Assembly (NCBI GenBank): GCA_900315545.1
Contig: OMZM01000011.1
Coordinates: 11,760 to 75,759, forward strand
Source of the DNA: an uncultured Prevotella sp.
Lineage (GTDB): Bacteria; Bacteroidota; Bacteroidia; Bacteroidales; Bacteroidaceae
Reading direction: 5' to 3'
DNA: 64,000 bases
Shown here: positions 1 through 64,000 of the stretch, in pieces
How positions within the stretch are numbered: position 1 is the first letter of the stretch
Layout: the number at the start of each line of letters is the position of its first letter
The notes under the pieces: model-generated
Database searches by the model: none
What the model was told of the DNA's origin: nothing
What the model saw: only the letters and a program-made list of their open reading frames with translations
Position numbers and translations under genes: made by a program

Positions 1-239
1 TTCGACTGGCTGCTCGTGCTGGCGTCGCTGAAGCCTATCACTCTGCCGCCAAGACGGTTTACGGCTGTCTCGAAACTCAGGCGAGTACGAGTTGATGGTT
101 CAAAAAACAGTGAGCCTACTACCCTGCCTTCGAGAATGTTCTGGTTGGGGTTCTTCTCAAATTCCTTAGCCCGTCGCAACAGCGACAGGATTTCATCCTT
201 TGTCAAGTCGGTGATGGAAATTAAACTACGGTTCTGCAT
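1..239 (-). CDS. pyrB: Aspartate carbamoyltransferase catalytic subunit, N-terminal part (runs off the window start)
   Basis: Manual minus-strand translation from ATG at 239: [21 protein letters not shown]...[22 protein letters not shown], with the carbamoyl-phosphate-binding FxEPSTRT motif. Absent from the ORF track because it is partial. Confidence 0.93.
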
Positions 240-421
240 ACTTTTGTGGGTTTTGTTTGCAAAAGTAGTGAAAATCCTGTAGCTATATGTAATATGACAA
301 TAAAAAAATTGTTAAATACAAAAAAAATCTTTCGTCAGTTAAATTATTTCCACATTTAATAGTAAATTTGCACGAAATACAAATACATACATAAATTTCT
401 AATCATATAAAACATAGACAA

Positions 422-2050
422 ATGAAAAACTCTGTTATTACATTCCCCGTGCCTGCAAACGAGCCGGTGAAAGCCTACATGAAGGGCTCGCCAGAGCGCG
501 TGGCACTCGAGAAAGAGCTGGAACGCCAAAGCAAGTTAGTAGTTGACATACCTATAATCATTGGCGGAAAGGAAATCCGTACCGGCGACGTGGGACAGAT
601 AACATGCCCTCACGACCACAAGCACGTTCTCGCTACATATCACAAGGTGGGCAAGAAGGAAGTGGAAATGGCTGTAGAGGCTGCCATGAAGGCTTGGCAG
701 GAATGGAGCCGCACGCCGTGGACTACACGCGCGGCAATAGTCATGAAGATGGCAGAGCTGCTCGCTACGAAGTATCGTCCTATAATGAATGCTGCTACTA
801 TGCTCGGACAGAGCAAGAACATATATCAGGCTGAAATAGACTCGGCTTGCGAAACTATCGACTTTTTCCGATACAACGTTCACTACGCATCGAAAATCTA
901 TGCGATGCAGCCTAAGGACGGAGTCGGACAACTGAACCATACGGAGTATCGTCCGCTGGAAGGATTTATTCTCGCCGTTACTCCGTTCAACTTCACGTCG
1001 ATTGCCTCCAACCTATGCATGACGCCTGTGCTCATGGGCAACGTGGCTCTGTGGAAACCGTCGACGACGGCTCTGCTGAGCAACTACTATCTGATGCAGC
1101 TTTACAAGGAGGTCGGACTGCCCGACGGAGTAATCAACTTCCTGCCGGGAAGCGGTGCGCTGATTGGCGAGGTAGCTACGCAGTCGAGATATTTCTCAGG
1201 CATACACTTCACGGGAAGCACGTCTACCTTCAACTCGCTGTGGCGACAGGCAGGACAGAATCTCGGCAAATACATTTCCTATCCGCGCATCGTGGGCGAA
1301 ACGGGTGGCAAGGACTTCATCTTCGTACATCCGTCGGCTGACAAGAAAGCTGTCGCTACGGCTGCCTTCTGCGGTGCCTTCGAGTTTCAGGGACAGAAGT
1401 GTTCTGCCGCATCGCGCATGTATATTCCGAAGAGTCTATGGGCTGACGTCCTGGCAGACATGAAACGTATGGCGGCTGAGATAAAGATGGGCGACGTCAT
1501 GGATGCCGGAAACTTCGTCAATGCCGTCATCGACGAGGTGTCGTTCGACAAGTGCAAGTCGTACATCGACTATGCCCGCGAGGCTGCCGACGCTGAGATA
1601 GTTCTCGGAGGCAACTGCGACAAGTCGAAGGGATGGTTTGTAGAGCCTACGGTCATAGAGACAAGCAACCCGCGCTTCAAGTCGATGGAAGAGGAGATAT
1701 TCGGTCCTATACTCACCGTTTATCCTTACGACGACGACAAGGTGGACGAGGCTGCACAGCTCTGCGACGAGACATCGCCTTACGGACTGACGGGCGCCGT
1801 GTTCGGACGCGACCGCATGGCTGTCGAGAAACTGACCGAGAAGCTGACCTATGCTGCCGGAAACTTCTACATCAACGACAAGCCTACGGGTGCCGTAGTG
1901 GGCATGCAGCCGTTCGGAGGTGCACGTGCTTCGGGCACCAACGACAAGGCGGGAGGCGAATTCAACCTCATACGCTGGATCATTCCGAGAGTAATAAAGG
2001 AAACACTTGTATCACCAACCGACTACAGATATACCTATCTGAAAGAATAA
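422..2050 (+). CDS. pruA: L-glutamate gamma-semialdehyde (P5C) dehydrogenase
   Basis: 542 aa ALDH fold; PFNFT, ETGGKDF and catalytic FEFQGQKCSAASR motifs; QPFGG near the C-terminus. Confidence 0.93.
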   Translation: MKNSVITFPVPANEPVKAYMKGSPERVALEKELERQSKLVVDIPIIIGGKEIRTGDVGQITCPHDHKHVLATYHKVGKKEVEMAVEAAMKAWQEWSRTPWTTRAAIVMKMAELLATKYRPIMNAATMLGQSKNIYQAEIDSACETIDFFRYNVHYASKIYAMQPKDGVGQLNHTEYRPLEGFILAVTPFNFTSIASNLCMTPVLMGNVALWKPSTTALLSNYYLMQLYKEVGLPDGVINFLPGSGALIGEVATQSRYFSGIHFTGSTSTFNSLWRQAGQNLGKYISYPRIVGETGGKDFIFVHPSADKKAVATAAFCGAFEFQGQKCSAASRMYIPKSLWADVLADMKRMAAEIKMGDVMDAGNFVNAVIDEVSFDKCKSYIDYAREAADAEIVLGGNCDKSKGWFVEPTVIETSNPRFKSMEEEIFGPILTVYPYDDDKVDEAAQLCDETSPYGLTGAVFGRDRMAVEKLTEKLTYAAGNFYINDKPTGAVVGMQPFGGARASGTNDKAGGEFNLIRWIIPRVIKETLVSPTDYRYTYLKE

Positions 2051-2140
2051 GAGAGCAGTTCATCCCCATGCCGGCGGCACGGAACAATGCTGATGCATGC
2101 CTGCTGTGGATGAACTTTTTTATAAAAACCAATATAATAC

Positions 2141-3415
2141 ATGAAAATCAATAAACCATTAAAACCATGTGAAGTAAACGTGTCGTCGGAGTTCGGACGC
2201 CTGCGTGCAGTCATGCTGCACCGTCCTGGCGTGGAGATAGAGCGCATGACGCCGCTGAACGCAAACCACGCGCTATACAGCGACATCCTCGACAAGAAAA
2301 TCGTCGACACCGAGTACAGCCGTTTCTGCGGAGTGCTGGAGCGCTGGACAAACGTTTACTACGTAGAAGACATTTTAGAAGAATTACTGAAAGACGAGGA
2401 GATAAAGCGACACCTCGTAAACGAAAGCGTGTTCCATTTCGGCATGAGACCCATAAAGCAGGCTGGCAACTCTGACTATCAGTTTGTCGACAGGCTCATA
2501 GAAATGGACAATGTGGAACTGGCAAAGGTTCTGATAGAAGGATACGAAAACCCCAAGTGGGACGGAAAGTCTGACGACAGATACCTGCTGGAGCCGCTCT
2601 ACAACCTGTTTTTCACGCGCGACGCATCGTCGACGGTCTACAACAGGGTACTGCTCAACTCCATGAGCTTCGACGTAAGAGAGCGCGAACCGCTCATCTA
2701 CGACACCATCTTCCGACACTTCTTCAAGGTCGACACGCTCAATGCCATGCAGTGGAACAGCAACGCACGCACTGAGGGAGGCGACGTACACATAGCAGCG
2801 CCAGACCTGCTCTGCATAGGAGAAGGCATAAGGACTAACGCAAAGGGCATAGAATACCTGGCACAGCAGTTTGCCAAAGAGCGCGAACACTTCAACATTC
2901 TCGTACAGGAACTGCCACACGAGCCGGAATCGTTCATACACCTCGACATGGTGTTCACATTCCTGGGCAAGCACCAGTGCATGGCTTTCGAGCCAATGCT
3001 GAAGAAAGAAGGAATATTCGCAGGAAAGGAGACAACACTCATCAGCATAAATCACGGCAAGATAAGCTACTGCCCGATGGATAACATCGTGAAAGGACTC
3101 AACAGTCTGGGATGGGACATAGAGCCAGTGATAGGCGGAGGAAGCGACGCATGGACACAAATGCGCGAACAGTGGCACAGCGGATGCAACTTCTTCTCTA
3201 TGGGCGACGGAAAGGTGATTGGCTACAAGCGAAACACACACACCATAGAGGCGCTCGACAAGGCTGGATTTGCAGTGCTCGATGCCGACGACATAGTAAG
3301 CGGAAAAGTGGACATGAACAACTACGAGAAGTTTGTTGCCACATTCGCAGCATCTGAACTGCCACGTGGAGGCGGAGGCGCACGATGCATGACAATGCCG
3401 ATACTGAGAGACTAA
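2141..3415 (+). CDS. arcA: Arginine deiminase
   Basis: VSSEFGRLRAVMLHRPG start, FTRD, EGGD, HLD and C-terminal GGGGARCM catalytic Cys motif. Confidence 0.85.
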   Translation: MKINKPLKPCEVNVSSEFGRLRAVMLHRPGVEIERMTPLNANHALYSDILDKKIVDTEYSRFCGVLERWTNVYYVEDILEELLKDEEIKRHLVNESVFHFGMRPIKQAGNSDYQFVDRLIEMDNVELAKVLIEGYENPKWDGKSDDRYLLEPLYNLFFTRDASSTVYNRVLLNSMSFDVREREPLIYDTIFRHFFKVDTLNAMQWNSNARTEGGDVHIAAPDLLCIGEGIRTNAKGIEYLAQQFAKEREHFNILVQELPHEPESFIHLDMVFTFLGKHQCMAFEPMLKKEGIFAGKETTLISINHGKISYCPMDNIVKGLNSLGWDIEPVIGGGSDAWTQMREQWHSGCNFFSMGDGKVIGYKRNTHTIEALDKAGFAVLDADDIVSGKVDMNNYEKFVATFAASELPRGGGGARCMTMPILRD

Positions 3416-3437
3416 AGGCAACAGCAAGCAACATAAA

Positions 3438-3475
3438 CGAAACAAGGTGCATCCGCAAGGGTGCACCTTGTTTCG
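3438..3475 (+). terminator. Intrinsic terminator after arcA
   Basis: Hairpin CGAAACAAGGTGCATCC-GCAA-GGGTGCACCTTGTTTCG. Confidence 0.75.
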
Positions 3476-3512
3476 TACTACCCTGCCCCATTACTAAAAT
3501 CAACACTAAGAC

Positions 3513-3642
3513 TGTCGGGAACGTTAACGGGAACTTCACGATGTAAACAGCGAATATGTAGCGTTGTCATATCCACCCGCGTAAGTCAGTTCCCGTACCC
3601 GTTAAGGTTGTCGTTGCAGTTATCGTTAAGGTTCCCGTTAAA
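3513..3642. repeat. 6-bp-periodic low-complexity repeat with inverted arms
   Basis: AACGTTAACGGGAAC on the left and GTTCCCGTACCCGTTAAGGTTGTCGTTGCAGTTATCGTTAAGGTTCCCGTTAA on the right (GTTnnn units); TTAACGGGAAC and GTTCCCGTTAA are reverse complements. Confidence 0.65.
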
Positions 3643-3647
3643 ATCAT

Positions 3648-4097
3648 CTCACTACAAAAACCGTGCCAAACTCGACGGAATTTTCTTTCGCGACGAAAAA
3701 TGATGAATAATTTTGACACAGAAAAACTCTCCAAATAGAATCGGAACAGCCCCTGAAACTGCAAAATTCTGTTAAATTACGGGTCGGCGATAACTGTTAA
3801 AATTGTCAAAGAGTATCTTTGACGCGCCTGTTTCGTCTATTTTGCCCTGCAAAACACAGTGCCCGACACCCCCAAACACTATGTCTGACATCCTCAAAGA
3901 GTGTGTTTGACAATCTCAAACATGCTCTTTGACATTTTTAACACTTCTATTTCCTGCACAGAAACACCATATTGCAGTTAACAAACTGACTGTCAAGAGA
4001 TTGCAGCTGCATGCGAATTTTGGGCGTATTTTGCCCCTCAGATTTCGGAAACGACTTTCGCGGGCATTCTCGCGACAGTAAACGACCCGAAATTGAT
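3648..4097 (+). repeat. Dispersed intergenic repeat family A, copy 1 (~450 bp)
   Basis: Homologous to 31544-31995 (-), 39528-39925 (+) and 62841-63252 (-). Shared ends CTCAC..CAAAAACCGTGCCAAA and TCGCGGGCATTCTCGCGACAGTAAAC..AATTGAT; internal TCAAA-N7-TTTGA array. Confidence 0.92.
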
Positions 4098-4516
4098 AAA
4101 AAAAATACTTATAGATAATTAAATCTTAAATTGAATTAAAATATAAAACATTATATTATTTATACATAATAGTTTATTATCTTTGCAAATAAATTTAGAC
4201 TCTGTAAAGTCCAAAATAAATGTAAAACTCATTGTGAAAAAAGGCAAGGACAACCTTCAGAGCCACAATGAATAAAAATGTTAGAGAAATAGTATAATAT
4301 TATTAATTTAGACATCCTTGACTAAACTGAAAAAGCAGAATTAGCACTTCAGAAAAATATCAGTTCAGCTAAGACAATGGATACCTACGCTTTAATAATG
4401 GGCGTGGATAAAAATGTTGTTGACTGATATGGGCAGTGCTAAGCCTTGCTTATCAACCACTTTCCACGCCCTATTTCATTAACAAAAAGGGGCTTTTGGC
4501 TTACTATATTACAAAT

Positions 4517-5536
4517 ATGAGACCAAACAAGGAATATGTAAAGATTAATGACAATTTAGAAAAGGTTAAAAATTTTGTCAACGAAATTATTATTACACCG
4601 AAACATGCTCTTACAAAATGGGCTAAAATTACGAATCAGACTCCTGCTGCAAAAATAGGATACATCGGACAACACCTTATTTCAATTATTACAGGAGTTC
4701 CTGGAACTGGAACAGGAGCAAGAGGGGACGATTTGGCAGATGGGTCTGAAATAAAATCATGCAACAAAATAGATCAGGTGGATAAATGTAATGATTGTGG
4801 AAGCAGAGTTCTCAGAATAGAATCAAAATGTTCTGTCTGTGGAAGTAAAAAAATAGAAAGGAAAAATGATAGCAAATGGTTGTTTGGGGTTAGAGATGAA
4901 CATGAATTAAAACAATATCTTAACATGGACAGGATAGTACTTTTATTAATGGACTATCCAAAATTTGAAGAAGGGGATTATAAAGATATTAGAATTTCTG
5001 TATTTGAAATATACCCAAAAGAAGACAGGATGAGCGTTTTTGGTAATTTATTATCAAATCATTATTACAACATTTACACACCCAAACTTAAAGACAATAA
5101 AAAAACAAATCCGATGAATCTTCATCCATGGTCATTTCAATTTTACAAGTGCAATCCTATAAAAATTTTTGAGTGCATCATAAAAAACATTGATACTTCT
5201 CCTACTATAATTATAGAAGAGGATACATATATAAAACCACTTCAAGTACGAGGCAATAATTTGAAACCATTACCAATGCCAAGTACTTTACTAAAAAAAA
5301 ATGAATGGGAAGAAATGATTTCAAAAGTAAATTATAAAACAGATATTTTACCTCTAATCTGTCAAGATTATCTTAACCATAAGAACATTACTACATTAAC
5401 AAAACTTCAATTTAAAAACCTATCTATAAAAGAGAAGCAAAAGGCTTTACCTTTTTTAGACATGAAACTTAGAGATAACATTTCTCTCAGACCTATTGTT
5501 TCTACACAGCAGAAAAAGCATTATCAAAGAGGTTAG
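4517..5536 (+). CDS. Type II restriction endonuclease, MamI-like
   Basis: GQHLISIITGVPGTGTGARGDDLADGSEIKSC segment (PD-(D/E)xK-like DLADGSEIK) resembles the MamI family as I recall it; CxxC-x11-CxxC motif; AT-rich; next to a DNA MTase. Start taken at MRPNK (4517), not the TTG/GTG-type start at 4436. Confidence 0.7.
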   Translation: MRPNKEYVKINDNLEKVKNFVNEIIITPKHALTKWAKITNQTPAAKIGYIGQHLISIITGVPGTGTGARGDDLADGSEIKSCNKIDQVDKCNDCGSRVLRIESKCSVCGSKKIERKNDSKWLFGVRDEHELKQYLNMDRIVLLLMDYPKFEEGDYKDIRISVFEIYPKEDRMSVFGNLLSNHYYNIYTPKLKDNKKTNPMNLHPWSFQFYKCNPIKIFECIIKNIDTSPTIIIEEDTYIKPLQVRGNNLKPLPMPSTLLKKNEWEEMISKVNYKTDILPLICQDYLNHKNITTLTKLQFKNLSIKEKQKALPFLDMKLRDNISLRPIVSTQQKKHYQRG

Positions 5537-6419
5537 GACTATTTGCTTCTTTAATCCTATTAAGTCCTATTTTAAAATAAGTTTCATCCAACTCAATACC
5601 TATATAATGTCTATTAAGTTGGATGCAACTTATTTGGGTCGAGGCAACACCTGAAAAAGGATCCAAAACAACATCACCTTCGTTACTACTAGTTTCGACG
5701 AGTCTTCTTATCAGCTTTAGTGGTTTCTGAGTCGGATGAAAATGTTTTTCTTTATAAAAATCTATATCTGTCCAAACATCTGTAAATCCCATTTGTGGAT
5801 TAAACGTTTGAGCTACTTTCTTATAAGGTAGTTCAAAATCTAATACAACAGATAACTTTTCCCATAAATCTTTAGTTGGGAACTGTTCACATACATTATT
5901 CCCTGTATAAATACTCCACATTCCTCCTCCATTTGATTTAACACCCAAAGATTCATTTATCTGTTTGGCAGATAATCCCTTTTCCTGTTGTTTTTCTTTT
6001 AAAAAAGGTTTTACAAATTTCTTATTGTCTTTTACAATTAGAAGTATACTTTCTGTAACATTTGGAAATATTTTATATTTCTTTGTAGCACGACCACTGA
6101 CGGCTCTCATTCCTTTGTCTATAATAATTTGCTGCCTTAATTCCAGTCCCATTTCTTCTAAGTATGGAACTAAAAGAGCTAAAGTTCTGAAATAACCAAA
6201 ACAATAGAAGCTACCTCCTATTCTTAAGATTCTTGCAGCTTCACGAATCCACTTTAATGACCACTCAACATAATCTTTTTCTGTTCTCCACTTATAATCC
6301 CACTTTTCTCCTATTACTTTCCAATATGGAGGGTCTGCAATTATAAGATCTATCGAATTATTATCGATACTTTTCATTGCTAAAATACAATCATCGTTTA
6401 TATTAATATCGTATTTCAT
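5502..6419 (-). CDS. Beta-class N6-adenine/N4-cytosine DNA methyltransferase
   Basis: Motif IV DPPY near the N-terminus, HPTQKP, and motif I DPFSG near the C-terminus. Convergent with, and overlapping by 35 bp, the endonuclease. Confidence 0.92.
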   Translation of the reverse strand: MKYDININDDCILAMKSIDNNSIDLIIADPPYWKVIGEKWDYKWRTEKDYVEWSLKWIREAARILRIGGSFYCFGYFRTLALLVPYLEEMGLELRQQIIIDKGMRAVSGRATKKYKIFPNVTESILLIVKDNKKFVKPFLKEKQQEKGLSAKQINESLGVKSNGGGMWSIYTGNNVCEQFPTKDLWEKLSVVLDFELPYKKVAQTFNPQMGFTDVWTDIDFYKEKHFHPTQKPLKLIRRLVETSSNEGDVVLDPFSGVASTQISCIQLNRHYIGIELDETYFKIGLNRIKEANSPNLFDNAFSAV

Positions 6420-6935
6420 TTTGTGGATTTATTATATTCTAAAGAAAAATTATTATGCAAATATAAATAAATATTACGAAAACCATTTTTATTTTATCAT
6501 TTTTAATTTGTTTATAATATTTATTTAACATGAATTTGTTGAACTCACTTATAATCGAGTAATAATGCTGTAATTAATCTTAATATTAACATTTATTTTT
6601 GGATTATGCAGTATTTTCTCCAAATTCGTTTTTGCATTATTTATATACTTGCGGCTGACAAATCCTGGACAGCTGGATATTCACGTAAAATATATCCTCG
6701 CAGAAGCGACTCCTATTCGAATTACATATAATTACTTATCCTGTAAAATATGTAAAATGGCAACTAAACATCTGAATTACAGTCATTTAACAAAAGCAAT
6801 CGAGAACGTCGTGTAAAATGTGTAAAGAAATTATTTGGAAATTCAATTATCAACTATTATCTTTGCAAAGGGAAATGAATATACGAGAATATCTGGATAT
6901 TAAAAATAAATACATTATTTAATTGTGTTTAAACT

Positions 6936-7193
6936 ATGGAAGTAAGACAATATCGCCAACTATTTAAAAACCTGCTGAACGACGTTGCAAATTCAGTTAT
7001 TGTCGTTGCATTGCTGATATATCCCATTGTTTGGGTGTTGAACATATCCTCTGATATTCAGCAGGAAGTTAATTTTAAATTATATGTCAATTATGTTTTG
7101 ATTGCATTTTTCGGCAAGCAGTTGGGGCGGCTGTTTATTTTACTTTGGTCAAGACGCTCCAAGAAGAATAAGGACGGCTCTGAGAAAGCATGA
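6936..7193 (+). CDS. Small hypothetical membrane protein (two hydrophobic segments)
   Basis: 85 aa ORF downstream of a TATCTTTG promoter box and followed by a hairpin terminator. Confidence 0.55.
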   Translation: MEVRQYRQLFKNLLNDVANSVIVVALLIYPIVWVLNISSDIQQEVNFKLYVNYVLIAFFGKQLGRLFILLWSRRSKKNKDGSEKA

Positions 7194-7232
7194 TGGCAAT
7201 GCACAGTAAGGCTAACTAACGTTTAGAAAACA

Positions 7233-7265
7233 GGAGATGTTGTGAGTTATTTTCACAACATCTCC
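7233..7265 (+). terminator. Hairpin terminator
   Basis: GGAGATGTTGTGA-GTTATTT-TCACAACATCTCC. Confidence 0.65.
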
Positions 7266-7281
7266 CAAATATACAAACACC

Positions 7282-7443
7282 ATGAAAAAGATTTTACTAT
7301 TTACCCTGCTGTTTTTATGCAGTTATGCTGCTGTGGCTCAGGTGGTGAGCGACAGCGTGAATACCGCTTTGCCTATGACGTATTCTACACCAATACGGTG
7401 TAATTTGAACGTCGCATATTTACCGATACCGAGCAGATTGTAA
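7282..7443 (+). pseudogene. Truncated secreted-protein gene remnant (53 codons)
   Basis: Manual translation MKKILLFTLLFLCSYAAVAQVVSDSV...: a typical Sec signal peptide followed by only ~30 residues and a stop. Confidence 0.45.
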
Positions 7444-7693
7444 CAAGCATCAGGCTACGCGAACGCAGCATTTTCGCAAAACTGTCCGTTAACCTGTAAT
7501 GGCAATTTCACAAATTACCAAGAAAGAATACTACCCAACATACTGAAAACACACAAATTTTTCTTCTTTGCAACTGTTTGGTTGTAAATTTCAGAACTCT
7601 AAATGAAAATTTTTCAAACATTATGACTTAATTTGCAGAAAACTTGTATCTTTGCACTGTGTTTCGTAAGAGACGCTACATTATTTGCTCAAT

Positions 7694-7849
7694 TTCTCTA
7701 CCGAATTAGGACCTCGAATGAGACAAACGAGTATTACCAATATACATTGGAGCTACGCCCATAAAAGCGTAGTCTATACCATAGTTATATTGGAGGCTGT
7801 CCTAAGCCCGGTAGAGAATATGGCAGGGCTGCGCTTTCCTTTTCTATAA
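7694..7849 (+). ncRNA. Candidate structured 5' leader RNA (element L1)
   Basis: TTCTCTACCG-AA-TTAGGAC (7694-7712) pairs with GTCCTAA-GCC-CGGTAGAGAA (7799-7818); lies just after a TGTATCTTTGCA promoter box; same architecture as L2 at 25696-25903. Confidence 0.6.
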
Positions 7850-7909
7850 AGGATTGTGCAGATGCTAAAGACGAATAAGGCAATATTGCACAACTAAAAA
7901 ATAACAGGT

Positions 7910-8485
7910 ATGAAAAAGTTTTATTTATTCGTATTGCTGCTCGTTTCGGCAATAAGTACTAACGCACAGACATTTGACGAGGCTGATCTCGTCGGCACTT
8001 GGACAACAACGGGACTTGATTATGCTCCGTTAGGTATCACAAACATTGAAAGTATCACTTTGGAGGATGGGTTATATGGCGATATTGATGATATTGATGA
8101 CTATAAATTTTATGCTTGTGGAATGATAAAGCTAACAGAAAAAGATCCAAACTACGCTCAATACGGCAAGGATGAAGAGAGAACGTGTGAAAGATCTATT
8201 CTTGATTATTTCATAATAAATAATAAGCTTCACATTATAGTTGATGAATATTACACTTTACATTTCATCATCGAGGAACTCACGGCTACAACCCTCAAGG
8301 TCAAGACCTACGGCGGAAAGAGCTACACGTTCACAAAAGACAACTCAAGCAATGCTGTCCAGTCAGTAAACATTACTCGACCTGCCGATGAATCCACCTA
8401 TAATCTCAGCGGACAGGAAGTAGAAAACATTACGGCTGACGGCATCTACATCCAGAACGGACAAAAGAAAGTCGTAAAAAAATAA
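7910..8485 (+). CDS. Secreted protein with lipocalin-like middle region and short T9SS-type C-terminal domain
   Basis: Signal peptide MKKFYLFVLLLVSAISTNAQ; LVGTW motif; C-terminus YNLSGQ...GIYIQNGQKKVVKK. Confidence 0.7.
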   Translation: MKKFYLFVLLLVSAISTNAQTFDEADLVGTWTTTGLDYAPLGITNIESITLEDGLYGDIDDIDDYKFYACGMIKLTEKDPNYAQYGKDEERTCERSILDYFIINNKLHIIVDEYYTLHFIIEELTATTLKVKTYGGKSYTFTKDNSSNAVQSVNITRPADESTYNLSGQEVENITADGIYIQNGQKKVVKK

Positions 8486-8829
8486 GGGAGGGACTGAAAC
8501 GCACGACAGGACTATACCTTGACTGATTTTCAACCATCCTCAACTACAACAAAAGAAAGGGCTGCTACCATCAAAGGTGTCAGCCCTTTTGGTTACCGTC
8601 GCAGTCTACAAACATAACCTATGTAATGGCTTTCCATAAGCAAGAAAACATCGCTCAACATATGTAAACATCAATACAAGAACTATGACGGAATAACACA
8701 CAAATATTTCTTCTCTGCAACTGTTTGGCTGTTAAGAAGTTAAATAAGTTATCCTATTTATTCTTCCATTATTGAAAAAGATTTTGTACTTTTGCAAAAT
8801 AGTATTGACTTATTATTCATAGACTATAT

Positions 8830-10701
8830 ATGAACACAAAATATGATGTTATTGTCGTTGGTGGTGGGCATGCCGGTTGCGAGGCTGCAACGGCGGCTGC
8901 CAACATGGGGGCTAAGACGCTGCTCGTAACGATGGACATGAACCGCATAGCGCAGATGTCGTGCAATCCGGCTGTCGGCGGAATAGCTAAAGGTCAGATA
9001 GTCAGAGAGATAGATGCTCTGGGCGGACAAATGGGACTCATCACAGACAAGACGGCAATACAGTTTCGCATGCTCAACCGCTCGAAAGGTCCTGCCGTAT
9101 GGAGCCCGCGTGCTCAATGCGACAGGGAGAAGTTTATATGGGCATGGCGAGAGACTCTGGATCATACGGACAACCTCGACATCTGGCAGGATCAGGCAGA
9201 CAGGCTGATTGTGGAGAACGGCGAGGCGGTGGGCATCGCTACCATCTGGGGCATGGAGTTTAGAGCCAAGAGCATTGTCGTTACGGCAGGAACGTTTCTC
9301 AACGGACTGATGCACGTGGGCAGAAAGCAGATAGAGGGAGGACGAATGGCTGAGCCGGCAGTGCATAATTTTGCAGAGAGCATTGCCGTACATGGCATCA
9401 GGAAAGACAGGATGAAGACAGGAACGCCTGTGCGCATAGACTGCAGAAGCGTGCATTTTGAGGACATGGAACGCCAAGACGGCGAACAGGACTACCATAA
9501 GTTCAGTTTCATGGGCGAACAGCGCGTTCTGAAACAGTTGCCATGCTGGATGTGCTACACTAACCCTGACGTACACAAGCGACTGAACGACGGACTCGAC
9601 GAATCGCCACTGTACAACGGACAGATACAAAGCATCGGACCACGATACTGTCCGTCGATAGAAACAAAGCTCGTAACGTTCCCCGAAAGGGACAAGCACC
9701 TGCTGTTCCTGGAGCCGGAAGGCGAAACGACTAACGAGATGTATCTGAACGGATTTTCGTCGTCGATGCCTACGGAGATACAGCTCGATGCACTCAGGCA
9801 GATACCGGCGTTCCGCGACATAAAGACATACCGACCGGGATATGCTATAGAATATGACTTCTTCGACCCTACACAACTGCTGCATTCGCTCGAATCGAAG
9901 GTAATAAAAGGACTTTTCCTTGCCGGACAGGTCAACGGCACAACGGGCTATGAGGAGGCGGCAGGACAGGGACTGGTGGCTGGCGTGAACGCGGCTAACT
10001 TGTGCTCTGGAAGCAAACCGTTCATCATGCATCGCGACGAGAGTTATATCGGTGTACTGATAGACGATCTCGTAACGAAAGGCGTGGACGAGCCTTACCG
10101 TATGTTTACGTCGAGGGCAGAATACAGAATCTTGCTGCGACAGGACGATGCAGATGCACGACTGACAGAAAAGGCTTTCAACATGGGACTGGCTACGAAG
10201 GAAAGAATGGATTTCTGGACTGAAAAGAACAACGCAATAGACAGGATTATAAACTTCTGCAACACTGCAAGCGTGAAGCCTAACGACGTCAACAGCTGGC
10301 TGGAAAACCACAACACAACACCGCTGCACATTGGCGCAAAACTTACCGACCTGCTGGCAAGACCGCAGATCAACATGACGGACATCTACGAAATAAGTCC
10401 GAAACTAAAAGAAATGGTCGGCTCACTGCCTAACAGACAAGACGAAATCAGCGAGGCTGCCGAAATAAAAATAAAATACAAGGGGTATATTGAGCGAGAA
10501 AAACTGTTTGCCGACAAGATGAAGCGACTCGAAAACATAAAGATAAAAGGGCACTTCAACTATGAACAGATGACTCAGATATCAATAGAAGCAAGACAGA
10601 AGCTCGCAAAGATAGACCCAGAAACTCTCGCACAGGCAAGTAGAATACCAGGAGTGTCGCCAAGCGACATCAACGCACTGCTCGTGTTATCGGGAAGATA
10701 A
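8830..10701 (+). CDS. mnmG: tRNA uridine-5-carboxymethylaminomethyl(34) synthesis enzyme MnmG (GidA)
   Basis: VIVVGGGHAGCEAA, MSCNPAVGG, GPRYCPSIE, GQVNGTTGYEEA motifs. Confidence 0.98.
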   Translation: MNTKYDVIVVGGGHAGCEAATAAANMGAKTLLVTMDMNRIAQMSCNPAVGGIAKGQIVREIDALGGQMGLITDKTAIQFRMLNRSKGPAVWSPRAQCDREKFIWAWRETLDHTDNLDIWQDQADRLIVENGEAVGIATIWGMEFRAKSIVVTAGTFLNGLMHVGRKQIEGGRMAEPAVHNFAESIAVHGIRKDRMKTGTPVRIDCRSVHFEDMERQDGEQDYHKFSFMGEQRVLKQLPCWMCYTNPDVHKRLNDGLDESPLYNGQIQSIGPRYCPSIETKLVTFPERDKHLLFLEPEGETTNEMYLNGFSSSMPTEIQLDALRQIPAFRDIKTYRPGYAIEYDFFDPTQLLHSLESKVIKGLFLAGQVNGTTGYEEAAGQGLVAGVNAANLCSGSKPFIMHRDESYIGVLIDDLVTKGVDEPYRMFTSRAEYRILLRQDDADARLTEKAFNMGLATKERMDFWTEKNNAIDRIINFCNTASVKPNDVNSWLENHNTTPLHIGAKLTDLLARPQINMTDIYEISPKLKEMVGSLPNRQDEISEAAEIKIKYKGYIEREKLFADKMKRLENIKIKGHFNYEQMTQISIEARQKLAKIDPETLAQASRIPGVSPSDINALLVLSGR

Positions 10702-10707
10702 ACGTAT

Positions 10708-10723
10708 CGTTTCACGTGAAACA
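10708..10723. other. parS centromere-like site
   Basis: cGTTTCACGTGAAACa, 15/16 match to the widespread consensus TGTTTCACGTGAAACA. Confidence 0.88.
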
Positions 10724-10760
10724 ACATAATGAATATACAAACATAAATACATAAAAGAAA

Positions 10761-11291
10761 ATGAACAATGAAAAACTTATGGAAAACCTGCGCTGCATTC
10801 CAGATTTTCCACAGAAAGGTATTAACTTCAGAGATGTTACAACCCTTTTTAAGAATGCTGAATGTCTGAAAATCATGGAAGACGAACTCTACGAATTATA
10901 CAAAGACAAGGGTATAACAAAGATTGTTGGCATTGAAAGTAGAGGTTTTGTAATGGCATCGGCTCTGGCTGTCAGACTTGGAGCTGGCATCGTATTGTGC
11001 AGAAAACCTGGAAAACTTCCGGCAGAGACAGTTCAGGAAAGTTATTCTAAAGAGTACGGAACTGACACTATTGAGATTCACAAAGACGCAATCGACGAGA
11101 ATGATGTTGTATTGCTACACGACGACCTGCTGGCTACTGGCGGAACTATGAGAGCTGCATATAATCTCGTAAAGAAGTTTTCACCAAAAGACATATTCGT
11201 AAACTTCCTTATAGAAATTACAGACGAAGGACTGCACGGCAGAGATATATTTGAAAAGGACACAGAAATAACTACTTTAATAAAAGTGTAG
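10761..11291 (+). CDS. apt: Adenine phosphoribosyltransferase
   Basis: PDFPQKGINFRD, GIESRGF and PRPP-binding DDLLATGGT motifs. Confidence 0.97.
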   Translation: MNNEKLMENLRCIPDFPQKGINFRDVTTLFKNAECLKIMEDELYELYKDKGITKIVGIESRGFVMASALAVRLGAGIVLCRKPGKLPAETVQESYSKEYGTDTIEIHKDAIDENDVVLLHDDLLATGGTMRAAYNLVKKFSPKDIFVNFLIEITDEGLHGRDIFEKDTEITTLIKV

Positions 11292-11365
11292 CAGAACTTA
11301 AAGCAAGGTTTCATCAACATCAAGATACTCAAATAATATGGAGAATAGAAGAAGAACCTACATAC

Positions 11366-11381
11366 AGTTTCACGTGAAACA
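11366..11381. other. parS centromere-like site (second copy)
   Basis: aGTTTCACGTGAAACa, 15/16 match to the consensus. Confidence 0.88.
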
Positions 11382-11422
11382 ACAAAAGAGAAAATCGTTA
11401 TAACTCAACAAATTAGAAAAAG

Positions 11423-13261
11423 TTGACAAAGAAAGAAAACATAAACAATAAAGAACAACTGAAGAATATTGTTCTTAGCATGCCTGATTTACCTGGAAGT
11501 TATCAATTCTGGGATGAAAACGGCATAATTATATATGTAGGTAAAGCTAAAAACCTAAAAAATCGTGTTTCTACATATTTTCATAAGGAAGTAGACAGAT
11601 TTAAAACGAAAGTTCTTGTAAGCAAAATCAGAAACATTACATATACTGTCGTTAAAACCGAAGAAGATGCATTGTTGTTGGAAAATTCTTTAATTAAGAA
11701 ATATAAACCTAAGTACAATGTGTTGCTGAAAGACGGAAAAACATATCCGTCTATCTGTGTTACAAACGAACCTTTCCCACGAATATTCAAGACAAGGACT
11801 ATCAACAAGAAATGGGGAACATACTATGGACCATATTCTCACATCAGTACTATGTACGGACTGCTGGAACTGCTGAACAAACTATACCGTATAAGAACAT
11901 GCAGAATGCCTATGACTGAAGCTGGTGTTAAGGATGAAAAATACAAGACTTGTCTGGAATATCACATAAAGAAATGTGATGCACCATGCGTAGGCAAGAT
12001 TTCAAGAGATGACTATATAAGAAAAATTAAGCAGGCACAGGAGATTTTAAAGGGAAACACGAGGCAAGTAAGCCAGCAAATACTGGAAGAAATGAAAATT
12101 TGTGCCGATGAATTAAGATTTGAAGAAGCTGAAGAACTGAAACAAAAGTATATTCTGCTGAATAATTACTGCGCTAAAAGCGAAATTGTTTCGCAAACAA
12201 TAAACAACATAGATGTATTCTCCGTTACAAACGATGAAAACAATAAAAATGCTTATATAAACTTCCTGCATATCACAAATGGAGCAATCAACCAAGCATT
12301 TACATTCGAATATAAACGCAAATTGGACGAAAGCGACAGCGAACTACTGTCGCTGGCTATTCCTGAGATACGACAAAGATTTAAAAGTAATGCTAAAGAG
12401 ATTGTCGTACCAGTGGAAATAGACTGGAAATTGGACAATGTTACGTTCATTATTCCTCAAAAAGGAGAGAAAAAACACTTGCTTGAACTGTCTCTGCTAA
12501 ACGGCAGACAATATCGTGTGGACAGGCTGAAACAGTCTGAAAAACTAAATCCTGAACAACGGCAGACAAGACTTATGAAGGAACTTCAAAATGCATTGCA
12601 ACTGAGAAAGTTGCCAATGCACATTGAATGTTTTGACAACTCAAACATATCTGGTACTGACGCTGTTGCTGGTTGCGTCGTTTTCAAAAACCTTAAGCCA
12701 TCGAAGAAAGACTATAGAAAATACAATATAAAAACCGTTGTTGGCCCTGACGATTATGCATCTATGAAAGAGGTTGTAAGGCGCAGATATTCCCGCATGA
12801 AAGATGAAGGCACTCCCCTGCCCGACCTTATTATTACTGACGGTGGCAAAGGTCAAATGGAAGTAGTGCGCTGCGTGGTTGAAGACGAACTACACCTTGA
12901 TATTCCTATTGCGGGACTGGCAAAAGACAATAGACATCGAACTAATGAACTGCTTTTCGGTTTCCCTCCACAGGTAATTGGTATGAAAACTGACAGCGAG
13001 CTGTTCCATATACTGACACAAATACAGGACGAAGTGCACCGCTATGCAATTACATTCCACCGCAATAAACGCTCAAAACATGCTTTACACAGCATGCTTG
13101 ACGAAATACCAGGCATAGGTCCGAAGACAAAAAACTTGCTGATATCAAAGTGGAAATCAGTAAAAAAACTGCAAAGTATTGATATTGAAACACTTACACA
13201 TATCATAGGTAAGCAAAAAGCAACATCATTATACACATATTTGCATAAAGAAGATGAGTAA
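11423..13261 (+). CDS. uvrC: Excinuclease ABC subunit C
   Basis: GIY-YIG N-terminus (IIYVGKAKNLKNRV), ECFDNSN, DGGKGQ, C-terminal HhH. Start codon uncertain. Confidence 0.97.
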   Translation: MTKKENINNKEQLKNIVLSMPDLPGSYQFWDENGIIIYVGKAKNLKNRVSTYFHKEVDRFKTKVLVSKIRNITYTVVKTEEDALLLENSLIKKYKPKYNVLLKDGKTYPSICVTNEPFPRIFKTRTINKKWGTYYGPYSHISTMYGLLELLNKLYRIRTCRMPMTEAGVKDEKYKTCLEYHIKKCDAPCVGKISRDDYIRKIKQAQEILKGNTRQVSQQILEEMKICADELRFEEAEELKQKYILLNNYCAKSEIVSQTINNIDVFSVTNDENNKNAYINFLHITNGAINQAFTFEYKRKLDESDSELLSLAIPEIRQRFKSNAKEIVVPVEIDWKLDNVTFIIPQKGEKKHLLELSLLNGRQYRVDRLKQSEKLNPEQRQTRLMKELQNALQLRKLPMHIECFDNSNISGTDAVAGCVVFKNLKPSKKDYRKYNIKTVVGPDDYASMKEVVRRRYSRMKDEGTPLPDLIITDGGKGQMEVVRCVVEDELHLDIPIAGLAKDNRHRTNELLFGFPPQVIGMKTDSELFHILTQIQDEVHRYAITFHRNKRSKHALHSMLDEIPGIGPKTKNLLISKWKSVKKLQSIDIETLTHIIGKQKATSLYTYLHKEDE

Positions 13262-13288
13262 TAACAATATAATTAGTATATTTGCACC

Positions 13289-13741
13289 ATGAGAGTAGTT
13301 GTTCAACGTGTAAAACATGCCAGCGTAACGATAAACCAGGAGAAGAAAAGCAGCATACAACAAGGTTTGCTGATACTTCTTGGTATTAGCAACGACGACA
13401 GCAAAGAAGATGCAGACTGGCTTATAAAGAAATGTCTAAACCTGCGTATCTTCGATGACAGCGAAGGCGTTATGAACCAGTCGGTTACTGACATCGACGG
13501 CGAAGTTATGGTAGTTTCGCAATTCACACTTATGGCATCATATAAAAAAGGCAATCGTCCGAGTTACATACATGCTGCACCGCCAGAATATTCCATACCT
13601 CTGTATGAGTATTTTTGCCGCAAAATATCCGATGAAATGTGCAAAAATATAGCAACTGGCGAGTTCGGTGCAGATATGAAAGTTGACCTGCTGAACGACG
13701 GACCTGTAACCATTTGCATGGATACAAAGAACAAGGAGTGA
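13289..13741 (+). CDS. dtd: D-aminoacyl-tRNA deacylase
   Basis: MRVVVQRV, SQFTL and NDGPVT motifs. Confidence 0.97.
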   Translation: MRVVVQRVKHASVTINQEKKSSIQQGLLILLGISNDDSKEDADWLIKKCLNLRIFDDSEGVMNQSVTDIDGEVMVVSQFTLMASYKKGNRPSYIHAAPPEYSIPLYEYFCRKISDEMCKNIATGEFGADMKVDLLNDGPVTICMDTKNKE

Positions 13742-13780
13742 TAACAAAAAGACAAGAACAGCTGTACAAATACGACAAAG

Positions 13781-14107
13781 ATGACAATAAAAGAAGCACA
13801 ACAGACTGTAGACCAGTGGATTAAAACATACGGGGTACGCTATTTCTCGGAACTGACAAATATGGCTTGCCTTACTGAGGAGGTTGGAGAATTAGCACGT
13901 ATTATAGCACGAAAATATGGCGACCAAAGTTTTAAATCTGGCGAAAATGAAGATTTATCTGAGGAAATGGCAGATGTACTGTGGGTACTCATTTGCCTTG
14001 CTAACCAGACTGGTATAGATTTGACCTCTGCCCTACTCCAGTCCATAGACAAGAAGACAAGGCGCGACTCAAAAAGACACATTGAGAACGCAAAACTAAA
14101 ACATTGA
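13781..14107 (+). CDS. MazG-like nucleotide pyrophosphohydrolase
   Basis: LTEEVGELAR...EEMADVLWVLICLANQTGIDL motif. Confidence 0.88.
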   Translation: MTIKEAQQTVDQWIKTYGVRYFSELTNMACLTEEVGELARIIARKYGDQSFKSGENEDLSEEMADVLWVLICLANQTGIDLTSALLQSIDKKTRRDSKRHIENAKLKH

Positions 14108-14167
14108 CAAACAGATATTTACACATCATTCGTATATTCAAATAATAACTAATAAAACTATAAAGAC

Positions 14168-15106
14168 ATGGAAGAGAAACATTGTAACTGCCATCATGAG
14201 CATCATCATGAGAAGATAAAGCACGTTAGTAAATATGAAAACGTATTGTCGAAGTATAACTGCGACCTTGACGACAATACCGTTCGCGAAGCCGTGAAGA
14301 AGATAATAGCAGAGCATGTACCAGAAAACGATACGCTCGATGTAAAAAAATTCCTCATGGGGTCCATCGAACTTACGACTCTGAAGACTACCGACAGCGA
14401 CGAAAGCGTATTAGCATTTACCGAGCGCGTCAACCAATACGACGAACAATACCCAGACCTACCCCACCTGGCAACAATCTGCGTATATCCATGTTTTGCC
14501 AAAACGGTAAGCGAAACATTAGAGGTTGAGGGCGTAGAAGTTGCATGTGTGTCAGGAAGTTTCCCGTCATCTCAGGCAGCAATAGAAGTAAAGATAGCTG
14601 AAACTGCACTCGCAGTAAGAGACGGTGCTACCGAGATAGACATCGTAATGCCCGTAGGAAAGTTCCTTTCAGGCGACTATGAAGGTGTTTGCGATGACAT
14701 TAACGAGGTGAAACAAGCCTGCGGAGACAAGGCAATGAAAGTTATTCTGGAAACGGGTTGTCTCAAGACAGCCTCAAACATAAAGCGTGCATCTATCCTT
14801 TCTATGTATGCCGGAGCAGACTATATCAAGACTTCTACCGGCAAACTTGAACCTGCCGCTACACCAGAAGCAGCATACGTCATGTGTCAGGCTATCAAGG
14901 AATATTACGACGAGACGGGTATACAAATTGGTTTCAAGCCTGCCGGCGGACTAAACAGCGTAATGGATGCATTGATTTACTATACTATCGTGAAAGAAGT
15001 TCTTGGCGATAAATGGCTGACAAACAAGTGGTTCCGTCTTGGAACAAGCCGTTTGGCAAACCTTCTGCTCAGCGAAATCGTAGGCGAAGAAACAAAATTC
15101 TTCTAA
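14168..15106 (+). CDS. deoC: Deoxyribose-phosphate aldolase
   Basis: EIDIV, KVILET, YIKTSTGK, GFKPAGG motifs. Confidence 0.95.
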   Translation: MEEKHCNCHHEHHHEKIKHVSKYENVLSKYNCDLDDNTVREAVKKIIAEHVPENDTLDVKKFLMGSIELTTLKTTDSDESVLAFTERVNQYDEQYPDLPHLATICVYPCFAKTVSETLEVEGVEVACVSGSFPSSQAAIEVKIAETALAVRDGATEIDIVMPVGKFLSGDYEGVCDDINEVKQACGDKAMKVILETGCLKTASNIKRASILSMYAGADYIKTSTGKLEPAATPEAAYVMCQAIKEYYDETGIQIGFKPAGGLNSVMDALIYYTIVKEVLGDKWLTNKWFRLGTSRLANLLLSEIVGEETKFF

Positions 15107-15135
15107 TAGTCAGTAACTATACATTCTATAAATAT

Positions 15136-15182
15136 TACATAATAAGACGCATCTCTAATTATTTTGAGATGCGTCTTATTAT
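15136..15182. terminator. Bidirectional terminator between convergent deoC and ispB
   Basis: ATAATAAGACGCATCTC-TAATTATTTT-GAGATGCGTCTTATTAT. Confidence 0.8.
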
Positions 15183-15264
15183 ATCTTTACTTTAAAATAG
15201 ATATTCAATAACCACCTGAATGCAAGTGAATACCTCTGTTATTGGCGCTTTAACACCGATGAAA

Positions 15265-16242
15265 TCATAATTTTCTTTCTATTATATAGTCAAGGTACGA
15301 CCTTAAAGCATTGGCAATATCACTGTCATCAACATACTTGTCAACAAAAGATAACGCTTCAGCATGTAGTTTTTCCATTACTTCCTCTGCATACTCGATA
15401 CCACCATTCTTCTTGGTAAACTCTATAAAAACCGTGATTTCATCGGTAGATATACTTCTATTTTTTACTTTCTTTGCAAGGGCAAGCATTTCCTTGTCCT
15501 GTGTCTTGTTGAGTGCAAATATAGCAGGCAGGGTTATCTTGCCTTCAGCCATATCGTTTCCTGTTGGCTTTCCTATCTCCTTAGAGTCGTAATAGTCGAA
15601 AATATCATCACGGATTTGAAAAATAATACCGATAATTCTGCCAAATTCCATCGCCGCAGCTATCTGCTCTTCGCCTGCATGAGCCGATATAGCACCCATT
15701 TCTGCACAGCACTTGAACAATGAAGCTGTTTTCGACTCAATTATCTTGTAGTATATCTCCTCAGAAATACCATCATTTTCGAAGTTGGTAAGTTGTAGTA
15801 TCTCTCCCTTAGACAACGTTCTTCCCAGTTCAGCCAGAGCATTGATAATCACACTGTCTTTAGTCAGGGAAACGCGTTGCAGTGCCGTTGACAAGATATA
15901 GTCTCCAACAAGAACCGCCACCTTATTATTATAAGAAGCATTCACCGACGCCTGCCCTCTCCTCTCCGTGCTTTCGTCGACGACATCATCGTGTACCAAC
16001 GAAGCAGTATGAAGCAGTTCAAGACCGAGAGCCGCATTCTGAGTAACATCGTTGACATCGCCGAAACACTTGGCTATAAGCATTGTCAGTATCGGTCTCA
16101 TCCGCTTTCCTCCTCGCTGACGAATATGCGTGAGAGCATCGTCCAAGAGTCCTTCACCCTGAGACAGCGACTCATCAAACATATTTGCGAACGTCTTGAG
16201 TTCGTCTGAAATTAGTTTTCTTATCAGTGAAAAATCATTCAT
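15265..16242 (-). CDS. ispB: Polyprenyl (octaprenyl) diphosphate synthase
   Basis: GGKRMRP and both aspartate-rich motifs (LVHDDVVD, FQIRDD). Confidence 0.9.
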   Translation of the reverse strand: MNDFSLIRKLISDELKTFANMFDESLSQGEGLLDDALTHIRQRGGKRMRPILTMLIAKCFGDVNDVTQNAALGLELLHTASLVHDDVVDESTERRGQASVNASYNNKVAVLVGDYILSTALQRVSLTKDSVIINALAELGRTLSKGEILQLTNFENDGISEEIYYKIIESKTASLFKCCAEMGAISAHAGEEQIAAAMEFGRIIGIIFQIRDDIFDYYDSKEIGKPTGNDMAEGKITLPAIFALNKTQDKEMLALAKKVKNRSISTDEITVFIEFTKKNGGIEYAEEVMEKLHAEALSFVDKYVDDSDIANALRSYLDYIIERKL

Positions 16243-16326
16243 AATCCGAAATTTCCTACAAAATTAGATATTTTGATTGTTATATACAAAAAAAATTGTA
16301 CTTTTGAACGAAAAATTAAATTAACG

Positions 16327-19095
16327 ATGAATAAATTATTTCTTTTAGACGCATACGCGCTTATCTATCGCTCATATTATGCGTTCATCAAAAATCCACG
16401 AATAAACAGTAAAGGTTTCAATACGTCAGCCATCATGGGCTTTTGCAATACCCTCCACGAGGTTCTGTCGAAAGAGCAGCCAACACATATAGGTGTTGCC
16501 TTCGACCCTCACGGACCAACGTTCCGAAACGAGCTTTACCCCGAATACAAGGCACAACGCGATGAAACTCCTGAGGTTATCCGTCAGTCTGTTCCAATCA
16601 TCAAAGACATACTCCGCGCGTACAACATTCCCATTCTTGAAAAAGAAGGCTTCGAAGCTGATGATGTTATTGGCACACTTTCGGTGAAATCTTCAAAAAC
16701 TGACACCAACACCTATATGCTGACACCTGACAAGGACTATGGTCAGCTGGTGCAGGAACATGTATTTATCTATCGTCCTCGCCATGGCGGAGGGTATGAA
16801 GTAATGGGCGAGAACGAGGTATGCACAAAATATGGTATCTCCTCCCCTACTCAGGTTGTCGACCTGCTGGGACTCATGGGCGACTCAGCCGACAACTTTC
16901 CAGGTTGTCCGGGTGTCGGCGAAAAGACTGCCGTGAAACTTATCAGCGAATTTGGAAGTATAGAAAACCTGCTCAACCGTACCGACGAACTGAAAGGAGC
17001 ATTAAAGAAGAAAATAGAAGAACACGTTGACGACATACACATATCGAAACAACTGGCAACTATCCGCACTGATGTTCCAATCGAATTAAATCTCGATGAG
17101 CTTGCAGTTACCAATCCCAACGAGGAAGAACTGAGCAAGATTTTCAACGAATTGGAATTTAAAAGTTTTGCAAATCGTATTCTTAAAAAAGTTGAAAATT
17201 CCCCAAAATCAGTTTCTTCACAGCTCGATTTATTCGCAAATTCTGCGTCCACCGATACGAAAGAGCCAAAAAACACGAGTATTTTGACTGCTAACGACAC
17301 TCCTCACAATTATAAATTAGTTGGCAATGAGGAAGATATGTCGAAATTATGTGACTTTTTTTTGACAAACAAAAATATCAGTTTTGACACAGAAACGACA
17401 TCTACCGACCCTATGAGCGCAGAACTTGTAGGTCTGAGCTTTGCCGTAAAGGAATTTGAAGCCTATTACATTCCCGTGCCAGCAGACAAAGATAAAGCGC
17501 AGAAGATTGTCAACATTTTCCGTCCTGTATATGAAAATGCCGACATAACAAAAATAGGTCAGAACATAAAATACGACATGCTCGTACTCCGTCGATACGG
17601 CATTGAGCTGAAAGGCAAGCTGTTCGACACCATGATAGCCCACTACCTTCTTCAGCCGGAGTTACACCACAACATGGACTATATGGCTGAAACGCTGCTT
17701 GGCTATCAGACCATCCGCATAGAGGAACTTATCGGTCCACGCGGCAAGAAGCAACTTTCCATGCGCGACGTTTCGCCAGAGATTGTCTGCGACTATGCTG
17801 CCGAAGATGCCGACGTTACTCTGCGACTGAAGAACGTGCTGGAAAAGCGACTGTCGGAGCAAGACGGACTCAACAGTCTTTTCTATGATATTGAGATGCC
17901 ACTGGTGTCTGTTCTGGCGGAAATGGAATACAACGGTGTCTGCATCAACACCGACTCACTGGCAGAAACATCGCGCGACCTGACGCAGCGCATGAACGCA
18001 CTGGAAGCAAAGATATACGAGTTGGCAGGGGAGCAGTTCAACATTTCTTCGCCAAAGCAGGTCGGCGACATTCTTTTCGGCAAGATGCAGATAGTAGAAA
18101 AAGCGAAAAAGACCAAGACGGGACAGTATGTAACGTCGGAAGAAGTGCTGCAGCAACTCAGACATAAACACGAAATCGTTGATGCCATACTTTCGTATCG
18201 CGGTCTGAAGAAACTACTCGGAACTTACATAGACGCCCTGCCGAAACTTATAAACAAGGAGACGGGACACATACATACCTCCTTCAATCAGACAGTTACG
18301 GCTACAGGGCGACTCTCGTCGTCAGATCCAAACCTGCAAAACATACCTGTTCGCGGCGAGGACGGAAAGGAAATCAGACGCGCCTTCATACCCGAACCCG
18401 GATGCCTCTTTTTCTCTGCCGACTACAGCCAGATTGAATTGCGCGTCATGGCACACCTGTCGGGCGACGAGAACATGATAGAAGCCTTCCGCGAAGGACA
18501 CGACATCCACGCTGCAACAGCTGCACGCATATATAAGAAAGGTATGGACGAGGTCAGCCGCGACGAGCGCACGAAGGCTAAGCGTGCCAATTTCGGAATC
18601 ATCTACGGCATAACCGTCTTCGGACTTGCCGAGCGTCTCGACATTCCCCGAAGCGAAGCAAAGATGCTGATAGACGGATATTTCGAGACGTTCCCTGCCG
18701 TACACGAATATATGCAGCAAGCCATAAACAATGCACGCGAAAAAGGCTATGCCGAGACATTCTTCCGTCGCCGTCGCTACCTGCCAGACATCAACTCGAA
18801 CAACACAACCGTTCGCGGCTTTGCCGAGCGCAACGCCATTAACGCACCGATACAAGGCTCGGCAGCAGACATCATAAAAGTGGCAATGATACGCATCCAC
18901 CGCCGCTTCAAGGAGCAGCAACTGAAAAGCAAGATGATACTGCAAGTTCACGACGAACTCAACTTCTCCGTTGTACCAGAAGAGCGCGAGGCGGTAGAAA
19001 AAATCGTAATAGGGGAGATGCAGGGCGCCTACAACCTCCGCGTACCACTCGTTGCCGACTGCGGATGGGGTAGCAACTGGCTCGAGGCGCACTGA
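16327..19095 (+). CDS. polA: DNA polymerase I
   Basis: 5'-3' exonuclease N-terminus (LFLLDAYALIYR), 3'-5' exonuclease (FDTET), polymerase motifs DYSQIELR and QVHDEL. Start taken at MNKLF (16327). Confidence 0.98.
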   Translation: MNKLFLLDAYALIYRSYYAFIKNPRINSKGFNTSAIMGFCNTLHEVLSKEQPTHIGVAFDPHGPTFRNELYPEYKAQRDETPEVIRQSVPIIKDILRAYNIPILEKEGFEADDVIGTLSVKSSKTDTNTYMLTPDKDYGQLVQEHVFIYRPRHGGGYEVMGENEVCTKYGISSPTQVVDLLGLMGDSADNFPGCPGVGEKTAVKLISEFGSIENLLNRTDELKGALKKKIEEHVDDIHISKQLATIRTDVPIELNLDELAVTNPNEEELSKIFNELEFKSFANRILKKVENSPKSVSSQLDLFANSASTDTKEPKNTSILTANDTPHNYKLVGNEEDMSKLCDFFLTNKNISFDTETTSTDPMSAELVGLSFAVKEFEAYYIPVPADKDKAQKIVNIFRPVYENADITKIGQNIKYDMLVLRRYGIELKGKLFDTMIAHYLLQPELHHNMDYMAETLLGYQTIRIEELIGPRGKKQLSMRDVSPEIVCDYAAEDADVTLRLKNVLEKRLSEQDGLNSLFYDIEMPLVSVLAEMEYNGVCINTDSLAETSRDLTQRMNALEAKIYELAGEQFNISSPKQVGDILFGKMQIVEKAKKTKTGQYVTSEEVLQQLRHKHEIVDAILSYRGLKKLLGTYIDALPKLINKETGHIHTSFNQTVTATGRLSSSDPNLQNIPVRGEDGKEIRRAFIPEPGCLFFSADYSQIELRVMAHLSGDENMIEAFREGHDIHAATAARIYKKGMDEVSRDERTKAKRANFGIIYGITVFGLAERLDIPRSEAKMLIDGYFETFPAVHEYMQQAINNAREKGYAETFFRRRRYLPDINSNNTTVRGFAERNAINAPIQGSAADIIKVAMIRIHRRFKEQQLKSKMILQVHDELNFSVVPEEREAVEKIVIGEMQGAYNLRVPLVADCGWGSNWLEAH

Positions 19096-19138
19096 TAAAG
19101 AAAAAGATAATAAGTCTTATTGCAGAAACGGAAGCATT

Positions 19139-19254
19139 TTACAGGATTTGGATAAATCTTCTGTAATCCTTTTACAAGTATGCTGTAACAGCGTTACAGA
19201 CTATTCGTCACGCTGTTACGGAGTATCTGTCACGACATTACAAGCCGTTTGTAA
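19139..19254. repeat. Dispersed intergenic repeat family B, copy 1: phased TTACA-N7-TGT(A/C)A array
   Basis: Units start at 19150, 19172, 19194, 19216 and 19238 (exact 22-bp period); homologous to 49353-49468. Confidence 0.88.
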
Positions 19255-19441
19255 TTTCGCACCCGCCGTTGCAACTCGCGATGAAAAACAAGTATTAAGA
19301 CATTGGAAACTGTCATCATAGCCTCTGAAAAAAACCTATTTCGTTGAAAATCATAATTTTATTTGGTCGTTTGAAAGAAAAAACATACCTTTGCAAAGCT
19401 ATGTGCACATAACCGAAATTATTAATTTAAAACTTATTTTT

Positions 19442-21664
19442 ATGAAAAAATTCTACATTTACTTGGTTATTGCAGTATCTGCGATGCTTTTCCCATCACA
19501 GACAAAGGCTGCAACATGGACCTACGACTTCGAGAACATCGAAAGCCTCATCAACAATGAAGGTCCGAGAAAAGCCATTGACGCCAACTTCAACGGGCTC
19601 ATGTGGCACATGTATGGCGCCAAGCGCAACATGGACGACATGGACTGGTGCAACGGCGAAGGCTCTATCTGCCTGAACGGTACACTTCTCAACTCGTCGA
19701 TTCTCGCTACCGAGACTCCTAACATCACGCTGACAACATCCCGTTCGATAGGCACATTCGAGTTCTACGCTGCTGCCCACGACTACTGGAAGAACAACCA
19801 GATATGGTGGATAGTACAATATTCTACCGATGGCAACAACTGGATAACAACAGGCGAAGCCTTCATGGTTGGTCCGGAACCGGAACTCATCGTACGCAAT
19901 GTGAACCAGCCTAAGGCTCAGGTGCGCATCGTACGCGAAGACTATGCAACATACGACTACACATCGGGCACTGCATACGAAAACAAGATAAACTTCGACG
20001 ACTTCAAGATTACTGACTACGACGGCACTACAGCGCCTATTCTCTCAGCCAACGTATCTTCGCTCGACTTCGGCGAATTGCAGAAAGGCGAGGAGGCTAC
20101 ACGCTCTTTCACGCTCACACACAAGAACATCGAGGGCGACGTGAAGATGGAAATCATCGGCGACGATGCCGTTTACTTCACACTTCTGACCGAAGCAGTT
20201 TCTGAAGGCGAGTCAACAGAAATAAGCATCAAGTGCACCGGCAAGCGCAAGGGCAACTACAAGGCTGTTTTCCGCGCTACTGCCGACGACATTCAGTTCA
20301 ACCTCACTATGACTGCAGTGGGCAAGGTTGACGACAACGTACTCTTCAGTGGCGGTACAGGTACAGAGGAAGACCCATACCTCATAAGCGACGCATCAGA
20401 CATGCAGACTCTCTCAAAGATGGTTGAGGACGACCAGAACACATTTGAAGGACAATACTTCCTCATGACCAACGATATCAACATGAGCAGCATTGCCAAC
20501 TTCCGTTCTATCGGCAACCAGTTCGGCCGTCAGGACAGCGGCATCGACGGCATACGTCCGTTCAGCGGCACTTTCGACGGTGGCAACCACGTTCTGCACA
20601 ACGTAAAAATCAGCAACAACTACAACTTCGTAGGTGTATTCGGTATCATAAACGGTGCAACTATAAAGAACCTCACCATATCCAACAGCTCATTCTATGC
20701 CTCATCGGGCGTAGCTCCGCTGATTGGCGAAATCCTCGAATATGCTGTCGTAGAGAACTGCCACGTTACATCTGACGTTGTCGTTTCAGACGAAATGATG
20801 TACGCTTCCGGACTCATTGCCGGAGCCATGGAATACTTAGGTGCACCAGCCGGCAAGTGCGTACGCATATCTGACTGTACTACAGCTGCACGCGTTACCG
20901 ACTTCACGGGTGGTGCTGCCGGCATCATCTGCAGCCAGTCTGCAAAAGGCGCAATAATAGAACGATGCGGAAACATGGCAGAAGTAACAAGTAAAAACCA
21001 CTATGTCGCAGGTATCTGCATGAATGTTAAAAGCACAACAACAATCACCGACTGCTACAACACCGGCAAGCTCTTCATGCAAGACCAGAACTCACAGGGC
21101 GGCGAAATACAGACCAACTGTCGCGGTGGCGGTATCGTGGCTACAGCAGCCGACATTCTCTACACCGACCAGTACCTGACTATCGAAAACTGCTACACAG
21201 CAGGCTACCTGAGCGAGACAAGCACACGTCTGCACGTCATATACAACGCTGACGAACTCTATGGAGAAAACTATATCATGACCAACAACTACTACGACGC
21301 AGAAAAGGGCAACATCTACGAAAAATATGCTACTGCTGTAGAAAAAAACGTCATGAAGTCGGAAACATTCGTCAACCTGCTCAACAACAACGAGGAAGGA
21401 TGCTGGACAATCATAGCAGGCAAGAACGAAGGCTTCCCTGTTCCTGAGTCTGGAAACGTTGATGCTATCAAGACAACAAAGACTGTCGGAGAGCCTGTCG
21501 TAAGCTTCGAAAACGGCAACATGACTGTCAGCGGCAACTACGACCGCGTAACTGTCTACGACATCAACGGACAGCAGCACAGCACAAACAGCCTCAGCAA
21601 CGGCGTCTACATCATAAAGATTGAAGCCGAAGGAAAGACTTACACTAAGAAAGTTTTGCGATAA
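19442..21664 (+). CDS. Secreted GLUG-type/beta-helix surface protein with T9SS-type C-terminal domain (paralog 1)
   Basis: Signal peptide from MKKFYIY; FSGGTGTEEDPYLI and FSGTFDGGNH motifs, repeated xxNCYNxG units; C-terminal YDINGQ...GVYIIKIEAEGKTYTKKVLR. Confidence 0.75.
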   Translation: MKKFYIYLVIAVSAMLFPSQTKAATWTYDFENIESLINNEGPRKAIDANFNGLMWHMYGAKRNMDDMDWCNGEGSICLNGTLLNSSILATETPNITLTTSRSIGTFEFYAAAHDYWKNNQIWWIVQYSTDGNNWITTGEAFMVGPEPELIVRNVNQPKAQVRIVREDYATYDYTSGTAYENKINFDDFKITDYDGTTAPILSANVSSLDFGELQKGEEATRSFTLTHKNIEGDVKMEIIGDDAVYFTLLTEAVSEGESTEISIKCTGKRKGNYKAVFRATADDIQFNLTMTAVGKVDDNVLFSGGTGTEEDPYLISDASDMQTLSKMVEDDQNTFEGQYFLMTNDINMSSIANFRSIGNQFGRQDSGIDGIRPFSGTFDGGNHVLHNVKISNNYNFVGVFGIINGATIKNLTISNSSFYASSGVAPLIGEILEYAVVENCHVTSDVVVSDEMMYASGLIAGAMEYLGAPAGKCVRISDCTTAARVTDFTGGAAGIICSQSAKGAIIERCGNMAEVTSKNHYVAGICMNVKSTTTITDCYNTGKLFMQDQNSQGGEIQTNCRGGGIVATAADILYTDQYLTIENCYTAGYLSETSTRLHVIYNADELYGENYIMTNNYYDAEKGNIYEKYATAVEKNVMKSETFVNLLNNNEEGCWTIIAGKNEGFPVPESGNVDAIKTTKTVGEPVVSFENGNMTVSGNYDRVTVYDINGQQHSTNSLSNGVYIIKIEAEGKTYTKKVLR

Positions 21665-21801
21665 GCAACAGAACAAGAGCTATGCTTTGATAAGCAAATA
21701 GCATGACCGACTATCACAAAGAGCATAGTTTTCGACAGGGAAAGCTATGCTCTTTGAACATTAAATACACAAACCTGATAACCAAACAAACACGCAACTA
21801 C

Positions 21802-23988
21802 ATGAAACATCTATTCTTATCACTTTTCGCTACATGCCTGGCATTTGCTTGCATGCATCCGGCAGCGGCACAAGACTGGACATACGACTTCGAGGACTTT
21901 ACGCAAGCCATTAACGCGCAGGGACCGAAGCGCGTCATAGATGCCACTCTCAACGGAGTCGGCTGGCACATGTACGGCGTACGCGACAACTACGACGGCA
22001 CCGACTTCTGCAACGGCAAAGGCTCAATGCGACTCTATGGCGAGATGATGTCGTCGTCGAGCGATGCCGACGAGCCTATAAACTTCACGCTGAGCGAGCC
22101 GCGCTCCATCGGAACATTTGAGTTTAAGATGAGAGCAAACAGCAACTGGTACAACACCAACACCTCGTGGATTACTCAATACACCACCGACGGCGACAAC
22201 TGGATAACCATTGGCGACGAGTTCGCAGCAGGCAAGGACGTAGAGACAGTGTCGCGCACCATCAACATGCACAACTGCCGCGTGCGCATAGTACGCAGCG
22301 ACTACCTGACATACGACGCAAGCGAGGCTCTTGCGTTCCGCGACATCGTCAACATCGATGACATCCGCCTGAGCGGATACGACGGCTCTGAGTCGACACA
22401 GCTGTCGGCTGATGTTAGCAGTCTCGACTTCGGCGAGGTGATAAAGGATGAACAGAAAACGCTTTCGTTCACACTGACACACATAGACCTGCCTGCCGAA
22501 GCAACCATGAGTATAGAGGGACAAGCAGCATCGTCGTTTACGTTTACACCGCAACAACTTGGCGACGCCGAAAGCGACGTCATATCTGTAACCTGCCAGC
22601 CACTGCAGAAAGGCATGCTGAAAGCCGTTTTCACAGTAAGAAGCGGCAGCATAAGCCTTCAGATACCGCTCTCTGCCTACGGACGAATGCCCGAAGGAAT
22701 ACGCTTCAGCGGCGGTACGGGAACGGCTGAAGACCCGTTCATCATCAGCGATGCAACCGACCTGGAGGAACTTTCCGACAACGTGGAGAACAACAAAGAG
22801 TCGTTTGCAGGACAATACTTCCTCATGACAAGCGACATCGACATGAGCAACGTGGCAAACCTGAGGCCTATAGGCAACAACTTCGGACGCTCTGCCGACC
22901 TGCCTGACTTCATCCGACCATTCAGCGGAACATTTGACGGGGCAGGACACACCATCAGAAACTTGCAGATGGAACATCGCAACGAACTGTTCGGAGGCTT
23001 GTTTGGCATCATCGACAATGCAACTATAAAGAACGTCAATATCGATAATTCCGATATCTACATAAGCGTCGGAGCAGCAGCTATCGTCGGTGCAGGCACG
23101 GGAAAGTGCAGCATCGTTAACTGCCACGTAGGAGAGAACGTCAGCATAACAAACGGTTCATACTATGCCGGCGGCATCATAGGCGGTCTGCTGCAAGGCG
23201 ACGGCTCGACAATAGCCGACTGCACAAATGCGGCAACGGTAAAGAGCATCAACATCTCCGGAGGTATCATTGCCAACAACTCGCAGACAGGACTGACGAT
23301 AGAACGGTGCGGAAGCGTGGGAAACATCGTTGAGGCTAACTCTTACACTGGCGGCATCTGCGGATATACCACTGAGGGACTGACCATAAACGACTGCTAC
23401 AACACCGGCAAGATTGAACTCTACAACAATCAGCAGAACCCGAACATCTTCGGCGGCGGCATTCTCGGAGCAGCAATGGAAGTGTCGGCTTACGACAACA
23501 TAACCATAACTAACTGCTACAACGCCGGACATCTTGACTACGACTATGGCACGATGCACCCAATATTTGTGTTCCAAAACACTGAGGGCAACAACTACAC
23601 GATAGTCAACTGCTACAACGCAACAGACATAGCGCCAGGCGGCTACGCTATGGTTGACCAACTGACCACTGCACAGATGCGTCTGCCTGTCTTTGCCGAC
23701 ATGCTCAACGAGTACGAACGCAGCGTATGGCAGTTTGAAGAAGGCGTAAACAATGGTCTGCCTGTGCCTACAGGCGGTGCAGCCGACAAGATTGTGCCTG
23801 CCATAGGACAGCAAAAGACTATGGCAAAGATTGTCAACGGCAGGGTAGTGGTCGAAGGCTCATACGACAGCATCACCGTCTACGACATCAGCGGACAGCA
23901 GGTTGACGCCAACGCACTGCCCGACGGACTGTACATCGTTAAGATTACATCCAACGGAAAAACAACCACGCAGAAGATAATGAAATAA
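21802..23988 (+). CDS. Secreted GLUG-type/beta-helix surface protein with T9SS-type C-terminal domain (paralog 2)
   Basis: Signal peptide from MKHLFLS; collinear with paralog 1 (WTYDFE, WHMYG, SSLDFGE, FSGGTGT, DCYNTGK); C-terminal YDISGQ...GLYIVKITSNGKTTTQKIMK. Confidence 0.75.
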   Translation: MKHLFLSLFATCLAFACMHPAAAQDWTYDFEDFTQAINAQGPKRVIDATLNGVGWHMYGVRDNYDGTDFCNGKGSMRLYGEMMSSSSDADEPINFTLSEPRSIGTFEFKMRANSNWYNTNTSWITQYTTDGDNWITIGDEFAAGKDVETVSRTINMHNCRVRIVRSDYLTYDASEALAFRDIVNIDDIRLSGYDGSESTQLSADVSSLDFGEVIKDEQKTLSFTLTHIDLPAEATMSIEGQAASSFTFTPQQLGDAESDVISVTCQPLQKGMLKAVFTVRSGSISLQIPLSAYGRMPEGIRFSGGTGTAEDPFIISDATDLEELSDNVENNKESFAGQYFLMTSDIDMSNVANLRPIGNNFGRSADLPDFIRPFSGTFDGAGHTIRNLQMEHRNELFGGLFGIIDNATIKNVNIDNSDIYISVGAAAIVGAGTGKCSIVNCHVGENVSITNGSYYAGGIIGGLLQGDGSTIADCTNAATVKSINISGGIIANNSQTGLTIERCGSVGNIVEANSYTGGICGYTTEGLTINDCYNTGKIELYNNQQNPNIFGGGILGAAMEVSAYDNITITNCYNAGHLDYDYGTMHPIFVFQNTEGNNYTIVNCYNATDIAPGGYAMVDQLTTAQMRLPVFADMLNEYERSVWQFEEGVNNGLPVPTGGAADKIVPAIGQQKTMAKIVNGRVVVEGSYDSITVYDISGQQVDANALPDGLYIVKITSNGKTTTQKIMK

Positions 23989-24094
23989 CTCTGCGCTGTC
24001 GTCATCTCGACATCAAACCGTCTGCAAGACTTCACCAACCCTACGGAAACAAGAAACCGTCCGTCAAGGGAAATGAATAAACTTATAAGGAAAG

Positions 24095-24133
24095 AAAAAC
24101 GGCTGAAGCCCTTGCTTGGGTTTCAGCCGTTTT
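24095..24133. terminator. Bidirectional terminator
   Basis: AAAAACGGCTGAAGCCC-TTGCTT-GGGTTTCAGCCGTTTT between convergent genes. Confidence 0.75.
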
Positions 24134-24180
24134 AGATATTGAAATTGTAGTTGCAGACTATATCTACTTATAAGTATAAA

Positions 24181-25068
24181 CTAAAGAGCAAGGCGCAGCC
24201 CAATAAGACTGCTAAATCCATCTTTCGAGCAACTGTGATTAGGGTATTCTGCATCACGGGAACATACTAAACAGCCACCACTGTAACTATTAGTGTCGCC
24301 ACCACGGATAATACGATAATTTTCTACGCGCCCAAAGTCATCATAAATAGGAGAAGAAGCTACAGGATCAAATTGACTTTCACTGCTATATGCTCCCCAA
24401 TAGTCCTCACACCATTCACTAACATTGCCGCTCATATCGTATATTCCAAGTTCGTTTGGCTGTTTCTGCCCGACATAGTGAGTGGTTTCGGTTTCATTTG
24501 AATTGCTATAGAACCAAGCAACATCGCGCAATGTGTTGCTGCCAGAATATCTGTAACCACGAGATTTCGCTCCACCGCGAGCAGCATATTCCCACTGCGC
24601 CTCAGTAGGGAGGCGGAAAAGTTTGCCAGTAATATTGCTAAGACGACGGACAAACTCCTGACATTCATTCCAGGTAACATCTTCAACTGGACGAAGTCCG
24701 CCCTTATAAAAACTCGGATTGCTTTCCATTACCGCATGCCAAAGTTCCTGAGTTACCTCAGTCTGGCCTATGTAATAATCACTCAACGTAACACTATGTA
24801 CTGGTTTCTCATCTACATAAGACCTTTCATCTTCATCTTCCATATCGCTTTTTTGTTCTTTTGTGGCACCCATCAAGAAAGTGCCACCCTTGACATAAAC
24901 CATTGTGAACGACACACCATTCACGTTGAATGTTAAATCCTTTTTAGACATACCTTCACTTGGTTTTCCTTCACTTGGCTCATCATCGTTGTCAGAACAT
25001 GAAATGAGACCCATTGCAAATACCGACAGAAATACTGTCATGCATACTAAATAATTATTTTTTTTCAT
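24181..25068 (-). CDS. Lipoprotein with FGE-sulfatase (SUMF1/EgtB/PvdO family) domain
   Basis: Lipobox LIS-C followed by acidic SDNDDE; EVTQELW, RLPTEAQWEYAARGG, DMSGNVSEW and GLRLAL motifs. Confidence 0.88.
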   Translation of the reverse strand: MKKNNYLVCMTVFLSVFAMGLISCSDNDDEPSEGKPSEGMSKKDLTFNVNGVSFTMVYVKGGTFLMGATKEQKSDMEDEDERSYVDEKPVHSVTLSDYYIGQTEVTQELWHAVMESNPSFYKGGLRPVEDVTWNECQEFVRRLSNITGKLFRLPTEAQWEYAARGGAKSRGYRYSGSNTLRDVAWFYSNSNETETTHYVGQKQPNELGIYDMSGNVSEWCEDYWGAYSSESQFDPVASSPIYDDFGRVENYRIIRGGDTNSYSGGCLVCSRDAEYPNHSCSKDGFSSLIGLRLAL

Positions 25069-25299
25069 TGCTTTATAATTTTTATTGTCAATCTTATATT
25101 ATTATTACTAAAATCTTTGGCACTTACAACCAATCCTTCGTCATCCATGAGGTTTTGTCTTGCATTACCCCTTGAACATCATTTTTCCGCATATTGTTTT
25201 TATCTCTTCAATAGGACATGTTTCACTGCAAACAAGTTCGCAATTTGCAAGTCTATAAAAAGGATTACAATTTTTTATCAACACGATAATTAACTTTAC

Positions 25300-25647
25300 T
25301 CATTTGTATTTTTTTAAATTATTAGTATTTACGTCATCTTCAATAGTAAGCGGAGAATTTAAAGAATATGTTTGCCCCTTTTTATCTATACTTCCCTTAA
25401 ATCGTAGTCTATTCCCATTAGAATAGGACACACCACCTTCTGTATTAGGTACAAAGGAGAACTCTGCGGTTCCGCTAAATTCGTTTATTCCTTCTTTTTC
25501 CCAAATCTTGTCATTACCAATAAGTCTCAAATCGGAAATTTGATAAATACAATAACATACATTTCTGATTTCGGCAATTTTAGCACTGAGAATGGTTTGT
25601 CGAAACAACCATTCCTCTTTTTTGTTTTCACTGTTTATCATACGCAT
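25300..25647 (-). CDS. Hypothetical protein (AT-rich)
   Basis: 115 aa ORF downstream of structured leader L2; no family recognised. Confidence 0.5.
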   Translation of the reverse strand: MRMINSENKKEEWLFRQTILSAKIAEIRNVCYCIYQISDLRLIGNDKIWEKEGINEFSGTAEFSFVPNTEGGVSYSNGNRLRFKGSIDKKGQTYSLNSPLTIEDDVNTNNLKKYK

Positions 25648-25695
25648 TAAATACTTTATGCTTATAGCGACCCAGATTCAGCGGTTAATAAAAAG

Positions 25696-25903
25696 TTAAA
25701 CGGAAAGACGTGGGTGCTCTACTTTTCGCTTATCCCACGTGAGGGCTCTCGCATTGCCTTGACCAGGATAAGCAACTCGAGATAGCCCACGCCGAGACAT
25801 ATTGAAACTATCTGCTACACCAGCAGACAGGGTACAATACACCCATAGTGGACGTTTCGGTTGCGCTTCTTCTGGTCTTTGAATTTGCGAGATTCTCACG
25901 TAG
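25696..25903 (-). ncRNA. Candidate structured 5' leader RNA (element L2)
   Basis: On the minus strand CTACGTGAG-AA-TCTCGCA pairs with TGCGAGA-GCC-CTCACGTGG; several inner hairpins; downstream of a TGTATCTTTGCA promoter box at ~25979-25991. Confidence 0.6.
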
Positions 25904-26300
25904 AAGAAAACGTTTCGTAACGTCCTTTTTGCCTCTAAAATATTGACCCGCCGTCCCTTTCGGGCTATTTCGAGTCGTATGCAAAGATACAACAATTCTT
26001 GCAAATGATGATATTTTTTGCCTTGTTTTTTTAATTTTCCCTCTGATTTCCTACTTTTTGGCTGGACTGTCGCTTGCGAATTACTTATTCTACTATTATA
26101 TATAATGTATGGTTTTGACAAGCGTCTTTCGCTCGGGGATGAAAAGAAAAAACATTTTTTCCTTTTGCATTCCGACTGCTTATTGCATAAAATCCTCACG
26201 CTCTACAGAATAAAAATTATTTATTTTGTCATCACTTAATCGGATTTTTCGTAACTTTGCACACACTAACGGGAAAAAAAAAGAAAAGAAATATAAAACT

Positions 26301-27401
26301 ATGGCATTAAAATGTGGTATTGTCGGTCTGCCTAATGTCGGCAAATCGACTTTGTTCAACTGTCTGTCGAGTGCTAAGGCACAGGCAGCCAACTTCCCTT
26401 TCTGTACTATCGAGCCTAATGTCGGAATAATTACCGTTCCCGACGAGCGACTTACCAAGCTTGCGGAAATAGTGCATCCAGGCAGGATTGTGCCTGCCAC
26501 GTGCGAGATAGTAGACATTGCCGGACTCGTGAAGGGTGCATCGAAGGGCGAAGGACTGGGCAACAAGTTTTTGGGAAACATACGCGAGACGGATGCTATC
26601 ATACATGTGCTGCGCTGTTTCGACGATGACAACATTACTCACGTTGACGGCACCATAGACCCGATACGCGACAAGGAGATTATCGACACCGAGCTGCAGC
26701 TGAAAGACCTTGAGACGATAGAGTCGCAACTTGCCAAGACTCAGAAGACGGCTGCTGCAGGCAACAAGGATGCAAAGGTGCTGATGGGCGTTCTGGAGGC
26801 TTACAAGGATGTGCTGGAGAAAGGAAAGAATGCGCGTGTTGTCAGCTTCGACTCTAAGGAGGAGCAGGATGCTGCGCGCAACCTGTTTCTGCTGACGGCA
26901 AAGCCTGTGCTCTATGTCTGCAACGTCGACGAGGCTGCTGCCAAGCAGGGCAACGAGATGACCGAGAGGGTAGGGGCTCTTGCCCGCGAGGAGGGTGCTG
27001 AGACGATGATTATTGCAGCCAAGACGGAAGAAGACATTGCCGAGCTCGAATCGTACGAAGACAAGATGATGTTTCTCGAGGAACTCGGTCTGGAGGAGAG
27101 CGGAGTAAACCGCCTGATAAAGAAGGCTTACGCGCTGCTCAACCTTGAGACGTTCATCACTGCCGGCGAGATGGAGGTAAAGGCGTGGACCTACAAGAAA
27201 GGCTGGAAGGCACCGCAGTGTGCCGGCGTGATACACACCGACTTTGAAAAAGGTTTCATCCGCGCTGAGGTCATCAAGTATGACGACTACATCAAGTATG
27301 GCAGCGAGGCTGCCGTGCGCGAGGCAGGCAAGATGGGCATCGAGGGCAAGGACTATGTCGTTCAGGACGGAGATATCATGCACTTCAGGTTTAATGTTTA
27401 G
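26301..27401 (+). CDS. ychF: Redox-regulated ATPase YchF
   Basis: GIVGLPNVGKST, FPFCTIEPN, DIAGLV and C-terminal TGS domain. Start taken at MALKC. Confidence 0.98.
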   Translation: MALKCGIVGLPNVGKSTLFNCLSSAKAQAANFPFCTIEPNVGIITVPDERLTKLAEIVHPGRIVPATCEIVDIAGLVKGASKGEGLGNKFLGNIRETDAIIHVLRCFDDDNITHVDGTIDPIRDKEIIDTELQLKDLETIESQLAKTQKTAAAGNKDAKVLMGVLEAYKDVLEKGKNARVVSFDSKEEQDAARNLFLLTAKPVLYVCNVDEAAAKQGNEMTERVGALAREEGAETMIIAAKTEEDIAELESYEDKMMFLEELGLEESGVNRLIKKAYALLNLETFITAGEMEVKAWTYKKGWKAPQCAGVIHTDFEKGFIRAEVIKYDDYIKYGSEAAVREAGKMGIEGKDYVVQDGDIMHFRFNV

Positions 27402-27413
27402 AAATAACAATAT

Positions 27414-28349
27414 ATGATTACAAACTGTCTACTATCAATCAGCAACACCACACTCAGTGCGCTGGAATGCTTCATAATGTGGAATCCGAGCGAGGTGGCA
27501 CTGCATCTGGGACCGCTTTCCATTCGCTGGTATGCCCTGTGCTGGCTCATTGGACTGGGTCTGGCGTACATCATCGTGCACCGCCTGTTCCGCCAGCAGA
27601 AGATAAGCGACGAGAAGTTTGAGCCGCTTTTCATCTATTGCTTCTTCGGCATACTCATAGGCGCAAGGCTCGGACACTGCTTCTTCTACGAGCCGGAGAA
27701 ATATCTCTCGTCGTGGACGAACTTTGTCGAGATATTCCTTCCCATCCAGTATGGTGCCGACGGCTGGCATTTCACTGGCTTCATGGGCTTGGCTTCGCAC
27801 GGCGGAACGATAGGTCTCATCATCGCGCTGTGGATGTATGTCAGGAAAACCAACGTGCCCCTGTGGCAGGTTCTCGACAATATTGCCATTGCAACGCCTA
27901 TCACGGCATGCTTCATAAGGCTCGGCAACCTCATGAACAGTGAGATTATCGGTCGCCCGACCAACGTGGCGTGGGCTTTTGTCTTTGAGAAAGTAGACTT
28001 GCTGCCGCGACATCCGGGACAGTTATACGAGGCTCTGGCATACCTACTGTTTTTCTTCGTCATGCTGCATTTCTACCACTATGGCAGGAAAACTGACGTT
28101 AAGGGCAGCAGCACGCCGTCGCTGTTTGCGCGCTACACCAGTGGCAAGGTAGGCACGGGCTTTTTCTTCGGACTCTGCCTGACGCTTATCTTCACGGCTC
28201 GCTTCTTCATTGAGTTTACGAAGGAAAACCAAGTGGCTTTCGAAGAGTACCTGCCGCTCGACATGGGACAGCTGCTGAGCCTGCCGTTCATAGTCATCGG
28301 CGTCTACTGCATGGTGAAAGGCAAGAAGAAGGAATCTGAAATGAAATAA
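27414..28349 (+). CDS. lgt: Prolipoprotein diacylglyceryl transferase
   Basis: [29 protein letters not shown] and HPGQLYE motifs. Confidence 0.95.
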
Positions 28350-28359
28350 GCATACAAAA

Positions 28360-29136
28360 ATGAAAAAGATAATACTGCTGCTCTTTCTCGCAGCCGTCAG
28401 CCTAACGTCGCCTGCACAATGCGCCATGAAGAACACTGCCTTCAAGGCTGGCGAGCAACTGAGCTACAATCTATATTTCAACTGGAAGTTTGTGTGGTAC
28501 AAGGTAGGCAAGGCTAACATGTCTATCAGCAACAGCCGCTATGATGGCAAGGATGCCTATCTCTGCAAGCTGACGGCTACTTCCAACGGCAAGCTCGACA
28601 AGTATTTCTACATGCGCGACACGCTTATTAGCTACGTTACGCATCAGCTTGAGCCGCTATACTTCCGCAAGGGTGCTCACGAGGGCAAGCGCTACACCGT
28701 AGACGAGGTGTGGCACAAGCGTTCCGGCAGCAACAACAAGATAAAGATTCGCCGCCTGCACAACGACAAGAGCATTACTACTAAGGAGGAAACCCACAGC
28801 GACTGCATCTTCGACATGCTCAGCACATTCCTACGCGCACGCAGTTTCATCAGCAGCGGCTGGCAGCGCGGACACCAGACAAAGCTGAAGGTGGTCAGCG
28901 GCAGCGAGGTTTGTCCGGGAATAATAACCTACAAGGGCATTGAGACTGTGAAGGCTGACAACGGCAAGAAATACAGTTGCATGAAGATGGAATACTTAGT
29001 CTACAAGAAAAAGAAAAAGAAGTATGAGCGTCTGGGCACTATCTTCATCACCAACGACAGCCATCACATACCCGTACGCATAGACTTCAACCTGCGCTTC
29101 GGCTCGGCAAAGGCGTTTCTCACAAGCATGAAATAA
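28360..29136 (+). CDS. Exported DUF3108-like protein
   Basis: Signal peptide; GEQLSYNLYFNWKFVW start and HIPVRIDFNLRFGSAKAFL end resemble DUF3108 proteins. Confidence 0.65.
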   Translation: MKKIILLLFLAAVSLTSPAQCAMKNTAFKAGEQLSYNLYFNWKFVWYKVGKANMSISNSRYDGKDAYLCKLTATSNGKLDKYFYMRDTLISYVTHQLEPLYFRKGAHEGKRYTVDEVWHKRSGSNNKIKIRRLHNDKSITTKEETHSDCIFDMLSTFLRARSFISSGWQRGHQTKLKVVSGSEVCPGIITYKGIETVKADNGKKYSCMKMEYLVYKKKKKKYERLGTIFITNDSHHIPVRIDFNLRFGSAKAFLTSMK

Positions 29137-29246
29137 CAGTGCCTGCAACCCTGTCGCAACGACAGCAGGCTGGCTCGGCCATAAAAAGCAATCCCTCTTG
29201 CGCCATGAAGGTGTAAGAGGGATTGACGTTTGTATGTGTATTGTTA

Positions 29247-30752
29247 TTATTTCACGTACTCTGCGAAGTCTGTCAGTCGCATGTCGCCCTTGCGAGCCAG
29301 CGAGTCGTGCATGGCGAAGGCAGCAGGCAGGTTGTGCTTGGTGTGTCCGCCCTTTGCTATCTTCAGGTAGTCCCAGAGCAGCTGCTTGTAGTCTGGGTGA
29401 GCGCAGTTTTCTATGATGCACTCGGCGCGCTGCATCGGGTTCTTTGCTCTCAGGTCGGCAACACCCTGCTCGGTAACGATTACGTTGACGTCGTGTTCAG
29501 AGTGATCCTGGTGAGAAACAAACGGCACGATAGACGAGATGAGTCCTCCCTTAGCCGTCGACGGGCATGTGAAGATTGAGATGTAGGCATTGCGCTCGAA
29601 GTCGCCCGAGCCGCCGATACCGTTCATCATCTTCGTTCCGGAGATGTGTGTAGAGTTGGCGTTGCCGTAGATGTCTACCTCTATTGCCGTGTTGATGGCA
29701 ATGACGCCGAGTCGGCGTATAACCTCCGGTGAGTTGCTTATCTCTGTTGGACGGATGGTCAGGTGGTCCTTGAAGTAGTCGATATGGTCGTAAACCTGCA
29801 TCAGACATTCGTTTGACACGCTGAGCGAGCATGTTGAGCCGTCCTTCACGCGTCCTTCGAGCATCATTTCGATGACTGCGTCCTGAATAACCTCAGTATA
29901 TACGTTGAAGTCTGGCACGTTCTTGTCTTTTCCGAGAGCACCGAGAATGGCGTTGGCTGTTGAGCCTACACCGCTCTGCAGTGGCAGGAACGATGACGGG
30001 ATGACTCCGCGATGCATGTCCTTGACGAGAAATTCAGCCACGAGGTGTCCGATGGTGTCGGTTACAGGGTCGCTGTCCTTAAATCCGCGAGCCTCGTCCG
30101 GCAGGTTGCATTCCACTACTCCTACGATTTTCTCGCGTGGTATTTCTACGTATGGCTTACCGATGCGGTCGCCTACGTTTACTATTGGAATAGGCTGGCG
30201 CATAGGTGGGTCTGCAGGCTCGTAAACGTCTTGTATGAGTTTTGAGCCAGGACTGTGGAATGTGTTGAGTTCGAGAATTACTTTCTTGGCGAGTCGTGCA
30301 GCCGTCGGGCTGATGCCGCCTGCTGCTGTCAGGTATGCCTTGCATGTCGTTTCGCCTTCCTCTATGTCGCTCACTTCGAGTATAGCCCAGTCTACTTCGC
30401 CCATGAAGCCGTAGCGCAGTTCCTGTGCCATGTGGCTCAGATGGAGGTCGTTGTAAGGTATCTCGCCAGCGTTGACAGCCTTGCGGAAGTCGCCGTTGGT
30501 GGTGTAAGGCGCACGATATTTTATTGCGTTGGCAAGTGTCAGTACGCCGTCGGTGCTCTGTCCGGTGCTGGCACCTGTGAACAGTCCTACCTTGAAAGGA
30601 CGTCCGGCAGCGTGCTCTGCCTCAGCAATCTTTGCTAACTCTTTGGTTACTGCTTTTGGAGAACCTGCCGGAGTAAATCCGCTGAGCGCAAGATTCTCGT
30701 CATTCTTAATCAGTGAAGCGGCTTCTGCAGCCGTCATTCTTTTATAAGCCAT
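29247..30752 (-). CDS. Acetyl-CoA hydrolase/succinate CoA-transferase family protein
   Basis: SGFTPAGSPK, PLQSGVG, EVIQD, NGIGGSGDF and VTEQG motifs. Confidence 0.92.
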   Translation of the reverse strand: MAYKRMTAAEAASLIKNDENLALSGFTPAGSPKAVTKELAKIAEAEHAAGRPFKVGLFTGASTGQSTDGVLTLANAIKYRAPYTTNGDFRKAVNAGEIPYNDLHLSHMAQELRYGFMGEVDWAILEVSDIEEGETTCKAYLTAAGGISPTAARLAKKVILELNTFHSPGSKLIQDVYEPADPPMRQPIPIVNVGDRIGKPYVEIPREKIVGVVECNLPDEARGFKDSDPVTDTIGHLVAEFLVKDMHRGVIPSSFLPLQSGVGSTANAILGALGKDKNVPDFNVYTEVIQDAVIEMMLEGRVKDGSTCSLSVSNECLMQVYDHIDYFKDHLTIRPTEISNSPEVIRRLGVIAINTAIEVDIYGNANSTHISGTKMMNGIGGSGDFERNAYISIFTCPSTAKGGLISSIVPFVSHQDHSEHDVNVIVTEQGVADLRAKNPMQRAECIIENCAHPDYKQLLWDYLKIAKGGHTKHNLPAAFAMHDSLARKGDMRLTDFAEYVK

Positions 30753-31353
30753 TTCTTGTTAAAGTTTTATTATTATATATTATGTTTATAGTGTTTTCTC
30801 ACAGTGCTGTTTCTTTTCGTCTGCAAAATTACGAAATTTGTATAAAACACGAACGAAATGTAGTAAAAAAACCACTGAAAATGTGCTATTTATACACAAC
30901 TTTGATACTTTTTTGGCAAATTGTCGTATTTGAAAAAGAATGTAGATGAAAAATTTGGCTATATTTCGGCAATCGTCTACTTTTGCATCACGAAGAAAAA
31001 ACTGACACACAACTATACATTGAAAAAACAGGCAAGAGGCTCCCGTGAAAAGATGGGTGGCTGACGGCGGACAGAAGAGAGGAGAATCAGTATTATTAGT
31101 TATAATTATGGTCTGTGTTGTGGTGTCGAAAGACATCACAGCCGCAGACAGAAAAAATAATTATCGGCAGACTATAATGCTGTAAAGATATAAGAAAATT
31201 CTAAATACAACTATACTATTGGGAAAACTCAGTCAGCGTGCAGACTAAAAACAAAGACACGCAAAACGTGAAAAAGACATTCCTATCGCTTGCAGACCGC
31301 TGCAAAGGGGAATGGAAACGATAAGGATGTCTTTCTTCACTAAGAAGTATTCT

Positions 31354-31461
31354 TCATTGAAATGGATGAATGTTTCGCGCAAAAACAAGACTATAAGACG
31401 TGCCGCCTATGGCTGGCAACGTAATAAAAGATAATTTCTTCATAATAAAGAATCGTTTCAT
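31354..31461 (-). CDS. Possible 35-aa small protein or gene remnant
   Basis: Manual translation MKRFFIMKKLSFITLPAIGGTSYSLVFARNIHPFQ; AT-rich translation start context; flanked by hairpins. Confidence 0.25.
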   Translation of the reverse strand: MKRFFIMKKLSFITLPAIGGTSYSLVFARNIHPFQ

Positions 31462-31543
31462 AAGTTTTAAAATCTTCAACTATGAGAATCACGAAAGGCT
31501 TGCCTGTAGAAGGTAGGCCTTTCTAATTTTGCGGCAAATGGTT

Positions 31544-31995
31544 AATCAATTATTGCCCGTTTAGTGTCGCGAGAATGCACGCGAAACCCGTTTCGGAAAT
31601 CTGAGGGGCAAAATATGCCCGTATTTCGCGTGCATCTGCAATCGCCTGACAGTCAGTTTGTTATCTGCAAACATGGTGTTTCTGTGCAGGAAACAGAAGT
31701 GTTAAAATTGTCAAAGAGCATGTTTGAGATTGTCAAACACACTGTTTGAGGATGTCAGACATAGTGTTTGGGGGTGTCGGACGCTATGACTGACAGGGCA
31801 AAACAGGCGAAATAGAAGCCTCAAAGATGCTCTTTGACATTTTTAACAGTTGTCGCCGAGCGTGGAATTAACACATTTTTGCAGTTTCAGGGGCTAAAAC
31901 TTTTCTATTTGGAGAGTTTTTCTGTGTCAAAAATTTTCATACTTTTTCGGGTCGGAGGAAAATCCTGATGAGTTTGGCACGGTTTTTGCTGTGAG
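31544..31995 (-). repeat. Dispersed intergenic repeat family A, copy 2
   Basis: Reverse-complement homolog of 3648-4097. Confidence 0.92.
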
Positions 31996-32144
31996 TGGTT
32001 TTCTGACCCATAAACATGGCACGTCAATAGTGCATTATCAGAAGATTTACTCAAAAAATTGCACATTTATGCCAAAAATATGCAATAATTCAAACAAAAA
32101 CATTATCTTTGCACAAATTTTAAAAAAGTATATACATAGATACT

Positions 32145-33050
32145 ATGGAACCCATTAAGAATTTTGACGAATTGATAGCTCACCTGTCATCTAAAGGTGA
32201 GAAGAAGCGCGTTGCCGTTGTATGCGCTACCGACGCTTCGACACAGTATGCAGTAGGTAAGGCACTCGAAGGTGGTTTCATCACAGCCACATTCGTTGGC
32301 GGCAGGGCAGAGATTGAAGCCAATGCCGAACTGATGTCAATGAAAAACGATTTCGACATCGTCGATGCTACCGACCAGGACGATGCAGCAGCAAAGGCTG
32401 TGGCACTCGTGCGCGAAGGCAAGGCAGACGTACTGATGAAAGGTCTTATCAACACCGACAACATGCTGCGTGCCGTGCTCAACAAGGAGACGGGCATACT
32501 GCCTAAGGGACGCGTGCTGACACACATTGCATGCGCACACATCCCGACATACAACAAGCTGCTGTTCTTCACCGACGCTGCCGTAATACCTTATCCTACA
32601 CAGGAGCAGCGCATAGAACAAGTGCGCTACGTTGCCGACATGGCTCGCTCGTTCGGAGTGGCAGAGCCACGCATAGCACTCATACACAGCTCTGAGAAAA
32701 TACAGGAGAAGCACTTCCCGTTCACGGCAGGCTATCCGGAAATAATAGAAAAGGCTAAAGCTGGCGAATTTGGCAAGTGCATCGTAGACGGACCAACAGA
32801 CCTGAAGTGCGCATGCAACGCCGAAGCACTGAAGAAGAAGGGACTCACATCGCCTATCAACGGCGAGGCTGATGCGCTAATCTTCCCAGACATAGAGGCA
32901 GGAAACGCCTTCTACAAGGCAGTAACATGCTTCTGCCACGCAAGCATGGCAGCCACACTGCGCGGACCGTTAGTGCCCGTAGTGCTCACGTCGCGCGGCG
33001 ACAGCAAGGAGTCGAAACTCTACAGCCTCGCACTCGCAGTAATAAGCTAA
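32145..33050 (+). CDS. ptb: Phosphate butyryltransferase / phosphate acyltransferase
   Basis: LMKGLINT, FFTDAA, DGPTDL and PDIEAGN motifs; directly upstream of buk. Confidence 0.88.
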   Translation: MEPIKNFDELIAHLSSKGEKKRVAVVCATDASTQYAVGKALEGGFITATFVGGRAEIEANAELMSMKNDFDIVDATDQDDAAAKAVALVREGKADVLMKGLINTDNMLRAVLNKETGILPKGRVLTHIACAHIPTYNKLLFFTDAAVIPYPTQEQRIEQVRYVADMARSFGVAEPRIALIHSSEKIQEKHFPFTAGYPEIIEKAKAGEFGKCIVDGPTDLKCACNAEALKKKGLTSPINGEADALIFPDIEAGNAFYKAVTCFCHASMAATLRGPLVPVVLTSRGDSKESKLYSLALAVIS

Positions 33051-33111
33051 AAAAACACCACTTTTCATACTTACAAACAACAACTGCAAATAAGAAAACA
33101 TTAAACAGAAA

Positions 33112-34176
33112 ATGAAAGTATTAGTAATAAATCCAGGCTCAACATCAACGAAAATAGCCGTTTTCGAAGATGAAAAGCAGATATTCAAGTACAGCATTTC
33201 TCACTCACTGGAAGAACTGGCAGGCTACAAGACTGTCATCGACCAGCTCGACTTCCGCAAACAACTCGTCCTCGACGAACTGAAAAAAGCAGGCATAGCG
33301 CTCGACTTCGCAGCCGTCATTGGTCGCGGAGGACTGCTCAAGCCACTGGAAGGCGGCGTCTACGAGGTTAACGACCTCATGAAAAAGGACATCCGCAACT
33401 CTACACACTCACACGCCAGCGACTTGGGATGCCTCATAGCAAGCGACATCGCAGGCGAAATAGCTGGCTGCCGCAGCTTCATAGCCGACCCCGTAGTAGT
33501 AGACGAACTCAACGACGAGGCTCGCACAAGCGGCTCGCCACTCATGCCACGCATCAGCATCTGGCATGCGCTCAACCAAAAGGCTATGGCTCGACGCTTC
33601 GCTAAGGACAACAACAAGAACTACGAAGACCTCAACCTCATCGTATGCCATCTCGGCGGAGGAATCTCTGTTGCTGCACACGAGCACGGACGTTGCGTAG
33701 ACGTGAACAACGCACTCGACGGAGAAGGACCAATGGCACCTGAACGCGCAGGAACACTGCCCGCTGCCGACCTCGTAAGACTCTGCTTCAGCGGAAAATA
33801 CGACATGAAAACTATACTCTCATTCATAGCAGGAAAAGAATCGGGCGTATCTGCTCATCTCGGAACAAACGACATGCGCGAAGTGGAAGACCGCGTAAAC
33901 GCAGGCGACGAGAAAGCAAAGAAGGTCATCGACGCCATGATCTACCACGTTGCCAAGAGCATAGCAGCACAGGGAGCCGTATTCTGCGGCAAGGTAGACG
34001 GCATCATCATCACAGGCGGAATAGCTCACTGGAAGTATGTAGTGGAAGAACTGAAACGCCGCGTCAGCTTCCTCGCACCGGTACACATCTATGCCGGCGA
34101 AGACGAACTCGAGGCTCTGGCTCTCAACGCACTGGCTGTTGTGCGCGGAGAACGCGAGGCAAAGGAGTACAAATAA
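33112..34176 (+). CDS. buk: Butyrate kinase
   Basis: INPGSTSTK, IGRGGLLKP, HALNQKA, HLGGGISV and TGGIAH motifs. Confidence 0.95.
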   Translation: MKVLVINPGSTSTKIAVFEDEKQIFKYSISHSLEELAGYKTVIDQLDFRKQLVLDELKKAGIALDFAAVIGRGGLLKPLEGGVYEVNDLMKKDIRNSTHSHASDLGCLIASDIAGEIAGCRSFIADPVVVDELNDEARTSGSPLMPRISIWHALNQKAMARRFAKDNNKNYEDLNLIVCHLGGGISVAAHEHGRCVDVNNALDGEGPMAPERAGTLPAADLVRLCFSGKYDMKTILSFIAGKESGVSAHLGTNDMREVEDRVNAGDEKAKKVIDAMIYHVAKSIAAQGAVFCGKVDGIIITGGIAHWKYVVEELKRRVSFLAPVHIYAGEDELEALALNALAVVRGEREAKEYK

Positions 34177-34230
34177 GCAACCACGACGGAAGAATGGCTG
34201 ACATCTGACAGCCAAAATCCTTAATAATAA

Positions 34231-34280
34231 AGAACTGAGCCATAGCGATTATTACATCGATAATCCTATGGCTCAGTTCT
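34231..34280. terminator. Hairpin terminator between convergent buk and cbiK
   Basis: AGAACTGAGCCATAG...CTATGGCTCAGTTCT. Confidence 0.75.
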
Positions 34281-34396
34281 TATCATGCACGCCTGAAGAA
34301 AGAACGGCACGGCTTTGCGAAAAAGACCCACAGCCTGCCGAAAGGTCAGTAACCGTGCCCCCAACAGCCGGAAACAGCCCGACAACGCAGCAAAGA

Positions 34397-35284
34397 CTAT
34401 GAATTAACCTTCTCAGCCTTACGCAAATGGCTGACAAACATATCCTGTATCTCGGCTATCTGTCCCAGTCCTTCCATGTTTACCGACACTTTCAGACCCT
34501 CTTTCTCAAGCTCTCCCTTCCATTCCACCGATATATCGTTGGCTGCATGGTCGCCCGCAACAAACATCATCGGCACAAGTACGACACTGCGCGCCTTCGA
34601 TTGCTTCAGCTTTCTGACCACATCGCCGAAAGCAGGATAGCCCTCTATCGTTCCGACATGATAGTTTCCACAGCCTTTGGCAGCCAGCATATAGTCCAAC
34701 ATGCCATATACCGCCGTGTCGATGGTTTCCGTTCCATGACCGACAAACACTACATGCTCGCCTTTCTTGCCGTTGGCAACATTGCGCCTGGTCAGTATGT
34801 CAGCCACCTTTCCTACTTCCTCAGCATCGCATAACAATGGCTTGCCAACGCGAATGTCATCGAAAAACGGCGCCATAGAGCGCATTTCCGACAGCAGCAT
34901 ATTGTATTCTATTCCACAAATGACATTAGTGCTCTGCACGACGACCCTCGTATAGCCCTCACTGCGCAGGCTCATCAGCGCCTCAACGGGCGTCTGCCTG
35001 ACTATGCCGCGCTCCTTCAGGCGCTTGATAATAATGCGCGACGTGTAAGCCTCACGCACCTCGACACCCGGATAGCAGCCCTTCACCTTCTCGTTGATGG
35101 CATCTATCGTCAAGGCGCGCGTCCCGTCGTAGGTAGTACCGAAGTGAACCATCAGCACGGCAACACTCTTTCCGTTCTCCGAACCTGCCGACAACATGCT
35201 CTCAACACTCTCCGTCTTCTGCGCAAAGCCTGCCGTAGAAAGCACCAGAAGACACAACAAAATCAGATTTCTCATACCTTTCAT
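34397..35284 (-). CDS. cbiK: Sirohydrochlorin cobaltochelatase CbiK family protein with Sec signal peptide
   Basis: LMVHFGTT, REAYTSRII and both metal-ligand His motifs (FVGHGT, MFVAGDHA); N-terminus MKGMRNLILLCLLVLSTAGFA-Q looks like a cleavable signal peptide. Confidence 0.88.
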   Translation of the reverse strand: MKGMRNLILLCLLVLSTAGFAQKTESVESMLSAGSENGKSVAVLMVHFGTTYDGTRALTIDAINEKVKGCYPGVEVREAYTSRIIIKRLKERGIVRQTPVEALMSLRSEGYTRVVVQSTNVICGIEYNMLLSEMRSMAPFFDDIRVGKPLLCDAEEVGKVADILTRRNVANGKKGEHVVFVGHGTETIDTAVYGMLDYMLAAKGCGNYHVGTIEGYPAFGDVVRKLKQSKARSVVLVPMMFVAGDHAANDISVEWKGELEKEGLKVSVNMEGLGQIAEIQDMFVSHLRKAEKVNS

Positions 35285-35388
35285 AACATAATATTTATAT
35301 TTATATAACATTAATAATACACTTTCATAACATTATTGATACACTTTCATAACACTAATAATATGCTTTCATAACATTATTGATACGC
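35279..35388. repeat. Five tandem 22-bp AT-rich repeats at the cbiK start
   Basis: Units at 35279, 35301, 35323, 35345 and 35367, consensus TTTCATAACATTA(T/A)T(G/A)ATAC(A/G)C. Confidence 0.85.
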
Positions 35389-35514
35389 TCTAAAAACGTC
35401 GGCAAAGGTATCTCAAATAATGATTTTCGACAATTTTTCGCTCAATAATACTGCATGAGAGTGAAAAATTTTTGCTTTTTTATTGCAGATTAAAGTTTTT
35501 TATATACTTTTGCA

Positions 35515-35676
35515 GCGGATTTTGGTAACCAAAGCATGCATGCTTGGTTTTAAAAGGGAATTAGGTGCAAAGCCTAAACAGTGCCCGCTACTGTGATATC
35601 CATTATGTTAAACTCAAATAAACCACTGTCATTTACGGGAAGGTGAGTTTATCGGATTAAGTCAGGAGACCTGCCT
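35515..35676 (+). ncRNA. Cobalamin riboswitch
   Basis: Diagnostic segments AAAAGGGAA-TTAGGTGCAAAGCCTAA-ACAGTGCCCGCTACTGT, CCACTG...GGGAAGG and AAGTCAGGAGACCTGCC, between a TACTTTTG promoter box and the TonB receptor gene. Confidence 0.93.
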
Positions 35677-35743
35677 CTATTCCATAAAGGGTAAAAATCT
35701 CTTCGGGGTCAAGGAGATAATTTTATTAACTAACTATATTTTT

Positions 35744-47343: not shown

Positions 47344-47946
47344 ATGTTAAGCACTGAAAGATATAATGAAATCTTCAATCAGGCCATTGAAGACTATCAC
47401 ATCAAGGATGACGTAGACACTCCTATCAGCAATCCCTACGACAGGGATTCCATCGAGAACCGTCTCTACCTGAAATGCTGGATTGACACTGTGCAGTGGC
47501 ATCTGGAAGACATCATCCGCAATCCGCATATCGATCCTATCGAGGCATTGCAGATAAAGCGCCGCATAGACCGTTCAAACCAAGACCGCACCGACCTTGT
47601 CGAGCAGATTGACAGCTACTACCGTCAGCTGTTCTGCAACGTGGCTGTGCTGCCCGATGCACGCATCAACACCGAGAGCCCTGCATGGGCTGTCGACCGA
47701 CTGTCTATCCTGGCACTGAAAATCTATCACATGAAGGAGCAGGTGGAGCGCGACGATGCCACTGAGGAGCACAAGCAGAAGTGCCAGTCGAAGCTCAACA
47801 TACTGCTGGAACAGCAGGTTGACCTCTCTACGGCTATCGACCAGCTGCTCGAAGACATTGCCGAAGGACGGAAATACATGAAGGTGTACAGACAGATGAA
47901 GATGTATAATGATCCTTCTACCAATCCTGTGCTTTACAAGAAATAG
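47344..47946 (+). CDS. DUF4254-like protein
   Basis: WIDTVQWHLED, KRRIDRSNQDRTD and TESPAWAVDRLSIL motifs. Start taken at MLSTE. Confidence 0.75.
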   Translation: MLSTERYNEIFNQAIEDYHIKDDVDTPISNPYDRDSIENRLYLKCWIDTVQWHLEDIIRNPHIDPIEALQIKRRIDRSNQDRTDLVEQIDSYYRQLFCNVAVLPDARINTESPAWAVDRLSILALKIYHMKEQVERDDATEEHKQKCQSKLNILLEQQVDLSTAIDQLLEDIAEGRKYMKVYRQMKMYNDPSTNPVLYKK

Positions 47947-47957
47947 TCTTTTGTGCC

Positions 47958-48998
47958 ATGAAGAACCATCTGCTCATCATGCGCTTTTCGGCATTAGGCG
48001 ATGTAGCCATGACCGTGCCTGTGGTATGGTCGCTGGCAAAACAGTATCCAGACCTGAGGATTACCGTCCTGAGCAGAGGCTTTGCACGCACGCTGTTCGA
48101 CGGTCTGGCGACAAATGTCAGCTTCATGGAGGCAGATTTCAAGCATGAAAACAAGGGCATACACGGGCTGAACGTGCTGTTCAGACGCTTGAAAGCCAAG
48201 AATTTCACTCATGTTGCCGACCTGCACGACGTGCTGCGCTCGAAATACCTGCGCATGCGCTTCGACCTGTCGATGACGAGAGTGGAACACATAGACAAGC
48301 ACCGACGCGAACGCAGGAAACTGACGGCACAGTCGGACAAAAGGATTCTAAAGCCCATACCTACTGCCTTCAGCAACTATGCACAGGTGTTTGAGAAACT
48401 TGGCTATCCCGTGAACATTGATTTCAGCAGCATTTTCGCCGACAGCGATAGCATTTTCTCACTGCTGCCTGAGCCGCTCGGAAGGAAAGGCGAGGGCGAA
48501 CGCTGGGTTGGCATCGCGCCGTTTGCCGCACACATGGGCAAGATGCTGCCGACAGAGAAGGTGGAAAAGATAGTGGAACGCCTGTGCAGTCGCGCCGACA
48601 CGAGGGTGATGGTGTTCTGCGGAGGACAGGAAGAGCGCAAGACTGCCGACCGATGGAGCAGCCAATGGCAGAACTGCACAAACGCATCGGCACTCGTCAC
48701 GTCGCTGAAGCAGGAGATTGCCATCATGAGCCAGCTGAACGTCATGCTGTCGATGGACAGTGCCAACATGCATCTGGCTTCGCTTGCAGGCACGCCGGTG
48801 GTCAGCGTGTGGGGCGCAACCCATCCGTTTGCAGGATTCATGGGCTGGAACCAGAAAGCCGACGATGCCGTACAAAGAGACATGCCGTGCCGTCCGTGCT
48901 CCATTTTTGGCAACAAGCCGTGCCTCAGGGGCGACTATGCGTGCCTCAGTGACATTGACGGGGAAACTATTATACGGAATATAGAAAATTATTTATAA
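47958..48998 (+). CDS. Glycosyltransferase family 9 (heptosyltransferase-like)
   Basis: RFSALGDVAM, DLH, MDSANMHLA and SVWGATHP motifs. Confidence 0.9.
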   Translation: MKNHLLIMRFSALGDVAMTVPVVWSLAKQYPDLRITVLSRGFARTLFDGLATNVSFMEADFKHENKGIHGLNVLFRRLKAKNFTHVADLHDVLRSKYLRMRFDLSMTRVEHIDKHRRERRKLTAQSDKRILKPIPTAFSNYAQVFEKLGYPVNIDFSSIFADSDSIFSLLPEPLGRKGEGERWVGIAPFAAHMGKMLPTEKVEKIVERLCSRADTRVMVFCGGQEERKTADRWSSQWQNCTNASALVTSLKQEIAIMSQLNVMLSMDSANMHLASLAGTPVVSVWGATHPFAGFMGWNQKADDAVQRDMPCRPCSIFGNKPCLRGDYACLSDIDGETIIRNIENYL

Positions 48999-49032
48999 TA
49001 ATTTATTCATTAACTAATAAAACTGTATCATT

Positions 49033-49197
49033 ATGAAAAAGTATGTTTGCGACGTATGCGGGTATGTTTACGACCCGGCAGTAGGCGACCCCGATGGCGG
49101 TATCGCCGCAGGAACAGCATTTGAGGACATCCCTTCTGACTGGGTATGCCCACTGTGCGGTGTAGGCAAGGATGATTTCTCGCCTGTAGAGGAATAA
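49033..49197 (+). CDS. Rubredoxin (54 aa; below the ORF-track cutoff)
   Basis: Manual translation [54 protein letters not shown], with two CxxCG motifs. Confidence 0.96.
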
Positions 49198-49219
49198 GAA
49201 AAATATTCTATAAAAAATG

Positions 49220-49252
49220 ATGAAGGCATCCTTTTCGGGATGCCTTTATTAT
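49220..49252 (+). terminator. Terminator after rubredoxin
   Basis: AAGGCATCC-TTTTC-GGGATGCCTTT followed by ATTATT. Confidence 0.7.
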
Positions 49253-49352
49253 TGCAACGATATGTACCTAAACTGCCGATACCGTAATTTTTTGTGCTCG
49301 GCAATATATTGTCGGTGAGCGACTTACAGCTGCATGCGCATTAACAAACCGA

Positions 49353-49468
49353 TTACAGGATTTCTACAACAATTCTGTAATGCTTTTACAAATAGCCTGT
49401 AAAAGCATTACAAACACTCTGTCACGGTGTTACGGAATACTTGTCACGCTTTTACAAACAACTTGTAA
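49353..49468. repeat. Dispersed intergenic repeat family B, copy 2
   Basis: Units at 49364, 49386, 49408, 49430 and 49452 (exact 22-bp period), with the same half-site order as the copy at 19139. Confidence 0.88.
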
Positions 49469-49477
49469 TTTCTTCGT

Positions 49478-52216
49478 TTACCGAGTCTGTATTTTCGACT
49501 TCGCAAGACTGAACACTTCCCTTGCCAGCATTACCGCCGACGAGAGCACCGTAATGACTGCCCAGTCGGCAGTCTTCAGCGGAACGACGTTGAAGAACGT
49601 GTTGACGACAGGCACCTGAACTATAACAACCTGACCTATCGCTATGACTGCGGCAATGACGATAAATCCCTCGCATCCGCGCAGGTTGAGTCCGCTGCCG
49701 CCCGACTTGTATGCACGGGTGTTGAAGATATACCAGAAATGTGTCATCACGAAAATGGTGAACAGCAGTGTCAGTTCGTATGGCGACACACTGTTTTTCT
49801 CGCCCATACGCAGCGTCAGCATGTCTGAAAGGCTGTGTATGTCGGCATGCTGGAATATGTAGAGCAGCGACACGAGCAGCACGAAGAAGAAGAGCCCTAC
49901 GCCCAAGATGTTGGCTATCATGTCGTTGTCGAGAATGAATGCCGTCCTCTTTCGCGGCGGCACCTGCATGACGTTGTCGTCGGGAGGCAATGCCGACAGC
50001 GCAAAGGCGGCAAAGGTGTCCATGATGAGGTTTACCCAGAGCAGCTGAGTAACCGTCAGCGGCGACTCCGTGCCCATGAACGCGCCGAACAATACTATCA
50101 GACAGGCACTTACGTTCACCGTCAGCTGGAACAGCAGGAAACGCTGTATGTTCTTGTACAGACCGCGTCCCCATTCCACGGCATGCACTATCGACGAGAA
50201 CGAGTTGTCCAAAATCGTTATGTCGCTGACGTCTTTCGCCACCTTAGTGCCACTGCCCATCGATATGCCCACATGCGCCTGCTTCAGCGCCGGAGCGTCG
50301 TTGGTGCCGTCGCCCGTAACAGCCACGACGTGGTTTCTGGTCTGCAAGGCAGCCACAAGCCGTCTCTTGTCCATAGGACGGGCACGCGAGATAATCTTAA
50401 TCCTTTCTACGCAGCCAAGCAACTGCCCGTCGGTCATCTGCGAAAAGTCGCTGCCGTCGACAATGTTTTCATCTTCGGTCTGCAAGCCTATCTGCCTGCC
50501 TATCTCGCGCGCAGTAGCCTTAGTGTCGCCGGTAACAATCTTTATGTCGATGCCGGCGTCTATGCAGCGTCTGACAGACTCAGCAACATCGGGGCGCACA
50601 GGGTCTTCGATACCGAAAATGCCAAGCATGCGGAACGATTTTTCAGCCATCAGCCTGTCGGTAATCTTGTCTGCATCGGCACCAACCACCATATATGCCA
50701 GAGCCAGGGTGCGCATGCCGCGACGCTGCCACTGGTCGAGTTTTTCTGTGTAGTCAGCCTTCTTCGCGACGTCGCCACACATATTTATTATTATCTCAGG
50801 TGCACCTTTCACGTAGAGTAACCTCCTGCCAGACGCAGGCGATGCTGCCATCGTTGCCATATACTTCCTTTCGGTGCTGAAAGGCACTGTGTCAGTCATT
50901 GCCGCCCTGCTGCGCACATCAGCATAGTCGATGCCCTTTGTGTCGAGCCATGCCAAAAGAGCACCTTCGGTGGGGTTGCCCACTATGCCTACACCACTGT
51001 CAGACTTTTCCAACTCGGCAGTGGAATTGATTGCTATGCACTCATGTATCAAGTCAGCATTGGCTTCCAGCATCGTCTCGCGCACCTGCATGCGGTTCTG
51101 TGTCAGCGTGCCCGTCTTGTCGGTGCATATCACTGTCGTTGCGCCCATAGTCTCGCAGGCATGCAACTTGCGCACGAGATTGTTGGTGCGCAGCATCTTA
51201 CGCATGCTGTTTGCCAGCGACAGCGACACCGCCATAGGCAGACCCTCAGGCACGGCAACTACCACAAGCGTTACGGAAATCATTATCGACTGAAACAAAT
51301 ATGTAAGCATGTGCGACATAGACTCAGGCGACGACAGCACGGAAGCATCCGGCATGTGCCAGTGGAAATAGACTATCATCCTGCCGACAAATACTGCCGC
51401 AGCTATGATGTAGCTTATTTTCGTTATCAAGCCTCCCAGTTTCGCCAGCTGCTCGTTGAGCGGCGTCTTCACCTCATCTGATATCTTGTTTGCCTGTTGC
51501 AACTGTTGCGCACGCGCTTTCTTTTCCTTCGATGCTGCCACGTCTGACAAAGAAAGCATTATCTTTCCGTTCTCGGTACTGTCGCCAACGGCAAATACCT
51601 CTGCGCGGCATGTGCCTTCGAGCACTTTCGTGCCCCTGTACAGCTTGTTTACAGGATATGTTGTCGACTTGCTGTCTGCCTGTTCATCGCCAGCGCCCTT
51701 GCTGTGTGGCGGCTCACCGGTAAGCATCGACTCGTCTACGAGCAAGCCTACACTTTCGAATATCTCTGCATCGGCAGGCACTTCGTCGCCCGACTGCAAC
51801 AAAACAATGTCGCCAACGACAACGTCGCAGCGGTCTATCAGCGTGGCAGTACCGTTTCTCAACACTTTAACCTGCTCATGGTCGTTCTCATAGTTCAGTA
51901 TGTTGAACTCCTGGTTGGCACACATCTCAAACCAGAATGACAATCCCGTGGCAAGCATTATGGCAACATAGATGCCTATAGGCTCGAAGAATACGCTCAC
52001 CGGCTCGTGCAGCACATAGTATTCGTAGAACGAAACGCCTACCGACAGTATGCCTATTACCAACAGAATAATTATGAGTGGGTCGCGGAATTTTGACATT
52101 AAAAGCTGCCACAACGATATTCCCTTTATTCGCGAAAGCACGTTGTCGCCATGCTGATTGCGGCTCGCCAACACCTCAGCATCTGTCAATCCCGTATGTC
52201 GTTTGTCTGTTTTCAT
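49478..52216 (-). CDS. Calcium-translocating P-type ATPase (PMCA-type)
   Basis: TGE, PEGL, DKTGTLT, KGAPE, TGDGTNDAPAL and LWVNLIMD motifs. Confidence 0.93.
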   Translation of the reverse strand: MKTDKRHTGLTDAEVLASRNQHGDNVLSRIKGISLWQLLMSKFRDPLIIILLVIGILSVGVSFYEYYVLHEPVSVFFEPIGIYVAIMLATGLSFWFEMCANQEFNILNYENDHEQVKVLRNGTATLIDRCDVVVGDIVLLQSGDEVPADAEIFESVGLLVDESMLTGEPPHSKGAGDEQADSKSTTYPVNKLYRGTKVLEGTCRAEVFAVGDSTENGKIMLSLSDVAASKEKKARAQQLQQANKISDEVKTPLNEQLAKLGGLITKISYIIAAAVFVGRMIVYFHWHMPDASVLSSPESMSHMLTYLFQSIMISVTLVVVAVPEGLPMAVSLSLANSMRKMLRTNNLVRKLHACETMGATTVICTDKTGTLTQNRMQVRETMLEANADLIHECIAINSTAELEKSDSGVGIVGNPTEGALLAWLDTKGIDYADVRSRAAMTDTVPFSTERKYMATMAASPASGRRLLYVKGAPEIIINMCGDVAKKADYTEKLDQWQRRGMRTLALAYMVVGADADKITDRLMAEKSFRMLGIFGIEDPVRPDVAESVRRCIDAGIDIKIVTGDTKATAREIGRQIGLQTEDENIVDGSDFSQMTDGQLLGCVERIKIISRARPMDKRRLVAALQTRNHVVAVTGDGTNDAPALKQAHVGISMGSGTKVAKDVSDITILDNSFSSIVHAVEWGRGLYKNIQRFLLFQLTVNVSACLIVLFGAFMGTESPLTVTQLLWVNLIMDTFAAFALSALPPDDNVMQVPPRKRTAFILDNDMIANILGVGLFFFVLLVSLLYIFQHADIHSLSDMLTLRMGEKNSVSPYELTLLFTIFVMTHFWYIFNTRAYKSGGSGLNLRGCEGFIVIAAVIAIGQVVIVQVPVVNTFFNVVPLKTADWAVITVLSSAVMLAREVFSLAKSKIQTR

Positions 52217-52259
52217 GTATATTATAATATGTATATAAAAATATTAGACTACTTTTCAT

Positions 52260-52829
52260 TTAGTAGTCTAATATTCTTCTTGCACCTAAATATCTTCCTT
52301 TGTAGTATGCCGTGTTGGCATAATCATCTACTTTTATTCCGTTTCGCGCAGCGTGTATAAACGAAAAGTTACCATTGTTGTCTACTTTCGACACTATTCC
52401 TACATGTCCTACACCTCTGCCAGAGCCCGGACTTGAGAAAAATACAAGGTCGCCTACTTTCAAATTCTTTCTTTCAACATGTATGCCCTGCATGTACTGG
52501 TCGCGCGAAGACCTGCCCAGAGAAATGTTGTTTATCTTGAAAACATAACTGGTAAAGCCAGAACAGTCAAAAGATTTCGGTCCGGCAGAACCTCTGCGAT
52601 ATGGTCTGCCCAAATATTTCATTGCATCTGATATGATGTCTTCGCCTGTTACATTGAACAATGCTTCAAACTCGGCTGTGCTCTCGGCAAAGTCGTCGCT
52701 GCCGTCGGCTTCTTTTTCAGTATCTTCGTCGTCTTGTACCATCGTTGCATGAGGCATATTAATGTTGGCAAATGCAAACGTATTGGCTGAAAGAAATAAT
52801 GTTATTAACAGCTTTTTATAATAATTCAT
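52260..52829 (-). CDS. NlpC/P60 (C40) peptidoglycan endopeptidase
   Basis: Signal peptide; YLGRPY, FDCSGF, GDLVFF and HVGI motifs. Confidence 0.93.
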   Translation of the reverse strand: MNYYKKLLITLFLSANTFAFANINMPHATMVQDDEDTEKEADGSDDFAESTAEFEALFNVTGEDIISDAMKYLGRPYRRGSAGPKSFDCSGFTSYVFKINNISLGRSSRDQYMQGIHVERKNLKVGDLVFFSSPGSGRGVGHVGIVSKVDNNGNFSFIHAARNGIKVDDYANTAYYKGRYLGARRILDY

Positions 52830-53060
52830 GTTGCAAATGTAACTATTTTTATTGACCTGGAATAATTACATTTACATCTTTTCAGACTATCTCAGTTTTG
52901 AATAATTATTTAATATATATACGCTTTTTTACATTATATCAGACAGTTAACTGCACATGAAGTTTTAAAAAATACATTTTTGCATTTTACTTTTTTAATA
53001 TAATAACATATTAATTTATAGGAAAAAAGTGCATAATTAAGCGAAAAACAGTTTAATTAT

Positions 53061-54590
53061 TTACTTCAGTATGCTCATTTTTTCATCTTTTCCATGCCAA
53101 TCTACATCTGCTGCATCAAGAATGGTATGGAACATGAAGTAGGTTTTCAGTTTTTTGCTGGCATTTTCTTGCAGTGCCTTTATCTTGGAAGGATAGGTCT
53201 GCCTGTATTTATCAGAATACCATACCCATGCTGCTACGCTGTGCTGCTCTGGACGGTCGATGCCGTGAGTGTAGTAACCTTCCTCGCCAAGACTCTCGCC
53301 ATGGTCGCTTATGTAGAGGACTATGGCGTTTTTGCTGCGCAATGGTGTTATTACCTGATGCCAGAACCAGTCGCTGTAGAGTATGGTGTTGTCGTATGAA
53401 TTTATCATCTGCTGGCGTGAATTGCCGTTTATTACACGACTGTCGGCTGTTGGCGTGTAACGCTTGAAACGGTCGTCATAGTGTGAATTGTAGAACCAGT
53501 GTGAGCCGACGGTATGTAGTATGATAAATTGATTTTCTGCTTTTATTGCTTTCTCATATATGGGCAGTATATCGCCGTCGAGCCAACTGTCGAAGAGGTA
53601 CATCGACTTACTGGAATTGACATAAGCGAGGGTGTCGCATTCTTTCATGAAATAGGCGTATGTGTCTACACTCTCTTGGTTTGCAAGCCAGGCTGTATGA
53701 AATCCTGCCTGACGCAACAATGACACAAACGAGCGTTCACTGTATGCTCGGTCTGGATTTGCTTCGTCTGAACGGGTTAAAATATGTGGTATGCTTAGAT
53801 GTGTGAGCGAGAAATCTGTGCTTACGTTTGGCAGTGATACTACGTTTTTCTCTCTTTGCATGTATGGAGTGGTGGGTCTGGAATAGCCATTTAGCTGAAG
53901 ATGGTCTGCACGCAGCGACTCACCTATTATTAATACTACGGTAAGACTGTCGGCTTTGGTTGTTGCCTTGCCTGAAAACATTGGTCGCTCTCTCTCCACA
54001 TATTTCTTTGTCTGCATATATTCCTTAACACTGTAGTAGAGAGAGTAGGGCATGCGCTGTTCCAACTCAGTAGACAGATGTCCGCGCGTATTGGTATAAT
54101 ATATTAATATGAGTGATAATGGCAACCATACATACCATGCACTTACCTTTATTTTGTGCCAACGATAGCGAACAATGAAGCAACTCAATGCTATGCTTGC
54201 TATTATTGTCAATATCAGCTGCCAACTTACTGCATGCAGTGATGTGCGCATGTCGTTGACAACAACAAGGTCGATTACCTGAGGAGTAAGCACCGCCTTT
54301 ACCGTATAACGATAATATGTCATCACGCTGCATGCTGTGGTTATAAGTGGAAAGGTTATTGCAAACGCCCATTTGTTGAGTGATAGCAACGAAAGGAGTC
54401 CGAATACTGCTGTTTCTATAAGCAACCAATACTTGAAAAGCTGTATATAGTCTGCCATTCCACTGCATGGCACACCAACAAAATCGGCTACTACAAAGAT
54501 GAGTCCGTAAAATAATGTCAGAAGAGTGATAAACACAAAATATCGCTTATCACTCCTCAAATCATCATATATTTTCCTCAAAAAACTCAT
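53061..54590 (-). CDS. Phosphoethanolamine transferase (EptA/CptA family)
   Basis: Five N-terminal TM segments, VLIIGES, nucleophile Thr in SLTHLS, HTVGSH, YDNTILY and SDHGESLGE motifs. Confidence 0.88.
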   Translation of the reverse strand: MSFLRKIYDDLRSDKRYFVFITLLTLFYGLIFVVADFVGVPCSGMADYIQLFKYWLLIETAVFGLLSLLSLNKWAFAITFPLITTACSVMTYYRYTVKAVLTPQVIDLVVVNDMRTSLHAVSWQLILTIIASIALSCFIVRYRWHKIKVSAWYVWLPLSLILIYYTNTRGHLSTELEQRMPYSLYYSVKEYMQTKKYVERERPMFSGKATTKADSLTVVLIIGESLRADHLQLNGYSRPTTPYMQREKNVVSLPNVSTDFSLTHLSIPHILTRSDEANPDRAYSERSFVSLLRQAGFHTAWLANQESVDTYAYFMKECDTLAYVNSSKSMYLFDSWLDGDILPIYEKAIKAENQFIILHTVGSHWFYNSHYDDRFKRYTPTADSRVINGNSRQQMINSYDNTILYSDWFWHQVITPLRSKNAIVLYISDHGESLGEEGYYTHGIDRPEQHSVAAWVWYSDKYRQTYPSKIKALQENASKKLKTYFMFHTILDAADVDWHGKDEKMSILK

Positions 54591-54602
54591 CTGCAGGTTT
54601 TA

Positions 54603-55595
54603 TTACGACAGTTCCAACATTCTGTTGATTGGCTTCACAGCTTCTTTTGCTGTCTCCTTGTCTACGTCAACCGATGGCCATTCGTATTTCAGGCAGTTAT
54701 ATACCTTTTCGAGTGTATTCATCTTCATGTATTCACACTCATTGCAAGAGCATCCTGCTCCTCCCTCACTTACCTCTGGCGGTACGGGATAGAATATCTT
54801 GTCCTTAGCTTTCTGCTGCATTTCGAAAAGAATACCAGGCTCTGTGGCTATGATAAATTCTTTCTTATCACTTTCTATGACATGTTTAAGTATGACAGCA
54901 GTAGAGCCAACAACGTCGGCTATGGCAAGTACAGGCGCCTTGCACTCCGGATGAGCAAGAATAATGGCGTCTGGATGTTCATGTTTCAGTTTTACTATTT
55001 CGTCTACCGAGAATCTTTCATGCACATGGCAACCACCATTCCACAACAGCATGTTGCGTCCTGTAACACTGTTTATATATGAACCGAGATTGTAGTCAGG
55101 ACCAAAGATGAGTTTTTCATCCTTTGGAAACGTATCTATTATCTTCTTTGCATTTCCTGATGTAACAACAATGTCAGTCAGAGCCTTTACGTCAGCAGTA
55201 GTATTTACATAACTAACTACCTTGTATTCAGGATGTTCTTCTTTAAATTTCTTAAGGTCTGCAGCCTTGCATGAGTCTGCCAGCGAGCATCCGGCATTGA
55301 GATCAGGAACCAATACCAACTTCTCAGGACAAAGAATCTTGTCAGTTTCAGCCATGAAATGCACTCCACACATAACAATAATGTCGGCATCGGTCTTTGC
55401 AGCCTGTTGTGCCAATGCGAGCGAATCGCCTATGAAGTCAGCAACCTCCTGTATTTCCGCCTGAGTATAATAGTGTGCAAGGATAACGGCATTCTTCTCT
55501 TTAGCCATCCGCCTTATCTCATCTTTAAGATTAAGCGCCTTGTCTATTTCTTCAGTTACATATCCTTTTTCTATCCATTCTTTCTTTGCTTCCAT
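54603..55595 (-). CDS. nadA: Quinolinate synthase
   Basis: ILAHYY, GDSL, CGVHFMAET, GCSLA, GGCHVH and HPEC motifs; Fe-S Cys residues present. Confidence 0.97.
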   Translation of the reverse strand: MEAKKEWIEKGYVTEEIDKALNLKDEIRRMAKEKNAVILAHYYTQAEIQEVADFIGDSLALAQQAAKTDADIIVMCGVHFMAETDKILCPEKLVLVPDLNAGCSLADSCKAADLKKFKEEHPEYKVVSYVNTTADVKALTDIVVTSGNAKKIIDTFPKDEKLIFGPDYNLGSYINSVTGRNMLLWNGGCHVHERFSVDEIVKLKHEHPDAIILAHPECKAPVLAIADVVGSTAVILKHVIESDKKEFIIATEPGILFEMQQKAKDKIFYPVPPEVSEGGAGCSCNECEYMKMNTLEKVYNCLKYEWPSVDVDKETAKEAVKPINRMLELS

Positions 55596-55997
55596 AGAAT
55601 TACATTTTTTAGTTCATAACATATCAACATTTCATTATTATATATTTTTCTTTTTTATCTTTTATAAGAAATGAAATTTATGAAGATGATATGCTGTTTA
55701 TAAGTTGATAAATATTTTGTTATATATTTCTTTATTATGTTTTAAACATATACATTCACTTTATTAACATCTTATTTTTATATAAAAAATTGATATTCAG
55801 CATTTAATAGAGTTATCAACATTTATGATATTCGGTGCAAATATAATATGTTTATAATTATTTTCAATTATATTCAGTTGAAAACTTCGTAATATTTATA
55901 GAAAAACATCTGTTATTTCAACATCATTATAGTGTTTAAATGATTTATAAGAGTTTTACTATATTTATAAACATAGTTTTCCACAGAGTTATCACCA
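55596..55997. other. Candidate chromosomal replication origin (oriC)
   Basis: Very AT-rich 400-bp gap with DnaA-box-like 9-mers: ATATCAACA 55621, TTATCAACT(rc) 55703, TTATTAACA 55761, TTATCAACA 55813, TTTTCAACT(rc) 55876, TTTTCCACA 55977, TTATCACCA 55989. Confidence 0.6.
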
Positions 55998-57620
55998 GCC
56001 AGCCCACGTCATTCTCCAAAGCTTTCTTGCCATTTCATCCCAACGCATGACAGTAGCGCCAAAGAAGTCGGCTGTATATCCGTTAAGTATATCGGTGGCT
56101 TTTTTGCTGTCTTCACTGTTGATTGTTTGCCATTGTTCCACTACGAAAGGCATCTCACGCAAACCTTTGTCTATAAAATATTCGCGTGCTGATTCTATCA
56201 TTTCTCTGTATGTTCCCCACCTGAGAGTAGCCAGTCTGTTTGTTTTTCGGAAATGCCACAGTGCTGCGTCATCCCTTTCGGAATGTTGTCCACATACCTG
56301 AAGCATCTGAGGCAGTTCAGTGTTTCCGCAGAAAACAGGAAATCTTGGACTCTCTCCAGGATTGTCAAGAGCTATCCATGCCACTCCACCAACCTCATCA
56401 GGAAGCCATGAGCGCAACTGTATGACAGTGCTGTATGCACACCATGGCACGCTGACAGTACGTATATTTTTCATTACAGAGTCGCCCATAGCATAGTACA
56501 TATTTATCTCGTCAGGTCTCATCCATGGGTTAGAGACAGGCGAAACAATGCTGTCGGGTTCGTTTTCCACAATGTTTCCATTCTTGTCTTTACGCTTTGG
56601 GTTAGGTATGAGATGTCGTGCGCTAAGGTTTTTATCACTGCCTTCATAGTAACTTCCAAGTAGCATGCTAACATCTTTCACACTAACTTTCTTATCAGGC
56701 TTTACGCTTAGAGGTAAGTTTTCTACTGTATCAGAAAGGCAAAGCGATGGCGCAAGAGCGTTCATGATGTAGTGTTCGCGGACGCTATAGTTCTTTTTCT
56801 CTCCGAAATAGTTTCCTCCGCTATATACTTTCCAAAAGCAAAACTCCTCTTTTCCATCCCACAGTTTAAGTTTCTTGGCAACATCGAAGACATTGTCAGA
56901 TGCCATATACATATCTTTATTGTTAACATCGATTGTTCCGATGCGGCTGATATTTGCAGAAACAGCAATATGTTCGTCAGGTATTCTGACAGCAGCCCAT
57001 ACACCTCCTATATTCTTTGGTCCCTCTCCGAATATTTCGAATATCCATACTTCATTCTTATCGGCAATGGTAAGACATTCGCCAGAGTCGCCGTATCCAT
57101 ATTTCTTAACGAGTTCGCCCATGAGCGTGATGGCTTGTCTTGCCGTAGAGCAGCGTTCCAGAACTATGCGTTCCAGTTCCTCTATCATAAACATGCCTTT
57201 CTTATTCCTCAGCGTATCACGTCCCGATATAGTAGTTTCGCCTATTGCGAGTTGCTTTTCGTTCAAGCATGGATATGCGGTGTCGAGGTAGCGGTATGTT
57301 TTCTTTACTTGTGGTATGATACCTTTTCTATACATCTTTGTGCTGTCCTGCGGCGACTGCGTGTGCATGCGTCCGTCGTAGATAGCAGTAACGGTATCGT
57401 TTTTATATTCCTTTGCCGGCACTATCTGCATCCATGTCCTGTACCATGAGTCGCATGTGTGAGATGTCATTACCGAGCCGTCAGCAGATGCTTTCTTACC
57501 TACCATGATGCTTGTACACGACATGCGCGACATGCCTTCGCGTGTTGTTTCATCCGGTTGTGCAAAAACACTTGTTACGTTTAATAATACAAACAGTGCA
57601 AGAATACTTATTTTGTTCAT
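55992..57620 (-). CDS. C69 family dipeptidase (Ntn hydrolase)
   Basis: Signal peptide, then SCTSIMVGKKASADGS (N-terminal nucleophile Cys), NEKQLAIGETT and GECLTIAD motifs. Confidence 0.9.
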   Translation of the reverse strand: MNKISILALFVLLNVTSVFAQPDETTREGMSRMSCTSIMVGKKASADGSVMTSHTCDSWYRTWMQIVPAKEYKNDTVTAIYDGRMHTQSPQDSTKMYRKGIIPQVKKTYRYLDTAYPCLNEKQLAIGETTISGRDTLRNKKGMFMIEELERIVLERCSTARQAITLMGELVKKYGYGDSGECLTIADKNEVWIFEIFGEGPKNIGGVWAAVRIPDEHIAVSANISRIGTIDVNNKDMYMASDNVFDVAKKLKLWDGKEEFCFWKVYSGGNYFGEKKNYSVREHYIMNALAPSLCLSDTVENLPLSVKPDKKVSVKDVSMLLGSYYEGSDKNLSARHLIPNPKRKDKNGNIVENEPDSIVSPVSNPWMRPDEINMYYAMGDSVMKNIRTVSVPWCAYSTVIQLRSWLPDEVGGVAWIALDNPGESPRFPVFCGNTELPQMLQVCGQHSERDDAALWHFRKTNRLATLRWGTYREMIESAREYFIDKGLREMPFVVEQWQTINSEDSKKATDILNGYTADFFGATVMRWDEMARKLWRMTWAGW

Positions 57621-57643
57621 AATATATATAATATGTATATGAT

Positions 57644-58912
57644 TTATTTGCTTATTTTTTCTATCTTAAATAGTTTATCACTTGGTCTTACCTTACCTGG
57701 TACAGGTATAGATATGTGTGTGCCTTTCTGTGCGGTGTCCACCTTTTCGAGTTCATAGCGTATTTCCTTACATTCAAGACTCATTACTCCTGTTGTCGGA
57801 CCAGTGATAAGCAGTTTGTCGCCTACGCTGAATTCGGCTGCCTCGCAAGTAAATTCGGCAACACCGAGTTTGCTGAAGTATTTCACGCCTTTGCCTACAT
57901 AGATTTTCTTTTCGGTTGCGTTGGAGCCGTAGTTTGTGTTCCATTCTCCGAGACGTTGTCCTTGATAGTAGCCGTCCCAGAATCCTCTGTTGAATACGGT
58001 TGCCAACTGACTGTCCCATTCATCTTTTTTCTCTTCCGTCAGTGTGCCTTCTAAGGCTGCCTTGATGGCTTCTTTGTAGCATCTTACTACGGTGTAGACA
58101 TATTCCGGTCCGCGTGCGCGTCCTTCTATCTTGAATACTCGAACTCCTGCGCTAAGCATTCGGTCGATGAAACGTACTGTTTTCAAGTCTTTCGGACTCA
58201 TTAAGTATTTGTTGTCTACTTCTATCTGGTTGCCTGTTTCAGCATCTGTAAGTATATATGAGCGTCGGCATATCTGTATGCATTCGCCTCTGTTGGCTGA
58301 GCGGTTGGCATCGTGCAGGCTCATGTAGCACTTGCCGCTGACTGCCATGCACAATGCGCCATGACAGAACATTTCTATGCGTATGAGTTCGCCTTTGGGT
58401 CCGCGTATGTTTTCTTGTATTATTTTGTTGTGTATGGTCTCCACTTGTTCCATTGTCAGTTCGCGTGCAAGTACGACTACATCGGCAAACTGTGCGTAGA
58501 ATTTAAGTGCCTCGCTGTTAGATATATTTAGTTGGGTACTGAGGTGTACCTCCATTCCAACCTTGCGGCAATATGTCATCACTGCTACGTCGCTGGCTAT
58601 GACTGCGGTTATTTTTGCCTCGACAGCTGCGTCTACTATTTCGCACATGGCAGGCATGTCTTCCTCGTAGATGATGGTGTTGACGGTGAGGTAGGTTTTT
58701 ATGCCATGCTGGTTGCATGTGTCGGCTATTTCGTGCAGGTCGGCTATGGTGAAATGGTTGGCTGAGTGGGAACGCATGTTAAGTTGTCCGATGCCGAAAT
58801 ATATGGAGTCGGCTCCTGCCTGTATGGCTGCTGCGAGAGACTCGCGACTGCCTACGGGTGCCATGATTTCTATGTCGCCTATGTTGATGTTTTTTAGTGT
58901 GTCTGCTGTCAT
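57644..58912 (-). CDS. U32 family peptidase-like protein (tRNA-hydroxylation/PrtC-like)
   Basis: APVGS, GADSIYFG, FCHGALCMAVSGKC, NRGECIQICR and KIEGR motifs. Confidence 0.9.
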   Translation of the reverse strand: MTADTLKNINIGDIEIMAPVGSRESLAAAIQAGADSIYFGIGQLNMRSHSANHFTIADLHEIADTCNQHGIKTYLTVNTIIYEEDMPAMCEIVDAAVEAKITAVIASDVAVMTYCRKVGMEVHLSTQLNISNSEALKFYAQFADVVVLARELTMEQVETIHNKIIQENIRGPKGELIRIEMFCHGALCMAVSGKCYMSLHDANRSANRGECIQICRRSYILTDAETGNQIEVDNKYLMSPKDLKTVRFIDRMLSAGVRVFKIEGRARGPEYVYTVVRCYKEAIKAALEGTLTEEKKDEWDSQLATVFNRGFWDGYYQGQRLGEWNTNYGSNATEKKIYVGKGVKYFSKLGVAEFTCEAAEFSVGDKLLITGPTTGVMSLECKEIRYELEKVDTAQKGTHISIPVPGKVRPSDKLFKIEKISK

Positions 58913-59475
58913 ATTTTTATGTTTTTTAGTATGTCTGCCACTTTCTTTGGCAATAGTGTTGATATGTCTTTATGTTCTGAATGTAGTTTGCGTATCTGCG
59001 TACTGCTTATGTCTATTGTTTCTACGTCAAGCAGTCTGACGTTGTCTGGCAATGTGTTTGTGTCTACTGTATAGCCTTTGCGCGGATATATATATATATT
59101 ATGGTGTTTGAGTATTTCTTGGTGTGCATGCCATTTGTCGAAGTTTACCCAGTTGTCGGCACCTATTAATAGGCTGAAACGGTGTTGCGGGTATTCTTTT
59201 TCCAGTGCTTTCATGGTCTGCCATGTGTAGGAGGGTCGTGGCAGGTGCATCTCTATATCGCTTATCTTTATTTGCTTTTCTTTCTGTACTGCGATTCTTG
59301 CGAGTTGCAAACGCAGTTGGTCGTCCATCAGCGATGTGTTTTCTTTCAGCGGATTGTGCGGCGATACGATGAGCCATACTTCTTGGATTGGTGCGTGGCG
59401 GAGTATTTGGCGTGCAAGGTGTATGTGTCCGTTGTGTATGGGGTTGAATGACCCGCCGAAGATGCATATTTCCAT
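58909..59475 (-). CDS. nadD: Nicotinate-nucleotide adenylyltransferase
   Basis: FGGSFNPIHNGH, SYT, IGADN and ISSTQIR motifs. Confidence 0.96.
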   Translation of the reverse strand: MEICIFGGSFNPIHNGHIHLARQILRHAPIQEVWLIVSPHNPLKENTSLMDDQLRLQLARIAVQKEKQIKISDIEMHLPRPSYTWQTMKALEKEYPQHRFSLLIGADNWVNFDKWHAHQEILKHHNIYIYPRKGYTVDTNTLPDNVRLLDVETIDISSTQIRKLHSEHKDISTLLPKKVADILKNIKI

Positions 59476-59480
59476 TTGGT

Positions 59481-60047
59481 TTATTTTAGGAAGTTGCTTA
59501 TCTGGTGGTATGTTTCGTTGAGTGCTGTCTGAAGGTCATCGTTGACAATTATTTTGTCGAATTTGTGTGCCTGCGAGAGTTCGTATTGTGCACGGGCTAT
59601 GCGGTCGTCGATTACTTCGGGAGTATCGGTACCGCGCTTTTCAAGTCGCTGGCGCAGTGTGTCTATGGATGGTGGCTGTATGAAGATGCTGAGTGCTTGT
59701 TGCTTGAAGTGTTCTTTTAGCCGTATGCCTCCGTTTACGTCTACGTCGAATACTACTGTCTGCCCTGCCTGACTTTGTTTTTCTATCTGCGACTTGAGTG
59801 TGCCGTAGTATCTGTCTTTATAGACTTCTTCGTACTCTATGAAGTCGCCGTTGTCTATGTGGTGGCGGAATTGGTCGGGGGTGATGAAGTGGTATTCTAT
59901 TCCGTCTTGCTCGTTCCCGCGCGGTGGTCGGGTTGTGCAGCTGATGGAAAAGGCAAGGTGCAACTCCGGATGGTTGGTCATTATGGAGTTTATTATGGTG
60001 CTTTTTCCGCTTCCGCTTGGGGCTGATATTATTATTAGTTTTGGCAT
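59481..60047 (-). CDS. gmk: Guanylate kinase
   Basis: SAPSGSGKST, SCTTRPPR and YYGT motifs. Confidence 0.97.
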   Translation of the reverse strand: MPKLIIISAPSGSGKSTIINSIMTNHPELHLAFSISCTTRPPRGNEQDGIEYHFITPDQFRHHIDNGDFIEYEEVYKDRYYGTLKSQIEKQSQAGQTVVFDVDVNGGIRLKEHFKQQALSIFIQPPSIDTLRQRLEKRGTDTPEVIDDRIARAQYELSQAHKFDKIIVNDDLQTALNETYHQISNFLK

Positions 60048-60059
60048 TGTGGTTTTTGT

Positions 60060-60935
60060 TTAGAGTACGTTGAGTACTTGTTCTTTTATTTGCTCGAGTT
60101 CGTCTTTCATCTTTACGACGATGTTCTGCATTTCAGCGTTGTTGCTTTTTGAGCCGGTGGTGTTTATCTCGCGTCCCATTTCTTGTGCTATGAAGCCGAG
60201 TTTCTTGCCTTGTCCGGGCTGGTCGTTCATTGTTTGCGTGAAGTATGTGAGGTGGTTGGCGAGTCGCTGTTTTTCTTCGCTGATGTCGAGTTTCTCGATG
60301 TAGTAGATTAGTTCCTGCTCGAGTCGGTTGCGGTCGTATTCTACTTCGTGCAGTTGCTGCAGGTTGTCTATTATTCTGCTTTTTATCTTGTCTACGCGCT
60401 GTGTCTCATACTTGTCTATTTGTTGCATGAGTGTGGCGATGTTGCTGATTTTCTCTTGAAACATTGCCTGGAGTGCGGTGCCTTCTTGCTTGCGGAAGTC
60501 TATGAGTTGTGTGATGGCTTGGTTTATTGCGTTGTGTACGGTAGTCCACTCTTCTTCTTCGAGTGTTTCTACTTGGTTGTGTAGTATAGCGTCGGGCATG
60601 CGCAGTATTGTCTGTAGCCAGTCGGTGGGCTCTGGCATGTCTGCTTGTGTTATGATGTCTTTCAGTTGTGTGTAGTATGTTTTTATGATTTGTGGATCTA
60701 TAGGTAGCGATGCATGCTCGGTGTTATGCTCTATCCATATTGCGAGGTCTATTTTTCCGCGTTGGAGTTGTGTTGCTATGGTCTGACGTATCTCTATTTC
60801 GTGCTCGCGGTATATGGATGCGATGCGTGTGGTTACGTCGAGGTTTTTGCTGTTGAGCGATTTTATTTCTATGTGTATTTTCTTGTTGTTGTGGTTTACT
60901 ACGGTTTGTCCGTAGCCTGTCATTGAGTGTATCAT
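60060..60935 (-). CDS. yicC: YicC/YloC family endoribonuclease
   Basis: SMTGYG start; DISEEKQRL, GKKLGFIAQEMGREINTTGSK and EQIKEQVLNVL motifs. Confidence 0.93.
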   Translation of the reverse strand: MIHSMTGYGQTVVNHNNKKIHIEIKSLNSKNLDVTTRIASIYREHEIEIRQTIATQLQRGKIDLAIWIEHNTEHASLPIDPQIIKTYYTQLKDIITQADMPEPTDWLQTILRMPDAILHNQVETLEEEEWTTVHNAINQAITQLIDFRKQEGTALQAMFQEKISNIATLMQQIDKYETQRVDKIKSRIIDNLQQLHEVEYDRNRLEQELIYYIEKLDISEEKQRLANHLTYFTQTMNDQPGQGKKLGFIAQEMGREINTTGSKSNNAEMQNIVVKMKDELEQIKEQVLNVL

Positions 60936-61046
60936 GTTTTTTTTTGGTTTATTTTGTGCAAAGATACTATTTTGTTGGGTTTTGACAAAATTATTTTTGG
61001 TTTTTCGGGTGTGTATGGTGCTTTGTTTGGATGCTGTTGGTTGTGG

Positions 61047-62702
61047 TTATGGTGTGTATTTTATTGCCATGAGGGTTAGGTCGTCGCTTTGTTCTGCGTT
61101 GCCGACGAATTGGTGTACTGATTGTATTATGGTGTTTACTATTGTGTTGGGTGTTGGTGTGGTTTGTGTGCAATGTCTGTTGAGTGTGTCTGTTATTCTG
61201 TTTTGTCCGTATTGCTGGTGTGCGGTGTCTTCGGCTTCGGTCAGTCCGTCGGTGTATAGGAATATGGTTGTGCCTTGTGCTATTGTTGTGTGCTGCTGTG
61301 TGTATTGCCAGCCTTGCATTACTCCTGCGGGTATGTTGCTGTCTACGGGCAGTGTGCCTATTTTCTTGCCGTCGGTTGATATGAGGTATGGTGCGTCGTG
61401 TCCTGCGTTGCTGTATGTCATTTCGCCTGTTGTTAGGTCGATTACTCCTATGAAGAGTGTTACGAACATGTTGAGTTGGTTTTCTTCTGCTATGGTGTTG
61501 CTCAGTTGGCTGACGATGCGCTGGGGCTGTGTTTCGTGGTTTGATATGGTGCGGAATAGTGTGCGTGTTACTGACATGACGAGTGATGCTGGTATGCCTT
61601 TTCCGCTTACGTCGCCGATGATGAAGTATAGTTTCTGGTCGCGCAGAAAGAAGTCGTAGAGGTCTCCGCCTACTGATTTTGCTGGTGTGAGTTTGCCGTA
61701 TATTTCCACTTGGTCGCAGTCGGGGTATGGTGGAAATGTTTTAGGCAGCATTGATGTTTGTATGCTTCGTGCTATGCGGAGTTCGTTTTCTACGATGTTT
61801 TGCTGCTGCCGTACGGTGTTTAGTTTGTTTATGTTGCGTATTGTCTGCCGTACGATGTATGCGAGTAGCAGGAGTGTGATGGTTATGAGTAGCAGGGTTA
61901 TGAGGTTTATGAGTATGGTGTCTCCGTAGACTGCGTTCTTTGGCGATGCTATTTGCAGTGTTAGTTTTTGCTGTGCTATGGGTTGGCTTGCTATGAGGTA
62001 TTTTGATGTGGTGGGTTGTGTGTTGTCGGTTGATACGATTATCTTGCCGTCGCGTGTGTGGAGTTGGCATATACTGCCGTTGTATGGCTTAATGTTGCTG
62101 AGTGTCTTGCTTACGTAGTCGAGTGACAGGTCGAGGCTTACTACTCCTATTGGCTTGTTGTCTATTGTTATTACCCGGCAGTATGATGTCATTAGCAGGT
62201 TGTTGAGTGTGTTGTCGCGGTATGGTGATGTCCATATTGTTTTTGTGTTTTTTGCGTTTATTGCCGATTTATACCATTCCATGTTGAAGTAGTCGTGGTT
62301 TTTGCTGCCTGCCTGCATTGTCTTTATGGTGTCGTTCTGGCGGTATGCTGAAGGCTCAAACCAATATCCTTTGTCGGGGTAGTAGTAGGGTATGAATCCG
62401 ATAGCGCATCCTGTTATGTTTTTGTTGGATGCTACGATGCGTTTCATTATGCTGTAAATGGAATCGGTGGAGTGTAGGTTTTTTATTATTTGGTCGTCGA
62501 TGTTGTCTATTGCTTGCTGGGTAGTGCTGAGGTATGTTTCTATTTTCATGCTTGCTATCTGCAGTTCTCGGTCTACTATTTGTGCGCATTTCTTTTCGTC
62601 TTGCTTTATGCCGATGTAGTATTGTATGCTCAGGGTTGCTATTACCATGAGTGTTGCAATGATGATTGCCTTTATGCCGCGCTTGCTATTTGTTGTTGAC
62701 AT
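61047..62702 (-). CDS. Membrane PP2C/SpoIIE phosphatase with extracytoplasmic Cache domain (RsbU-like)
   Basis: TM-Cache-TM (YFNMEWY, WTSPY, GVVSLDL), then ELRIARSIQ, VGGDLYD, GDVSGKG, NAGH, YTDG and DDLT motifs. Start taken at MSTTN. Confidence 0.88.
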   Translation of the reverse strand: MSTTNSKRGIKAIIIATLMVIATLSIQYYIGIKQDEKKCAQIVDRELQIASMKIETYLSTTQQAIDNIDDQIIKNLHSTDSIYSIMKRIVASNKNITGCAIGFIPYYYPDKGYWFEPSAYRQNDTIKTMQAGSKNHDYFNMEWYKSAINAKNTKTIWTSPYRDNTLNNLLMTSYCRVITIDNKPIGVVSLDLSLDYVSKTLSNIKPYNGSICQLHTRDGKIIVSTDNTQPTTSKYLIASQPIAQQKLTLQIASPKNAVYGDTILINLITLLLITITLLLLAYIVRQTIRNINKLNTVRQQQNIVENELRIARSIQTSMLPKTFPPYPDCDQVEIYGKLTPAKSVGGDLYDFFLRDQKLYFIIGDVSGKGIPASLVMSVTRTLFRTISNHETQPQRIVSQLSNTIAEENQLNMFVTLFIGVIDLTTGEMTYSNAGHDAPYLISTDGKKIGTLPVDSNIPAGVMQGWQYTQQHTTIAQGTTIFLYTDGLTEAEDTAHQQYGQNRITDTLNRHCTQTTPTPNTIVNTIIQSVHQFVGNAEQSDDLTLMAIKYTP

Positions 62703-62840
62703 GGTGTGTGTTGTTTGTAATAATACATTACTTGACAAAGATACGATTATGTTGGGAATTGACAAAATTATTTCAGGAAAATCGGATGCAAGTATTTAAA
62801 AATTTGATGTGAAACGGCTCTTGCGTGCCGGAAAAATACT

Positions 62841-63252
62841 AATCAATTTTCGCCCGTTTACTGTCGCGAGAATGCCCGCGAAACCCGTTTCCGAAATCTG
62901 AGGGGCAAAATACGCCCAAAATTCCTGCAAATATAAGCCTTTTATGCAGGAAATTCAAGTGTTAAAAATGTCAAAGAGCATGTTTGAGATTGTCAAACAG
63001 TGTGTTTGAGGCTGCCAAACATAGTGTTTGGGGCTTTCAGACACAATATTTCGCAAGCCAAAATACACAAATAAGCGCCTCAAACATGCTCTTTGACATT
63101 TTTAACACTTATCGCCGACCTCGAAATTAACACAAATTAGCATTTTCAGAGGCTGTAAAAATTCTATTTGGAGACTTTTCCTCTGTCAAAATTTTTCATC
63201 ATTTTTCGGCTCGGATGAAAATCCTGAAGAGTTTGGCACGGTTTTTGCAGGG
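62841..63252 (-). repeat. Dispersed intergenic repeat family A, copy 4
   Basis: Reverse-complement homolog of copy 1; array units at 62971, 62993, 63015, 63037, ~63058 and 63080. Confidence 0.92.
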
Positions 63253-63345
63253 AGACGACAGATAAGTCAAAAATTTGACGTTTTATTTTGTATTGTTCTC
63301 ACTTAATCGTATCTTTGCACTTTATTTAGAATAAATAAAACAGAA

Positions 63346-64000
63346 ATGTCTTGCATACTTAATATAGAAACCAGCACCGACGTCTGCTCAGTGGCAGTGA
63401 GCGAAGACGGCAAGTGCATATATGAGCAGACCGACCGCGAAGGTCCTAACCATGCCGTGAAGCTCGGAGTGTTCGCAGACGAAGCCCTGTCGTTCATCGA
63501 CAGCCATGCCATACCCCTCGATGCCGTAGCCGTCAGCAGCGGTCCAGGCTCATACACGGGCTTGCGCATAGGCGTGTCGATGGCTAAGGGAATATGCTAC
63601 GGACTGAACGTTCCGCTGCTGTCGGTAAAGACTCTGGAGCTGATGTGCGTGCCAGTGCTGCTCTTCAACGAAGAGATAGAAGACGACGCGCTGCTATGCC
63701 CGATGATAGACGCGCGACGCATGGAAGTATATGCAGAGGTCTTCGACAGAGCGCTGCGACCTGTAAGAGACATACAGGCAGACGTGGTGGACGAAACGAC
63801 ATACAGAGAACTGCTCGACAAGCACAAGATATACTTCTTCGGCAACGGAGCAGAGAAGTGCAAGCACGCCATAAGCCATCACAACGCACGCTTCATCGAC
63901 GGCATAGTGCCGCTGGCAAAGTGGATGTTTCCGCTGGCAGAAAAGCGCATAGCGCTCGGCGAAACGGAAGACGTGGCTTACTTCGTGCCGTACTATCTGA
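63346..64000 (+). CDS. tsaB: tRNA threonylcarbamoyladenosine biosynthesis protein TsaB (runs off the window end)
   Basis: Manual translation MSCILNIETSTDVCSVA...GPGSYTGLRIGVSMAKG...PMIDARRMEVY. Absent from the ORF track because there is no stop in the window. Confidence 0.96.
   Translation, partial: MSCILNIETSTDVCSVAVSEDGKCIYEQTDREGPNHAVKLGVFADEALSFIDSHAIPLDAVAVSSGPGSYTGLRIGVSMAKGICYGLNVPLLSVKTLELMCVPVLLFNEEIEDDALLCPMIDARRMEVYAEVFDRALRPVRDIQADVVDETTYRELLDKHKIYFFGNGAEKCKHAISHHNARFIDGIVPLAKWMFPLAEKRIALGETEDVAYFVPYYL

What the first reader, a model, noticed from the sequence alone, without database searches (positions are those of the whole stretch)
3648..4097. Family A: ~400-450 bp dispersed element, four diverged copies in 64 kb, no terminal inverted repeats, no ORF
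Seen: copies at 3648-4097 (+), 31544-31995 (-), 39528-39925 (+) and 62841-63252 (-), all intergenic, in divergent, convergent and tandem gene contexts. Ends are conserved but are not inverted repeats of each other, and no target duplication is evident. One end carries three small hairpins (GGGC-GTATTTT-GCCC, GAAAC-GAC-TTTC, TCGCG-GGCATTCT-CGCGA). Copies border accessory DNA: the RM island, an orphan region, the B12 receptor operon and the PP2C gene. Known: classical MITEs have TIRs/TSDs, whereas HUH-mobilised elements (IS200/IS605, IS91, REP/RAYT) use subterminal hairpins. Inference: an undescribed non-autonomous element, possibly HUH-mobilised, or a structured RNA; it may seed local rearrangements.
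Basis: partly seen in the sequence, partly recalled or inferred. Interest (0 to 1): 0.72.

Follow-up and report, generated by a model that had tools for sequence, protein, structure and literature searches.

The report
Evenly spaced intergenic repeat in rumen Prevotella
A 460-base non-coding DNA module fills about 150 gaps between genes (2.6% of the genome) of one rumen Prevotella species, carries invariant protein-site-like palindromes, has no known transposase signature, and sits at a strikingly even spacing of about 11 kb that chance does not produce.

Summary
The four window copies belong to a family of 152 BLAST hits (109 full-length, 59.9 kb) in a 2.29 Mb rumen Prevotella MAG.

The ends are sharp but are not inverted repeats. 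No target duplication, conserved ORF, Rfam, phage or plasmid match was found.

The element is modular: a leader, then two 19-nt inverted arms bracketing 22-bp-phased dyads, then a variable stretch and a tail. Both arms are perfect in 82 of 95 copies although copies average 76% identity. Stems vary without compensation, so this points to DNA recognition sites rather than a structured RNA.

No Y1/RAYT or IS110 transposase was found. The IS91-type search was uninformative, so HUH mobilisation is unsupported.

Positions are lineage-specific. One sister species is about 469 bp shorter at the c2 site and has no family A anywhere. Another carries a related family that shares only a roughly 29-nt core, at other sites.

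The main new result is spacing. The median is 11.2 kb and 1 of 125 intervals is under 5.5 kb, against about 35% expected. Published coordinates of the P. intermedia repeat PINSR show a weaker version of the same deficit.

Best reading: a TIR-less, trans-mobilised, PINSR/BrickBuilt-like element whose spacing reflects target immunity or selection.

The parts
3648..4097 (+). Copy c1 of family A. Its canonical last ~10 nt (TA-G/T-NN-TTTTT) are replaced at the junction with the strain-variable RM island.
3648..3794 (+). Leader module of c1. It includes the TTTCG-N3-CGAAA palindrome and a TTTTGACA motif. The leader occurs with an alternative centre in subfamily A2 and as the only surviving part in genome G420.
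3795..3813 (+). Inverted arm 1, TGTTAAAATTGTCAAAGAG. This is the core that is shared with the sister species' family A'.
3806..3943 (.). Array of dyad units (TCAAA-N7-TTTGA type) at a 22-bp period, lying between and overlapping the two arms.
3925..3943 (-). Inverted arm 2, the reverse complement of arm 1 with one W position.
3944..4020 (+). Variable stretch. It is the least conserved part among paralogs and is hypervariable between strains at the same locus.
4022..4097 (+).
31535..31995 (-). Copy c2, between the acetyl-CoA hydrolase and phosphotransacetylase genes. It is present in all 9 contigs retrieved. The site is about 469 bp shorter in sister species G417.
39526..39935 (+). Copy c3, with an internal deletion of about 45 nt. 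It fills the gap between the PepSY-TM gene and the 3' end of mutS.
62832..63254 (-). Copy c4, with an internal deletion of about 37 nt. It lies between the PP2C (SpoIIE-domain) gene and tsaB.
19131..19262 (-). Stand-alone 'family B' array (TTACA-N7-TGTAA, 22-bp period), homologous to the centre of subfamily A2. It falls in a gap between A copies.
49345..49476 (-). Second stand-alone family B array in the window.
3518..3640 (.). Hexamer arrays, (AACNNN)n then (GTTNNN)n, abutting c1's left end. They are an optional neighbour of family A.

Best explanation
Family A is a TIR-less, non-coding, non-autonomous dispersed DNA element of the kind published as PINSR in Prevotella intermedia and, in architecture, as BrickBuilt in Porphyromonas gingivalis.

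It is a cassette of leader, core, variable stretch and tail. The core is two invariant 19-nt inverted arms (TGTTAAAAWTGTCAAAGAG) that bracket about six dyad sites at a 22-bp period, roughly two helical turns.

Inferred mechanism. The arms and dyads are recognition sites on double-stranded DNA for a sequence-specific, probably dimeric, protein supplied in trans. This would be the still unidentified recombinase or transposase, or its accessory factor. With it the element spread to about 150 intergenic sites after this species split from its nearest relatives. The centre can be swapped: subfamily A2 carries a TTACA-N7-TGTAA array that also occurs alone as family B. An occupied site disfavours a second element within about 5.5 kb, through a target-immunity-like effect or through selection, and this gives the even spacing of about 11 kb. 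In this species the family is old, and no retrieved strain lacked it at the three loci checked (19, 3 and 1 contigs). Copies are hotspots of sequence change and of structural breakpoints.

Shown: copy number, ends, modules, invariance of the core, lack of compensatory change, lineage-specific positions, spacing, elevated polymorphism.

Inferred: protein binding, mobilisation in trans, and the cause of the spacing.
For: Copy number and ends.

Modules and swapped centre. Strictly phased dyad arrays are almost confined to A and B (29 of 31 loci; one of the other two is an N run).

Core constraint: both arms are perfect in 82 of 95 copies. There are 53 substitutions in the arms against 647 expected at the rate of the rest of the element. 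Mean pairwise identity is 76% and the nearest-neighbour median is 83%.

The same roughly 29-nt core is the only long match to family A' of sister species G418. It occurs 220 times here and 0 times in 400 other congeners.

DNA rather than RNA: no long-range covariation, uncompensated stem changes, and symmetric folding z-scores of -3.8 and -4.4.

Lineage-specific dispersal: the c2 site is about 469 bp shorter in G417, and no family A match was found anywhere in G417. An A' site at G418 C99:15852 is filled where G000 C36:4623/4671 is contiguous. One truncated copy sits in G420 next to an IS3-like gene.

No orientation bias relative to neighbouring genes.

Spacing: 125 A+B intervals, median 11.2 kb, CV 0.37, 1 interval under 5.5 kb against 35% expected (minimum 23% in 3000 simulations).

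Published analogues: PMC4755523 and PMC4596501.
Against: No mobilising enzyme was identified and no exact insertion junction or target could be defined. The sister species is only about 80% identical in genes, so its intergenic DNA does not align.

No copy pair is more than about 92% identical, and no presence/absence polymorphism was seen at the three loci checked in other strains. Mobility is therefore inferred only from between-species comparison.

In-situ invariance of the core in every copy is not expected for dead selfish DNA. It fits host-level function or concerted evolution better.

The genome is a 56-contig, 92%-complete MAG, and 22 of 112 contig ends lie in or next to copies, so some short intervals could be hidden.

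DDE transposase families were not searched.
Confidence: 0.55

Rival explanations
1. Whatever their origin, the elements now serve the host as chromosome-architecture sites. Arrays of phased dyads nucleate a nucleoprotein complex about every 11 kb, for example as domain or supercoil barriers. Selection keeps the core intact in every copy and keeps the copies evenly spread.
For: The core is invariant in situ despite about 18% non-consensus elsewhere. The two families together are more regular than A alone (CV 0.37 against 0.51), and no B array lies within 5.5 kb of an A copy. Median spacing is 11.2 kb here and 11.3 kb for the unrelated PINSR on P. intermedia chromosome 1, which also lacks short intervals. 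No retrieved contig lacked the copy at the three loci checked (19, 3 and 1 contigs). Orientation relative to genes and to each other is random, as expected for a symmetric DNA site.
Against: 400 congeners and the closest sister species manage without it. Positions are not conserved between the two species that carry related families. No binding protein is known. Concerted evolution could also keep the core identical. PINSR on chromosome 2 shows only a weak deficit of short intervals.
Confidence: 0.2
2. It is a classical MITE whose short terminal inverted repeats have decayed or are too short to see. It would be moved by a DDE transposase of an IS that is missing from this incomplete MAG, as proposed for BrickBuilt and IS5-family elements.
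For: The leader / 22-23-nt repeat / tail architecture is the same as in BrickBuilt. The left end, CTCCCTGCAAAAA, loosely recalls the IS5-type end GAGACCTTTGCAAAA listed (my own comparison by eye, not a test). MAGs usually lose multicopy IS elements; no repeat over 600 bp other than paralogous LRR genes was found.
Against: The consensus ends of 96 copies are sharp yet not complementary to each other. No flanking direct repeat was seen. No IS-like repeat or transposase sits next to any copy.
Confidence: 0.1
3. It is mobilised as single-stranded DNA by an HUH enzyme (IS200/IS605 TnpA, RAYT or IS91) that recognises the subterminal hairpins.
For: There are no TIRs and no TSD. Small palindromes lie near both ends. 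The spacer of one palindrome is flipped (GTG against CAC) in 27 of 95 copies, as can happen when hairpins form in single strands.
Against: No PF01797 match in this genome, G417, G418 or G420, while 6 of 14 control genomes matched. No PF04986 match, though that control was silent. Hairpin stems show 0-8 compensatory against 19-114 disruptive changes. No conserved tetra- or pentanucleotide lies 5' of the left end. At about 460 bp the element is far larger than REP or REPIN units.
Confidence: 0.05
4. It is a family of structured non-coding RNA genes or cis-regulatory leaders.
For: It folds better than shuffled sequence (z = -3.8). In three of the four window copies the right end faces the 5' end of a co-oriented gene.
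Against: No Rfam family matches, even at E up to 1. The reverse strand folds as well or better (z = -4.4). The top mutual-information pairs are neighbouring columns, not Watson-Crick partners. Pairing is not maintained. Genome-wide there is no orientation bias towards downstream genes (58 of 104, p = 0.28), and 21 copies lie between convergent genes.
Confidence: 0.05

Closest known systems
[quoted passage not shown] 2016, DNA Res; PMC4755523)
   Same: Intergenic, no terminal inverted repeats, no real ORF, and restricted to a small clade. It has 177-184 copies in a genome of about 2.7-3 Mb, is largely shared between strains, is absent from recently acquired islands, and is implicated in rearrangements. 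Its published coordinates give the same median spacing (11.3 kb on chromosome 1) and a deficit of short intervals (1 under 3 kb against 19.9 expected).
   Different: No modular leader/array/tail structure or phased dyads were reported for it. Its exclusion zone is shorter (about 3 kb) and weak on chromosome 2.
BrickBuilt MITE and MITEPgRS/464 of Porphyromonas gingivalis (Klein et al. 2015, Mob DNA; PMC4596501)
   Same: A non-repetitive leader and tail enclose an internal array of 22-23-nt units. It is always intergenic, species-restricted and non-coding.
   Different: BrickBuilt has IS5-like 12-nt terminal inverted repeats and a variable number (1-23) of near-identical tandem units, with only 19 copies. 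Family A has no TIRs, a fixed set of diverged dyad units framed by two 19-nt inverted arms, and about 150 copies.
REP/BIME and REPIN-RAYT systems; IS200/IS605-derived palindrome-associated elements
   Same: Abundant extragenic palindrome-containing repeats without TIRs or TSDs.
   Different: No Y1 or RAYT gene. Family A is about 10 times longer, and its palindromes are conserved as sequence rather than as pairing. This is my own comparison against established descriptions of those families.
Target immunity of Mu, Tn7 and Tn3-family transposons
   Same: Multiple phased binding sites within the element, and a zone around an existing copy in which new insertions are disfavoured. That would produce the over-dispersed spacing. 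This is an analogy from established knowledge and was not tested here.
   Different: Those transposons have terminal inverted repeats, 5-bp duplications and encode their own transposase and ATPase regulator. None of these was found here.

Membership tests
Classical MITE | Terminal inverted repeats | tested here: not met
   The consensus ends from 96 copies are sharp but not complementary to each other.
Classical MITE | Target-site duplication flanking each copy | tested here: inconclusive
   No direct repeat was seen in 96 flank pairs by inspection. Both flanks are merely T-rich. The copies are old, so a short duplication could have decayed.
Classical MITE | A cognate IS with a DDE transposase sharing the ends | not tested
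   No repeat over 600 bp other than LRR paralogs in the MAG. DDE Pfam families were not searched, and MAGs lose IS copies.
IS200/IS605-derived element or REPIN (HUH Y1) | Y1 transposase or RAYT gene in the genome | tested here: not met
   PF01797 gave 0 matches in G000, G417, G418 and G420, while 6 of 14 control genomes matched. Caveat: these are incomplete MAGs.
IS200/IS605-derived element or REPIN (HUH Y1) | Subterminal hairpins maintained as structures, and a fixed 4-5-nt target 5' of the left end | tested here: not met
   Compensatory against disruptive changes were 8/114, 2/51, 0/19 and 2/36 in the four hairpins. There is no fixed flank motif.
IS91/ISCR (HUH Y2) | Y2 transposase gene | tested here: inconclusive
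   PF04986 gave no match, but the control panel was also silent.
IS110/IS1111-derived element | DEDD transposase gene and a conserved specific target sequence | tested here: not met
   PF01548 gave 0 matches in G000 and G418, with controls positive. The flanks are not conserved.
Structured RNA family (Rfam) | Match to a curated covariance model | tested here: not met
   The only gathering-level hit in the window is the cobalamin riboswitch at 35506-35692. On the element the best E-values are 0.3-0.35, far below the gathering scores.
Structured RNA family (Rfam) | Base pairs maintained by compensatory change | tested here: not met
PINSR-type Prevotella repeat | Intergenic, no TIR, no ORF, clade-restricted, of the order of 150-200 copies | tested here: met
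   compared with the description read.
PINSR-type Prevotella repeat | Sequence homology to the 188-bp PINSR consensus | not testable with these tools
   The consensus is given only in a figure that is not held. No match of family A was found in 400 sampled congeners, so homology is unlikely.
BrickBuilt-type element | Leader + internal array of about 22-23-nt units + tail | tested here: met
   compared.
BrickBuilt-type element | IS5-like 12-nt TIRs (GAGACCTTTGCA) | tested here: not met
   The ends differ from the TIR table read.
Bacteroidales inverton (invertible promoter) | The segment between the inverted repeats is found in both orientations | tested here: not met
   All 95 paralogs, and 10 strains at c1 plus 6 at c2, are collinear. 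Only a 3-nt palindrome spacer flips.

The most novel reading that the evidence does not exclude
Prevotella genomes carry clade-specific intergenic repeats (family A/B here, A' in a sister species, PINSR in P. intermedia) that are laid out at a regulated, even spacing of about 11 kb. On this reading they act as arrays of phased protein-binding dyads that partition the chromosome into domains. Alternatively they are a new class of TIR-less transposon with built-in target immunity. Either way, an over-dispersed genome-wide layout of a bacterial repeat family was not noted in either paper I read on the closest analogues (PINSR, BrickBuilt), and I know of no other description.
Probability: 0.3. Interest if true: 0.88.

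Novelty: new variant of a known kind. Interest (0 to 1): 0.66.

Why it matters
Clade-specific TIR-less repeats such as PINSR have been known for a decade, with no mechanism or function assigned.

This family offers three handles on that problem:
- a defined roughly 29-nt core that stays invariant while the rest of the element diverges, and that is shared across species. It can be used directly as bait for the cognate protein;
- a swappable centre, which shows that the phased dyad array is a module;
- a strongly over-dispersed layout that is also visible in independently published PINSR coordinates.

If the spacing is real in closed genomes, one of two things follows. Either a new kind of transposition immunity exists in Bacteroidota, or these repeats are structural elements of the nucleoid. 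Both are testable in cultivable Prevotella.

Practically, the repeats explain many contig breaks in rumen Prevotella MAGs. They also mark hotspots of strain variation and rearrangement.

Tried and rejected
- Rfam at gathering and E-value thresholds: nothing on the element.
- Plasmid and phage BLAST, and a viral-contig scan for the core pattern: nothing.
- Long self-repeats that might be an autonomous partner: only paralogous leucine-rich-repeat surface proteins.
- Y1, IS110 and Y2 family searches: negative, with the Y2 control silent.
- RNAalifold consensus: weak at -20 kcal/mol. Mutual information gave only local block linkage. My first covariation screen used criteria that were too loose and was discarded.
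- Metagenome scan with MutS, meant to find an intermediate relative with an alignable empty site: best hit only 74% identical, so it did not help.
- Donor search for the hypervariable block of strain L052: best paralog only 77% identical, so simple gene conversion from a copy present in this genome does not explain that block. In other strains 35-65% of variant 14-mers occur in paralogs, which is only suggestive of conversion.
- Orthology of A' (G418) and A/B (G000) positions: rejected once direction was taken into account (which corrects the impression given).
- Inverton idea: no inverted orientation seen.
- In my dyad-array scan, the reversed-sequence control was invalid because reversal preserves inverted repeats. 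I use only the classification of the hits.

Full report
**What is there**

Each lies between long ORFs: arginine deiminase / MamI endonuclease; acetyl-CoA hydrolase / phosphotransacetylase; PepSY-TM / mutS; and PP2C / tsaB.

The window is C14:11760-75759 of a 2.29 Mb, 56-contig, 92%-complete assembly. BLAST of copy c1 against that assembly gives 152 hits of at least 100 nt, of which 109 are full-length and 43 partial. Together they cover 59.9 kb, or 2.6% of the genome.

One apparent near-twin (C4:4796, 96% identical) is an allelic haplotype of the c1 locus that was binned into the MAG. It has the right flank of the strains that lack the RM island. True paralogs are therefore at most about 92% identical. 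Mean pairwise identity is 76% and the nearest-neighbour median is 83%.

**Ends and coding**

An alignment of 96 copies with flanks gives sharp ends:
- left end: CTCMCWR-CAAAAACCGTGCCAAAC;
- right end: ...GTAAACGGGCGAAAATTGATTA(G/T)NNTTTTT.

The ends are not complementary, and by inspection no direct repeat flanks the copies. The longest stop-free stretch per copy has a median of 62 aa.

**Anatomy**

The element is modular.
- A leader covers positions 1 to about 150.
- Two 19-nt inverted arms, TGTTAAAAWTGTCAAAGAG, lie at c1 3795-3813 and 3925-3943. They bracket dyad units of the TCAAA-N7-TTTGA type at a 22-bp period.
- A variable stretch and a tail with three small palindromes follow.

Eight copies (subfamily A2) keep the leader and tail but carry a different centre made of TTACA-N7-TGTAA units at the same period. 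There are 25 stand-alone B loci in the genome.

A strict scan asked for at least 4 of 6 perfectly phased 5-N7-5 dyads. It found 31 loci: 27 in A, 2 in B, one further TTACA array and one run of N.

**DNA sites, not RNA**

Rfam gives nothing on the element. Both strands fold better than shuffles to a similar degree, with z = -3.8 and -4.4. That is what DNA palindromes predict.

The strongest mutual-information pairs among 95 copies are adjacent columns, not Watson-Crick partners. One is a flip of the 3-nt spacer of CAAACA-GTG-TGTTTG to CAC in 27 copies.

In the left hairpin and the three tail hairpins, compensatory against disruptive changes are 8/114, 2/51, 0/19 and 2/36.

The arms, by contrast, are almost invariant. 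Both are perfect in 82 of 95 copies. They carry 53 substitutions where 647 would be expected at the rate of the rest of the element (1.5% against 17.9% non-consensus). This is constraint on sequence, not on pairing.

**Distribution**

The organism is a rumen Prevotella. Identical proteins occur in many ruminant metagenome assemblies. The nearest named relatives are uncultured Prevotella MAGs.

Family A is absent from 400 sampled congeners by BLAST. A degenerate core pattern occurs 220 times in this genome and 0 times in those 400.

Three relatives were informative.
- G417 (phosphotransacetylase 94% identical at the protein level) has no copy. At the c2 locus it has 68 bp where the window has 537 bp, a difference of 469 bp. 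The intergenic DNA is too diverged to place the junction.
- G418 (Prevotella sp. RGIG8412, 91%) has its own family A'. It is about 545 bp long, has at least 96 candidate copies that are 85-100% identical, and often breaks contigs. It shares with A only the roughly 29-nt core and a few short motifs, and it has 22-bp units of other sequence.
- G420 has one truncated leader next to an IS3-like gene. Its flanks are unrelated to this genome.

A' copies are not at sites orthologous to A or B. One A' site (G418 C99:15852) corresponds to contiguous DNA in this genome (C36:4623/4671). Dispersal therefore happened separately in each lineage.

**Mobilising enzyme**

No Y1 (PF01797) or IS110 (PF01548) match was found, with positive controls in both searches. 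No Y2 match was found, but that control was silent. No IS-like long repeat was found. DDE families were not searched.

**Spacing**

This is the main new result.
- A loci alone give 101 within-contig intervals with a median of 11.5 kb and a CV of 0.51. Only 1% are under 6 kb. Random placement into intergenic regions gives a CV of 0.82-0.86 (minimum 0.63 in 2000 trials) and 30-34% under 6 kb.
- Adding the 25 B loci makes the pattern more regular, not less. There are 125 intervals with a median of 11.2 kb and a CV of 0.37. One interval is under 5.5 kb against 35% expected (minimum 23% in 3000 trials, using only the 682 gene gaps of at least 100 bp net).
- Apart from one fragment lying beside a full copy, the shortest edge-to-edge gaps are 3.6 kb and then 5.5 kb.
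- In the window the order is 3648, 19139, 31544, 39528, 49353, 62841.

Orientation is random, both relative to neighbouring genes and between successive copies.

The caveat is that this is a MAG, and 22 of 112 contig ends lie in or next to copies. However, most copies are assembled through, and contigs of 3-9 kb are present in the bin.

As an independent check I took the published coordinates of PINSR in the closed P. intermedia OMA14 genome.
- Chromosome 1 has a median interval of 11.3 kb. One interval is under 3 kb against 19.9 expected from an exponential with the same median, and 6 are under 4 kb against 25.8.
- Chromosome 2 shows only a deficit under 2 kb (1 against 9.7).

In the 336 kb of G418 that I fetched, the nine A' intervals range from 14.7 to 45 kb. 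That sample is too small and too selected to weigh.

**Instability**

Between strains, nucleotide diversity in the element far exceeds that of its surroundings:

| Locus | Element | Surroundings | Segregating sites |
|---|---|---|---|
| c2 | 1.45% | 0.08-0.4% (flanking intergenic DNA), 0.2-0.25% (flanking genes) | 12/460 against 2/932, p = 7e-5 |
| c1 | 5.1% | 0.15-0.67% (neighbouring genes) | 71/458 against 40/2904 |

Changes come in linked clusters, and one strain differs by about 35% across the variable stretch. Part of the variant sequence occurs in paralogs, which is compatible with ectopic conversion but does not prove it.

The MamI RM island (window 4098-6871) replaces 168 bp found in other strains, and its left junction is exactly the element's end.

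A' copies lie at G418/G000 synteny breaks in 4 of 5 mappable cases, against 15 of 94 random sites (p = 0.0045).

**Interpretation**

The data fit a TIR-less, non-autonomous dispersed element whose invariant core and phased dyads are protein recognition sites. It would be mobilised in trans by an enzyme not yet identified. Its layout is shaped either by a target-immunity-like exclusion or by selection for even coverage.

It is the same kind of thing as PINSR and shares its architecture with BrickBuilt. It fails the defining tests for classical MITEs, HUH-mobilised elements, IS110 derivatives, invertons and Rfam RNAs.

The in-situ invariance of the core and the even spacing keep a host-function reading alive. 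I give that reading about 0.2 as the primary explanation.

Noticed in passing
window 4098-6871: The MamI restriction-modification island is strain-variable. It replaces 168 bp present in RM-less strains, and its left junction coincides exactly with the right end of element copy c1. A third configuration (a TPR gene) occurs in other strains.
   Followed up: partly
G000 contig C4:4796-5239: This contig of the MAG is a second haplotype of the window's c1 locus (RM-less allele), not a paralog. The bin therefore mixes at least two strains.
   Followed up: partly
window 3518-3640; 12 of 15 such arrays genome-wide: Hexamer arrays, (GTTNNN)n or (AACNNN)n, are almost exclusive to the immediate flanks of family A. 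Eight lie at the left end in the GTT orientation. Read on the minus strand, several start with ATG at the element boundary and would encode Thr/Gly-rich peptides (MILTGTLTITATTT...). Whether they are coding, a target, or an optional module is unknown.
   Followed up: partly
window 3900-3912 (unit CAAACA-GTG-TGTTTG): The 3-nt spacer of this perfect palindrome is GTG in 68 copies and its complement CAC in 27. This is a flip-flop typical of hairpin or cruciform-mediated template switching.
   Followed up: no
Published PINSR coordinates, P. intermedia OMA14 (PMC4755523, Table S6): PINSR on chromosome 1 has a median spacing of 11.3 kb and a strong deficit of intervals under 4 kb (6 observed, 25.8 expected). 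The paper's PINSR section does not comment on this.
   Followed up: partly
G418 (Prevotella sp. RGIG8412) contigs C7, C57, C81, C99 (loci L085-L104): Family A' copies sit at synteny breakpoints relative to this genome in 4 of 5 mappable cases, against 16% of random sites. Many G418 contigs end about 100 nt inside a copy.
   Followed up: partly
L031 / L073 (G420:C7:9850-10023): A single truncated leader (86% identical to c1) lies in a more distant Prevotellaceae MAG and ends where an IS3-like element begins. The flanks are unrelated, which suggests horizontal arrival or a last remnant.
   Followed up: partly
window 35506-35692: A cobalamin riboswitch (99.5 bits) lies upstream of the TonB-dependent receptor gene. 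It is the only Rfam gathering-level hit in the window.
   Followed up: no
G000 C43:2-1246 and C40:368-1792: Two 87%-identical paralogous leucine-rich-repeat (BspA-like) surface protein genes. One directly abuts a 5'-truncated A copy (C43:1678).
   Followed up: no

What the first reader, a model, noticed from the sequence alone, without database searches (positions are those of the whole stretch)
3806..3932. Two unrelated repeat families share one geometry: 5-bp inverted half-sites, variable 7-bp spacer, exact 22-bp period
Seen: family A has TCAAA-N7-TTTGA units at 3806, 3894 and 3916, with degenerate units at 3850 and 3872 (first to last = 110 bp = 5x22); copy 4 has six units (62971-63080). 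Family B has TTACA-N7-TGT(A/C)A units five times at exact 22-bp steps in both copies (19150-19238 and 49364-49452). Half-sites are conserved between copies while the N7 and N5 linkers vary. Known: 22 bp is about two helical turns, so all sites face one side of the helix; inverted binding elements around a 7-bp overlap is the core-site geometry of lambda Int and Bacteroides IntDOT. Inference: arrays for cooperative loading of a dimeric DNA-binding protein (nucleoid organiser, regulator sink, or tyrosine-recombinase core-like sites), with two specificities. This could be an undescribed genome-wide system.
Basis: partly seen in the sequence, partly recalled or inferred. Interest (0 to 1): 0.8.

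Follow-up and report, generated by a model that had tools for sequence, protein, structure and literature searches.

The report
Evenly spaced palindrome-array repeat elements
The 22-bp palindrome arrays are the cores of one species-specific family of about 185 intergenic repeat elements that lie at unusually even intervals of about 11 kb around a rumen Prevotella-type genome, a spacing I know of for no other bacterial repeat family.

Summary
Arrays of at least three perfect 5-N7-5 palindromes occur only at period 22 (35 arrays; none at periods 17-30 or in shuffles), with only TCAAA or TTACA half-sites.

The two families are linked. A-type units form the fixed 148-149-bp centre of a ~455-bp intergenic element with no terminal inverted repeats or target-site duplication (112 full copies, 159 loci). 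Nine elements keep the same arms around a B-type array; 26 B arrays stand alone.

Half-sites are near-invariant (0.97 in A, 0.93 in B). B spacers drift (0.58); A spacers are conserved (0.90). No compensatory changes occur, which points to sequence-specific protein binding rather than hairpins.

New findings:
- A and stand-alone B loci form one lattice: median spacing 11.2 kb, CV 0.34 (null 0.84), almost nothing under 6 kb. A saturated parking model with a 7-kb exclusion reproduces it.
- B-type arrays occur in about 7% of sampled congeners; the A element occurs essentially only here.
- Between strains, family-variable positions differ 5-7 times more than other intergenic DNA, in tracts.
- Restriction-modification and defence cassettes abut element ends, two with 28-30-bp direct repeats of the left terminus.

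Best reading: a modular non-autonomous element that spread to saturation under self-exclusion. A host lattice function is not excluded.

The parts
3648..4098 (+). A-type element, copy 1: left arm, six-unit array, right arm.
   Evidence: blastn finds 112 full-length copies in the genome with sharp shared ends. The left boundary lies about 7 nt before CAAAAACC. The right end is TTGAT(T)A plus a short T run.
3795..3943 (+). Central 149-bp segment, bounded by the 19-bp inverted repeat TGTTAAAATTGTCAAAGAG / CTCTTTGACA(A/T)TTTTAACA. It holds units u1-u6 at 22-bp steps.
   Evidence: Length is 148-149 bp in 105 of 107 copies. As single-stranded DNA it folds with z = -6.3. The consensus matches itself 0.49 at lag 22, against about 0.25 at other lags.
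3806..3822 (.). Unit u1, TCAAAGAGTATCTTTGA.
   Evidence: the outer five base pairs are kept in 105-108 of 108 copies.
3850..3888 (.). Units u3 (degenerate) and u4 (CCAAACACTATGTCTGA).
   Evidence: The degeneracy is itself conserved across copies, so each unit has its own identity.
3894..3932 (.). Units u5 and u6, TCAAA-N7-TTTGA twice.
   Evidence: u6 keeps a C.C mismatch at pair 6 in 107 of 108 copies. The u5 loop occurs as GTG or as CAC.
31544..31995 (-). A-type element, copy 2.
   Evidence: Inverted-repeat pairs I1 and I6; blastn 84% over 462 bp.
39522..39927 (+). A-type element, copy 3. It lacks u6 and part of the right arm.
   Evidence: In the second strain the left three quarters of this copy differ and a 3.4-kb LRR-protein gene lies next to its left end.
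62840..63254 (-). A-type element, copy 4, with six good units at 62971-63080.
19139..19254 (.). Stand-alone B-type array (TTACA-N7-TGTAA/TGTCA, 22-bp steps), just after the polA-like ORF.
   Evidence: It lies 15.3 and 12.6 kb from the neighbouring A copies.
49353..49468 (.). Stand-alone B-type array between convergent genes.
   Evidence: It lies 9.7 and 13.6 kb from the neighbouring A copies.
3517..3641 (+). Hexamer-repeat module (NN[C/G]GTT)n just upstream of the left end of copy 1.
   Evidence: TRF period 12 at 3598-3641. The same module lies upstream of the left end in 14 of 101 copies and is strongly oriented. A module of about 200 bp is present or absent between strains at C23:18387.
4436..6419 (.). 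Type II restriction-modification cassette next to the right end of copy 1: MamI-family endonuclease and N6/N4 methylase. An AT-rich stretch at 4100-4300 precedes it.
   Evidence: Pfam RE_MamI 3e-69 and N6_N4_Mtase 2e-41.

Best explanation
The arrays belong to one modular, non-coding, non-autonomous intergenic element: a left arm of about 150 bp, a phased array of inverted half-sites every 11 bp (22-bp units), and a right arm of about 150 bp.

Two array types exist: TCAAA/TTTGA (A) and TTACA/TGTAA (B). B also occurs as a bare array of about 115 bp.

Inferred: the half-sites are sequence-specific binding sites for a dimeric or multimeric DNA-binding protein, most likely the element's mobilising or partner protein, which was not found in this 92%-complete assembly.

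Shown: the family expanded in this species to about 185 loci and filled the chromosome to a jamming limit. No two loci lie closer than about 6-7 kb, whatever their type or orientation.

Inferred: this reflects a target-immunity-like self-exclusion exerted by the protein-bound arrays. The known analogues are the multiple 22-bp transposase sites in Tn7 and Mu ends, which confer immunity on flanking DNA.

Shown for tracts, inferred for mechanism: after insertion, copies exchange short patches by gene conversion. Their ends, especially the left terminus, act as landing sites for small restriction-modification and defence cassettes.
For: One family with modular centres:
- 112 full copies and 159 loci with sharp common ends.
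- Nine hybrids carry A arms around a B array.

Protein-type constraint:
- Half-site conservation is 0.967 (A) and 0.927 (B), against B spacers at 0.58.
- There are 0 compensatory pairs in 108 copies, and a C.C mismatch is kept in 107 of 108.
- B half-sites and the 22-bp phase are kept in 29 other genomes of the genus with unrelated spacers. The reversed-pattern control gives zero in most genomes, but 37 and 13 matches in two.

Behaviour as a mobile or expanded element:
- Only intergenic; no orientation bias relative to neighbouring genes (35/24/23/21 across the four contexts).
- Absent from 400 sampled congeners except one truncated copy.

Exclusion and saturation:
- 133 spacings of A plus stand-alone B: mean 11.9 kb, median 11.2 kb, CV 0.337. 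The null gives 0.84 +/- 0.06, and the lowest of 3000 simulations was 0.64.
- The 5th to 95th percentiles are 7.0-18.8 kb.
- B arrays lie at least 6 kb from any A (p about 0.001).
- Same-orientation and opposite-orientation pairs show the same floor.
- A parking simulation with d = 7 kb gives mean 11.7 kb, median 11.0 kb, CV 0.30 and p95 18.7 kb.
- Array-less solo left ends do sit 1.4-4.5 kb from full copies.
- The widest gaps are low-GC regions (0.385-0.44 against 0.46 for the genome).

Conversion:
- Between-strain differences are 6.9% at family-variable positions, 0.95% at family-conserved positions and 1.28% in other intergenic DNA.
- The differences cluster in tracts. One tract matches other copies better than its own ortholog.

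Cassettes:
-.
- Three of six pure indels lie within 120 bp of an element end, where 5.5% is expected (p = 0.003).
Against: - No mobilising enzyme was found. There is no serine recombinase, Y1 transposase or IS110. The only rve-domain protein is a single IS30-type transposase. Four tyrosine recombinases are present, none linked to the elements.
- There are no terminal inverted repeats and no target-site duplication, so the transposition chemistry is unknown.
- No empty site for a whole element was seen between the two strains; 37 of 37 resolvable copies are shared. Mobility is therefore inferred, not shown.
- Cross-exclusion between A and B, which have different half-sites, is awkward for classical target immunity, which depends on the cognate transposase.
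- The arrays lie in the middle of the element, not at its ends as in Tn7 and Mu.
- In-situ conservation of B half-sites amid near-random spacers could equally reflect a host function.
Confidence: 0.5

Rival explanations
1. Host-selected chromosome lattice. The arrays are loading or anchoring sites for a nucleoid-organising protein, such as a domain barrier, a clamp loader or a bridging protein. Selection keeps about one site every 11 kb, and A and B are interchangeable site types.
For: - A and stand-alone B form one regular lattice. Adding B lowers the CV from 0.51 to 0.34, and B arrays sit in the large A-A gaps.
- B half-sites stay at 0.93 while spacers have drifted to 0.58, which suggests purifying selection in place.
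- Family-conserved positions evolve at the background rate while the neighbouring variable positions change fast.
- B-type arrays of about 4-6 units recur in about 7% of sampled congeners.
- The shared geometry with different half-sites fits paralogous binders or a reader of geometry.
Against: - The spacing distribution has a sharp floor and a long upper tail, as exclusion plus saturation predicts, rather than a symmetric optimum.
- Other species with B arrays have far fewer of them, at irregular distances. In G323 contig C1 the matches lie at 129, 294, 329, 388 and 407 kb. A lattice is therefore not a general need of the genus.
- The A element is absent from 400 congeners.
- There is no extra ParB-type protein: one copy, as in relatives.
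- No candidate protein was identified.
Confidence: 0.25
2. Recombination-site arrays. Each palindrome is a core-type site for a tyrosine recombinase: inverted binding elements around a 7-bp overlap. The elements then exist to mediate inversion, excision or cassette capture.
For: - Strain-variable cassettes abut the elements: an EcoRII-type system with a C5 methylase, a YhcG/DUF1016 nuclease, an Abi_2 plus HerA-like island, and an LRR-protein gene.
- Two single-gene cassettes are flanked by 28-30-bp direct repeats of the element's left terminus, and one has an empty site in the other strain. This looks like site-specific integration.
- Four tyrosine recombinases are present, including a tandem pair.
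- Unit u1 contains GTATCTTTG. From my own memory this resembles the IntDOT target GTANNTTTGC; it is a lead, not a test.
Against: - The direct repeats and junctions lie in the left terminus (CAAAAAC(C/T)GTGCCAAA...), not in the arrays.
- No junction, inversion or deletion end-point was seen inside a palindrome unit.
- Array length is invariant in 105 of 107 copies. Frequent crossover between units should vary it by multiples of 22 bp.
- No recombinase gene is linked to any element.
- Only a handful of about 185 loci carry cassettes.
Confidence: 0.1
3. Structure-based element of the REP/BIME or BOX kind. The tandem palindromes act as hairpins in RNA or single-stranded DNA, as terminators or mRNA stabilisers, or as substrates of a hairpin-recognising Y1 transposase.
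For: - The arrays fold well as single strands: z = -6.3 for A and -4.2 / -5.3 for B.
- The u5 loop occurs in both orientations, GTG and CAC, as expected if hairpins form during replication.
- BIMEs likewise have regularly spaced palindromes in alternating orientation (abstract of PMC2817692).
Against: - There are zero compensatory substitutions in any stem among 108 copies. Single-sided changes mostly break pairing, and a C.C mismatch is conserved.
- The mutual-information scan finds only subfamily linkage, no helices.
- There is no Rfam match.
- There is no orientation bias relative to flanking genes.
- The genome has no Y1 (RAYT/IS200) transposase.
Confidence: 0.08
4. Neutral relic: an old tandem duplication carried passively by a decaying repeat, with no present function for the units.
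For: In A the spacers are nearly as conserved as the half-sites (0.90 against 0.97), and each unit has a fixed identity inherited from a master copy.
Against: - B half-sites are at 0.93 against spacers at 0.58.
- Conservation along A is strongly bimodal.
- Between strains, conserved positions change about 7 times less than variable ones within the same elements.
- The same half-sites and phase recur across species.
- The loci are non-randomly spaced.
Confidence: 0.03

Closest known systems
BrickBuilt MITE of Porphyromonas gingivalis (Klein et al. 2015, PMC4596501)
   Same: It is a Bacteroidales, species-restricted, strictly intergenic element built as a non-repetitive leader, tandem 23-nt repeats and a tail. 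It has about 19 copies and no ORF. The same paper notes 22-, 23- and 41-nt tandem repeats as recurrent in that genome.
   Different: BrickBuilt has IS5-like 12-bp terminal inverted repeats and a variable repeat number (1 to 22.8). Palindromic units are not described, and no regular spacing is reported. Here there are no terminal inverted repeats or target-site duplications, the unit number is fixed at six, the units are palindromic, there are about 185 loci, and they form a kb-scale lattice.
REP/BIME mosaic elements and REPINs of proteobacteria (PMC2817692, PMC3116915)
   Same: They are high-copy intergenic palindromes arranged at regular short distances in alternating orientation. They are bound by host proteins (IHF, gyrase and Pol I, from my own knowledge) and are targets of other mobile DNA.
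   Different: REPs are GC-rich palindromes of 20-40 nt mobilised by RAYT Y1 transposases. None is present here, and the half-sites are AT-rich 5-7-mers at a strict 22-bp phase. In Pseudomonas SBW25 the test for whether REPIN doublets are placed at random in extragenic space was against a random model, and no kb-scale lattice is reported there.
BOX elements of Streptococcus pneumoniae (own knowledge)
   Same: They have a modular boxA-boxB(n)-boxC architecture, more than 100 intergenic copies, no ORF, and an unidentified mobilising enzyme.
   Different: The number of boxB copies varies and the modules are 45-59 bp. They are thought to act as RNA structures. No even spacing is known.
Transposase-binding arrays of Tn7 and Mu ends, and their target immunity (own knowledge)
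   Same: They have multiple 22-bp protein-binding repeats over about 90-150 bp. DNA carrying such arrays repels new insertions over several kb to tens of kb, which would produce the exclusion zone seen here. The central segment begins TGT and ends ACA.
   Different: In Tn7 and Mu the arrays lie at the two termini of an autonomous element, with a 5-bp target-site duplication and TnsB/MuA plus TnsC/MuB genes. Here the array is internal, there is no target-site duplication, and no such genes were found.
Plasmid iterons (e.g. review PMC4980987)
   Same: Three to seven repeats at a spacing of about 22 bp (two helical turns), placing bound protein on one face of the helix.
   Different: Iterons are direct repeats next to a rep gene and an AT-rich unwinding region, on one replicon. 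These are inverted half-sites, dispersed about 185 times on a chromosome, with no rep gene.

Membership tests
MITE (miniature inverted-repeat transposable element) | Terminal inverted repeats matching those of a resident IS. | tested here: not met
   The ends CTCCCTGCAAAAACCGTGCC... and ...AAAATTGATTAG are not inverted copies of each other. No multi-copy IS shares them.
MITE (miniature inverted-repeat transposable element) | Target-site duplication flanking each copy. | tested here: not met
   The longest k-mer shared between left and right flanks averages 4.76, against 4.69 for shuffled pairs.
MITE (miniature inverted-repeat transposable element) | Small, non-coding, multi-copy and intergenic. 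| tested here: met
   About 455 bp, 112 full copies and 159 loci, all between ORFs.
MITE (miniature inverted-repeat transposable element) | Presence/absence polymorphism (empty sites) showing mobility. | tested here: inconclusive
   All 37 resolvable copies are shared with the strain that is about 99% identical. Only adjacent cassettes and modules are polymorphic.
BrickBuilt-like leader / tandem repeat / tail element | Unique leader and tail around tandem repeats of about 22-23 nt. | tested here: met
   Consensus and self-match at lag 22.
BrickBuilt-like leader / tandem repeat / tail element | Variable number of repeats between copies (minisatellite behaviour). | tested here: not met
   The centre is 148-149 bp in 105 of 107 copies.
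REP/BIME-REPIN | A cognate RAYT (Y1 transposase) in the genome. | tested here: not met
   PF01797 gives no match in the window's own genome.
REP/BIME-REPIN | Hairpin maintained by selection (compensatory changes). | tested here: not met
   0 compensatory pairs; conserved C.C mismatch.
Tn7/Mu-type transposon ends | Arrays of 22-bp transposase sites at both termini, TGT...ACA ends, and a 5-bp target-site duplication. | tested here: not met
   The array is internal. Only the inner 149-bp segment has TGT...ACA ends. There is no target-site duplication.
Tn7/Mu-type transposon ends | A TnsB/MuA-type DDE transposase with a target-selecting ATPase. | tested here: not met
   The only rve-domain hit is one protein I read as an IS30-type transposase. 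The assembly is 92% complete, so absence is not proven.
Tyrosine-recombinase core sites (lambda Int / IntDOT type) | Strand exchange within the 6-8-bp spacer between the inverted binding elements. | tested here: not met
   No junction falls inside a unit. The recombination scars lie in the left terminus, and array length is invariant.
Tyrosine-recombinase core sites (lambda Int / IntDOT type) | Binding by a cognate recombinase. | not testable with these tools
   Four tyrosine recombinases are present, none linked to an element.
Plasmid-type iterons | Direct repeats next to a rep gene and an AT-rich unwinding element. | tested here: not met
   The units are inverted half-sites, dispersed and intergenic between ordinary genes.
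Known RNA families (Rfam 15) | A match to a covariance model. | tested here: not met
   Only the cobalamin riboswitch elsewhere in the window reaches its threshold. Nothing significant lies on the element.

The most novel reading that the evidence does not exclude
The arrays are the nucleation sites of a chromosome-wide protein lattice. A DNA-binding protein, or two paralogues, assembles on about 110-150 bp of phased half-sites roughly every 11 kb and occupies or insulates about 7 kb to either side. This partitions the 2.3-Mb chromosome into about 190 regular domains. The same occupancy blocks further insertions and channels incoming restriction-modification and defence cassettes to domain borders. 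It would be a sequence-encoded, evenly spaced domain architecture in a bacterium, carried by a domesticated mobile element.
Probability: 0.25. Interest if true: 0.9.

Novelty: new variant of a known kind. Interest (0 to 1): 0.78.

Why it matters
Dispersed intergenic repeats such as REP/BIME, BOX, Correia and BrickBuilt are common, but I know of none reported to be placed at regular kb-scale intervals.

Here about 185 loci of two sequence types jointly obey a floor of about 7 kb and fill the chromosome to what looks like a parking limit. Two readings follow, and either is notable:
- It may be the first genomic footprint of target immunity acting on a non-autonomous element until saturation.
- It may be a sequence-encoded domain lattice.

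Both readings are directly testable by ChIP or DAP-seq, Hi-C and long-read population data. Testing would also identify a new DNA-binding specificity that is conserved in part of the genus.

Two further points matter:
- The elements mark where restriction-modification and defence cassettes enter this genome.
- They break short-read assemblies, so contigs from this species appear to have ended up in other rumen MAGs. That matters for users of those MAG catalogues.

Tried and rejected
- **RNA gene:** Rfam at gathering threshold and at E-value threshold found nothing on the element. The mutual-information scan of 108 copies showed subfamily linkage only.
- **Hairpin selection:** explicit pair counts showed no compensation.
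- **Coding element or autonomous partner:** the genome self-comparison found no IS sharing the ends. The other long repeats are paralogous surface-protein genes.
- **Enzyme hunt:** there is no resolvase, Y1 transposase or IS110. I found one IS30-type transposase, a XerD-like recombinase and three integrases, none adjacent to elements. There is one ordinary ParB, as in relatives.
- **Deletion between direct repeats as the cause of spacing:** rejected, because opposite-orientation pairs show the same floor.
- **Assembly artefact as the cause of spacing:** unlikely, because most copies are assembled through. A second assembly of the same species (Ga0256406 contigs) shares the same copies at the same sites (37 of 37 resolvable) and joins G000 contigs through elements.
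- **Element in other species:** the copies in RUG13423 and RUG753 lie on contigs 98.3-98.6% identical to this genome, so they are probably mis-binned contigs of the same species. Only RUG624 holds an independent, truncated copy.
- **Phage origin:** the eight viral-contig hits to the 18-specified-base pattern were not examined further. About 17 such matches are expected by chance in the genome-contig scan, which is my own calculation.
- **Family C (35274-35386):** it is not palindromic, does not fold (z = 0.19), is unique in the genome and lies off the lattice. It is a separate thing.
- **Canonical Bacteroidetes promoter (TTTG...TAnnTTTG) across the consensus:** I found none by eye. The TAnnTTTG-like strings inside the units lack a properly spaced -33 element.
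Full report
**1. The observation**

The pattern is far beyond chance.
- TRF on the whole 2.29-Mb assembly (56 contigs; the window is C14:11760-75759) gives 134 rows of period 22 with at least 2.5 copies. No other period gives more than 22 rows.
It finds 35 arrays at period 22, none at any other period from 17 to 30, and none in shuffled sequence.
- The half-sites found are TCAAA/GTTTG (31 arrays) and TTACA (4). A relaxed scan (four of five matches, at least four units) finds no array outside these two families.
- All 35 B arrays step by exactly 22 or 44 bp.

**2. What the arrays belong to**

The A units are the centre of a dispersed intergenic element of about 455 bp.
- blastn finds 112 full-length copies, 72-95% identical to the window copy (median 80%), plus about 50 partial copies. 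Many partial copies lie at contig ends. After merging there are 159 loci.
- The ends are sharp. The left end is (c)TC(c)C(t)G-CAAAAACCGTGCCAAAC. The right end is AAAATTGATTA(g) followed by a short T run.
- There are no terminal inverted repeats and no target-site duplication. The longest k-mer shared between flanks averages 4.76, against 4.69 in shuffled pairs.
- There is no ORF and no Rfam match.
- The element has no preferred orientation relative to neighbouring genes. The four contexts count 35 divergent, 21 convergent, and 23 and 24 co-directional.

The centre is bounded by a 19-bp inverted repeat, TGTTAAAATTGTCAAAGAG ... CTCTTTGACAATTTTAACA.
- It is 148-149 bp long in 105 of 107 copies.
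- It is therefore a fixed six-unit structure in which every unit has its own identity. Units u2 and u3 are degenerate in all copies. It is not a variable minisatellite.
- The 22-bp periodicity runs on into the right arm. The consensus matches itself 0.49 at lag 22 and 0.40 at lag 44, against about 0.25 elsewhere.

**3. A and B are linked**

Nine loci have the A left arm, one A unit, a B-type array and a homologous right arm. Examples are C26:16936-17357, C15:8918-9342 and C18:136288-136701. The other 26 B arrays are bare elements of about 115 bp with no conserved arms. 'Two unrelated families' is therefore wrong. They are alternative array modules of one element system.

**4. What is conserved**

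- In A, conservation is 0.967 for half-sites, 0.903 for N7 (0.842 for the central three bases) and 0.835 for N5 linkers. The element mean is 0.832.
- In stand-alone B, conservation is 0.927 for half-sites, 0.576 for N7 and 0.587 for N5.
- In 108 A copies no palindrome stem shows a single compensatory double change. Most one-sided changes break pairing, and u6 keeps a C.C mismatch in 107 of 108 copies.
- A mutual-information scan finds only subfamily linkage.
- The arrays can fold as single strands: z = -6.3 for A and -4.2 / -5.3 for B.

The pattern of constraint is that of sequence-specific recognition, not of a maintained hairpin. In geometry, the half-sites alternate in orientation about every 11 bp (7+3+7+5 in A; 5-6 + 5-7 in B), so all lie on one face of the helix.

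**5. Distribution in other genomes**

- The A element is absent from 400 sampled genomes of the same (very large) genus. The exception is one copy, truncated next to what I read as an IS3-like transposase ORF, in G011, which is RUG624, 'uncultured Prevotellaceae'.
- The copies in RUG13423 and RUG753 lie on contigs 98.3-98.6% identical to this genome. They are most likely contigs of this same species placed in other rumen MAGs.
- B-type geometry behaves differently. The pattern TYAMA-N7-TKTRA, twice at 22 bp, occurs in 29 other genomes of the 400, with up to 43 matches per genome. The half-sites are TTACA/TGTAA and the spacers are unrelated. The reversed control pattern gives zero in most genomes.
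- In four loci from three of those genomes that I inspected, the arrays have about 2-5 units each.
- The B specificity is therefore older and wider than this species. The A specificity and the large expansion are particular to it.

**6. Spacing, the main new result**

- Within contigs, A loci are spaced with median 11.5 kb and CV 0.51. Random placement in intergenic gaps gives 0.87 +/- 0.07.
- Stand-alone B arrays lie at least 6.0 kb from any A (median 10.6 kb, null median 6.3 kb, p about 0.001). They sit in the wide A-A gaps. In the window the series is 3.9, 19.2 (B), 31.8, 39.7, 49.4 (B) and 63.0 kb.
- The joint set of 133 spacings has mean 11.9 kb, median 11.2 kb and CV 0.337. The null is 0.84 +/- 0.06, and the minimum of 3000 simulations was 0.64. 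The 5th to 95th percentiles are 7.0-18.8 kb, and only two spacings fall below 6 kb.
- The floor is the same for neighbours in the same orientation (10th percentile 7.1 kb) and in opposite orientation (8.1 kb). This argues against loss of close pairs by deletion between direct repeats.
- A random sequential 'parking' simulation, with a 7-kb exclusion distance and one candidate gap per 3.3 kb, gives mean 11.7 kb, median 11.0 kb, CV 0.30 and p95 18.7 kb. This is essentially the observed distribution.
- The widest remaining gaps are low-GC stretches (0.385-0.44 against 0.46 for the genome). I infer these are later acquisitions or long operons.
- Array-less solo left ends do occur 1.4-4.5 kb from full copies.
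- Assembly bias cannot explain the pattern. Most copies are assembled through, and contigs down to 2 kb are present. An independent assembly of a strain about 99% identical (IMG Ga0256404-07 and ENA OCTW01) is collinear and joins G000 contigs through elements.

**7. Evolution between strains**

I compared 45 orthologous elements with the second strain.
- Differences are 6.9% at family-variable positions, 4.8% at intermediate positions and 0.95% at family-conserved positions. Coding DNA differs by 0.83% and other intergenic DNA by 1.28%.
- Differences per element are over-dispersed (mean 14.5, variance 181) and lie in tracts of 30-80 bp.
- One tract matches other copies (93-94%) better than its own ortholog. 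Another has no donor in this genome.
- I read this as frequent short-patch gene conversion among copies, or an unexplained local hypervariability. It also explains why copies are only about 80% alike although the family is confined to one species.

**8. Cassettes at the ends**

Structural differences between strains concentrate at element ends. Three of six pure indels of at least 300 bp lie within 120 bp of an end, where 5.5% is expected (p = 0.003). Several further cases were seen by eye.
- C38:22959-25799 is a C5 methylase plus an EcoRII-type endonuclease, exactly at a left end.
- C38:39985-41384 is a YhcG/DUF1016 nuclease. It is flanked by a 28-bp direct repeat that is the element's own left terminus, and the site is empty in the other strain.
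- C6:4480-6113 is a single gene between a full element and a solo left end, with a 29-bp repeat.
- A 3.4-kb LRR-protein gene lies next to the left end of window copy 3 in the other strain.
- An island of about 9 kb with Abi_2, a HerA-like ATPase and an SPFH protein lies next to a left end on the RUG13423 contig.
- A hexamer-repeat module of about 200 bp is present or absent at a left end. This module precedes 14 of 101 left ends.
- In the window, a MamI-type restriction-modification pair (4436-6419) follows the right end of copy 1.

The 28-30-bp repeats look like the product of site-specific integration at the left terminus. Bacteroidales tyrosine integrases are known to leave repeats of about 22 bp (PMC8102008). 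No enzyme can be assigned.

**9. Enzymes**

- The assembly (92% complete) has no serine recombinase, no Y1 transposase and no IS110-type enzyme.
- It has one protein I read as an IS30-type transposase and one XerD-like recombinase.
- It also has a tandem pair of integrases of about 400 aa, one further integrase and one integrase fragment.
- None is adjacent to an element.
- ParB is single-copy, as in relatives.

**10. Interpretation**

*Shown:*
- one modular element family with two half-site specificities at a strict phase;
- sequence-level constraint on the half-sites;
- a species-specific expansion;
- joint over-dispersion of A and B with a floor of about 7 kb;
- tract-wise divergence between strains;
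- cassette polymorphism at the ends.

*Inferred:*
- that a protein binds the arrays;
- that the family spread by transposition or recombination until the chromosome was saturated;
- that bound arrays repel new copies, as the 22-bp transposase sites of Tn7 and Mu ends do (established knowledge, not tested here).

*Weak points:*
- no enzyme was found;
- no empty site for a whole element was seen;
- the arrays are internal to the element;
- cross-exclusion occurs between two different half-site types.

The last point and the in-place conservation of B half-sites keep a host-function reading alive, in which the loci are evenly spaced loading or barrier sites. I give 0.50 to the self-excluding mobile element, 0.25 to the host lattice, 0.10 to recombination-site arrays, 0.08 to a structure-based REP/BOX-like role and 0.03 to a neutral relic.

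**11. Comparison with known systems**

The nearest described relative in kind is BrickBuilt of P. gingivalis: leader, 23-nt repeats and tail, intergenic and species-restricted. It differs in having IS5-like terminal inverted repeats and a variable repeat number. BIMEs share regularly spaced palindromes in alternating orientation (PMC2817692). In Pseudomonas SBW25, REPIN doublet placement was tested against a random model (PMC3116915), and no kb-scale lattice is reported there. I found no report of kb-scale even spacing of a bacterial repeat family in the searches I made. That is an absence in a limited library, not proof of novelty.

**12. Limits**

Gene calls used for context and for the null models are crude ORF calls. 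The genome is a draft.

Noticed in passing
window 35274-35386: Five plain tandem 22-bp direct repeats (CTTTCATAACATTAATAATACA) overlap the start of the CbiK gene (34397-35311, minus strand) and lie 120 bp upstream of a cobalamin riboswitch (35506-35692). They are not palindromic, do not fold (z = 0.19), are unique in the genome and lie off the A/B lattice.
   Followed up: partly
genome contigs C53:21217-21318, C17:83402-83495, C41:18910-18981, C50:3441-3505: Further unique, unrelated tandem arrays with period exactly 22 (3 to 4.6 copies). A 22-bp tandem duplication seems to be a recurrent mutational or functional theme in this genome beyond families A and B.
   Followed up: no
window 3517-3641, and upstream of 14 of 101 element left ends: A hexamer microsatellite (NN[C/G]GTT)n, for example CCCGTT AAGGTT ATCGTT, is attached in one orientation to the left end of a minority of elements. 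A module of about 200 bp carrying it is present or absent between strains at C23:18387, flanked by an 11-bp repeat.
   Followed up: partly
window 4100-6419: An AT-rich stretch is followed by a MamI-family restriction endonuclease and an N6/N4 DNA methylase, immediately after the right end of element copy 1. It looks like a laterally acquired restriction-modification cassette.
   Followed up: partly
L175 8657-8752 (RUG753 contig ONYL01000038, contig end): The element copy on this contig is interrupted inside its array by unrelated sequence (TTTGACTGGCATGTATATCGGCTAACGGGTGTAAGTCCC...). Its start reminded me of a group II intron, but Rfam found nothing in the 96 bases available.
   Followed up: partly
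L174 (RUG13423 contig CADALZ010000030) and L175 (RUG753): These contigs from MAGs labelled as other taxa are 98.3-98.6% identical over 6-11 kb to contig C33 of this genome, elements included. They are probably mis-binned contigs of the same species in the rumen MAG catalogue.
   Followed up: partly
L107 4519-4625, matching C22:66756-66857: Identity between the two strains jumps from 86.8% to 98.4% exactly at an A element, as if the element were a recombination breakpoint for an imported segment.
   Followed up: no
genomes G287 and G306 (same genus): The control pattern (the half-sites read backwards) gives 37 and 13 matches in these two genomes. Other half-site families with the same 5-N7-5 / 22-bp geometry may therefore exist elsewhere in the genus.
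   Followed up: no
genome contig C15:37607-41606: A tandem pair of tyrosine recombinases of about 400 aa is followed by what looks like an AAA-ATPase gene (not checked against Pfam). No element lies between 35.2 kb and the contig end at 45.3 kb.
   Followed up: no
L068 953-2550, against C18:124946-124960: In the other strain a 1.6-kb insert sits inside the loop of a perfect terminator hairpin, 60 bp from an element's right end. It encodes what I read as a small metallopeptidase-like lipoprotein (HExxH motif, not checked against Pfam).
   Followed up: no

Follow-up and report, generated by a model that had tools for sequence, protein, structure and literature searches.

The window, by which we mean the whole 64,000-nucleotide stretch of Prevotella DNA analysed here, contains three copies of a structured leader, which we call L1, L2 and L3 (Table 1). 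L1 and L2 each consist of an outer stem (P1), an internal loop of AA opposite GCC, and an inner stem (P2) that closes a long interior; a segment of this interior can pair with bases immediately beyond the 3′ arm, with a T-rich run next. These stems, the loop, the interior sizes and the tail pairing had been noted in a preliminary description of this DNA, and when read directly from the sequence they are all as claimed. The promoter boxes said to precede both leaders are also in place, and the genes behind them are AT-rich, as described (GC 0.39, 0.33 and 0.42, against 0.46 for the genome). Two long-range helices, PK0 and PK2, are present beyond those listed at that time. Of the elements in the L2 5′ domain, T1 (RGNCGT..ACGNYY) and a GACATATA box recur across the family. 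Both leaders fold far better than shuffled sequence, with z-scores of −6.2 for L1 and −4.8 for L2.

Table 1. Leaders L1, L2 and L3 and the genes behind them. Paired strands are separated by a slash; the helices of L3 were read from the sequence.
Feature	Position	Strand	Description
L3	4174–4476	+	promoter 4174–87; leader 4328–4476
L3 P1, AA, P2, GCC, P3	P1 4333–38/4446–51; P2 4341–47/4436–42; P3 4357–64/4423–30	+
L3 PK1	4400–07/4464–71	+	GGGCGTGG / CCACGCCC
L3 PK2	4419–23/4453–57	+
Gene behind L3	within 4174–5536	+	ATG at 4517; ~339-aa ORF; probable restriction enzyme
Promoter box before L1	7644–7656	+	TTGTATCTTTGCA; Bacteroides −7 type TAnnTTTG
L1 5′ hairpin H0	7659–7676	+	GTGTTTC-GTAA-GAGACGC
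L1 PK0	7686–90/7729–33	+	TGCTC / GAGTA; shuts off P1/P2 5′ strands
L1 rod	7694–7818	+
L1 P1	7694–7703/7809–7818	+	TTCTCTACCG / CGGTAGAGAA; 10 bp
L1 internal loop	7704–5/7806–8	+	AA opposite GCC, between P1 and P2
L1 P2	7706–12/7799–7805	+	TTAGGAC / GTCCTAA; 7 bp; interior 86 nt
L1 GNRA-like hairpin	7713–22	+	within rod
L1 P3	7737–44/7786–93	+	within rod
L1 P5	7752–58/7767–73	+	within rod
L1 PK1	7766–74/7827–35	+	AGCGTAGTC / GGCTGCGCT, then TTTCCTTTTC
L1 PK2	7779–83/7819–23	+	CCATA / TATGG
L1 terminator hairpin (conformer B, predicted)	7766–7844	+	PK1 at base, PK2 on top, then U-tract 7835–44
Gene behind L1	7910–8485	+	191-aa protein; signal peptide; no Pfam match; GC 0.39
Promoter box before L2	25992–25980	−	TTGTATCTTTGCA
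L2 5′ domain	25976–25909	−	hairpin D0 (25976–25945); small hairpin T1 GGACGTT-ACGA-AACGTT (25925–25909)
L2 PK0	25908–02/25873–67	−	TTCTTCT / AGAAGAA; span 25867–25908; encloses P1–P3 5′ strands
L2 rod	25903–25735	−
L2 P1	25903–25895/25743–25735	−	CTACGTGAG / CTCACGTGG; 9 bp, one G-U
L2 P2	25892–86/25753–47	−	TCTCGCA / TGCGAGA; AA / GCC loop; interior 132 nt
L2 P3	25877–72/25766–61	−	within rod
L2 P4		−	GCAAC / GTTGC; within rod
L2 P5	25853–48 (5′ strand)	−	GTCCAC / GTGGGC; within rod
L2 PK1	25793–86/25714–07	−	GGCGTGGG / CCCACGTC, then TTTCC
L2 PK2	25773–66/25735–28	−	GCTTATCC / GGATAAGC; 2-nt overlap with P4
L2 terminator hairpin (conformer B, predicted)	25793–25698	−	PK1 + PK2, then U-rich 25706–25698
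First gene behind L2	25647–25300	−	115-aa ORF; no Pfam; GC 0.33
Second gene behind L2	25068–24181	−	295-aa lipoprotein with FGE-sulfatase domain

The leaders belong to one RNA family

A scan of the 2.29-Mb genome for the shared architecture (8 bp + AA + 7 bp ... 7 bp + GCC + 8 bp) returned six sites, against 0.6 per shuffled genome. Four of the scan matches (L2, C18, C19 and C28) have clear blocks in common, namely AAtCTCGCAAATTC, GCAAC, GGCGTGGGCTA, ACGTTGC and GGGCAATGCGAGAGCC, and a covariance model, R1, was built from them. With filters off, L1 is the second-best match to R1 in the window, aligned end to end and in register (15.1 bits, E 0.041). L1 and L2 had been described as unrelated in sequence; this did not hold, as the two are homologous, having in common a GCGTrGnCTAT core, the AA/RCC loop, the U-tract and the order of helices. 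On this comparison L1 and L2 are diverged paralogues of one RNA family, and L1 is a diverged and shorter type. One L1-type homologue (L169) bears the GCGTGGG core of the L2 type.

L3 was found by R1 with filters off, again in register (11.5 bits, E 0.28). The ORF behind it faces a DNA methyltransferase gene (5502–6419, minus strand), with a slight overlap at their converging ends; together they probably form a restriction-modification pair, with the nuclease gene placed under the leader. In all, at least ten family copies are found in the 2.3-Mb genome (eight R1 matches plus L1 and L3), three of them in the window. One copy, at C28:13884–14163 (+) of genome G000, carries a 117-nt apical insert and has no co-oriented ORF in the 1.4 kb that remain to the contig end; an XRE-type gene lies beside it on the opposite strand. 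Two further hits, C23:26421 from the structural scan and C16:17566 from R1, the latter in an ACP gene, were rejected as chance matches.

Helices of the leader covary on the sense strand

To examine the pairings across the family we used two alignments: an L1-type alignment (A5) of 19 sequences made with MAFFT only, and an L2-type alignment (A4) of 74 members fitted to P1, P2 and P5, in which PK1, PK2 and P4 were left out of the underlying model and about 45 of the 74 rows were collected by a pattern that fixes GCGTGGG and GCAATGCGARRGCC. P1 is paired at 99.5% in the L1 type, with compensatory changes at nine of ten pairs, and at 97.5% in the L2 type, with all four Watson-Crick types at seven of eight positions; the corresponding values are 99.2% (six of seven pairs compensatory) and 99.6% for P2, and 86.5% (four pairs) and 93% for P5, while P4 reaches 76% in the L2 type. 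The tail helices behave in the same way. PK1 is paired at 95.4% and 91% in the L1 and L2 types, and PK2 at 95.7% and 87–97%, with compensatory changes in both helices in the L1 type. The 5′ hairpin H0 is paired at 84.6% in the 19 L1-type homologues, with compensatory changes in five of seven pairs. L1 PK0 is 97.9% paired in its alignment, yet the sequence there is nearly invariant. L2-type PK0 strands form a mean of 7.5 bp with their own partner versus 6.3 bp with the partners of other sequences, and covarying pairs include CGTCTGTC/GACAGATG, TATCTTC/GAAGATA and TGGTTTCT/GGAAACCA. P3 scores just 44% paired in the L1-type alignment, an artefact of misalignment between its hypervariable strands, since the helix does form within individual sequences.

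None of 500 shuffles of either alignment gave as good a covariation score, and overall pairing is 86.6–92.2% of cells, versus 35–52% after partners are slid by one to three columns. The unpaired loop is close to invariant: AA is conserved in 72–73 and RCC in 73–74 of the 74 L2-type members, and both in 19 of 19 L1-type sequences. J2/3 (AAUUCAAA / GGGCAA) is conserved in the L2 type only, and the P2 sequence is conserved in that type. Thus covariation and conservation of the AA/GCC loop among homologues, the two properties on which the earlier proposal of an RNA class had been staked beforehand, are both strong. On the sense strand, G-U pairs far outnumber A-C combinations (56:0 in P1, 112:0 in P5, 84:3 in PK1 and 81:16 in PK2), and it is therefore the sense-strand RNA that folds.

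The rod and the tail hairpin are probably alternative folds

Three long-range helices lie outside the rod. In PK1 the P5 3′ strand (GGCGTGGG in L2; GCGTAGTC in L1) pairs with the tail; PK2 connects the P4–P3 joint to the bases right after P1, and PK0 brings together U-rich bases right before P1 and an A-rich joint within the rod. The GCGTGGG strand is common to P5 and PK1, and both helices covary; because they use one strand, they are mutually exclusive. At locus L172, all three strands have changed together (GCTGCAC / GTGCAGAC / GTCTGCAC). PK1 and PK2 are nested one within the other and make a two-tier hairpin that abuts a conserved U-tract, and the 3′ stretch folded alone adopts this hairpin (−28.0 kcal/mol in L1, −37.9 kcal/mol in L2). 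The nine bases after PK1 contain a mean of 6.55 T in 74 members, against a background T frequency of 0.28, and six to eight of the nine are T in 19 of 19 L1-type homologues; L2 (CUUUCC) and L3 have weak U-tracts. The two-tier hairpin, with too large a loop, escaped a standard terminator scan, which flagged H0 of L1 as terminator-like. The loop, unusually large at ~32–35 nt, consists of the 3′ strands of the rod.

The tail pairings had been described as a pseudoknot. The pairings themselves are present and covary; a static fold is not supported, as they form a nested, putative terminator hairpin in competition with the rod. Linkers of zero length separate PK0a from P1a, P3a from PK0b, PK2a from P3b, and P1b from PK2b, and each of PK0 and PK2 loops out one side of the rod; on steric grounds, their coexistence with a straight rod would therefore be excluded. 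The pairings are thus probably better read as an alternative fold than as a static pseudoknot. With only the terminator enforced in folding, L1 PK0 forms by itself. Predicted energies of the rod and of the alternative state (state B) are −60.2 and −49.6 kcal/mol for L1, −99.9 and −95.8 kcal/mol for L2, and on average −104.6 and −90.7 kcal/mol for 51 members, in which the rod is ~14 kcal/mol more stable. The rod is therefore favoured at equilibrium, and a choice between the states would have to be kinetic or factor-dependent.

A targeted test gave weak support for a candidate extra helix, T1a:P5a, in state B (2.64 vs 2.41 pairs, p 0.009). Two recurrent boxes flank the leaders. In L2-type loci the GACATATA box lies ~45–55 nt upstream of P1, between D0 and T1 (window ~25940–25926), and its sequence complements that of the P5 5′ strand in some subfamilies (GCAGACAT/ATGTCTGC). 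In the L1 type a GTTAGTGC box (GATTGTGCA in L1, ~7866–7874; alignment columns ~225–233) is present in ~12 of 19 copies, ~15–25 nt past the U-tract and before the start codon.

The leaders precede unrelated surface and accessory genes

A box similar to TTGTATCTTTGCA precedes every family member inspected, and the first co-oriented ORF starts ~95–145 nt past the GCC loop. For L1 and L2 no promoter box lies between leader and gene (in L1, no TAnnTTTG from the U-tract to the ATG). The downstream products are unrelated, and most have a signal peptide or a lipoprotein signal; elsewhere they include BspA LRR, zinc-ribbon, WG-repeat, LytTR and XRE proteins, glycosyltransferases, Tat-signal Cys peptides, a probable restriction enzyme and, judged by sequence alone, an MBOAT-like membrane protein. 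Behind 19 L1-type leaders the genes are almost all mutually unrelated, which argues that the leader is a portable module. Nor do the downstream genes, taken as a set, point to one metabolite or ion, as the genes under a riboswitch might.

The family is widespread in Bacteroidales and uncatalogued

R1 copies occur in 17 of 31 related genomes, with up to 10 per genome, and R1 matches are absent from four of 18 other genomes of the genus that were sampled. Of 151 genomes of the genus, 20 have L1-type homologues by BLAST, at 68–79% identity. When one genome per species was scanned with a pattern, at least 120 loci came up across Bacteroidales genera; among the pattern matches listed are Prevotella, Paraprevotella, Bacteroides, Parabacteroides, Muribaculaceae, Paludibacteraceae, Alistipes and others. 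Cultured bacteria among these carriers include Paraprevotella clara YIT 11840, Paraprevotella xylaniphila YIT 11841, Xylanibacter rarus, Prevotella ihumii and Bacteroides bouchesdurhonensis. The family is present in most genomes of the genus and across Bacteroidales. In a 300-genome sample of the phylum, short forms were found in two other orders of Bacteroidia, before a secreted protein and a lipoprotein; these are genuine members, and the family is sporadic there. The pattern was also seen in assemblies labelled Clostridium, Oribacterium, Lachnospiraceae, Oscillospiraceae or Firmicutes (L040, L065, L072, L102, L107 and L109); mis-binning of Bacteroidales contigs is the most likely source of such loci, rather than genuine copies in Firmicutes. 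A blastn search with L2 gave no match among plasmids and phages. The L2-type core pattern is found in twelve viral or proviral contigs of IMG/VR (L177–L188), and the leader thus also precedes genes on some (pro)phage DNA.

A search of the whole window against Rfam 15 at gathering thresholds returned a single family, a cobalamin riboswitch (RF00174, 35506–35692, plus strand, 99.5 bits) that lies elsewhere. L1 and L2 gave no meaningful match to Rfam 15 at E <= 10, and among 13 diverse members the only match was to an unrelated TPP riboswitch (L155:1868–1964, plus strand) that lies ~200–300 nt from an L1-type leader in a related genome. The Bacteroidales-1, Bacteroides-1 and Bacteroid-trp motifs described in 2010 for Bacteroidales are Rfam entries and are distinct from this family, and full-text literature searches found no description of the leader RNA. 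The family is therefore uncatalogued, being absent from Rfam and from the literature searched, and the novelty proposed earlier survives the Rfam comparison. The broader proposal of an uncatalogued class of cis-acting structured RNA, with an invariant AA/RCC loop and covarying stems, before diverse AT-rich accessory genes in Bacteroidales, is borne out as well.

A proposed two-state attenuator and its alternatives

Our preferred reading, to which we assign a probability of about 0.6, is that each family member is a 150–300-nt 5′ leader that acts in cis as a two-state transcription attenuator. Several features seen in attenuators are found together here: a promoter upstream, a co-oriented gene that has no promoter of its own, a hairpin with a U-tract, and an alternative helix that shares a strand with it. 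The helices of both states covary, P5 excludes PK1, and the order of promoter, leader and gene is kept; what the model adds is how these parts may work. Each leader would be transcribed from its own Bacteroides-type promoter. In state A, the long rod (P1, AA/RCC loop, P2, P3, P4 and P5) would leave the 3′ tail free, and RNA polymerase would continue into the gene. In state B there would be no rod: PK0 would loop out the rod's 5′ strands (stem-loop A), while the P5 3′ strand and the adjoining joint would pair with the tail through PK1 and PK2, giving a hairpin that, with the U-tract, would form an intrinsic terminator (stem-loop B). We infer that termination would take place at this U-tract. 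The choice between the states would be made kinetically during transcription, and a factor, whether protein, small molecule or RNA, may set it by recognising the invariant AA/RCC–P2 region; since this region is structured in the rod state only, it is the obvious candidate for the binding site.

The same helices could instead belong to a single compact fold, in which the rod and the three long-range helices coexist, PK1 is native, and the molecule is multiply pseudoknotted and bent at AA/RCC and J2/3, serving as an orphan riboswitch aptamer or a protein-binding platform. Covariation of every helix, the invariance of the unpaired AA and RCC and the conserved P2 sequence of the L2 type fit such a structure, and multi-copy leaders before surface genes resemble second-messenger riboswitch regulons. 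We nevertheless consider it unlikely: P5 and PK1 lie on one strand and cannot coexist, four junctions have zero-length linkers, PK2 overlaps P4 in L2, and the downstream genes give no hint of a ligand.

We give less credence still to the idea that these are stand-alone genes for trans-acting sRNAs, with their own promoter and terminator, and that downstream expression is incidental read-through. Each copy does have its own promoter and a terminator-like 3′ end, and paralogues are numerous in each genome, as they are for the FopS sRNAs. FopS and GibS of Bacteroides are multicopy sRNAs with a single-stranded seed and a simple terminator that act in trans on susC mRNAs and are in Rfam (PMC11697453); the leaders resemble them as a multi-copy Bacteroidales RNA family with sigma-ABfr promoters, but differ in architecture and have no similarity to FopS. 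Moreover, a co-oriented ORF without its own promoter box always follows the element directly, and no seed sequence in common is evident because P1 and P3 are hypervariable.

A third possibility is that a specialised, UpxY-like NusG paralogue is recruited at the conserved GCGTGGGCT / GCGTAGTC core, which would serve as an ops-like pause site behind a pause hairpin, and that the leader loads a processive antiterminator. In Bacteroides capsule operons, opsX is a ~40-bp DNA and pause element before upxY; in surface-polysaccharide operon leaders it reads YGCGNAGCR and follows a pause hairpin (PMC11685472). The parallel is that our elements also lie in leaders of Bacteroidales surface-structure genes and that a GCGNAG-like core follows a hairpin, AGCGTAGTC standing directly after one in L1. 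We regard this as very improbable. The leader is a covarying RNA of 150–300 nt, C/U and A/G changes in the strands that pair with the core preserve RNA pairing, no upxY gene lies behind the leaders, and the genome, 92% complete, has a single NusG-family match (PF02357) against at least ten leaders, which makes a specialised NusG paralogue unlikely.

The ssDNA alternative raised in the preliminary description, an attC-like recombination signal that moves gene cassettes, would suit an element that is defined by structure, has stems of variable sequence and adjoins AT-rich accessory genes, but is effectively refuted: the G-U excess on the sense strand, where A-C is nearly absent, and the fixed order of promoter, element and co-oriented gene, unlike that of a cassette 3′ end, indicate an RNA and no DNA palindrome or bottom-strand recombination site, and the contig has no integrase and neither end of the element a GTTRRRY / RYYYAAC box.

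Two other ideas were rejected. T1 resembles the ARACGTWCGT of an Mpi-type invertible promoter; on visual reading there is no inverted copy upstream, and the hairpin keeps G-U pairs. A leader peptide was dismissed because just one ATG recurs (GCAATGCGA), within the 3′ strand of P2, with variable P1 sequence after it, and L1-type copies do not have it.

Relation to known attenuators

Read as attenuators, the leaders follow a familiar logic. In classical attenuators and riboswitch platforms, such as the 1:2 / 2:3 / 3:4 helices of trp-type leaders, PyrR-dependent pyr leaders and ZTP-type platforms that share a pseudoknot strand, regulation relies on alternative pairing. The Bacteroidales leaders likewise have a chain of overlapping alternative helices that ends in a hairpin and U-tract before the gene presumed to be regulated; they differ in having no conserved leader peptide, no known RNA-binding regulator and no clue to a ligand from the genes, and in the size of the terminator loop.

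The closest single counterpart is cATT of the Bacillus plasmid pLS20, a zipper-type transcriptional attenuator (Gonzalez-Alvarez et al., NAR 2026, PMC13401043). Each is a long leader in which a weak hairpin comes first, then a long, imperfect stem-loop in the centre and finally a terminator; each has two nested conformations that exclude one another, and in each the site proposed to bind a factor is conserved. In cATT, however, a separate downstream terminator hairpin is absorbed as the long stem extends, whereas the 5′ arm of the predicted Bacteroidales terminator comes from the rod, at its tip and 3′ side. Because this arm is borrowed from the rod, the whole rod would have to be absent for the terminator to form. 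The Bacteroidales family also belongs to another phylum, has no conjugation or ConAn context and is present in many copies per genome. We looked for a zipper-type interaction between the tail and the upstream hairpin. A match of the tail to the hairpin's 5′ arm is confined to copies in which the arm reads GGCGT; where it reads GACGT the tail is still ACGCC, so the two do not covary.

Implications for surface gene control in Bacteroidales

If the model is correct, the design is an unusual one for an attenuator, in that the terminator would be built from the far side of the antiterminator rod, and the leader might provide a compact control part for the engineering of Bacteroides. More tentatively, as a possibility that we hold well below the attenuator itself, the leaders may be the cis element of an unknown global switch, either an orphan riboswitch or the regulon of an RNA-binding factor, that co-regulates at least ten surface or accessory operons per genome throughout the gut Bacteroidales; here AA/RCC–P2 would be the sensor, and the hypervariable P1 and P3 would give each copy an 'address' that prevents cross-pairing between the halves of paralogues. 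Control of variable surface and secreted proteins after transcription start is little known in Bacteroidales, an order dominant in the human and animal gut. As a portable, multicopy leader stands before at least ten accessory operons in this genome and before many unrelated ones across the order, one signal may gate much of the accessory surface proteome.

Follow-up and report, generated by a model that had tools for sequence, protein, structure and literature searches.

Bacterial genomes commonly carry dispersed intergenic repeats, among them REP/BIME, BOX, BrickBuilt and PINSR, few of which have a known function or a known means of spread. BIMEs, including BIME-2, are extragenic mosaics of alternating short palindromic units joined by linkers of two alternating lengths. 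A few units make up ~100–150 bp, and tens to hundreds of loci are occupied, often after gene 3′ ends. BIMEs are bound by the host proteins gyrase, IHF and Pol I. Their REP units are ~35 nt long, carry a GTAG head and belong with a RAYT (Y1) transposase. The BOX element of Streptococcus pneumoniae, with ~100 or more intergenic copies and no known transposase, is arranged as boxA-boxB(n)-boxC, with a repeated middle module.

In the Bacteroidales, the BrickBuilt MITE of Porphyromonas gingivalis consists of 1–22.8 tandem direct repeats of 23 nt between a leader and a tail, which can reach ~300 nt and carry IS5-like terminal inverted repeats (GAGACCTTTGCA) (Klein et al. 2015, PMC4596501). PINSR, reported in 2016 from the P. 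intermedia group, is a 188-bp unit of unknown function present in ~180 copies per genome, and its sites are mostly conserved between strains (PMC4755523).

Rows of short protein sites are found in two further kinds of system. At the ends of Mu and Tn7, several ~22-bp sites stand in a row, and a resident copy bars further insertions within kilobases. Iterons and parC/ParR centromeres are short repeats phased at one or two helical turns, on which a cooperative protein array forms on one face of the DNA.

Here, we analysed a window of 64,000 nucleotides (contig C14, positions 11760–75759) from a Prevotella genome of 2.29 Mb in 56 contigs with 46% G+C. The window contains two copies of a repeat that we call family B, built of TTACA-N7-TGTMA palindromes, and four copies of a longer element, family A. 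Family B resembles BIMEs in its extragenic location, its alternating palindromic units, its two linker lengths, its overall length, its number of loci and its frequent position after gene 3′ ends, but its units are 17–19 nt long on a rigid 22-bp period, with neither a GTAG head nor a RAYT. It shares with BrickBuilt an origin in the Bacteroidales, a strictly intergenic location, a leader followed by ~22–23-nt dyad units without spacers and a tail, ~20–35 copies, no Rfam match and restriction to a lineage. Compared by description, BrickBuilt has 23-nt units in highly variable number, whereas family B has a near-fixed number (4–5) of 22-bp units and no recognisable IS-like ends.

Families A and B together resemble PINSR in being specific to a Prevotella lineage, non-coding, intergenic and apparently free of terminal inverted repeats, and in copy number (186 vs ~180); this comparison is by description only, and no phased palindrome array or spacing analysis has been published for PINSR. 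Family A has the three-part layout of BOX, but boxB is 45 bp long without a phased palindrome, the sequences are unrelated, the phylum is different and even spacing is unreported. Mu and Tn7 are large autonomous elements with the sites at either end, and they encode an rve transposase together with an AAA+ partner; no equivalent of either protein was found here. Their sites are oriented and their immunity is that of one transposase, whereas the arrays described here are palindromes and exclude each other across arm classes. Iterons and centromeres occur once per replicon beside the gene for their binding protein, whereas the arrays occupy 35–186 loci with no associated gene.

In general, a modular, intergenic, palindromic and lineage-restricted character is shared with BIME/REP, BrickBuilt, PINSR and BOX. 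To our knowledge, regular kb-scale spacing is no described property of BIMEs. Nor do we know of any report, for BIME/REP, BrickBuilt, PINSR or BOX, of a kb-scale exclusion that crosses families and ends in an even tiling of the chromosome. A literature search for TTACA/TGTAA arrays in Bacteroidales found no description.

Two family B copies in the window

The two copies and their units are located as follows.

19139..19258, + strand: family B copy 1, with a leader at 19139-19171 that includes a degenerate first unit, followed by four units
19172-19188, 19194-19210, 19216-19232 and 19238-19254, + strand: palindromic cores of copy 1, phased at 22 bp
49353..49472, + strand: family B copy 2, with a leader at 49353-49385, followed by four unit cores
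49386-49402, 49408-49424, 49430-49446 and 49452-49468, + strand: unit cores of copy 2

Copy 1 starts 44 bp 3′ of the polA stop codon (19095), and the next + strand gene (ATG at 19443) begins 184 bp downstream of it. Copy 2 is flanked on one side by a rubredoxin gene (49033-49197) and on the other by a P-type ATPase gene on the minus strand, whose stop codon (49478) is 5 bp from the end of the copy. The rubredoxin gene has a separate terminator hairpin at ~49225-49250, upstream of copy 2.

The original prediction held that both copies have one start sequence and one order of arm variants, with nearly all spacers different, and each of these points was borne out. Their alignment spans 120 bp with no gap, and both start with TTACAGGATTT. 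The arm variants follow the order TGTAA, TGTAA, YGTCA, TTACG..TGTCA, TTACA..TGTAA in both, and the majority of spacer bases are unlike. Five units per copy had been counted; four of these are true units, and the first is, in both copies, a degenerate form of the leader of the family (TTACAGGAT plus TTTTACAAGNATCTTGTAATCC). The pentamer half-sites that had been proposed are indeed conserved, but they are too short, as the sequence logo reads GTTACARR, three nucleotides and the mirror image. The pattern TTACA-N7-TGTMA matched nine times in the window, every time within copy 1 or copy 2, against 0.32 matches expected from shuffled sequence.

Copy number, phasing and conservation of family B

Further copies, for which a search had been suggested, were found. 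A profile made from the two window copies detected 35 loci in the genome, comprising 26 stand-alone copies and nine inside a family A scaffold, all of them intergenic. The element is ~120 bp long and contains no ORF. The element has a 33-bp leader and, in most copies, 4–5 units (range 3–5). A typical copy opens with TTACAGGAT, continues with a first unit TTTTACAAGNATCTTGTAATCC and three or four more units, and ends in ...CTGTAATTT. The unit logo is yGTTACARR, three central bases and the mirror YYTGTAAC, with three linker bases between units, such that arms GTTACA and TGTAAC alternate with N7 and N5 in between.

Phasing was strict. Across all arrays, 61 intervals between units were 22 bp, 15 were 44 bp, and no other value occurred. 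Conservation was quantified in the stand-alone copies over 104 unit slots, comprising without filtering every slot from the first recognisable unit to the last. Identity at the seven core arm positions was 99.5%, and at spacer and linker positions the commonest base reached only 0.37–0.42. The view that the half-sites and their phasing are the conserved part of the element is thus upheld, with near-random spacers between arms that are almost invariant. Over their whole length, stand-alone copies are 60–77% identical in pairwise comparison, and we read them as old.

As 22 bp corresponds to about two helical turns, all half-sites would face one side of the duplex, and a period this rigid favours an array of protein on double-stranded DNA. 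A multi-site protein-binding platform had been proposed for the element. The conservation pattern is as expected for one, and it is from this pattern in the sequence that we infer protein binding on one face of the arrays. Several dimers of a single sequence-specific DNA-binding protein would sit side by side on the 4–5 sites of an array.

Gene context and folding of family B

A position just downstream of a gene 3′ end, as originally noted, holds for both window copies, and in the family it is a tendency. Among the 26 stand-alone copies, the neighbouring genes are convergent in eight cases, tandem in 12 and divergent in five, and the remaining copy is at a contig end. Convergent gaps are over-represented (8/25 stand-alone copies vs 14% of all intergenic regions), and nine of the 12 tandem copies are nearer the 3′ end.

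These contexts bear on a possible role of the nested palindromes in RNA, whether as terminator, 3′-end stabiliser or small RNA. Such a role would suit the enrichment in convergent gaps, the stop codons found 5–90 bp from many family B copies, and the strong folding potential of the RNA and DNA strands; transcription and promoter activity are also on record for BrickBuilt, the nearest described analogue (PMC4596501). Against it, tandem copies take either orientation relative to the upstream gene (eight co-directional, four opposite), and five copies occupy divergent gaps. A scan of copy 1 found no terminator-like site (GC-rich stem plus T-run), and the rubredoxin gene retains its own terminator before copy 2. 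An Rfam search gave no match that reached the gathering threshold, and relaxing it to E<=10 brought up nothing but noise. A role in RNA would also leave the 22-bp phasing and the kb-scale exclusion described below unexplained. Together with the lack of covariation, to which we turn now, these results make a transcript element very improbable, and the suggestion of an RNA fold in 3′ UTRs was not supported.

Folding of the single strands of the element greatly exceeds that of shuffled sequence (z about −5.5), and each window copy can form an extended stem of 12–15 bp, in which one unit is enclosed by perfectly complementary linkers. Complementarity of successive linkers was rejected as a family trait, as it is perfect only in the two window copies (p=0.12). 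Mirrored spacer positions showed no covariation: positions 7 and 13 formed 51 Watson-Crick pairs where 49 were expected, and counts for pairs between units were at or below expectation. The spacer has a symmetric preference, RR...YY, also without covariation. Furthermore, the recurrent arm variant GTCAC stands opposite GTTAC as a T.C mismatch that is inherited and not compensated. The absence of covariation and the inherited mismatch indicate that, within the family, the constraint is on sequence and not on pairing.

Across families and species, in contrast to this, arms remain complementary while their sequence changes (TTACA/TGTAA, TCAAA/TTTGA, TAAAA/TTTTA and TGAAA/TTTCA). This fits either a symmetric dimer that co-evolves with its site or the need for a fold. 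A fold would be needed if the element were multiplied by an HUH/tyrosine enzyme that reads single-stranded hairpins, as in the REP/REPIN-RAYT system, IS200/IS605 ends and attC sites; the arms would then fold on single-stranded DNA during replication. Arm complementarity and the folding energy speak for such an element. The mirrored positions beyond the 5-nt arms that fail to covary and the frequent GTCAC/GTTAC pair, which leaves a conserved mismatch, speak against it. In addition, a strict 22-nt period has no evident meaning for independent hairpins and equals two turns of duplex, and the REP hallmark, a GT(A/G)G or GTAG head 5′ of the palindrome, is missing from the unit logo. Taken with the enzyme searches below, we consider a hairpin-read element improbable.

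Family A carries the same array geometry

Extending the sequence around one family B copy revealed family A, a far more abundant element of ~446 bp, whose core array is framed by modules of 170 bp on the left and 85 bp on the right. In most copies, the core consists of TCAAA-N7-TTTGA units with the same 22-bp period as in family B. In nine family A elements, a family B array stands in for the TCAAA core. An arm-agnostic scan of the genome found just two arm classes of 5-N7-5 arrays with a 22-bp period, and units of both share an 8-N3-8 layout and the bases G-T-.-A-.-A. Four family A elements are present in the window.

3655..4098, no strand assigned: family A element 15.5 kb upstream of copy 1, in whose core the phased-array scan scored no array
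31543..31988, no strand assigned: family A element in which a TCAAA-type core array was scored, in the slot after copy 1 (12.4 kb)
39533..39927, no strand assigned: family A element 8.0 kb past the previous slot and 9.8 kb ahead of copy 2
62840..63247, no strand assigned: family A element in the slot following copy 2 (13.5 kb)

Median identity among family A copies is 75%. The composites with a family B core are 87–99% identical, and we read them as young; three of them, all on contig C26, are mutual closest relatives. For 17 of 119 full-length family A copies, the best match in the whole genome was the adjacent element, where ~1 was expected. Such likeness between neighbours suggests that copying, or else gene conversion, acts locally.

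Even spacing and an exclusion zone

With both families counted, the genome contains 186 elements, of which 160 are A-type (including the nine composites) and 26 are stand-alone family B copies. Intervals within contigs averaged 11.9 kb with a CV of 0.34 and a minimum of 3,975 bp. Only one of 134 intervals was shorter than 5 kb, compared with ~57 expected from random intergenic placement. When family A was held fixed and family B randomised, the CV was 0.61 ± 0.03, and none of 2000 trials was as low as the observed value. The distance from a stand-alone family B copy to any family A copy was never below 5.9 kb. Eight gaps exceeded 25 kb with family A alone, and one did so once family B was counted. 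This closing of the long gaps indicates that family B copies fill slots of one common A/B series, which in the window runs A 3655, B 19139, A 31543, A 39533, B 49353, A 62840.

We compared these intervals with a parking model, in which elements are placed one after another, at random, in the intergenic sites of the actual genome. When each element excluded others within 8.5 kb ±15%, the model reproduced the interval distribution (KS p=0.23), yielding 209 elements vs 186 observed and a mean of 11.4 vs 11.9 kb. Model and data also agreed in shape: intervals broke off sharply at the lower end, peaked at 8–10 kb and tailed to the right. Exclusion on the scale of kilobases shows the pattern of target immunity, which is a match of pattern rather than of mechanism. 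Target immunity of the Mu/Tn7 kind would give an exclusion zone and, at saturation, spacing of the parking type. Recombinational deletion between close copies was rejected as the main cause of the exclusion, since family A and stand-alone family B elements share no homology and yet mutually exclude.

The reading that best accommodates these data, which we hold tentatively and at a little short of an even chance, is that the arrays form the multi-site protein-binding platform of a non-autonomous repeat that copies itself locally, is subject to immunity-like exclusion and has reached saturation in this species. Family B would be a ~120-bp non-coding, non-autonomous dispersed repeat, and its binding protein would belong to a mobile-element system. 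Arrays would multiply by copying to nearby intergenic sites, and a resident TTACA or TCAAA array would block newcomers within ~6–8 kb, much like transposition target immunity. Saturation of copying under such exclusion could produce the even spacing of ~12 kb. The sequences show the anatomy, the pattern of conservation, the distribution and the self-avoiding placement; protein binding, transposition-like spread and target-immunity-like exclusion are all three what we infer from the arrays and their distribution. The likeness of neighbours could also come from gene conversion, and exclusion across arm classes needs either one protein with a loose half-site (T-N-A-M-A) or a shared downstream factor.

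The main rival explanation is that the arrays are architectural elements of the host, that is, binding or wrapping sites for gyrase (as for BIME-2 in E. coli), a nucleoid-associated protein or a clamp-loading protein. Selection would then hold one platform per ~10–12 kb, partitioning topological or looping domains, and the arm classes would be interchangeable in function, so that arrays of either class would not build up near one another. The length of DNA wrapped by gyrase is close to the ~120 bp of the element. A family B array is able to replace the core of family A in the same scaffold. Moreover, family A and stand-alone family B exclude each other without homology beyond the short arms, and the arms are 99.5% intact though stand-alone copies are just 60–77% alike; such cross-class exclusion and intact arms follow more naturally from an architectural role than from a mobile element. 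On the other hand, right-skewed intervals with a sharp lower edge fit random sequential parking better than optimised spacing, and neighbouring family A copies are unusually alike. We regard selected platforms of this kind as unlikely, though they deserve serious weight.

Arrays in other genomes

TTACA-type arrays were present in 22 of 401 sampled Prevotella genomes, and a reversed control pattern gave none. When all GTDB species representatives were scanned, matches fell almost only in Prevotella, with a few in other Bacteroidales; carriers include many rumen MAGs, Prevotella sp. KH2C16 and Prevotella sp. oral taxon 376 F0043. A relaxed arm pattern matched in 42 of 401 Prevotella genomes of good assembly quality and, among 400 genomes from 236 other Bacteroidales genera, at two single loci only. 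The arms and the 22-bp period recur across other Prevotella species with very unlike spacers. In this relaxed scan, matches to the reversed pattern in some Prevotella genomes show that more arm classes with the same geometry exist. Overall, about 5–10% of Prevotella species carry arrays of this geometry, most of them with a few dozen copies at a mean spacing of 30–80 kb. A search of viral contigs (IMG/VR) returned no arrays, and a phage origin was set aside on this ground.

Prevotella sp. oral taxon 376 provided a second species with many arrays. Its whole 2.07-Mb scaffold contains 54 arrays of period 22, 38 with TTACA and 16 with other arms; an arm-agnostic scan at periods 19–21 and 23–25 gave 0–2 chance arrays. 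Any two arrays, across arm classes, are at least 5.8 kb apart (P=1e-4 under uniform placement), and intervals of 5.5–12.5 kb are in excess (15 vs 7.7, p=0.005). In this sparse genome, the arrays occur in local trains. These intervals indicate that exclusion, together with a tendency of new copies to lie just outside the zone, is reproduced at a density that is not saturating.

Exclusion between arm classes in this second species is again in line with an architectural role of the arrays. However, such a role fits the other features of the distribution less well than a mobile element does, namely the patchiness, the local trains, the parking shape and the similarity of adjacent copies. One would expect a general chromosome-organising system to be present more widely than in ~5–10% of Prevotella species and more evenly than at the 30–80-kb mean spacings that most carriers show, and the local trains in the sparse genome also count against it. 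Patchy distribution within Prevotella is typical of selfish repeats, as the mobile-element reading would have it.

A broader claim is possible, although we are more inclined to doubt it than to accept it: that Prevotella arrays space themselves, each array keeping others at least ~6 kb away whatever their arms, with new copies settling just outside this zone and, in this rumen species, a ~12-kb tiling as the outcome at saturation. If true, this would be either a new, family-crossing transposition immunity of tiny non-autonomous elements or an unknown form of chromosome partitioning derived from domesticated repeats. The exclusion pattern offers testable alternatives, self-avoidance of a mobile element against selected spacing of platforms. 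If a single protein binds the arrays, it may provide a handle on chromosome domains or on a new control of transposition in Prevotella, a dominant genus of the gut and rumen.

Partner protein and repeat class

We searched for an enzyme that could move the arrays. The Y1/RAYT transposase (PF01797) is absent from this genome, with controls matching as expected. It is present in two of five other array-bearing genomes, and in oral taxon 376 (G413) its gene has no flanking arrays. A RAYT/REP system was rejected on these grounds, there being no Y1 transposase here and an inconsistent one among other carriers. The same result weighs against a hairpin-read element, whose expected enzyme occurs in only two of six array-bearing genomes and is not flanked by arrays.

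The sole match of an rve search was a 324-aa IS30-type transposase with no adjacent ATPase, in an assembly that is 92% complete; one DDE_Tnp_1 gene was the other transposase found. No transposase of the Mu, Tn7 or IS21 type was detected, which in a 92%-complete assembly does not prove absence. Clustering of ORFs at 114 loci from many species revealed no recurrent gene family beside the arrays.

The ends of the element, TTACAG...CTGTAA (6 bp), are the outermost arm pair, and no IS with such ends was found. Among 15 copies with canonical ends, no direct repeat of 2–5 bp exceeded shuffled sequence at any offset, so that no target-site duplication was detected. The lack of a duplication is what would be expected of a hairpin-read element, as with IS200/IS605 and REP elements. 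For the preferred reading, a mobile platform with local copying, the partner protein that was not found and the missing target-site duplication and insertion polymorphism count as evidence against.

With regard to class, family B is of MITE size (below ~600 bp), non-coding and multi-copy, and its alternating palindromic units are extragenic, as in REP/BIME elements. A classical MITE was rejected, since neither a target-site duplication nor IS-like ends were found. BrickBuilt-type ends (GAGACC) were not among the aligned copies, in which 22 bp was the only period. Family B thus fails the defining tests of MITEs (no target-site duplication and no cognate IS found), of REPs (no RAYT and no GTAG head) and of BrickBuilt (units neither of 23 nt nor of variable number, and no IS5-like ends).

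Conservation among strains

To follow individual loci among strains, we used the rubredoxin protein beside copy 2, which has exact matches in hundreds of metagenome assemblies. Copy 2 was at the same site in 10 of 10 metagenome strain contigs read, and two further family B loci were occupied in every strain examined (3/3 and 8/8). Insertion polymorphism was thus absent at the three family B loci checked, and mobility is accordingly something that we deduce rather than observe. Fixation at the same sites in all strains examined would be natural for an architectural element of the host. No closely related sister species is present in the databases: the best non-self homologues of one flanking protein are at most 66% identical, and polA DNA of relatives is ~70% identical.

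Within the three family B copies, ~350 nt in total, strains differed by five SNPs, one of them in an arm, and by one spacer flip; these are few events and give low power. SNP density in the copies was no lower than in flanking intergenic DNA, again at low power. This density and the SNP in an arm would speak against an architectural role, but with so few SNPs they do not weigh either way on constraint within the copies.

The spacer flip affects one unit of copy 2.

49391..49397, + strand: N7 spacer of unit 2 in copy 2, AATAGCC in the window and nine strains, GGCTATT in strain L030

The spacer in strain L030 is the exact reverse complement of the common form, flipped between its inverted arms, and the loop of the nearby rubredoxin terminator is flipped likewise. 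This indicates that inverted arms occasionally interact in vivo. For a hairpin-read element, the flip is favourable evidence, as it implies that arms pair or switch templates at least occasionally. Finally, the arrays can serve as a practical marker and are a likely source of contig breaks in Prevotella metagenome assemblies.

Family A elements and B-in-A composites

We located four elements of family A (~446 bp) in the window:

3655-4098, family A element
31543-31988, family A element
39533-39927, family A element
62840-63247, family A element

Each is built from a left module (GCAAAAAGTGTGCCAAAC...), a core and a right module (AAATACTCGCGTATTTGCC...GATTAT). For most copies, the core consists of an array of TCAAA-N7-TTTGA units. 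Approximately 160 copies were found genome-wide. Several contigs of the source assembly start or stop within such an element, and family A is therefore a probable cause of assembly breaks.

In nine composites, the A core was replaced by an array of the ~120-bp family B. Examples from two contigs of the source assembly, C26 and C15, are:

C26, 17131, B array in A core
C26, 63488, B array in A core
C26, 100822, B array in A core
C15, 9096, B array in A core
C15, 16703, B array in A core

The composites shared 87-99% mutual identity, and their nearest relatives lay on the same contig, with one pair 84 kb apart being 99% identical. This pattern looks like the product of a chimeric element that has recently expanded locally.

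Transposase genes

Only two transposase genes were detected in the source assembly: one encodes an IS30-type rve protein (324 aa), the other a DDE_Tnp_1 protein (414 aa). Neither gene was close to any array:

C35, 69581-69844, transposase gene (locus L147)
C10, 578-1252, transposase gene (locus L148)

No arrays flanked the Y1_Tnp gene (C1, 1900156-1900497) of Prevotella sp. oral taxon 376 F0043, a second species with 22-bp arrays.

Other arrays with a 22-bp period

On C1 of oral taxon 376 F0043, a second arm class, TAAAAGG-N3-CCTTTTA (e.g. 28094-28154), was present alongside the TTACA arrays at the same 22-bp period. In the genus survey, matches to the reversed "control" pattern (ANTKT-N7-AMANT, 22-bp period) numbered 10-79 in some Prevotella genomes (G869, G813, G016, G283, and G313). 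These matches show that more arm classes with the same geometry exist, and the 10% prevalence of arrays among Prevotella genomes is therefore a lower bound.

A further periodic array was observed in the window, directly upstream of a cobalamin riboswitch:

35279-35388, 22-bp periodic array of direct repeats (CTTTCATAACATTATTGATACN)
35506-35692, cobalamin riboswitch (Rfam RF00174, 99.5 bits)

Its period is identical to that of families A and B, but its repeats do not follow the 5-N7-5 palindrome layout.

Source species and rubredoxin terminator

The source species is abundant in metagenomes, where its rubredoxin was found in 531 blocks. The protein collection contained no close sister of this species; for a housekeeping glycosyltransferase (entered for window 47958-48995 and the whole genome), the best non-self homologues were at most 66% identical.

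The rubredoxin gene has its own terminator hairpin:

49225-49250, rubredoxin terminator hairpin (loop 49232-49237)

The loop reads TTTTCG in the window and two strains, and the reverse complement, CGAAAA, in eight strains. The short segment between the stem arms is inverted from one form to the other.
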